DNA of 21,444 nt from Tolypothrix carrinoi HA7290-LM1 (GCA_019358935.1 JAHHIK010000131.1:1-21444), one strand, 5' to 3'; positions 1 to 21,444 are shown, counted from the first letter of the stretch. Program-made: numbers and translations. The notes: generated from the letters alone by a model not told the origin.

Positions 1-142
1 CTTGTCCCCCTTGTCCCCCTTGTCCCCCTTGTCCCCCTTGTCCCCCTTGTCCCCCTTGTCCCCCTTGTCCCCCTTGTCCCCCTTGTCCCCCTTGTCCCCC
101 TTGTCCCCCTTGTCCCCCTTGTCCCCTTGTCCCCTTATCCCC
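1..142. repeat. Tandem 9-mer array (TTGTCCCCC)n, at least 13 perfect units, in frame inside the caspase-STAND gene (encodes GGQ repeats)
   Basis: Perfect units at 2-118, then degenerate 8-mers. Minus-strand translation is ...[21 protein letters not shown]... Confidence 0.97.
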
Positions 143-1972
143 TCCCAGCCGTTGTGCCAAAACCTCTATGGGATTAGCACCTGGGCGCAAAGTTCTAATT
201 AGCCACTGTTCGCTGCTGGGGATTTGTTTACCTAGTTTCAGTTGGGGAATGACGCCGGCTTGGACAACTGAAGATTTACCGCTACCAGAAGCACCGACGA
301 CGGCAAGAAATGAGCGATCGCGCAATTGATGAATTAACTGCTGAGTTAAGCTTTCACGACCGTAAAAATATTGGGCATCTTCTTCCGAAAAAGCACTTAA
401 ACCCATGTAAGGACAGATACCTAAATCTAAGCCTGCCTTTTGTTCTCGCCCTTGCATATAAGTTTTTTCTCTTAAGATTTCGATGATACCTTGTGTACCG
501 GAAAGCCAGACGTAGAAAGGAATATCGCTACCGGCTAATTGTAATTGCAATTGAGCGATCGCCCCAGCCGCAGATAATCCGTCTACTTCCGCTGCCGCTG
601 TTAAAGTATCAAATAAAGTTTGGGCAAATTTTTCAGTTGCCGATGCTGGAGAAGCACAAGCAATTATACACTGTCCCTCTTGGGAGTCGATTTGCAAATC
701 TTCTACCCAATCTTGTAGAGATGCAGAAGCAGGACAATCGAGGATGATGATTTGTTTAGCATTACAGTGACGTAGTTGTTGTTTTAACCACGATCGCTTG
801 ATGCGGATATCTTCTCCCAGCACCAAACCATCGATAGCTTCAGTTTCCTCGATGCGTCCGCGCAGATAAAGTAAAATAGTTTCTGATTCGGGTGAGTGTA
901 AAAGACGAGCGATCGATGAACGCACATCCTCAGCAGCCTTTGTCGCTTGCAAATATTTCAAGTTAAAACCGCCAACACTATCCAAAAACTTGCTAATATC
1001 TAAAGTTATCGTACTTCCTGATAGTCCCTCTACAACTATCCCCAATCGACGATGCACATCATCATCAGCTTTTTCTTGCCTAACTCCTAAAATCAGTTCC
1101 CCAACTCCTTCGACAATTCGTTTAGGAGTTTGTAAAGGATATTCGCGCTCAAGCTGAGTATCTCCTTTGCCTCTTCTCTGCTGATTAATCAATCGTAATT
1201 GTTGATTAGTTTTATCAATATATTGCAACGTTTGATGATAAACATAACGATAAAGTCCATCAGCAGAAATTATCCCCTTTGAATCTGCCGCTTCACCATT
1301 TAACCCGCGCATTAAATAATAACTAAAAACTCCATGTCCTAATTCGGGAAATTCCCAAGATTGCTGATTATTATCGCAAGAAAGCAAAGCATAAAAACCT
1401 TTACTTTTTGCAGCAGTTCGCTGTAATACCTCTACTAATTGCGTTGTCGGGTTCAGCAGCGGTTCTCTGGTTGTACCTCTCAGCGTCATTCCACCGCTAT
1501 GACAAGCATCCAGCCAAACTAACTGATTCTGCGCTGGACAATTATCTAACAATTGTAATAGTTCTTGTAATTTGAAACCTGTATTTTTTAAGTTTGATTT
1601 TTGCGTGTCTGCTAAACATAAAAATGCTTCCTGAGAATTTGGTTCTAACATTCCGTGCCCGGAGAAATAAAATAAAACCATATCCTGCGGTTTAGCAGCA
1701 GCGGTAATTTCTTGGAGACTAACGCGCACATTCTCCTTTGAAGGTGGTAAAGAAGCAAAATCGTGATGAATTTTCACCTCTTTTTGCGGAAACTGTCTGG
1801 TAGCAGCAGTCAAAGCATCCGCTAAACCCTGACAATCGACATATGAATAATTTAGCGTCGGGAGTCCTTTATCTTGATATTTATTGACTCCCACAAGCAT
1901 TAACCACAGCTTTGCCGTATCTGTTTTTTTAACTTGATTTGAGCGACTAGTACCTACACCGATTGGACACAT
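1..1972 (-). CDS. Caspase (peptidase C14/orthocaspase)-STAND NTPase protein, 5' part; continues beyond the left window edge
   Basis: Manual translation from the ATG at 1972. All checked motifs fall in one frame: [34 protein letters not shown]..., VLFYFSGHG (His codon 1655-1657), [10 protein letters not shown] (Cys codon 1502-1504), CPYMGLSAF...YFYGRE, Walker [18 protein letters not shown] (about 255-305). The frame ends in GGQ repeats at the edge. It is absent from the ORF track because its stop lies outside the window. Confidence 0.93.
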
Positions 1973-2016
1973 TTTAATTAAGTGTATTTAAATCTTAATA
2001 TTTACTAAGTTGTGAA

Positions 2017-2155
2017 TTGGGCATTGGGCATTGGGCATTGGGCATGGAAAGAATCTCTTATACAATCATGGCAAATCTCACGGGATAGAAATAACCTTTT
2101 ACTCATGCCTAATTCCTAATTCCCAATGCCCATTGCCCCATGCCCATTACCCAAT
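2017..2155. repeat. Inverted pair of heptamer STRR-type arrays, (TGGGCAT)4 ... degenerate (ATGCCCA)n, in a divergent intergenic region
   Basis: tgggcat x4 at about 2018-2046; complementary cccaatgcccattgccccatgcccattaccca at about 2122-2153. Confidence 0.9.
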
Positions 2156-2275
2156 TCTAAAAATTTCTAAATATTTAACTTTAAGCCGAAACATGATTCT
2201 CATTAGTTGTAGTAAAGTTTGTGCAGGCGTGTTTTAACGCTTGCATTCCTTGCATAGGTCGAGATATTGTGTTTT

Positions 2276-3448
2276 ATGCATCCAAGACAAAGTATTATTT
2301 CCATATTTTCAACTTTTGTGCAATTTAATGGCGATCGCTTTCACGGTTGGGCGACGGATAGTAAACTGCGCCGCAGTATGCAAAGTTGTGTAAACAAAAC
2401 GCCACAAGAACAAGACGAAAATTTTTGGGTACTTTATTGGTACAATTATATCTCCCTTCCTCGGGTGGAGAAACTTGCCAAAGAACATCTGATTGCTTAT
2501 TTACAAGAAGTCTGCTATTGGACATCGCAAAAAACATCTGCTAGTTTTAGCAGTACTCAATATAAGTTACCAGACTGTTTTCAAATGGCGATCGCTTCTG
2601 TTGATAAAGTCCTCAAAGGTTTCAATCCTAACCAAGGCTTTATCTTAAAAAACTACGCCAGCGTTATCTTTGGTAGCGTCATCCGTGAAACTTTGCGTCA
2701 ACGCGGCGAAATTGATATCTGTACAGAATGGGGAATGTTGCGGAAAATTAGTCAAAAGCGTTTGGTAGAGTCTTTGCAAAATGCTGGCTTATCTCCTGAG
2801 ACTGTTACGGCTTACGTCCTGGCTTGGAATTGTTTTAAAACGCTTTATGTCCCAAAGCAGCCTCAGGCAACGCGCCAACTTGCTCGACCAGACAATGATA
2901 CATGGAGTGCGATCGCACAAGCTTATAATTCCCAAAGTAGTCAAAAAGTAACTTCGCAAATTTTGGAAACTTGGCTGCTCAGTTGTGCCAAACATGCGCG
3001 AAACTATCTTTATCCACCTTCGGCATCAATTAATGTTTCCCCCGCCGGTCAAGATACAAGCGAATGGATAGATAATCTCGCTGGAGAGGTAGATTCAGTA
3101 CTTACCCAAATTATTACTCAACAAGAAGAACAAACCAGAATTTCTCAGCAATCCGAGATTAATAATGTTTTAGCCGCCGCAGTTGCCCAACTAGAACCAG
3201 AAGCACAACAAATTTTGCAACTATATTATAGTCAGGGGCTGACTCAGCAGCAAATTGCCAAAGAACTAGTTTTGCAGCAATATACTGTCTCGCGGCGACT
3301 CACAAAAGCTAGAGAAATTTTACTGCGAAATTTGGCTAAATGGAGTAGTGAGAAGCTGCATATTTCTGTCACCTCAGACCTACTCAAAAATATGAGTACC
3401 GTAATGGAGGAATGGCTGCAAGCTTACTACAGCGTATCTCCTTATTAA
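2276..3448 (+). CDS. Cyanobacterial sigma-70-family-like regulator with C-terminal region-4 HTH (HetZ-like architecture)
   Basis: About 390 aa. C-terminal LEPEAQQILQLYYSQGLTQQQIAKELVLQQYTVSRRL is a typical sigma region-4 HTH. ATG 2276 preferred over TTG 2267. Confidence 0.82.
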   Translation: MHPRQSIISIFSTFVQFNGDRFHGWATDSKLRRSMQSCVNKTPQEQDENFWVLYWYNYISLPRVEKLAKEHLIAYLQEVCYWTSQKTSASFSSTQYKLPDCFQMAIASVDKVLKGFNPNQGFILKNYASVIFGSVIRETLRQRGEIDICTEWGMLRKISQKRLVESLQNAGLSPETVTAYVLAWNCFKTLYVPKQPQATRQLARPDNDTWSAIAQAYNSQSSQKVTSQILETWLLSCAKHARNYLYPPSASINVSPAGQDTSEWIDNLAGEVDSVLTQIITQQEEQTRISQQSEINNVLAAAVAQLEPEAQQILQLYYSQGLTQQQIAKELVLQQYTVSRRLTKAREILLRNLAKWSSEKLHISVTSDLLKNMSTVMEEWLQAYYSVSPY

Positions 3449-3587
3449 ACCTCTTGGACTTATTTGGGAAAAATAAAAGGGGTAAGGGTTCACAAGGAAG
3501 TATCAAAATTTCTCTTCCCTAATCCAAGCGTCCAAGCGTCCCTAGTCCAAGCGTAAACCCCAAGCCAAAATTTCCGGAGTAATTTTC

Positions 3588-4760
3588 ATGACTGCTAACG
3601 CCGCCTTGTTTACTTTTGCATCCCCGACAGATTTGATTTTAGAAATACCCGCCAACGTCCAAAATCAGGCGTATCTTCACAGTCAATCTTTTTCTCATCC
3701 TAGTTCTGGTTATCAAGCTTATTTAAATGAACTTTGCTTGAATGTTGTTTTGGCGTGGCTGCAAGCAGATTTTGCACCCCAGGCAAAAGTATCGCCGAAT
3801 ATCAATGCTTTAGCAAGTTTTTGGGAACTGGTGAATGGGACTGCAATTGTATCAGACGGCATTCGATTTATTTTGGTTCCTAGCGAGGCGATGGATTTAA
3901 GTGAATTGCGAGTACCGCAAGAATGGGTAGATATATCTAGTTTAGCTGGTGATTATTATTTAGCAGTGCAAGTAGAACCGGATGAAGCTTATGTGCGGGT
4001 TTGGGGTTACTGTAGTTATGAACAACTGAAAAATCAAGGAAGTTATGATGCAAGCGATCGCACTTATTCCCTTGATGCTGTTGATCTTATTAGCGACATC
4101 AACGTTTTAACTTTAGCGTTACAGCTTTGCCCGCAAGAAAGTACGCCTAAGGTTATCCCACAATTAGCAACATTACCACAACAACAAGCACAAAATTTAA
4201 TTTCTCGTTTAGCAAAGAAAGAAATAATCACACCGAGACTAGCTATTCCTTTTCAACTTTGGGGTGCGCTAATTGAACATGGCGGTTGGCGACAAAGCTT
4301 ATATCAACGCCGCTTGGGACTACCAGAACAGTGGTCAGTTATCCAATGGTTGCAAAGTGGTGTTTCTCAACTTGCAGAAAACATCGGTTGGGGAAACTTG
4401 ATGCAAGTAAGCGCCGCCGGTGCGCGGAGTGTCGAAGAAACACAACCACAAACAATTCTTTCTCGGCAGTTGGCGATCGCCGGTCAAACCTACGAACTGC
4501 GTATTATACCACAAAACGAAGGAGAATCAACAATTTGGCGCTTTGAATTGCGTAACGCCGCCGTAGGTGCAGCCATTCCCGGTGGGTTTAAACTGAGACT
4601 ACTCACCGAAGATTTACAAAGCTTCCCCAACAACGAAGATATAGCCATAACAGCCGTAGAGCAACTTTTTGTAGAAGTAGCGCTAGAATCAGGTGAAGGC
4701 ATAGTTTGGGAAATAGAACCCAAAAGCGAAAACTACGACCGAGAAATATTAAGATTTTAA
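3588..4760 (+). CDS. DUF1822 family protein
   Basis: Motifs SFWELVNGTAI, ELRVPQEWVDI, DYYLAVQVE and VRVWGY are characteristic of cyanobacterial DUF1822 proteins. GGAG RBS lies upstream and the gene follows the sigma-like gene. Confidence 0.88.
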   Translation: MTANAALFTFASPTDLILEIPANVQNQAYLHSQSFSHPSSGYQAYLNELCLNVVLAWLQADFAPQAKVSPNINALASFWELVNGTAIVSDGIRFILVPSEAMDLSELRVPQEWVDISSLAGDYYLAVQVEPDEAYVRVWGYCSYEQLKNQGSYDASDRTYSLDAVDLISDINVLTLALQLCPQESTPKVIPQLATLPQQQAQNLISRLAKKEIITPRLAIPFQLWGALIEHGGWRQSLYQRRLGLPEQWSVIQWLQSGVSQLAENIGWGNLMQVSAAGARSVEETQPQTILSRQLAIAGQTYELRIIPQNEGESTIWRFELRNAAVGAAIPGGFKLRLLTEDLQSFPNNEDIAITAVEQLFVEVALESGEGIVWEIEPKSENYDREILRF

Positions 4761-4765
4761 ACAAG

Positions 4766-4898
4766 ACTCCAGAAGAACTGACTCCAAACTCCGAATTCCC
4801 AACTCCTAACTCCTAACTCCAAACTCCCAACTTTTAACTCCAAACTCCCAACTCCCAACTCCTAACTCCTAACTCCTAACTCCAGAAGGACTGACTCC
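4766..4898. repeat. Heptamer array (ACTCCTA/ACTCCCA/ACTCCAA)n bracketed by 20-bp direct repeats
   Basis: actccagaagaactgactcc (4766-4785) and actccagaaggactgactcc (4879-4898) are 19/20 identical and flank the degenerate heptamers. Confidence 0.9.
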
Positions 4899-4954
4899 TT
4901 TCATATATGGTACGGTGGAGAATTATTCCGTAAATCCACCAAAAGAAAAAAGCC

Positions 4955-5422
4955 ATGAGAGGAAAAACCAAGCAACAAATCCGTGTATGGGCGATGTTGT
5001 GTCATCTCTCAGCTTTATTAGCTTGGATACTATTGATTTTAGTAGTAATTATCGGCATTCCTTTGTATCTACCGTTGAATGTTTTAGCACCATTGATTAT
5101 TTGGCGAGTAAAAAAAACACAATATACGTGGGTTGACTTTCAAGGCAAAGAATCTTTAAATTTTCAACTTTCACTGACATTTTATGTTTTAATCCTCGTA
5201 ATTATATCCTTGCTGCTAGTGTTTACAGGATTTGGCATTGCGATGACCAGCAATGGCACAGCAAATTATATAGAGATAATTTTCCGCACATTATTAATTG
5301 GGTGTAGTGCGATCGTTGTATTCATGCTTTTATTACAATCATTTGTAGTCACTTGTGCTGCTATCAAAGCTTATAGAGGTGAGTATTATCGTTACCCGTT
5401 CACAATTAGATTTTTGATATAG
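4955..5422 (+). CDS. DUF4870 (Tic20-like) membrane protein
   Basis: WAMLCHLS...GKESLNFQLS...AAIKAYRGEYYRYPFTIRF motifs, with hydrophobic segments. Confidence 0.9.
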   Translation: MRGKTKQQIRVWAMLCHLSALLAWILLILVVIIGIPLYLPLNVLAPLIIWRVKKTQYTWVDFQGKESLNFQLSLTFYVLILVIISLLLVFTGFGIAMTSNGTANYIEIIFRTLLIGCSAIVVFMLLLQSFVVTCAAIKAYRGEYYRYPFTIRFLI

Positions 5423-5440
5423 CAAAGAAACTCGGTATAT

Positions 5441-5640
5441 TGGGTAATAGGTAATCGGTAATCGGTAATGGGTAATTGGTAATGGGGAATGGGAAAAGGG
5501 GGAAAGGGTAATGGGGATTTGAAGAGGGGGAAAGGGAAAGGGGGAAGGGGGAAAGGTTAAGAAAAACCTCTTCCTTTACCCTTTACCCTTTACCCTTTTC
5601 CTCTCTTGATATGACCAATTACCGATTACCCATTACCCAT
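5441..5640. repeat. Nested inverted heptamer arrays: (GGTAATN)n-(GGGAAAG)n ... (CCTTTAC)n-(ATTACCN)n
   Basis: Outer arms at about 5441-5490 and 5618-5640; inner arms at about 5491-5556 and 5572-5601. Confidence 0.88.
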
Positions 5641-5658
5641 CTAATTTTAGGTAAATCT

Positions 5659-6801
5659 ATGGCTTCTGGATGGCAAATGAATCAGGGTGCGATCGGCGTT
5701 GCAGTTGTGGGTACAGGATTTGGGCAAAAAGTCCACATTCCTGGATTTCAAGCACATCCTCGTACCCAGGTAGTTGCAGTATATAACCAAGACTTAGAAA
5801 AAGCCAAAGCGATCGCCCAAACCCATCATATCCCCCACGCCTGCAACAAAATTGCAGATATTGTTGCCTTAAACGAAGTCCAAGCCGTCAGCATTTCCAC
5901 ACCGCCATTTATGCATTATGAAATGGCAAAAACAGTACTGCAAGCCGGGAAACATTTATTATTAGAAAAACCCGTCACCTTAAATGCAGCCGAAGCAAAA
6001 GAACTTTATCAGTTAGCGAACCAAAAAGGCGTAATTGCAACAGTAGATTTTGAATTTCGCTTCGTACCTGGGTGGCAATTATTATCTGAATTATTATCAC
6101 AAGATTACGTCGGTGTCAAACGTTTAATTAGAATTGATTGGTTAGGCGCTTCCAGGGCTGATGCTTCGCGTCCTTGGAATTGGTACTCTCGTCAAGACCA
6201 AGGAGGTGGCGTTTTAGGGTCTTTAGGTTCCCATGCTTTCGATTACATTTACTGGCTATTTGGACCGATACGCAGATTAAACGCTCATTTAAGTACTGCC
6301 ATTCCCACACGAGTTGACCCCGCTACCGGAGAATCAAAGTTAGTAGACAGCGATGACACCTGTATGCTAATGCTGGAATTGGCGGATGGAACACCTTGTC
6401 AAGTGTCCATCAGTGCAGTAGTTCATGCACCGCGTCCGCATTGGGTAGAAGTGTATGGCGATAAGGGTACATTAGTTTTGGGAAGCGAAAATCAAAAAGA
6501 TTACGTACACGGATTTCGAGTTAAAGGTTCGCGACCCGGTTTACCGCTGACGGAAATAGAAATTCCCAATCGCTTGACTTTTCCGAAAAACTATGCTGAT
6601 GGGCGAATCTCTGCGTTTATTCGCGTAATTGAGCAATGGGTGCAAGGAATTGATCTCGGCAAGGCGATTGTACCATCGTTGCGAGAAGGAGTTTATTCTC
6701 AGTTATTGATGGATTTATCTCATCAATCAAATGTGAGAAAAAGCTGGGTAGATGTACCTGATTTAGAAGCATTTTTAAGTTATAATACCAACTCTTTTTA
6801 A
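5659..6801 (+). CDS. Gfo/Idh/MocA family NAD(P)-dependent oxidoreductase
   Basis: Rossmann motif VAVVGTGFG, LLEKP motif, GGGVLGSLGSHAFD. The start is probably 5659 or 5677, because the 5611 extension translates repeat DNA. Confidence 0.93.
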   Translation: MASGWQMNQGAIGVAVVGTGFGQKVHIPGFQAHPRTQVVAVYNQDLEKAKAIAQTHHIPHACNKIADIVALNEVQAVSISTPPFMHYEMAKTVLQAGKHLLLEKPVTLNAAEAKELYQLANQKGVIATVDFEFRFVPGWQLLSELLSQDYVGVKRLIRIDWLGASRADASRPWNWYSRQDQGGGVLGSLGSHAFDYIYWLFGPIRRLNAHLSTAIPTRVDPATGESKLVDSDDTCMLMLELADGTPCQVSISAVVHAPRPHWVEVYGDKGTLVLGSENQKDYVHGFRVKGSRPGLPLTEIEIPNRLTFPKNYADGRISAFIRVIEQWVQGIDLGKAIVPSLREGVYSQLLMDLSHQSNVRKSWVDVPDLEAFLSYNTNSF

Positions 6802-6809
6802 TGTTTTCT

Positions 6810-7415
6810 TTAATTTCCAGAACAATCTCTAAGGACGATTGAAGGAATATAACCGTTTACCGGAGATGAAATTGGTACCCAACCATCTTTGCCACGATTT
6901 TTGATTATGACACGCTGACCACTTTCTAGAACTCCTAAAATCGGACTGTTAATTGAGGGTTGTTGCCGAACACGCAGAACACCTCCAACAAAAATTTTGC
7001 GACAGTTATCTGAAGAAGTTGCTGTTTCAAAGGGGGGTACTGGCTGTTCGCATGACTCGAGATGTCTAGCAGATACATAACCTGACTGAGGTGATGAAAT
7101 CTTCACCCAGTCACCTGCGTAGTTTTCAATGATTACAAGGGTTTGATTGCGTAATGTGCCAATAATTGCGCCATCTGGACTATAGCGGACATTGAGATTG
7201 TCGCCCTGTTGAGTGGCAACTCGGCGGCAATTATCTGGAGTCTGCGCCAATTGATATTCATCGGATGCCGGCGATGATGCTTGTTTGATAATAGATAATT
7301 GGATGTCTTGACTTGTAAGTGTATTAACAGTAGTTGAGGCAGCAGGAAAAGCTGTTATCAGTGAAAAGATAGCAGCTGCGGCTAGAGATTTTTGGCAGTT
7401 TTTTAACGGTTTCAT
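6810..7415 (-). CDS. Secreted protein with two bacterial SH3 domains
   Basis: Signal peptide (LAAAAIFSLITAFPAAS) and two repeats, LNVRYSP...DWVKI...GYVSARHL and LRVRQQP...GWVPI...GYIPSIVL. AGGAGG RBS lies 7 nt upstream of ATG 7415. Confidence 0.9.
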   Translation of the reverse strand: MKPLKNCQKSLAAAAIFSLITAFPAASTTVNTLTSQDIQLSIIKQASSPASDEYQLAQTPDNCRRVATQQGDNLNVRYSPDGAIIGTLRNQTLVIIENYAGDWVKISSPQSGYVSARHLESCEQPVPPFETATSSDNCRKIFVGGVLRVRQQPSINSPILGVLESGQRVIIKNRGKDGWVPISSPVNGYIPSIVLRDCSGN

Positions 7416-7643
7416 TAGCAAACCTCCTAAGATGAGAATTATTAAAGGCGGAACTTATAAATAGTGATTTAAGATATTAGACGTGGTAAAAAGAATTAAA
7501 GTTCTCATATGATGTCCGTTAGTTCCACTTATCATATCTGTAAAGGTCGGTAATAGAAAACGCGGTAATGGGAAAAATCGATGTTCCCTATTAGCAGCAA
7601 GACCAACCATATCGTAAGTAGTTAGCCGGACATAAAATTTAGA

Positions 7644-7679
7644 TGCCCTTAACCTCACTTTCAAGCGGAGTTAAGGGCA
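7644..7679. terminator. Hairpin, probable terminator downstream of the minus-strand gene ending at 7709
   Basis: TGCCCTTAAC ... GTTAAGGGCA is a perfect 10-bp inverted repeat. Confidence 0.6.
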
Positions 7680-7708
7680 ATACGTTGAGTTAACTGAAAA
7701 TTGCTGTG

Positions 7709-8179
7709 TTATCTTTGTGTACTAGCTGCGGGTTTATTTCGCTGCTGGTAAAAGCCAAGAACTTTTTGCACATAAGCAGCCGTAAAACCACTGTTGCAGC
7801 CTGTATAGTTGCCAGTCATCCACCAACAGGCAACACCACGCACAGCTGCCGTTTCGTTGTTCTTAGTCGCGGCAAACTGCTTGTTTAACTCCCGACGGGT
7901 GATGCAACTTACAATTTGACGTGCAGTTGCAGGGCTGTTTTCAAACTCCGCTGGTGTGAGTTCCTTTTTTAGGCATGTTCTTGACCAACCTTTGAGGGTT
8001 TCTGGTTTGACTTGCCATTCGCTATAAAGTCCATCATTGGCAGAACCGGTTTTCGGTGCAGCCTGTCGCAATGCTTCTACCATCGCCGTTATTTGGGCAT
8101 CAGATACTGCCTGTTGTGCTTGTGCTGGCAATGATAACAGTCCCAAACTGATGATAACTCCAGTGAGTAGCGATCGCAT
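7709..8179 (-). CDS. Hypothetical secreted protein
   Basis: Signal peptide ending AQA, 4 Cys, motif VACWWMTG. AGGAG RBS precedes ATG 8179 (alternative start 8194). Confidence 0.85.
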   Translation of the reverse strand: MRSLLTGVIISLGLLSLPAQAQQAVSDAQITAMVEALRQAAPKTGSANDGLYSEWQVKPETLKGWSRTCLKKELTPAEFENSPATARQIVSCITRRELNKQFAATKNNETAAVRGVACWWMTGNYTGCNSGFTAAYVQKVLGFYQQRNKPAASTQR

Positions 8180-8416
8180 GAATTTTCTCCTCATTACCTT
8201 AAACTTACTTCACACCCTAGTTTACTGTCGTTATTGTATGCGTGTGAAGAAAGCTTCTTCCTTCTCGGTGGGAATCCTACTAAGCATAGGTTTGCGCTGC
8301 ATTACTTTTATCTATCGTTTTCAAAAATAATAATATTTGCTTTCAACTTTCAAGCCGCGTACATTAAATTTCATGCTTGTTAAACACAAATCCAAATAAC
8401 CATCTCTAGGTGTAAC

Positions 8417-9064
8417 ATGAATCTAGCAAAAAAAGTATTATCAAACAGTGTTGATGCAGAAGTAAATCAAAAGCGATCGCTAGAAAAAACCTCCACTGAA
8501 AAATCAACTCTTGGACACCGGCTTGCCGATTCAATGGCAGCGGAAGTAGGTTCTTGGAGATTTCTTATCAGCCAAAGTGCGGTTTTGGCAAGTTGGGTTG
8601 GCTTGAATATGATGCCCGGAGTTCCCCATTGGGATGAGTCACCATTTATGATGCTTAATTTAGTGTTTTCATTTGCCTCAGCTTATACGGCTCCAATCGT
8701 TTTGATGAGTCAAAACCGCCAGTCTGATATTGATCGCAAAAATGACAAACTTGACCATCAAGTGAATTTAAGAGCCGGACAAAATATTGAGTTGCTTCAT
8801 GAAAAGTTGGATAACTTGCATTCTCAACAGCTAAAAGAACTGACTCAAATTGTTAAACAGCAACAGCAAATTATCAATGAGCTTAAAGTAACTTTAGTCT
8901 CTAAATCAGACGATACTAAAGAAGTTAAAATGAATGTAGTGCCAGGACTGAATGTTCAACTTAACGGCAAATTCTCCAAAGAAAGTTCTAGTAACAAACC
9001 CTTCACTTTAGAGCAAGCGATTGGAGACAATGCCAAAGTTGTCGAAAAGCTAACTCATCGGTAA
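8417..9064 (+). CDS. DUF1003 membrane protein with coiled-coil C-terminus
   Basis: GSWRF...WDESPFMMLNLVFSFASAYTAPIVLMSQNRQ signature. Confidence 0.9.
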   Translation: MNLAKKVLSNSVDAEVNQKRSLEKTSTEKSTLGHRLADSMAAEVGSWRFLISQSAVLASWVGLNMMPGVPHWDESPFMMLNLVFSFASAYTAPIVLMSQNRQSDIDRKNDKLDHQVNLRAGQNIELLHEKLDNLHSQQLKELTQIVKQQQQIINELKVTLVSKSDDTKEVKMNVVPGLNVQLNGKFSKESSSNKPFTLEQAIGDNAKVVEKLTHR

Positions 9065-9108
9065 TAAGATATGCCCAAAACTTGGGTAATGAAAATTTCA
9101 ATTTTCAC

Positions 9109-9645
9109 TCATCGACGGTGAAATTCAACTACTTTTTCGAGAATTCTCACATCGTAGCTGTCAAAAAAATCGTGACCTAATAATCCGATGCCGGCTTTTG
9201 GAGCGATCGCTACCTCAACATTATTGACGATAGCTCCACCAACTGCAATAGATTTAACCTGACTTGTAAGGAATTGTACCCTGCTACCATCAGCAATTTC
9301 TGCTTGCATCGTACCTGTAGCTTGAAGTTTAAGGTCACTTGCCATTCCCTGAGTAATAACAGTACCACTAGCACCAGTATCTAAAATCATCTCAAAAGTT
9401 TTGCTGCTATTAAACGTCACTTCAATTACAGGAGTTTTCCCCAAACGGCGTTTAATGGGAATCCGAAAAACTCCATTATCTGATGTTGTGATACCGCAGA
9501 GGCTACCCAAACTAACCGTTTTACCCGAAGAAGTCACCATAAAACAGCCTCCAGGATCGTCAGCCATTGTCCGACGCGGAAACACCAAAATTATCAGCAT
9601 GGGAATAACCGCCATCAAAGCCAGCCAACTCCAAGCATTTTTCAT
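9109..9645 (-). CDS. Retropepsin-like (clan AA) aspartyl protease with N-terminal signal/anchor
   Basis: Catalytic ILDTGAS, IADGS flap, LLGHDF motif, and a small CFMVTSSGKTVSLGSLCG domain. Confidence 0.92.
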   Translation of the reverse strand: MKNAWSWLALMAVIPMLIILVFPRRTMADDPGGCFMVTSSGKTVSLGSLCGITTSDNGVFRIPIKRRLGKTPVIEVTFNSSKTFEMILDTGASGTVITQGMASDLKLQATGTMQAEIADGSRVQFLTSQVKSIAVGGAIVNNVEVAIAPKAGIGLLGHDFFDSYDVRILEKVVEFHRR

Positions 9646-10045
9646 ATAATGTTGCTCTTGTACCTTGTTTAAATCTGTATATTATTAGATTGCCCAAATT
9701 GAGCCGAAAAATCTAAAAGTATCCAGCAGTTTGCATTTATTATGGATTAGTATCACGCTCCAGACGCAAAGAGTAAGACTTTGCGATACTGGGTTTGATA
9801 TTTTTTTTCAGATAACTATACAATTTTATTATTAACTAATATTGAATTACACTTACTAAATACATATTACATCTAATAAATACTTAAGTAATTAAAGATT
9901 AAGTAAAGATACTTATGATATGCAGATGTATCACTTATCTAAATTTGGTTGAAATATATAGCGAAGCAACTTGGAGAGATTGGTGGCTGGCTTTTTGGAG
10001 CAGATTAATGGATTGCAGATGTTCACATAGTTTTGTATTGCGAAG

Positions 10046-10306
10046 TCAGTTGTAAACCTCTCTACGATGCCCGATCCGGTCGATGACAATTATTTATTCT
10101 TCACGATTAAATTCATAGATCACCCGGTAATCGCCAACTCTCAACTTGAAGAAGCCTGACAGATCAGCCGTTAAAGATTGCGGGTTAACTTGATCAAAAT
10201 TCTCAGCCAGCCAATTAATCTTCTTAACAACTCGCTCACGGACAGCTTGAGTCAACTTTTCCAAATCAGCAAGAGCTTCTGGTTCATACTCAATTATGTA
10301 ACTCAT
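10046..10306 (-). pseudogene. relE: RelE/ParE-family toxin with a premature TAA at 10094-10096
   Basis: RelE core LSGFFKLRVGDYRVIY. Reading through the stop gives IIVIDRIGHRREVYN*, the conserved RelE C-terminus (86 codons in total). Confidence 0.88.
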
Positions 10307-10318
10307 CTATGTAACTCA

Positions 10319-10534
10319 TCATAAACCCAAACCAAGCCTATTCATAGCCTATGACGCTGAAATACCACGAGTTCCTGTTTTTCTACGTCTTTGAATTTCC
10401 AAAAGCTCTTGCTTTAACTCTTCTTTCACCGTCATGCCTTCATCTGGATCGGGTAAAAAGTCTTCTAGCACTTCTACAACTGTTTCTCGAATCAGGGTTT
10501 TTAATTCATCAGTTGTGAGGTCTTTGACTTGCAT
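10319..10534 (-). pseudogene. Probable cognate antitoxin with a likely premature TAG at 10349-10351
   Basis: Small acidic ORF directly upstream of relE. Read-through gives GISAS*AMNRLGLGL*, ending in a TGATG overlap with a relE-type start at 10319. Confidence 0.72.
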
Positions 10535-10763
10535 AGATATAGCTTCATAATAATGCCATTAACTCAAGTTTACCCTAAATATGGTTGGCGGTAATAGCAA
10601 ATAGCGATCGCCCTGACGAATATTTCTCCTCTCTGCGCCTCAGCGACTTTGCGTGAGATTCTTCCTCCAAATCCAGGATAATGATGAAAAAGTTATCAAA
10701 CTTACCACCCCAATTGTGCTTCACTCAGTAATAGTGGCTGTATAAAAAACTGGGGGTAGCACA

Positions 10764-13700
10764 ATGTCAGGTTTGAGAAGTACTCATTGGGGCTGGTTCT
10801 TAGGAATTGCAATAACTAGTATCAGTTCTGCCAATTGTGCCATAGCCCAAATTACCCCAGATAGCAGCCTACCGAATAATTCTCGCGTCACAACACAGAA
10901 CAACATCAGCAATATTGACAGAGGAACGCAAGCAGGGAGCAATTTGTTCCACAGTTTTTTACAATTCTCGCTGCCAAATTCTGCTGATGTAGCTAATTTC
11001 CAGACTATCCCCGCAATTAATAATGTAATTGTTCGCGTCACCGGCGTGGGAGCGCCTTTTATCTCCAACATCAACGGGACAATTCAAACTAGCAATCCTG
11101 CTAACTTCTTTCTACTCAACCCCAACGGCATTATATTTGGTCGAGGTGCAGCGCTAAATATTGGTGGTGCTTTTTTAGGAACTACGGCTAGCAGACTTAA
11201 CTTTCAAGATGGAACGCAATTTAGGACAACAGATCCCACTCCTCTACTAACGATAACTGCACCCATTGGTTTGGGTTTGACCCCTGGCGCGGGGAATATT
11301 AATGTACAATCTTCACGTCTTGTTGCTGGACAAAGAACTAACAACTTTAGTGACTTTGCGCTGGTGGGGGGTAATGTATCCCTGGATAACACAACTTTAC
11401 GGACTCCGGGAGGTCGCGTGGAGTTGGGAGGATTAGCAACAGCCGGGACGGTGGGGTTAAATGTTGTTGGTAATAATCTGAGTTTGAGTTTTCCCGATAC
11501 AGTGGCACGAGCAGATGTGTCACTTAACAATAACACTGAAGTTAATGTTCTAGCTGGAGGTGGCGGTAGTATTGCAGTCAATGCCCGCAATTTAGATATT
11601 TTGGCAGGAAGTACCCTTTTGGCAGGTATAGGGCAAGGTTTAGGGACGGTTGACTCTGTTGGGGGGGACATTACGCTTAATGCCACAGGTGAAATAAAAG
11701 TTGTCGGGGAAAACAGCGGTGTCTTCAATGTTGTGTTACCGCAAGCATTGGGCAGTGGAGGGAATTTAATAATTAATACTCAGCAGTTGCTGGTGCGAGA
11801 TGGGGCAGGAGTGAGTGCTGACACATTGGGTGCAGGCAATGGTGGAAATTTGACGCTTAACACCCGTGATTTAGAGGTGCGAGATGGGGCACAAGTGAGT
11901 GCAAGCACATTGGGTGCAGGCAATGGTGGAAATTTCACCCTCACTGCTAACAACGTGCAACTAATTGGTTTTAACAGCGGTTTGTTCACTCAAGCTGACG
12001 TAGACTCAACAGGAAATGCTGGCGACCTGACAATTAACATCGGTGAGTTAGAGGTGCGAGATGGGGCAGTGGTCAGTGCTGGCACATTTGGTGCGGGCAA
12101 GGGGGGAAATTTAATTCTCAATGCTAACAACGTGCAACTAATTGGTTCTGACAGCGGCTTGTTTGCTCAAGCTGACCCAGGCTCAACAGGGAATGCCGGC
12201 AACCTGACACTTAACACCCAACAGTTGCTAGTGCGAGATGGGGCACAGGTGAGTGCTGGAACATTTGGTGCAGGTAAGGGGGGAAATTTGACCCTGACGG
12301 CTCAAGGGGTGCAACTGATTGGTTCTGGCAGCGGCTTGTTTGCTCAAGCTAACCGAGGCTCAACAGGGAATGCTGGAGACCTGACGATTAACACCCAACA
12401 GTTGCTAGTGCGAGATGGGGCACAAGTGAGTGCTGGCACATTTGGAGTAGGTAAGGGGGGAAATTTGACCCTCACGGCTGAGGGGGTGCAACTGATTGGT
12501 GGCAGCGGCTTGTTAGTTCAAGCTAACCGAGGCTCAACAGGGAATGCTGGAGACCTGACGATTAACACCCAACAGTTCCTAGTGCGAGATGGGGCAGTGG
12601 TCAGTGCTGGCACATTTGGTGCAGGCACTGGTGGGAATTTGACGCTTAACACCCGTGATTTAGAGGTGCGAGATGGGGCACAAGTAAGTGCTAGCACATT
12701 TGCTGCTGGCAAAGGGGGAAATTTCACTCTCACGGCTGAGGGGGTGCAACTGATTGGTTCTGGCAGCGGCTTGTTTGCTCAAGCTAACCAAGGCTCAACA
12801 GGGAATGCTGGAGACCTGACGCTTAACACTCAACAGTTAGTGGTGCGAGATGGGGCACAGGTCAGTGCTGGCACAAGTGGTGCGGGCAAGGGGGGAAATT
12901 TCACCCTCAATGCTAACAACGTGCAACTAATTGGTTCTGGCAGTCGATTATTGACTGGATCTGTATCAACAGGAAATGCCGGCGACCTGACAATTAATAC
13001 CCAACAGTTGCTAGTACAAGATAGGGCGGGAGTGTTTGTGAACAGTCGAGGAAGAGGGACAGCAGGCAATTTAACAGTAAATGCTCGCTCTATTCGTTTA
13101 GACAATAACGCCACCCTGACTGCTGACACCCGCAGCAACCGCATTGACCCAAATCAAGAACAGGCAACTATTACCTTACGTGCAAGAGATTTAATCTTAA
13201 CTCGTGGCAGCAACATCACTACCAACGCCACAGGCAGCAATGTCATCGGTGGCAACATCAACATTAACACCGATGTTTTAGCCGCTGTCGAAAGTAGCAA
13301 CATCAGGGCAAACTCTGCTAACTCTCGTGGAGGTCGCGTAAATATCACTACGCAAGGCTTTATTCTCTCACCCGATAGTACTATCACCGCAACTGGGGCA
13401 AATCCTGAGTTAAACGGCACTGTGGAAATCAACACACCTGATATAGACCCCACTCAAGGACTGATAAAACTGCCTGCATCTGTAGTTAGTACTCCAGTGC
13501 TAGTTTCCTCTAGCTGTGCTGCTTTTGCTGAGGAAGGAGGCAGTAAATTTACAGTCACCGGACGCGGTGGTTTACCCCCTAGCCCTGACGATTTCCTCAG
13601 CAGTGATGTGGTATGGTCAGATACTCGCCTTCTGGCTACCACAGCGCAGCAGCATCAACCCAAGACACCTGCTGCCAAACCATCATCTAAACCTAAGGCG

Positions 13701-13820
13701 ATCGCAATCGTACCTGCAACTGGCTGGGTAATCAACGACAAGGGGGAAGTAACGCTGATTTCCTCTGTGTCTAATGCTACTAATTTTGTGTCTACTCCTG
13801 TTACCTGCCCTAATCGCTGA
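10764..13820 (+). CDS. Filamentous haemagglutinin family (TpsA-like) exoprotein
   Basis: Signal peptide ending AIA-QITPD; TPS-domain motifs NLFHSF and FFLLNPNGIIFG; G/N/T-rich beta-helix repeats; C-terminal FTVTGRGGLPPSP...PATGW motif. Confidence 0.93.
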   Translation: MSGLRSTHWGWFLGIAITSISSANCAIAQITPDSSLPNNSRVTTQNNISNIDRGTQAGSNLFHSFLQFSLPNSADVANFQTIPAINNVIVRVTGVGAPFISNINGTIQTSNPANFFLLNPNGIIFGRGAALNIGGAFLGTTASRLNFQDGTQFRTTDPTPLLTITAPIGLGLTPGAGNINVQSSRLVAGQRTNNFSDFALVGGNVSLDNTTLRTPGGRVELGGLATAGTVGLNVVGNNLSLSFPDTVARADVSLNNNTEVNVLAGGGGSIAVNARNLDILAGSTLLAGIGQGLGTVDSVGGDITLNATGEIKVVGENSGVFNVVLPQALGSGGNLIINTQQLLVRDGAGVSADTLGAGNGGNLTLNTRDLEVRDGAQVSASTLGAGNGGNFTLTANNVQLIGFNSGLFTQADVDSTGNAGDLTINIGELEVRDGAVVSAGTFGAGKGGNLILNANNVQLIGSDSGLFAQADPGSTGNAGNLTLNTQQLLVRDGAQVSAGTFGAGKGGNLTLTAQGVQLIGSGSGLFAQANRGSTGNAGDLTINTQQLLVRDGAQVSAGTFGVGKGGNLTLTAEGVQLIGGSGLLVQANRGSTGNAGDLTINTQQFLVRDGAVVSAGTFGAGTGGNLTLNTRDLEVRDGAQVSASTFAAGKGGNFTLTAEGVQLIGSGSGLFAQANQGSTGNAGDLTLNTQQLVVRDGAQVSAGTSGAGKGGNFTLNANNVQLIGSGSRLLTGSVSTGNAGDLTINTQQLLVQDRAGVFVNSRGRGTAGNLTVNARSIRLDNNATLTADTRSNRIDPNQEQATITLRARDLILTRGSNITTNATGSNVIGGNININTDVLAAVESSNIRANSANSRGGRVNITTQGFILSPDSTITATGANPELNGTVEINTPDIDPTQGLIKLPASVVSTPVLVSSSCAAFAEEGGSKFTVTGRGGLPPSPDDFLSSDVVWSDTRLLATTAQQHQPKTPAAKPSSKPKAIAIVPATGWVINDKGEVTLISSVSNATNFVSTPVTCPNR
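11755..13030 (+). repeat. Internal tandem repeats of about 180 bp (60 aa) with shorter subunits in the TpsA gene
   Basis: Recurring GNAGDLTINTQQLLVRDGAQVSAGTFGAGKGGNLTLTAxGVQLIGSGSGLFAQAxxGST; gtgcgagatggggca recurs many times. Confidence 0.92.
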
Positions 13821-13830
13821 ACATTTGTCG

Positions 13831-13855
13831 GGTGCGTTACGAACAATAACGCACC
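13831..13855. terminator. REP-like hairpin between convergent genes
   Basis: GGTGCGTTA-cgaacaa-TAACGCACC is a perfect 9-bp stem. Confidence 0.6.
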
Positions 13856-13912
13856 GTAAAGAAGAGCGCACTTTACATTTCTAGGGCGATCGCAGCACCT
13901 CTAAATGCCGAA

Positions 13913-15204
13913 TCACTGGACATTTGTTGAAAATGCGTACATATATCCGTCGTTGCGGTGAATTGATTTGCAATATTTGTAACGAACTGGACTGATTTTG
14001 CCGTTGGGGGTTTTCATTTCAAAAACTCCACTTTTTCGCACCGTCAATCTACCAATATGGACACCCGCAAACTTCCCAGAGGGCAGGATTGCCCGCGCCA
14101 TGTCGCCCGTCTGAAAGCCAAAAAACTTTTTGCAACGTGTTCTATGTTTGACAGGGAATCCATATTTATTGGGTATACACATTTGGCGGCTGCCCCACCC
14201 TTTCGCCACAACTAACAAAGGTTGTGAGGTAAGGATTTGCAGCCTTTCTACTGCTCCCACACAAGCCGCATCCAGCCAATGTGTTTTGGGAAGCTTAAGC
14301 CTAGTACGATTAAATTTGGTTCTCCCGCCCGTTCCCGTCTCTACTGGCAAGCCTGTTTCCTTGAGTGCGTTAAACAATGTCCATCGGGTTGAATTAACGG
14401 CGGCTGCATCTTTTAATGGCTGTTTTGCTTGCTTCAAAATGCGAGTCAATACTTCAGGCTTTTTGGCTAGAAAATCTTTAACATCTTTATTCCCTTTGGC
14501 TTGATTACAATCGTGACAGGCAATAGTTAAATTAGAAACGCGATCGCTTCCCCCTTTTGATTTTGGATGGATGTGTTCTACCTCAAAAGGTACGTTCTCT
14601 ACGCCGCAGTAAGCGCACTCCTACCCCACTTTTCGAGCAAATACTCTCTGACTTCGTACCCAGCAAGCTCACCTCGCTGGTATTCCTTGCCGGATATCTC
14701 TCTTTTCTGCATCGCCTGAAGGTCAAACTTAACTAACTCTTGAGATAGCCCTGTAATTGGAACGTATCGAGTTATTCGCTCAACCCAGGTCATGATGTTT
14801 TTAACCCTAGAACTAAGGCTCGGTGGCAACCACCCAAGTTTTCTAGCACGGTTAAGGAATCGTGGTTTGCGGTAACGAGTTTTACGGTTACGGCGGTTAC
14901 AACGAATGGCGCGGCGCGACTCCAGATCGTTTTTAATTTGTTGACCGCGATGGGTCAATTCTGCACCCCAGATAACTTTCTCGTCTTGCAAAATTGCTAA
15001 TCCAGTGTTTTTTGAGCCTGGGTCTATTTTTAATCGATAGGCTTGCACTTGCGGATCTGAGACTGTGTATTTTAAGATGATTGTGAACGGATAACGACGA
15101 TATACAGCCGCTTGTTTCAAGCTCAATAATCGCCTCGCTTGCCCTGGTGGAACTGGTTTTAACGGTTGTTTATTGGTGTCAAGTACAAATACAAAGTTAG
15201 ACAT
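13913..15204 (-). pseudogene. iscB: IscB RNA-guided endonuclease (RRXRR/RuvC + HNH) split by a 1-nt deletion at about 14620
   Basis: PLMP-like PLKP, RuvC-I IDPGSK, Arg-rich bridge helix, RuvC-II QELVKFD. After the shift: CAYCG...[30 protein letters not shown] (HNH) and Ruv[12 protein letters not shown]. Adding one base to AGG-AG-TGC restores a 430-aa ORF. Confidence 0.93.
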
Positions 15205-15416
15205 TTTCGTCCTCTGATTACTCAGGTAATGTTTTCCTCGTCAATGCTAAAAAGGCTTGTTGGGACTAACTCACTTCCGAGTGCTAAATACAGATGTTTA
15301 AAGTTAATCGACAGAGCTAAAGACTGGAAAGCATCCTTAGGTGTCATGACCTCTTTAGCGTAGTCAACTAGTGACTTAGACTGGCTACCTTGTCCACTGT
15401 TGTCCAGTGGCTAGCG
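15205..15416 (-). ncRNA. omegaRNA / HEARO-type RNA upstream of iscB
   Basis: The minus strand carries HEARO-like blocks: CCAGTCTAAG...GACTACG...GTCATGACACCTAAGGATGC...CCAGT...AGCTCTGTCG...TTAAACA...CATTGACGAGGAAAACATTACC. It lies directly 5' of iscB. Confidence 0.85.
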
Positions 15417-15591
15417 GATAGCTGCTATTAAATCTAAGTGAAAACATCATCTCTCTCACTATAAGTATTTCTTATGTTTTGTATAGAATATTCTGTATGA
15501 ATCATCGTAGCTCGATTTTAACCTAATTGTTATATTTATTAACATAATCTCAGAAATCAATATCTCTTATTGAGATTTGAACTTCTCCTAC

Positions 15592-15621
15592 AAACCTCGG
15601 TTCATCGCACCGAGGTTTTTT
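15592..15621 (+). terminator. Intrinsic terminator with no protein gene upstream
   Basis: AAACCTCGGT-tcatcgc-ACCGAGGTTT running into a T tract. Confidence 0.75.
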
Positions 15622-15762
15622 ATTGCCAAGAAAAATCAAGGTTTGTATCAGACTAAATAAGACAAACCTTTACTCAATGCATAAAATGCTTATCTTTCTT
15701 ACGACAGGTGTCAAATCTTATATAAATTGCCAAATTTATATAAGATACCTTTTTTTCCATCC

Positions 15763-15990
15763 ATGCAACGAAAATTTTTTATATCAGTTGAAAAGAAAGA
15801 GGAATTATTTCACACAGAGCTAATCAAATGTGGCGTAGACTACCAAAAAGCTGCACAAGTTGCTCATATTTTAGCTCTGGAAAAACCAGATGAGCTTTTG
15901 ACTGAAAAAGAGATAGAACTTACTAAAGAAGTTTGTCAAGAGTGGTTAACACATCATAAACGCTTGACTTCAATTTTTAGAGACTATTAA
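15763..15990 (+). CDS. Small hypothetical protein (75 aa)
   Basis: Natural-looking helical, Glu/Lys-rich ORF starting at ATG 15763 (MQRKFF...). Confidence 0.7.
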   Translation: MQRKFFISVEKKEELFHTELIKCGVDYQKAAQVAHILALEKPDELLTEKEIELTKEVCQEWLTHHKRLTSIFRDY

Positions 15991-16037
15991 TAGTTCTTAA
16001 TTTTATTAACGTTGCCAGGGAAAAGAACTAAAAAAAA

Positions 16038-16151
16038 GTATTGTCAACTTAACCGAAAGCTGATATACCTGAAAAATACCAGCTTGACACGTACCGTGAT
16101 TTAAATTTGTTCTCAATCATTTAACACGAGTGTTTGTTAAGTTGACAGTAC
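16038..16151. mobile_element. MITE-like element of 114 bp with 16-bp terminal inverted repeats
   Basis: gtattgtcaacttaac (16038-16053) and gttaagttgacagtac (16136-16151) are 15/16 complementary. Confidence 0.7.
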
Positions 16152-16198
16152 CCACAATAAGCGCTCCCGTTAAACCTTTATTAATGCCATCATGACTC

Positions 16199-16441
16199 TC
16201 AAGAAAGCCCTGTAACCTTGATTTGTTCTTGGCTAATCTTCATCAATTCGTAGAGGTCGGAGGCATATAAATCTTCGTGACTTGGCTTGTCTGTTTGACT
16301 TGTTGCTACAATTGGATCGCCGTAAGCTTTGGTTCTGCCAATTAGTAAAAGTTTTTTGCCAGCACATTCGCCAATTAGTTGAAAATTGTAATCAGGGAAA
16401 AATTCTACATCTGTAAAGAAAGTACGATTTTTAATGGGCAT
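16199..16441 (-). CDS. Small hypothetical protein (80 aa)
   Basis: AGGAG RBS upstream of the ATG; plausible composition. Confidence 0.8.
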   Translation of the reverse strand: MPIKNRTFFTDVEFFPDYNFQLIGECAGKKLLLIGRTKAYGDPIVATSQTDKPSHEDLYASDLYELMKISQEQIKVTGLS

Positions 16442-16531
16442 TTATATCTCCTTTGTGAAACACGCTTGCAAAATGGCGATCGCCTTTTTCTCTAACCAAA
16501 GCGCTGCAAAACATTATCCGTGTTTTACCAG

Positions 16532-16732
16532 CTACAAATACGCTTTCTTGATGGATTTAGACTTTAATTTGATTAATCGTTCAATGCAAACTCTACCGAA
16601 ATTCAGTGCTTCAGCTTCTGTGAGAAAAGAGAATGACTCCTCATACTGATTTTCTTCCGACTCAGTATAATCAACACTAACGCCGTTCAACTCTTTCTTC
16701 GATTCTACAATCGACTGCTTGTAATTAATCAT
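16532..16732 (-). CDS. Small hypothetical protein (66 aa), first ORF downstream of the c-di-AMP riboswitch
   Basis: GGAGG RBS (CGGAGGCTAGGATG); acidic N-terminal half and basic C-terminus. Confidence 0.72.
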   Translation of the reverse strand: MINYKQSIVESKKELNGVSVDYTESEENQYEESFSFLTEAEALNFGRVCIERLIKLKSKSIKKAYL

Positions 16733-16772
16733 CCTAGCCTCCGTATATTTGTGGCGGTTGGCGAGGTGGGTG

Positions 16773-16812
16773 AAAAAACAGAATACATCACTGCCAATAA
16801 TAACAGTGATGC
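16773..16812 (-). terminator. Terminator-like hairpin in the riboswitch leader (possible expression platform)
   Basis: Minus strand reads GCATCACTGTTA-TTAT-TGGCAGTGATGT, then ATTCTGTTTTTT. Confidence 0.6.
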
Positions 16813-16869
16813 TAGTTAGAAGAGCAAAAAGACAAATGCTTACAGCAAGCTTATGTCAAAGGTACTCCT

Positions 16870-16995
16870 CCCAATGCCGACGGAGTTAGCTGACGGGCTA
16901 AGACTGGAAGGTGTCTTTCTCTAAAAAGAGATTCGCCCCAATTACTGGTTCCTCCGCTTCTAATCTAGCTTGGCTAGATTGAATTAGGCGATTTT
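16870..16995 (-). promoter_or_regulatory. c-di-AMP (ydaO/yuaA) riboswitch
   Basis: Minus strand carries the conserved ydaO blocks in order: AGCGGAGGAACCA, TGGGGCGAATCTC...GAGA, and AGCCCGTCAGCTAACTCCGTCGGC. Confidence 0.92.
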
Positions 16996-17092
16996 ACCCA
17001 CTTATTTTATTAATAAAATATACTGAGATGTCCTAATAGTCAAGAGGGAATAAGCTCGGAAATTACTTAGGATTTACCATTGGATCGCGGTA

Positions 17093-17217
17093 GGGGATGA
17101 GGGGGCAGGAGGAGGAGGAAGACAAGGGAGATGGGGAAGACAAGGGAGAAATTTTTTCCAGGAGTCCCCCTTGTCCCCCTTGTCTCCCTTGTCCCCCTTG
17201 TCCCCCTTGTCTCCCCT
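17093..17217. repeat. Composite palindromic 9-mer element, intergenic copy
   Basis: (GACAAGGGA)-like arm, spacer gaaattttttccaggagt, then (TCCCCCTTG)n arm; immediately after the GH65 stop. Confidence 0.9.
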
Positions 17218-17223
17218 ACTTCC

Positions 17224-20200
17224 TTATCTTGCCATTCCACCTACAAGTGCAGCTTGGTTATCGCTTGTAACTATTTGCTGCTGTAAATCTTGCCAGCAAA
17301 CGTTTTCCAAACTGGGTAAAACAACATGTGCTTTACCCACTCTTTCCACTAGACCTAGTCCAACAGTTCGCATTCCGGCAACCAGCGCACCTTCTACACC
17401 TGCGCTTGCGTCTTCCACCACCACACACTCGGAGGGTGAAAGTCCTAATTTTTCGGCAGCAAATAGAAATACATCTGGTGCTGGTTTCGGTTGGGAGACG
17501 CTGTAACCATCAGCTACAGCATCTAATTTATCAGCAATACCCAAGCGATCGATGACAGTTTGGGCATTTTTACTAGATGAACCTAAAGCGACTTTAACCC
17601 CAGCATCTCGCAATTCCTGTAATAAATTCGCTACTCCAGGCAGCAGATTATCTGGCTTGATACTGTGCATGAATTCGAGGTAGTAGCGGTTTTTACGTTC
17701 CATCATCTCCTGAATTTGTTCTTCAGTTGCCTCGCTGTCGCCTAATATATGCAGCAGCGATTCTCGACGCGGTAATCCTCGCATCGTTTCATTTGCCTCG
17801 CGGTCAAAAGGAATACCTTCTTCATCTGCCAGTCGCTTCCAACCTAAATAGTGAAACTCCGAAGTATCAGTTAAAACGCCATCTAAGTCAAAGATGACAC
17901 CTTGAATTTGGGAGGGGGAGGAGGGGGGAGACAAGGGAGAGGGGGGAGACAAGGGAGAAATTTTTCCAAAAAGTCCTCCTTGTCCTCCTTGTCCCCCTTG
18001 TCCCCCTTGTCTCCTTGTCTCCAAAGAGTCCTGTTCACTGGCTGTCAAATCAAAGTCATACCACTCATTGCGCCATTGCAAGCGAAACTTGAGGCGTGTC
18101 CAATTAGGTGGTAAATTAGGACAAGCTACAGGACCAAATTGAGTCATGCGGATACCGCCAAACCCGAAAATCACTGCTTGCCAAACTCCACCAGCACTGG
18201 CTGCGTGAACTCCTTCACCTGCGTTACGTCGGACATCTTCCAAATCTACCAATGCTGCCCGCATAAAGTGGGTATACGCTTCGGTTGGTTGGTTGAGGTC
18301 GCAAGCTAAGATGGCGTTAATTGCAGGACCCAGAGAAGAACCATAAGTGTGGTCGGTGCGGGGGTTATAATAGTCCCAATTGCTAGCGAGGGTTTTGCAG
18401 TCATAGCGATCGCGTAGCAAATACAGTAACATCAACACATCAGGCTGTTTGAGAATTTGCTTTTCGCTAGTGGCTTCAATTCCCAGCAAACCTTGCATAG
18501 ATTTGGTGCGAGGTTCGTAGTCTTCTAAATTGACATGTTCTAGCCCGAAAAAGCCTTCAAATTGCTCAATCAAACCAGTTTGGGCATCTTGATTCACAAA
18601 TATATGCTCTCGTATATCAGCCCAGCGCTGCAATCTTTCGCTAACTAAATCGAGTTGTTGCGCCAGATGTGCCCAGGTATCGGGATAAGCTTGTTTTAGC
18701 CAGTTCCACATCTCCAAAGCTGATTGTAAGTGCCATTGCACCATCAAATTGGTGAAGGCATTATTATCGACGCGATCGTGATTTTCATCGGGTCCAATCA
18801 CATCACGAATATCGTAACATTGGCGCTGTTGATTCCATTCAACCCGACTTTCCCAGAAAACAGCCGTATCTAAGATAATTTCCGCACCATAGTCGCGCAT
18901 CCACTCATCATCGCCGGTAATCTGCCAGTATTGCCAAACTGCATAAGCTACATCAGCGGTGATATGCACTTCAATGTCACCGCACCAAATGCGAACTAAA
19001 TTCCCATGAGGATCGGGAACCCACCGGGGAGTAACTTCATCCCCAGTTGTGGCACTTTCCCACGCATACATTGCCCCTTTGTATCCAGTTTCTTGAGCTT
19101 TGCGTCGCGCTCCTGGTAAACTGTGGTAGCGATAGGTAAGCAAGTTACGCGCTAAGGCGGGTTGAGTTAAAGTCAACAAGGGCAAGACAAAAATTTCTGT
19201 ATCCCAAAAAATATGTCCGCGATAGGCGAAACCAGAGAGGGTTTTGGGAGGAATACTTACTCTATCGTCGTGACGCGGTGCAACTGCCAGCAATTGAAAG
19301 AGATTGTAACGGATGCTGAGTTGAGCCTCGCTGTCGCCTTCAATAATTATATCATTATCTTGCCAAACTTGATCCCAAGCGGTAATATGAGCCGCTAACA
19401 AAGTGCTGTAACAAGGTTCATCAGCTAACCGTTGCAGCGCAGCTTCCATCGGCTTTTCAGTTTCCCTGGAAGTAAACACGGTGACAATCTTTTCTACAGT
19501 CACCGTTTGCTTTGGCTGTAGTTGCAAACAGGTAGCGGAAGAGGGGGGGAGTGGGGGAGTGAGGGATGAGGGAGACAAGGGAGACAAGGAAGAGGGGGGA
19601 GACAAGGGAGATGAGGAAGAAATTCCCCCTTGTCCCCCTTGTCCCCCTTGTCCCCCTTGTCCTCCTTGTCCCCCTGTCCCCTTGTCTCCCTCTACCACCA
19701 ACTTAGCAGCCATTCCCAGTTGAATTTCTGAGTGAAGAGTTTTTCCGTGTAGCCAGATAGTATTATCAGCGCTACCTTGGTTGAGAGTTTGCCAGTGTTT
19801 TACACCTTGGGTATCTTGTTCTGCGTTAAACTGAAATTCAACTTCGATATCACCTGCAAAATCTATTGATGTGATTTGACAACGGATTGCTAAAACATGT
19901 TGATCTGCTAAAGAAGCAAAACGCTCAAAGTGAAAATCTAAAGTATGACCGTTAGGCGATCGCCATCTCACATCACGGCTAACTATACCCAAACGCATAT
20001 CCAGCCGACGTTCGTATTTGAGGATTTCACCACTATCCATACTAAAGCGATCGCCTGCGACTTTCACCACTAAAGGCAACCAGCTTGGGCAGTTGACAAG
20101 TTCCGTATAAGCAATGCTTGTATCATCATACACACCATGAATTAGTGTGGCTGGGCAATCTTGGGGATAACCTTCCTCGAAACTTCCCCGCGTTCCCAAG

Positions 20201-20334
20201 TAACCGTTACCAAGGGTGAAGACAGTTTCCTTGTGGTGTAACGCTTTCGGATCGAACTCTGTTTCAATAATGTGCCAAAAAGAGGCGTCAATTAGTTGTT
20301 TTTGTTGAGAATTATCAGCAGATACATTAAGCAT
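17224..20334 (-). CDS. pgmB: GH65 alpha-glucoside (kojibiose/trehalose/maltose-type) phosphorylase fused to beta-phosphoglucomutase (HAD)
   Basis: GH65 motifs ETVFTLGNGYLGTRG, YRGHIFWDTE, VIGPDE (catalytic Glu) and KQPDV; HAD motifs FDLDGVLTDT, KPAPDVF and VVEDA. ATG 20334 preferred over TTG 20373. The symbol refers to the C-terminal domain only. Confidence 0.95.
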   Translation of the reverse strand: MLNVSADNSQQKQLIDASFWHIIETEFDPKALHHKETVFTLGNGYLGTRGSFEEGYPQDCPATLIHGVYDDTSIAYTELVNCPSWLPLVVKVAGDRFSMDSGEILKYERRLDMRLGIVSRDVRWRSPNGHTLDFHFERFASLADQHVLAIRCQITSIDFAGDIEVEFQFNAEQDTQGVKHWQTLNQGSADNTIWLHGKTLHSEIQLGMAAKLVVEGDKGTGGQGGQGGQGGQGGQGGISSSSPLSPPSSLSPLSPSSLTPPLPPSSATCLQLQPKQTVTVEKIVTVFTSRETEKPMEAALQRLADEPCYSTLLAAHITAWDQVWQDNDIIIEGDSEAQLSIRYNLFQLLAVAPRHDDRVSIPPKTLSGFAYRGHIFWDTEIFVLPLLTLTQPALARNLLTYRYHSLPGARRKAQETGYKGAMYAWESATTGDEVTPRWVPDPHGNLVRIWCGDIEVHITADVAYAVWQYWQITGDDEWMRDYGAEIILDTAVFWESRVEWNQQRQCYDIRDVIGPDENHDRVDNNAFTNLMVQWHLQSALEMWNWLKQAYPDTWAHLAQQLDLVSERLQRWADIREHIFVNQDAQTGLIEQFEGFFGLEHVNLEDYEPRTKSMQGLLGIEATSEKQILKQPDVLMLLYLLRDRYDCKTLASNWDYYNPRTDHTYGSSLGPAINAILACDLNQPTEAYTHFMRAALVDLEDVRRNAGEGVHAASAGGVWQAVIFGFGGIRMTQFGPVACPNLPPNWTRLKFRLQWRNEWYDFDLTASEQDSLETRRQGGQGGQGGQGGLFGKISPLSPPSPLSPPSSPSQIQGVIFDLDGVLTDTSEFHYLGWKRLADEEGIPFDREANETMRGLPRRESLLHILGDSEATEEQIQEMMERKNRYYLEFMHSIKPDNLLPGVANLLQELRDAGVKVALGSSSKNAQTVIDRLGIADKLDAVADGYSVSQPKPAPDVFLFAAEKLGLSPSECVVVEDASAGVEGALVAGMRTVGLGLVERVGKAHVVLPSLENVCWQDLQQQIVTSDNQAALVGGMAR
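17910..18022. repeat. Composite palindromic 9-mer element, in frame in the GH65-PGM linker
   Basis: Encodes [35 protein letters not shown]; spacer gaaatttttccaaaaagt. Confidence 0.92.
19537..19692. repeat. Composite palindromic 9-mer element, in frame in the GH65 N-terminal domain
   Basis: Encodes [51 protein letters not shown]; spacer gaaatt. Confidence 0.92.
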
Positions 20335-20733
20335 GGCGTAAGAAGACCTATATTTGCGGCTAGCTGTGGGCAAGATGAAATAGAATTTTTAGGGGCAACA
20401 AAGCGTGATTAACTTCTTGCCTTTCTTGTGCGCGACTGTTTCGGCTGTGATTATAGCCCAAACAGCCACAAGTGACGTTGGGTTGATTAAAAACGTTCCC
20501 GTTTTCATCCCCCTATAGATAGGTTTAATGAATAGCTTAGGTTAATAATGATAATTGCTACAAAATATACGATTTTATACGTTTAGAGAAAAAATGTAGA
20601 AAAACTACATATTTTGCATTGTAACGATTGTGCATTTTTGTGCATTCTGGGATTTGGCTGTAGATGAGGCGATCGCTATTTTCCCCAAACACGTACACAC
20701 AAGCAGTAGCATGTCTGCCAAATAACACATATT

Positions 20734-20762
20734 GTAGAGGCGTTCGGTCCGGAACGTCTCTA
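20734..20762. repeat. REP-like palindrome
   Basis: tagaggcgttc-ggtccg-gaacgtctcta forms a near-perfect stem. Confidence 0.65.
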
Positions 20763-20779
20763 TTGAATGACGCGATATT

Positions 20780-20881
20780 ATATCAAATCCGCTTGATCTG
20801 AATAATTAAAAAACCGCAGAGACGCTGAGGACGCAGAGAAAGAGGAAAAAGAAATAATTCCGATACAAACAAATTTGATAT
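20780..20881. mobile_element. MITE-like element of about 100 bp
   Basis: ATATCAAAT ... ATTTGATAT terminal inverted repeats that extend imperfectly inward. The internal cgcagagacgctgaggacgcagag motif resembles, in reverse, 10631-10657. Confidence 0.6.
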
Positions 20882-20950
20882 TAGACAATATTTTGGGAAT
20901 TTATCAGCACCTTACGTAAAAAGTCTCTTAAATTCTTATTCCTTTGCGAC

Positions 20951-21037
20951 GGCAGTTGCGCGTCTGCCGGGAGACCCTTTCAGCAGTCGCTCATGGGGGA
21001 AACCCCCAAGACCGCGCTGCTTCACCAACGCACTGCC
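20951..21037. repeat. Nested small dispersed palindromic repeats
   Basis: Outer GGCAGT...ACTGCC stem encloses inner AGCAG...GGGGGAAACCCCC...CTGCT. Confidence 0.7.
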
Positions 21038-21444
21038 TTGACGAGTGCGTGAAATAATCATCCCAAAAAGTTATGGGGATGATTGCGAAATCACCCCCAC
21101 ATTCCTTTATTATTAGAATTTACTTGCAACAGCCTTATTGCAACTTATATTTACTCAGCAATATCAACTAAACTTTCAAGCTGAGAATCAGCCAATGTCG
21201 GGGAAGTAAAAATACGAGAGTAGAGACTTGATGGCTGTTGCTGGGCGAATACTGGCAAAACCTGACGCGCATGAGTTGCAACTTCCACTGCCTTAACCTC
21301 ATAAGTCTGGGTTGCTAACTTAGTACATGTCACCGCAAAAAAGGGTCGGAAATAGAGGAGGATATTTTTTGTAGGGTGGCATAAAAATCAGACATGCAAG
21401 GACGTATCTCAAGTATCCGGGTTGAAATAACTGGTGAGCAGCAA

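What the first reader, a model, noticed from the sequence alone, without database searches (positions are those of the whole stretch)
1..4760. Candidate caspase-STAND sensor / DUF1822 anti-sigma / sigma-like proteolytic signalling module
Seen: a caspase with an intact His-Cys dyad fused to a STAND-type NTPase lies head-to-head across about 300 bp with a sigma-70-like gene followed by a DUF1822 gene. Known: STAND NTPases are NLR-like switches that oligomerise on ligand binding and activate N-terminal effectors. In Anabaena the caspase-like protease HetF degrades PatU3, encoded in the hetZ-patU operon. In type III-E CRISPR the protease Csx29 cleaves Csx30, which binds a sigma factor. Inference: this is an inflammasome-like cascade in which the sensor activates the caspase, the caspase cuts DUF1822 and the sigma-like factor is released, for defence, cell death or differentiation. 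The anti-sigma role of DUF1822 is my hypothesis.
Basis: partly seen in the sequence, partly recalled or inferred. Interest (0 to 1): 0.82.

Follow-up and report, generated by a model that had tools for sequence, protein, structure and literature searches.

The report
Orthocaspase receptor gating a sigma factor
In this cyanobacterium a membrane receptor carrying a caspase-type protease probably switches on a dedicated sigma factor by cutting its partner protein at one conserved arginine, which would give cyanobacterial caspases a concrete substrate and a gene-regulatory job rather than a purely cell-death one.

Summary
The three genes are real and linked. The caspase has its His106/Cys157 dyad, a dead second caspase copy and nSTAND1. 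The gene continues on contig C31 with a membrane helix and WD40 propellers, so it is a transmembrane receptor, not a cytosolic inflammasome. The neighbour has true sigma2 and sigma4 folds. Sigma plus DUF1822 beside EACC2-caspases was predicted in 2021 (PMC8195603). This scan has noted that CHAT version, and the lone caspase, on other DNA. New here: (1) a C14 orthocaspase family replaces the CHAT protease; all 20 genomes carrying it also carry the sigma (40 of 151 do). (2) DUF1822 has a near-invariant Arg (R280) in a disordered loop, like the Arg-Ser site where HetF cuts PatU3, and the residue before it tracks the protease class. (3) An ECF-like promoter, TGCATA-N16/17-C[CG]TA, precedes the caspase and DUF1822, is fixed at codon level inside the sigma gene, and predicts a regulon of secreted proteins, other caspases and a HetZ-related gene. 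Binding and cleavage are inferred; no complex could be modelled. Verdict: new variant of a known kind, directly testable.

The parts
2..1972 (-). 5' part (657 aa) of a C14 caspase / pseudo-caspase / nSTAND1 / TM / WD40 receptor gene; the rest (1199 aa, open at its 5' end) is at the end of contig C31
   Evidence: relatives L001, L005, L007 align collinearly to the window start and to C31:68942-69876; aa 683-923 of the L001 protein are 100% identical to the C31 ORF
1079..1912 (-). Active-type C14 caspase domain: His106 (1655-1657), Cys157 (1502-1504), and the acidic S1-pocket residues Asp46 and Asp155
   Evidence: all four invariant in 26 rows; Asp46 and Asp155 align with the Asp residues of metacaspase motifs
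473..1051 (-). Degenerate second caspase domain (YLRGR in place of YFSGHG; LDCP in place of LDAC)
   Evidence: hhalign probability 74%, E 2.8e-5 against the first domain; listed as CASPASE+CASPASE in the PMC8195603 supplement
272..298 (-). Walker A motif of nSTAND1 (domain starts near 412); Walker B is on C31
1..142 (+). In-frame 9-bp tandem repeat (16 copies, Gly-Gln-Gly) at which the assembly breaks
2147..2203 (-). 18-codon relic of the start of a secreted-protein gene that is intact and divergent from the sigma in Nostoc-type orthologous loci
2255..2280 (-). Predicted sigma-dependent promoter (TGCATA-N16-CCTA) pointing at the caspase gene; its -35 box overlaps the sigma start codon on the other strand
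2276..3448 (+). Divergent sigma-70-family (ECF-like) factor: sigma2 about 2411-2704, SANT-like insertion, sigma4 about 3143-3349
   Evidence: sigma2 Z 12.1, rmsd 1.9-2.2 A over 92-93 residues; sigma4 Z 8.8, rmsd 1.2 A over 69
3357..3382 (+). Predicted internal promoter (TGCATA-N16-CCTA) in the 3' end of the sigma gene, 206 bp before DUF1822
   Evidence: (codon fixation)
3588..4760 (+). DUF1822 protein, putative anti-sigma and caspase substrate: N-terminal restriction-endonuclease-like fold (aa 16-185), helical part, disordered loop, C-terminal Ig-like sandwich (aa 289-390)
4407..4445 (+). Disordered loop aa 274-286 with Arg280 (4425-4427), predicted cleavage site AGAR|SV
   Evidence: (pLDDT < 50)

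Best explanation
A transmembrane protease / anti-sigma / sigma relay. An outside ligand binds the fast-evolving WD40 propellers. The cytoplasmic nSTAND1 domains oligomerise and activate the Arg-specific C14 caspase, probably aided by its dead twin domain. The caspase cuts DUF1822 after Arg280, the N-terminal fragment is degraded or lets go, and the sigma factor transcribes from TGCATA-N16/17-C[CG]TA promoters. Targets are more caspase (positive feedback), DUF1822 (negative feedback) and a regulon rich in secreted and envelope proteins, other caspases and HetZ-related protein 2. Shown here: domains, intact motifs, linkage, co-occurrence, conserved Arg, the DNA motif and its placement. Inferred: topology, ligand sensing, cleavage, anti-sigma binding, and that this sigma reads the motif.
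For: Linkage: 78 of 80 loci have DUF1822 and 50 of 80 the caspase family. In an evenly drawn sample of 151 genomes, all 20 with the caspase family (E<1e-90) have the sigma family, which 40 of 151 have; 15 of 35 such caspases lie within about 11 kb of a sigma (my tally). The STAND-WD40 form is linked at 10 further loci in 8 genomes of 5 families. C14 and EACC2-CHAT partners are nearly exclusive: both at 1 of 69 loci. In L213 the C14-STAND gene sits in the slot of EACC2-CHAT-CHASE2 (sigma, DUF1822, protease, DUF928). Substrate site: Arg in 63 of 64 sequences at the R280 column while its neighbours vary, inside a loop of pLDDT < 50. The residue before it is small in 59 of 60 C14-linked and large in 43 of 47 CHAT-linked proteins. 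A small-residue site is present in 20 of 20 genomes with the caspase against 2 of 20 without. All 10 of 10 tested loci with such a site but no caspase nearby have the caspase elsewhere in the genome. HetF cuts PatU3 at R117|S118 (PMC9457339, passages); C14 members other than animal caspases prefer Arg/Lys at P1 (PMC5756287, passages). Promoter: 152 hits in 169 loci against 5-30 for eight other spacers, 127 of them within 450 bp upstream of a same-strand ORF. Genome-wide the strict motif has 28 hits against 3-6, 20 of them upstream of genes. In the sigma gene the His codon is CAT in 104 of 104 (background 57%), Val is GTA in 68 of 77 (23%), Asp is GAC in 34 of 37 (31%). Topology: TM helix in 23 of 23; TM and WD40 are 53-80% identical to relatives against 88-100% for the cytoplasmic part.
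Against: Nothing here shows binding or cutting. The P2/partner match rests on few evolutionary events: 4 changes of partner on the tree, 1 independent pair on well-supported branches, sign test not significant. The rule that picked P1 was set after seeing the data, and aligners tend to stack arginines in gappy loops. 20 of 35 caspases are not near a sigma, and 23 of 69 sigma loci have no protease within the fetched stretch. The caspase gene is itself behind the predicted promoter, so it could be only an output. The genome has six sigma-like/DUF1822 pairs, so the motif cannot be assigned to this copy. Across the other 39 sigma-bearing genomes a stricter motif is only modestly enriched (73 against 45 reversed controls), and five genomes without a detected sigma have 4-5 hits. 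Homology to HetZ and PatU is not established. The loci are kin and partly redundant.
Confidence: 0.6

Rival explanations
1. The caspase receptor is only an output of the sigma regulon. The sigma/DUF1822 pair is controlled in trans by the EACC2-CHAT proteases or by something else, and the caspase cuts other proteins.
For: The predicted promoter precedes this caspase, its paralogue and two unrelated C14 caspases. The genome holds several EACC2-CHAT-CHASE2 genes. 20 of 35 caspases are unlinked.
Against: C14 and EACC2-CHAT neighbours are nearly exclusive. The residue before the Arg differs by partner class, including a nested clade that returned to CHAT partners and to a large residue. Genome-level match of 20 of 20 against 2 of 20.
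Confidence: 0.15
2. An NLR/Avs-like anti-phage or cell-death system: the STAND senses a phage product, and cleavage either unleashes DUF1822 as a toxic effector (its N-terminal domain has a nuclease-like fold) or frees a sigma that drives death or defence genes.
For: Intact Walker A in 23 of 23 and Walker B in 22 of 23. Diversifying sensor. The DUF1822 N-domain resembles PD-(D/E)XK nucleases (Z about 7). The predicted regulon includes two more caspases and a HEAT-NACHT protein. Protease-effector modules such as EACC1 are death effectors (PMC12642450, passages), and caspase-STAND-WD40 proteins of cyanobacteria are called Apaf-1 homologues (PMC13581612, passages).
Against: TM helix with basic residues on the STAND side, so the sensor is probably outside. 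6 of 71 neighbouring proteins hit PADLOC at 1e-8, all partial matches to generic ATPase, methyltransferase or TPR models. Recurrent neighbours are TPS, RTX, DUF928, FecR, Tll0287-HAMP and periplasmic-binding proteins. I could not recognise a PD..(D/E)xK motif on the expected strands (my reading). Most linked caspases (38 of 50) have no STAND at all.
Confidence: 0.15
3. The caspase does cut DUF1822, but DUF1822 is not an anti-sigma. It is an adaptor or co-activator, or it controls another target such as cell division, as PatU3 does through Ftn6.
For: PatU3 has a second role in cell division (PMC9457339, passages). No known anti-sigma fold stands out in the structure search.
Against: DUF1822 directly follows the sigma at most loci (78 of 80) and sits behind a predicted sigma-dependent promoter. 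That is the negative-feedback layout of hetZ-patU (PMC13342950, parts 2-4).
Confidence: 0.07
4. The head-to-head position is an accident of a local deletion, and the caspase has no functional tie to the sigma/DUF1822 pair.
For: A relic of a deleted secreted-protein gene lies in the spacer. The closest non-Tolypothrix orthologous loci (L034, L068, L074, L075, L080) have no caspase next to the sigma.
Against: The caspase is 3 kb away in the undeleted arrangement (L162). It is linked in other layouts in five families. Genomes of the orphan loci have it elsewhere. Co-occurrence is 20 of 20.
Confidence: 0.03

Closest known systems
EACC2-caspase neighbourhoods with ECF sigma and DUF1822 (Kaur, Iyer, Burroughs, Aravind 2021, PMC8195603; section 9, passages and supplement rows seen)
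   Same: Same sigma + DUF1822 pair, a caspase-superfamily protease with a variable, often membrane-spanning sensor, and a proposed transcriptional output. Four such loci lie in this genome (C129, C83, C73, and a broken one at C28).
   Different: No EACC2 domain; the protease is a C14 orthocaspase with a dead twin, not the CHAT type. The paper proposes auto-peptidase activation and names no substrate, cleavage site, anti-sigma role or promoter in the parts read. Its 26 supplement rows of CASPASE+CASPASE+nSTAND1+BetaPropeller carry no sigma or DUF1822 label (unlabelled neighbours are shown as '?').
HetF - PatU3 - sigma-HetZ of Anabaena PCC 7120 (PMC9457339 passages; PMC13342950 parts 1-4 of 7)
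   Same: Clan CD protease, cleavage of the inhibitor at an Arg-Ser bond, an insertion-rich ECF-type sigma encoded just upstream of its inhibitor, and sigma-driven expression of the inhibitor.
   Different: HetF is a CHAT protease. hetZ, its two relatives and the patU-like gene lie elsewhere in this genome. The promoter differs (TCCGGA / TGnA). Sequence homology is not shown: only language-model leads (PatU 0.82, HetZ-related 0.89) and a weak C-terminal profile match (E 0.005, probability 7%).
Csx29 - Csx30 - CASP-sigma (type III-E; PMC10028731 passages) and CalpL - CalpT - CalpS (bioRxiv 10.1101/2024.05.08.593097 passages)
   Same: An activated protease cuts an anti-sigma (CalpT in an unstructured region) and the ECF-like sigma is released; CASP-sigma has binding motifs in its own locus.
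   Different: No cas genes among the 13 window ORFs scanned. The sensor is a STAND-TM-WD40 receptor, not a CRISPR complex or a cyclic oligoadenylate sensor. The proteins are unrelated in the searches run.
Cyanobacterial orthocaspases with NTPase and WD40 domains; Apaf-1-like STANDs; EACC1-caspase modules (PMC5756287, PMC13581612, PMC12642450, passages)
   Same: C14 domain with an acidic S1 pocket, nSTAND1, two WD40 propellers; NF047832 scores 138.8 against a cut-off of 140.
   Different: No EACC1-sized gene next to it, a membrane helix before the sensor, and a sigma/DUF1822 pair as the conserved partner instead of a pore or nuclease effector.

Membership tests
EACC2-caspase system (Kaur 2021) | N-terminal EACC2 domain before the caspase | tested here: not met
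   The caspase starts at aa 21-25.
EACC2-caspase system (Kaur 2021) | Constant caspase module with a variable C-terminal sensor | tested here: met
   Three tails on the same caspase: nSTAND1-TM-WD40, tandem helical repeats, or WD40 without STAND.
EACC2-caspase system (Kaur 2021) | Neighbouring ECF sigma and DUF1822 genes | tested here: met
Sigma-70 family (ECF-like) | sigma2 and sigma4 domains | tested here: met
   TIGR02937 above cut-off; all listed Foldseek rows are sigma factors or their complexes; sigma2 Z 12.1, sigma4 Z 8.8.
Sigma-70 family (ECF-like) | Binds core RNA polymerase and initiates at a bipartite promoter | not testable with these tools
   A candidate bipartite motif was found; its assignment to this protein is inferred.
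C14 orthocaspase / metacaspase | His-Cys dyad and acidic S1 pocket | tested here: met
   H106, C157, D46, D155 invariant in 26 rows; alignment to metacaspases.
C14 orthocaspase / metacaspase | Arg/Lys-specific proteolysis | not testable with these tools
   Inferred from the pocket residues and PMC5756287.
HetF-PatU-HetZ | Sigma is a HetZ-family member | tested here: not met
   NF037963 hits three other genes, not C131; the profile comparison matches only one helix-turn-helix.
HetF-PatU-HetZ | Inhibitor homologous to PatU | tested here: inconclusive
   No full-length match. C-terminal domain E 0.005-0.05, above 0 of 100 and 0 of 60 shuffles in local mode but probability at most 7%. Atlas lead 0.82.
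HetF-PatU-HetZ | Inhibitor cleaved at an Arg-Ser bond by the protease | not testable with these tools
   A matching conserved Arg is present; cleavage is not shown.
NLR-like antiviral STAND (Avs / bacterial NLR) | Intact STAND NTPase with N-terminal effector and C-terminal repeat sensor | tested here: met
NLR-like antiviral STAND (Avs / bacterial NLR) | Sensor in the cytoplasm | tested here: inconclusive
   A hydrophobic helix (Kyte-Doolittle 1.8-2.5) between STAND and WD40 in 23 of 23 suggests it is not; prediction only.
NLR-like antiviral STAND (Avs / bacterial NLR) | Defence-island context and phage protection | tested here: inconclusive
   6 of 71 neighbours with generic partial PADLOC hits; protection cannot be tested here.
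CRISPR-associated protease systems (Csx29, CalpL) | Linked type III CRISPR-Cas genes | tested here: not met
   No Cas family among the 13 window ORFs scanned in Pfam; loci beyond the window were not scanned for Cas genes as such.
EACC1-caspase module | Small EACC1 gene directly upstream of the caspase | tested here: not met
   No ORF of 70 aa or more in the 303-bp spacer; only an 18-codon relic.

The most novel reading that the evidence does not exclude
Sigma/DUF1822 pairs are distant paralogues of HetZ/PatU and form a large family of plug-in switches. Two protease classes (CHAT and C14 orthocaspase) each address their own DUF1822 through the residue before a conserved Arg. The caspase-STAND-WD40 protein is then a bacterial transmembrane 'death-receptor-like' sensor whose output is a transcriptional programme feeding into the HetZ family, and heterocyst commitment is one specialised member of this family.
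Probability: 0.3. Interest if true: 0.88.

Novelty: new variant of a known kind. Interest (0 to 1): 0.68.

Why it matters
Cyanobacterial orthocaspases are usually discussed as cell-death enzymes, and a 2017 review counted only one as biochemically characterised (PMC5756287). This locus names a substrate, a single scissile bond, a sigma factor and its promoter, so the question of what these proteases do becomes a set of simple assays. If right, it extends the protease / anti-sigma / sigma logic of heterocyst development and of CRISPR-associated proteases to a widespread receptor family with a rapidly diversifying outer sensor, and it gives DUF1822 a function.

Tried and rejected
Complex prediction of sigma with DUF1822 was not available, so binding is open. 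Sequence searches of solved structures gave nothing for DUF1822 and no sigma-HetZ entry. Foldseek gave no hit at E<=0.001 for the DUF1822 model, and the best Z of 7 may reflect only common folds. Full-length homology to HetZ and PatU was not detected; Atlas scores under 0.9 are leads only. The idea that the caspase cuts itself at a copy of the DUF1822 motif was dropped for this gene: many relatives have GAR/SAR after the catalytic Cys, the window's copy does not, and the 57 of 80 count is inflated by matches to a later AAKS. My first reading of the DNA motif (TAGG..TATGCA, towards the sigma) was reversed after it proved antisense to 49 and sense to 3 of 1309 neighbouring gene starts. The conserved CGAAACATG block in the spacer is a coding relic, not a promoter. 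The first tree run did not finish; FastTree was used with the loop masked. RNA: contigs of relatives from 4 of 18 listed runs cover parts of all three genes but cannot show transcription. Two contigs end at 3393 and 3391, near the predicted internal start, one runs through it, and no DNA run was laid, so this is not used as evidence. Literature: 'DUF1822' is in 2 papers. Searches for the motif and for metacaspase + sigma-70 + neighbourhood listed nothing that describes this module (listings only). The library lacks most subscription papers, one Kaur supplement file was not searched, and bioRxiv supplements are closed. Accessions NF037963 and NF037965 were recalled, then confirmed. 'PatU' for the gene after hetZ rests on synteny and the Tyr-Arg-Ser motif, not on a named profile.

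Full report
Observation. The window is a whole contig (C131) of a 7.96-Mb cyanobacterial assembly; the closest named relatives of the sigma gene are Tolypothrix/Hassallia records at 91-98%. ORF 2..1972 (-) has a C14 caspase (aa 25-229) and the start of nSTAND1 (aa 521). The ORF from ATG 2276 to 3448 is a sigma-70-family protein, and 3588-4760 is DUF1822. His106 and Cys157 are present and invariant in 26 homologues.

The rest of the receptor. The contig breaks in an in-frame 9-bp repeat. Three relatives align collinearly from the window start onto the end of contig C31, which holds a 1199-aa open ORF with Walker B, a hydrophobic helix and WD40 repeats; the full orthologue has 13 Pfam WD40 matches. 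A paralogue of 1751 aa follows 3 kb later. Residues 308-500 are a second caspase fold without the dyad. A membrane-type helix preceded by basic residues lies between STAND and WD40 in 23 of 23 full-length copies, so caspase and NTPase are probably cytoplasmic and the propellers outside. The cytoplasmic part is 88-100% identical to four relatives, the helix region 53-55% and the propellers 67-80%, as expected of a diversifying sensor.

The sigma. Its model has a sigma2 domain (Z 12.1, rmsd about 2 A, 92-93 residues), a SANT-like insertion and a sigma4 domain (Z 8.8, rmsd 1.2 A); overall pTM is low, 0.38. It is not HetZ: the HetZ profile finds three other genes in the genome.

Linkage. Of the best 80 of 221 loci, 78 have DUF1822, 50 the same caspase family (8 with STAND, 38 with a short helical-repeat tail, 3 with WD40 only), 12 only CHAT proteases and 18 no protease in the stretch held. 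In 151 evenly drawn genomes of the class, 20 have the caspase family at E<1e-90 and all 20 have the sigma family, found in 40. Three further genomes had only weak caspase-domain hits and no sigma and were not counted. 15 of the 35 caspases lie within about 11 kb of a sigma (my tally). Among 69 sigma loci of that sample, 14 have the C14 family (10 with STAND, in 5 families), 32 only CHAT, 23 neither, and 1 has both C14 and EACC2-CHAT. Kin are not independent. The exact head-to-head layout is derived: the spacer keeps an 18-codon relic of a secreted-protein gene that is intact in orthologous loci, and in L162 the caspase is 3 kb away behind that gene.

DUF1822 as substrate. The model (pLDDT 83) has an N-terminal restriction-endonuclease-like fold, a helical part, a disordered loop (274-286) and an Ig-like C-terminal domain. 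The loop holds Arg280, which is Arg in 63 of 64 sequences while its neighbours vary. The caspase has the acidic pocket of Arg/Lys-specific C14 enzymes (PMC5756287), and HetF cuts PatU3 at Arg117-Ser118 (PMC9457339). Among 143 DUF1822 proteins, the residue before the Arg is small in 59 of 60 C14-linked and large in 43 of 47 CHAT-linked ones; 35 had no protease nearby (28 small, 6 large, 1 without a site) and 1 had both. By genome the figures are 20 of 20 against 2 of 20. On a tree with the loop masked this amounts to a gain and a nested reversal, too few events for a test.

A predicted promoter. Enumeration upstream of sigma genes gave a bipartite motif in 20 of 100 de-duplicated regions against 0.3 in shuffles. 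It is antisense to 49 and sense to 3 of 1309 neighbouring starts, so it reads TGCATA-N16/17-C[CG]TA, much like ECF promoters of the SigW type (recalled). It occurs 152 times in 169 loci, against 5-30 for other spacers, and 127 times just upstream of a gene. The window has exactly two copies: 2280-2255 towards the caspase and 3357-3382 inside the sigma gene towards DUF1822. At the internal site synonymous codons are fixed to spell the motif (36 of 104 genes match it in full). In this genome the strict motif has 28 hits against 3-6 controls, 20 upstream of genes. Of 24 listed targets I scanned 19: two further C14 caspases, a HEAT-NACHT protein, astacin, peptidoglycan-binding, FG-GAP, DUF928, a histidine kinase, an alpha-amylase-family protein and HetZ-related protein 2, with eight unassigned in Pfam. 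The site before HetZ-related protein 2 recurs in 3 of 5 other sigma-bearing genomes (one with a mismatch) and in 0 of 5 comparison genomes. Against this: enrichment in the other 39 sigma-bearing genomes is modest (73 against 45), five genomes without a detected sigma have 4-5 hits, and six sigma-like paralogues in this genome could share the motif.

Mechanism. Most likely (0.6): outside ligand, STAND oligomerisation, caspase activation, a cut after Arg280, release of the sigma, and transcription of the caspase, DUF1822 and a secreted-protein regulon. Rivals: the caspase is only an output (0.15); anti-phage or death system (0.15; only 6 of 71 neighbours have generic PADLOC hits, but the regulon includes caspases and a NACHT protein); DUF1822 is cut but is not an anti-sigma (0.07); chance adjacency (0.03). 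A complex model could not be obtained.

Known systems. Kaur et al. 2021 describe EACC2-caspase genes with ECF sigma and DUF1822 neighbours, and their supplement lists 26 CASPASE+CASPASE+nSTAND1+BetaPropeller proteins without such labelled neighbours. The locus fails membership of the EACC2 system on its defining domain but works like it. It works like HetF-PatU3-sigma-HetZ and like the CRISPR-associated protease / anti-sigma systems without being a member of either. Kinship of DUF1822 with PatU and of the sigma with HetZ is suggested by two Atlas leads and a weak profile match and remains open. Earlier notes of this scan cover the CHAT version (47 findings) and the lone caspase-STAND gene (5 windows). 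One of them gave the lead to look for a promoter motif. None held all the words of my last query.

Verdict. A new variant of a known kind. The outline is published, but the C14 branch, the candidate scissile Arg with partner-matched specificity and the promoter with its regulon were not found in the searches named, and they make the role of cyanobacterial orthocaspases directly testable. Interest 0.68.

Noticed in passing
G000:C31:58046-63298 (L081:3044-8299, -): Second caspase / pseudo-caspase / nSTAND1 / TM / WD40 paralogue (1751 aa) 3 kb behind the first, with its own copy of the predicted promoter 103 bp upstream.
   Followed up: partly
G000 contigs C129, C83, C73, C28, C161 (L082, L083, L091, L084, L092): Five more sigma-like + DUF1822 pairs; four are near EACC2-CHAT-CHASE2 genes. 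The C28 copy is truncated and its CHAT-CHASE2 gene is in pieces; C161 has no protease next to it.
   Followed up: partly
L009, L014, L018-L079 (about 38 loci): Short caspases end in two repeats of a small helical domain that also ends neighbouring Ser/Thr kinases. They sit with Tll0287-HAMP, a phosphonate-binding-like protein and MFS-FHA genes; no Pfam match for that domain.
   Followed up: partly
G000:C3:117591-118775 (L237): HetZ-related protein 2 has the predicted promoter 112 bp upstream; a possible link from this sigma family to the HetZ family.
   Followed up: partly
G000:C1:155468-157440: Four tandem copies of the predicted promoter at about 0.5-kb spacing, three followed by near-identical 124-aa secreted-looking Gln/Asn-rich proteins.
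   Followed up: no
L053, L054, L056, L058, L061, L067: The motif precedes aromatic-amino-acid-pathway-like genes (my reading of the sequences: tryptophan synthase alpha and anthranilate synthase-like) near the module in Rivularia/Calothrix-type loci.
   Followed up: no
window:17224-20373 (-): GH65 glycoside phosphorylase fused to a HAD (beta-phosphoglucomutase-like) domain, with in-frame 9-bp repeat insertions like those in the caspase gene.
   Followed up: no
window:13913-15204 (-): RRXRR-family gene apparently split into two ORFs (201 and 178 aa); probably a decayed mobile element.
   Followed up: no
window:10094-13820: Short ParE-like ORF (70 aa) and a 1018-aa TPS exoprotein with 177-bp repeats; TPS genes recur near sigma/DUF1822 loci elsewhere.
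   Followed up: no
L202, L216, L217: Sigma relatives in family f40 without DUF1822 next to them.
   Followed up: no
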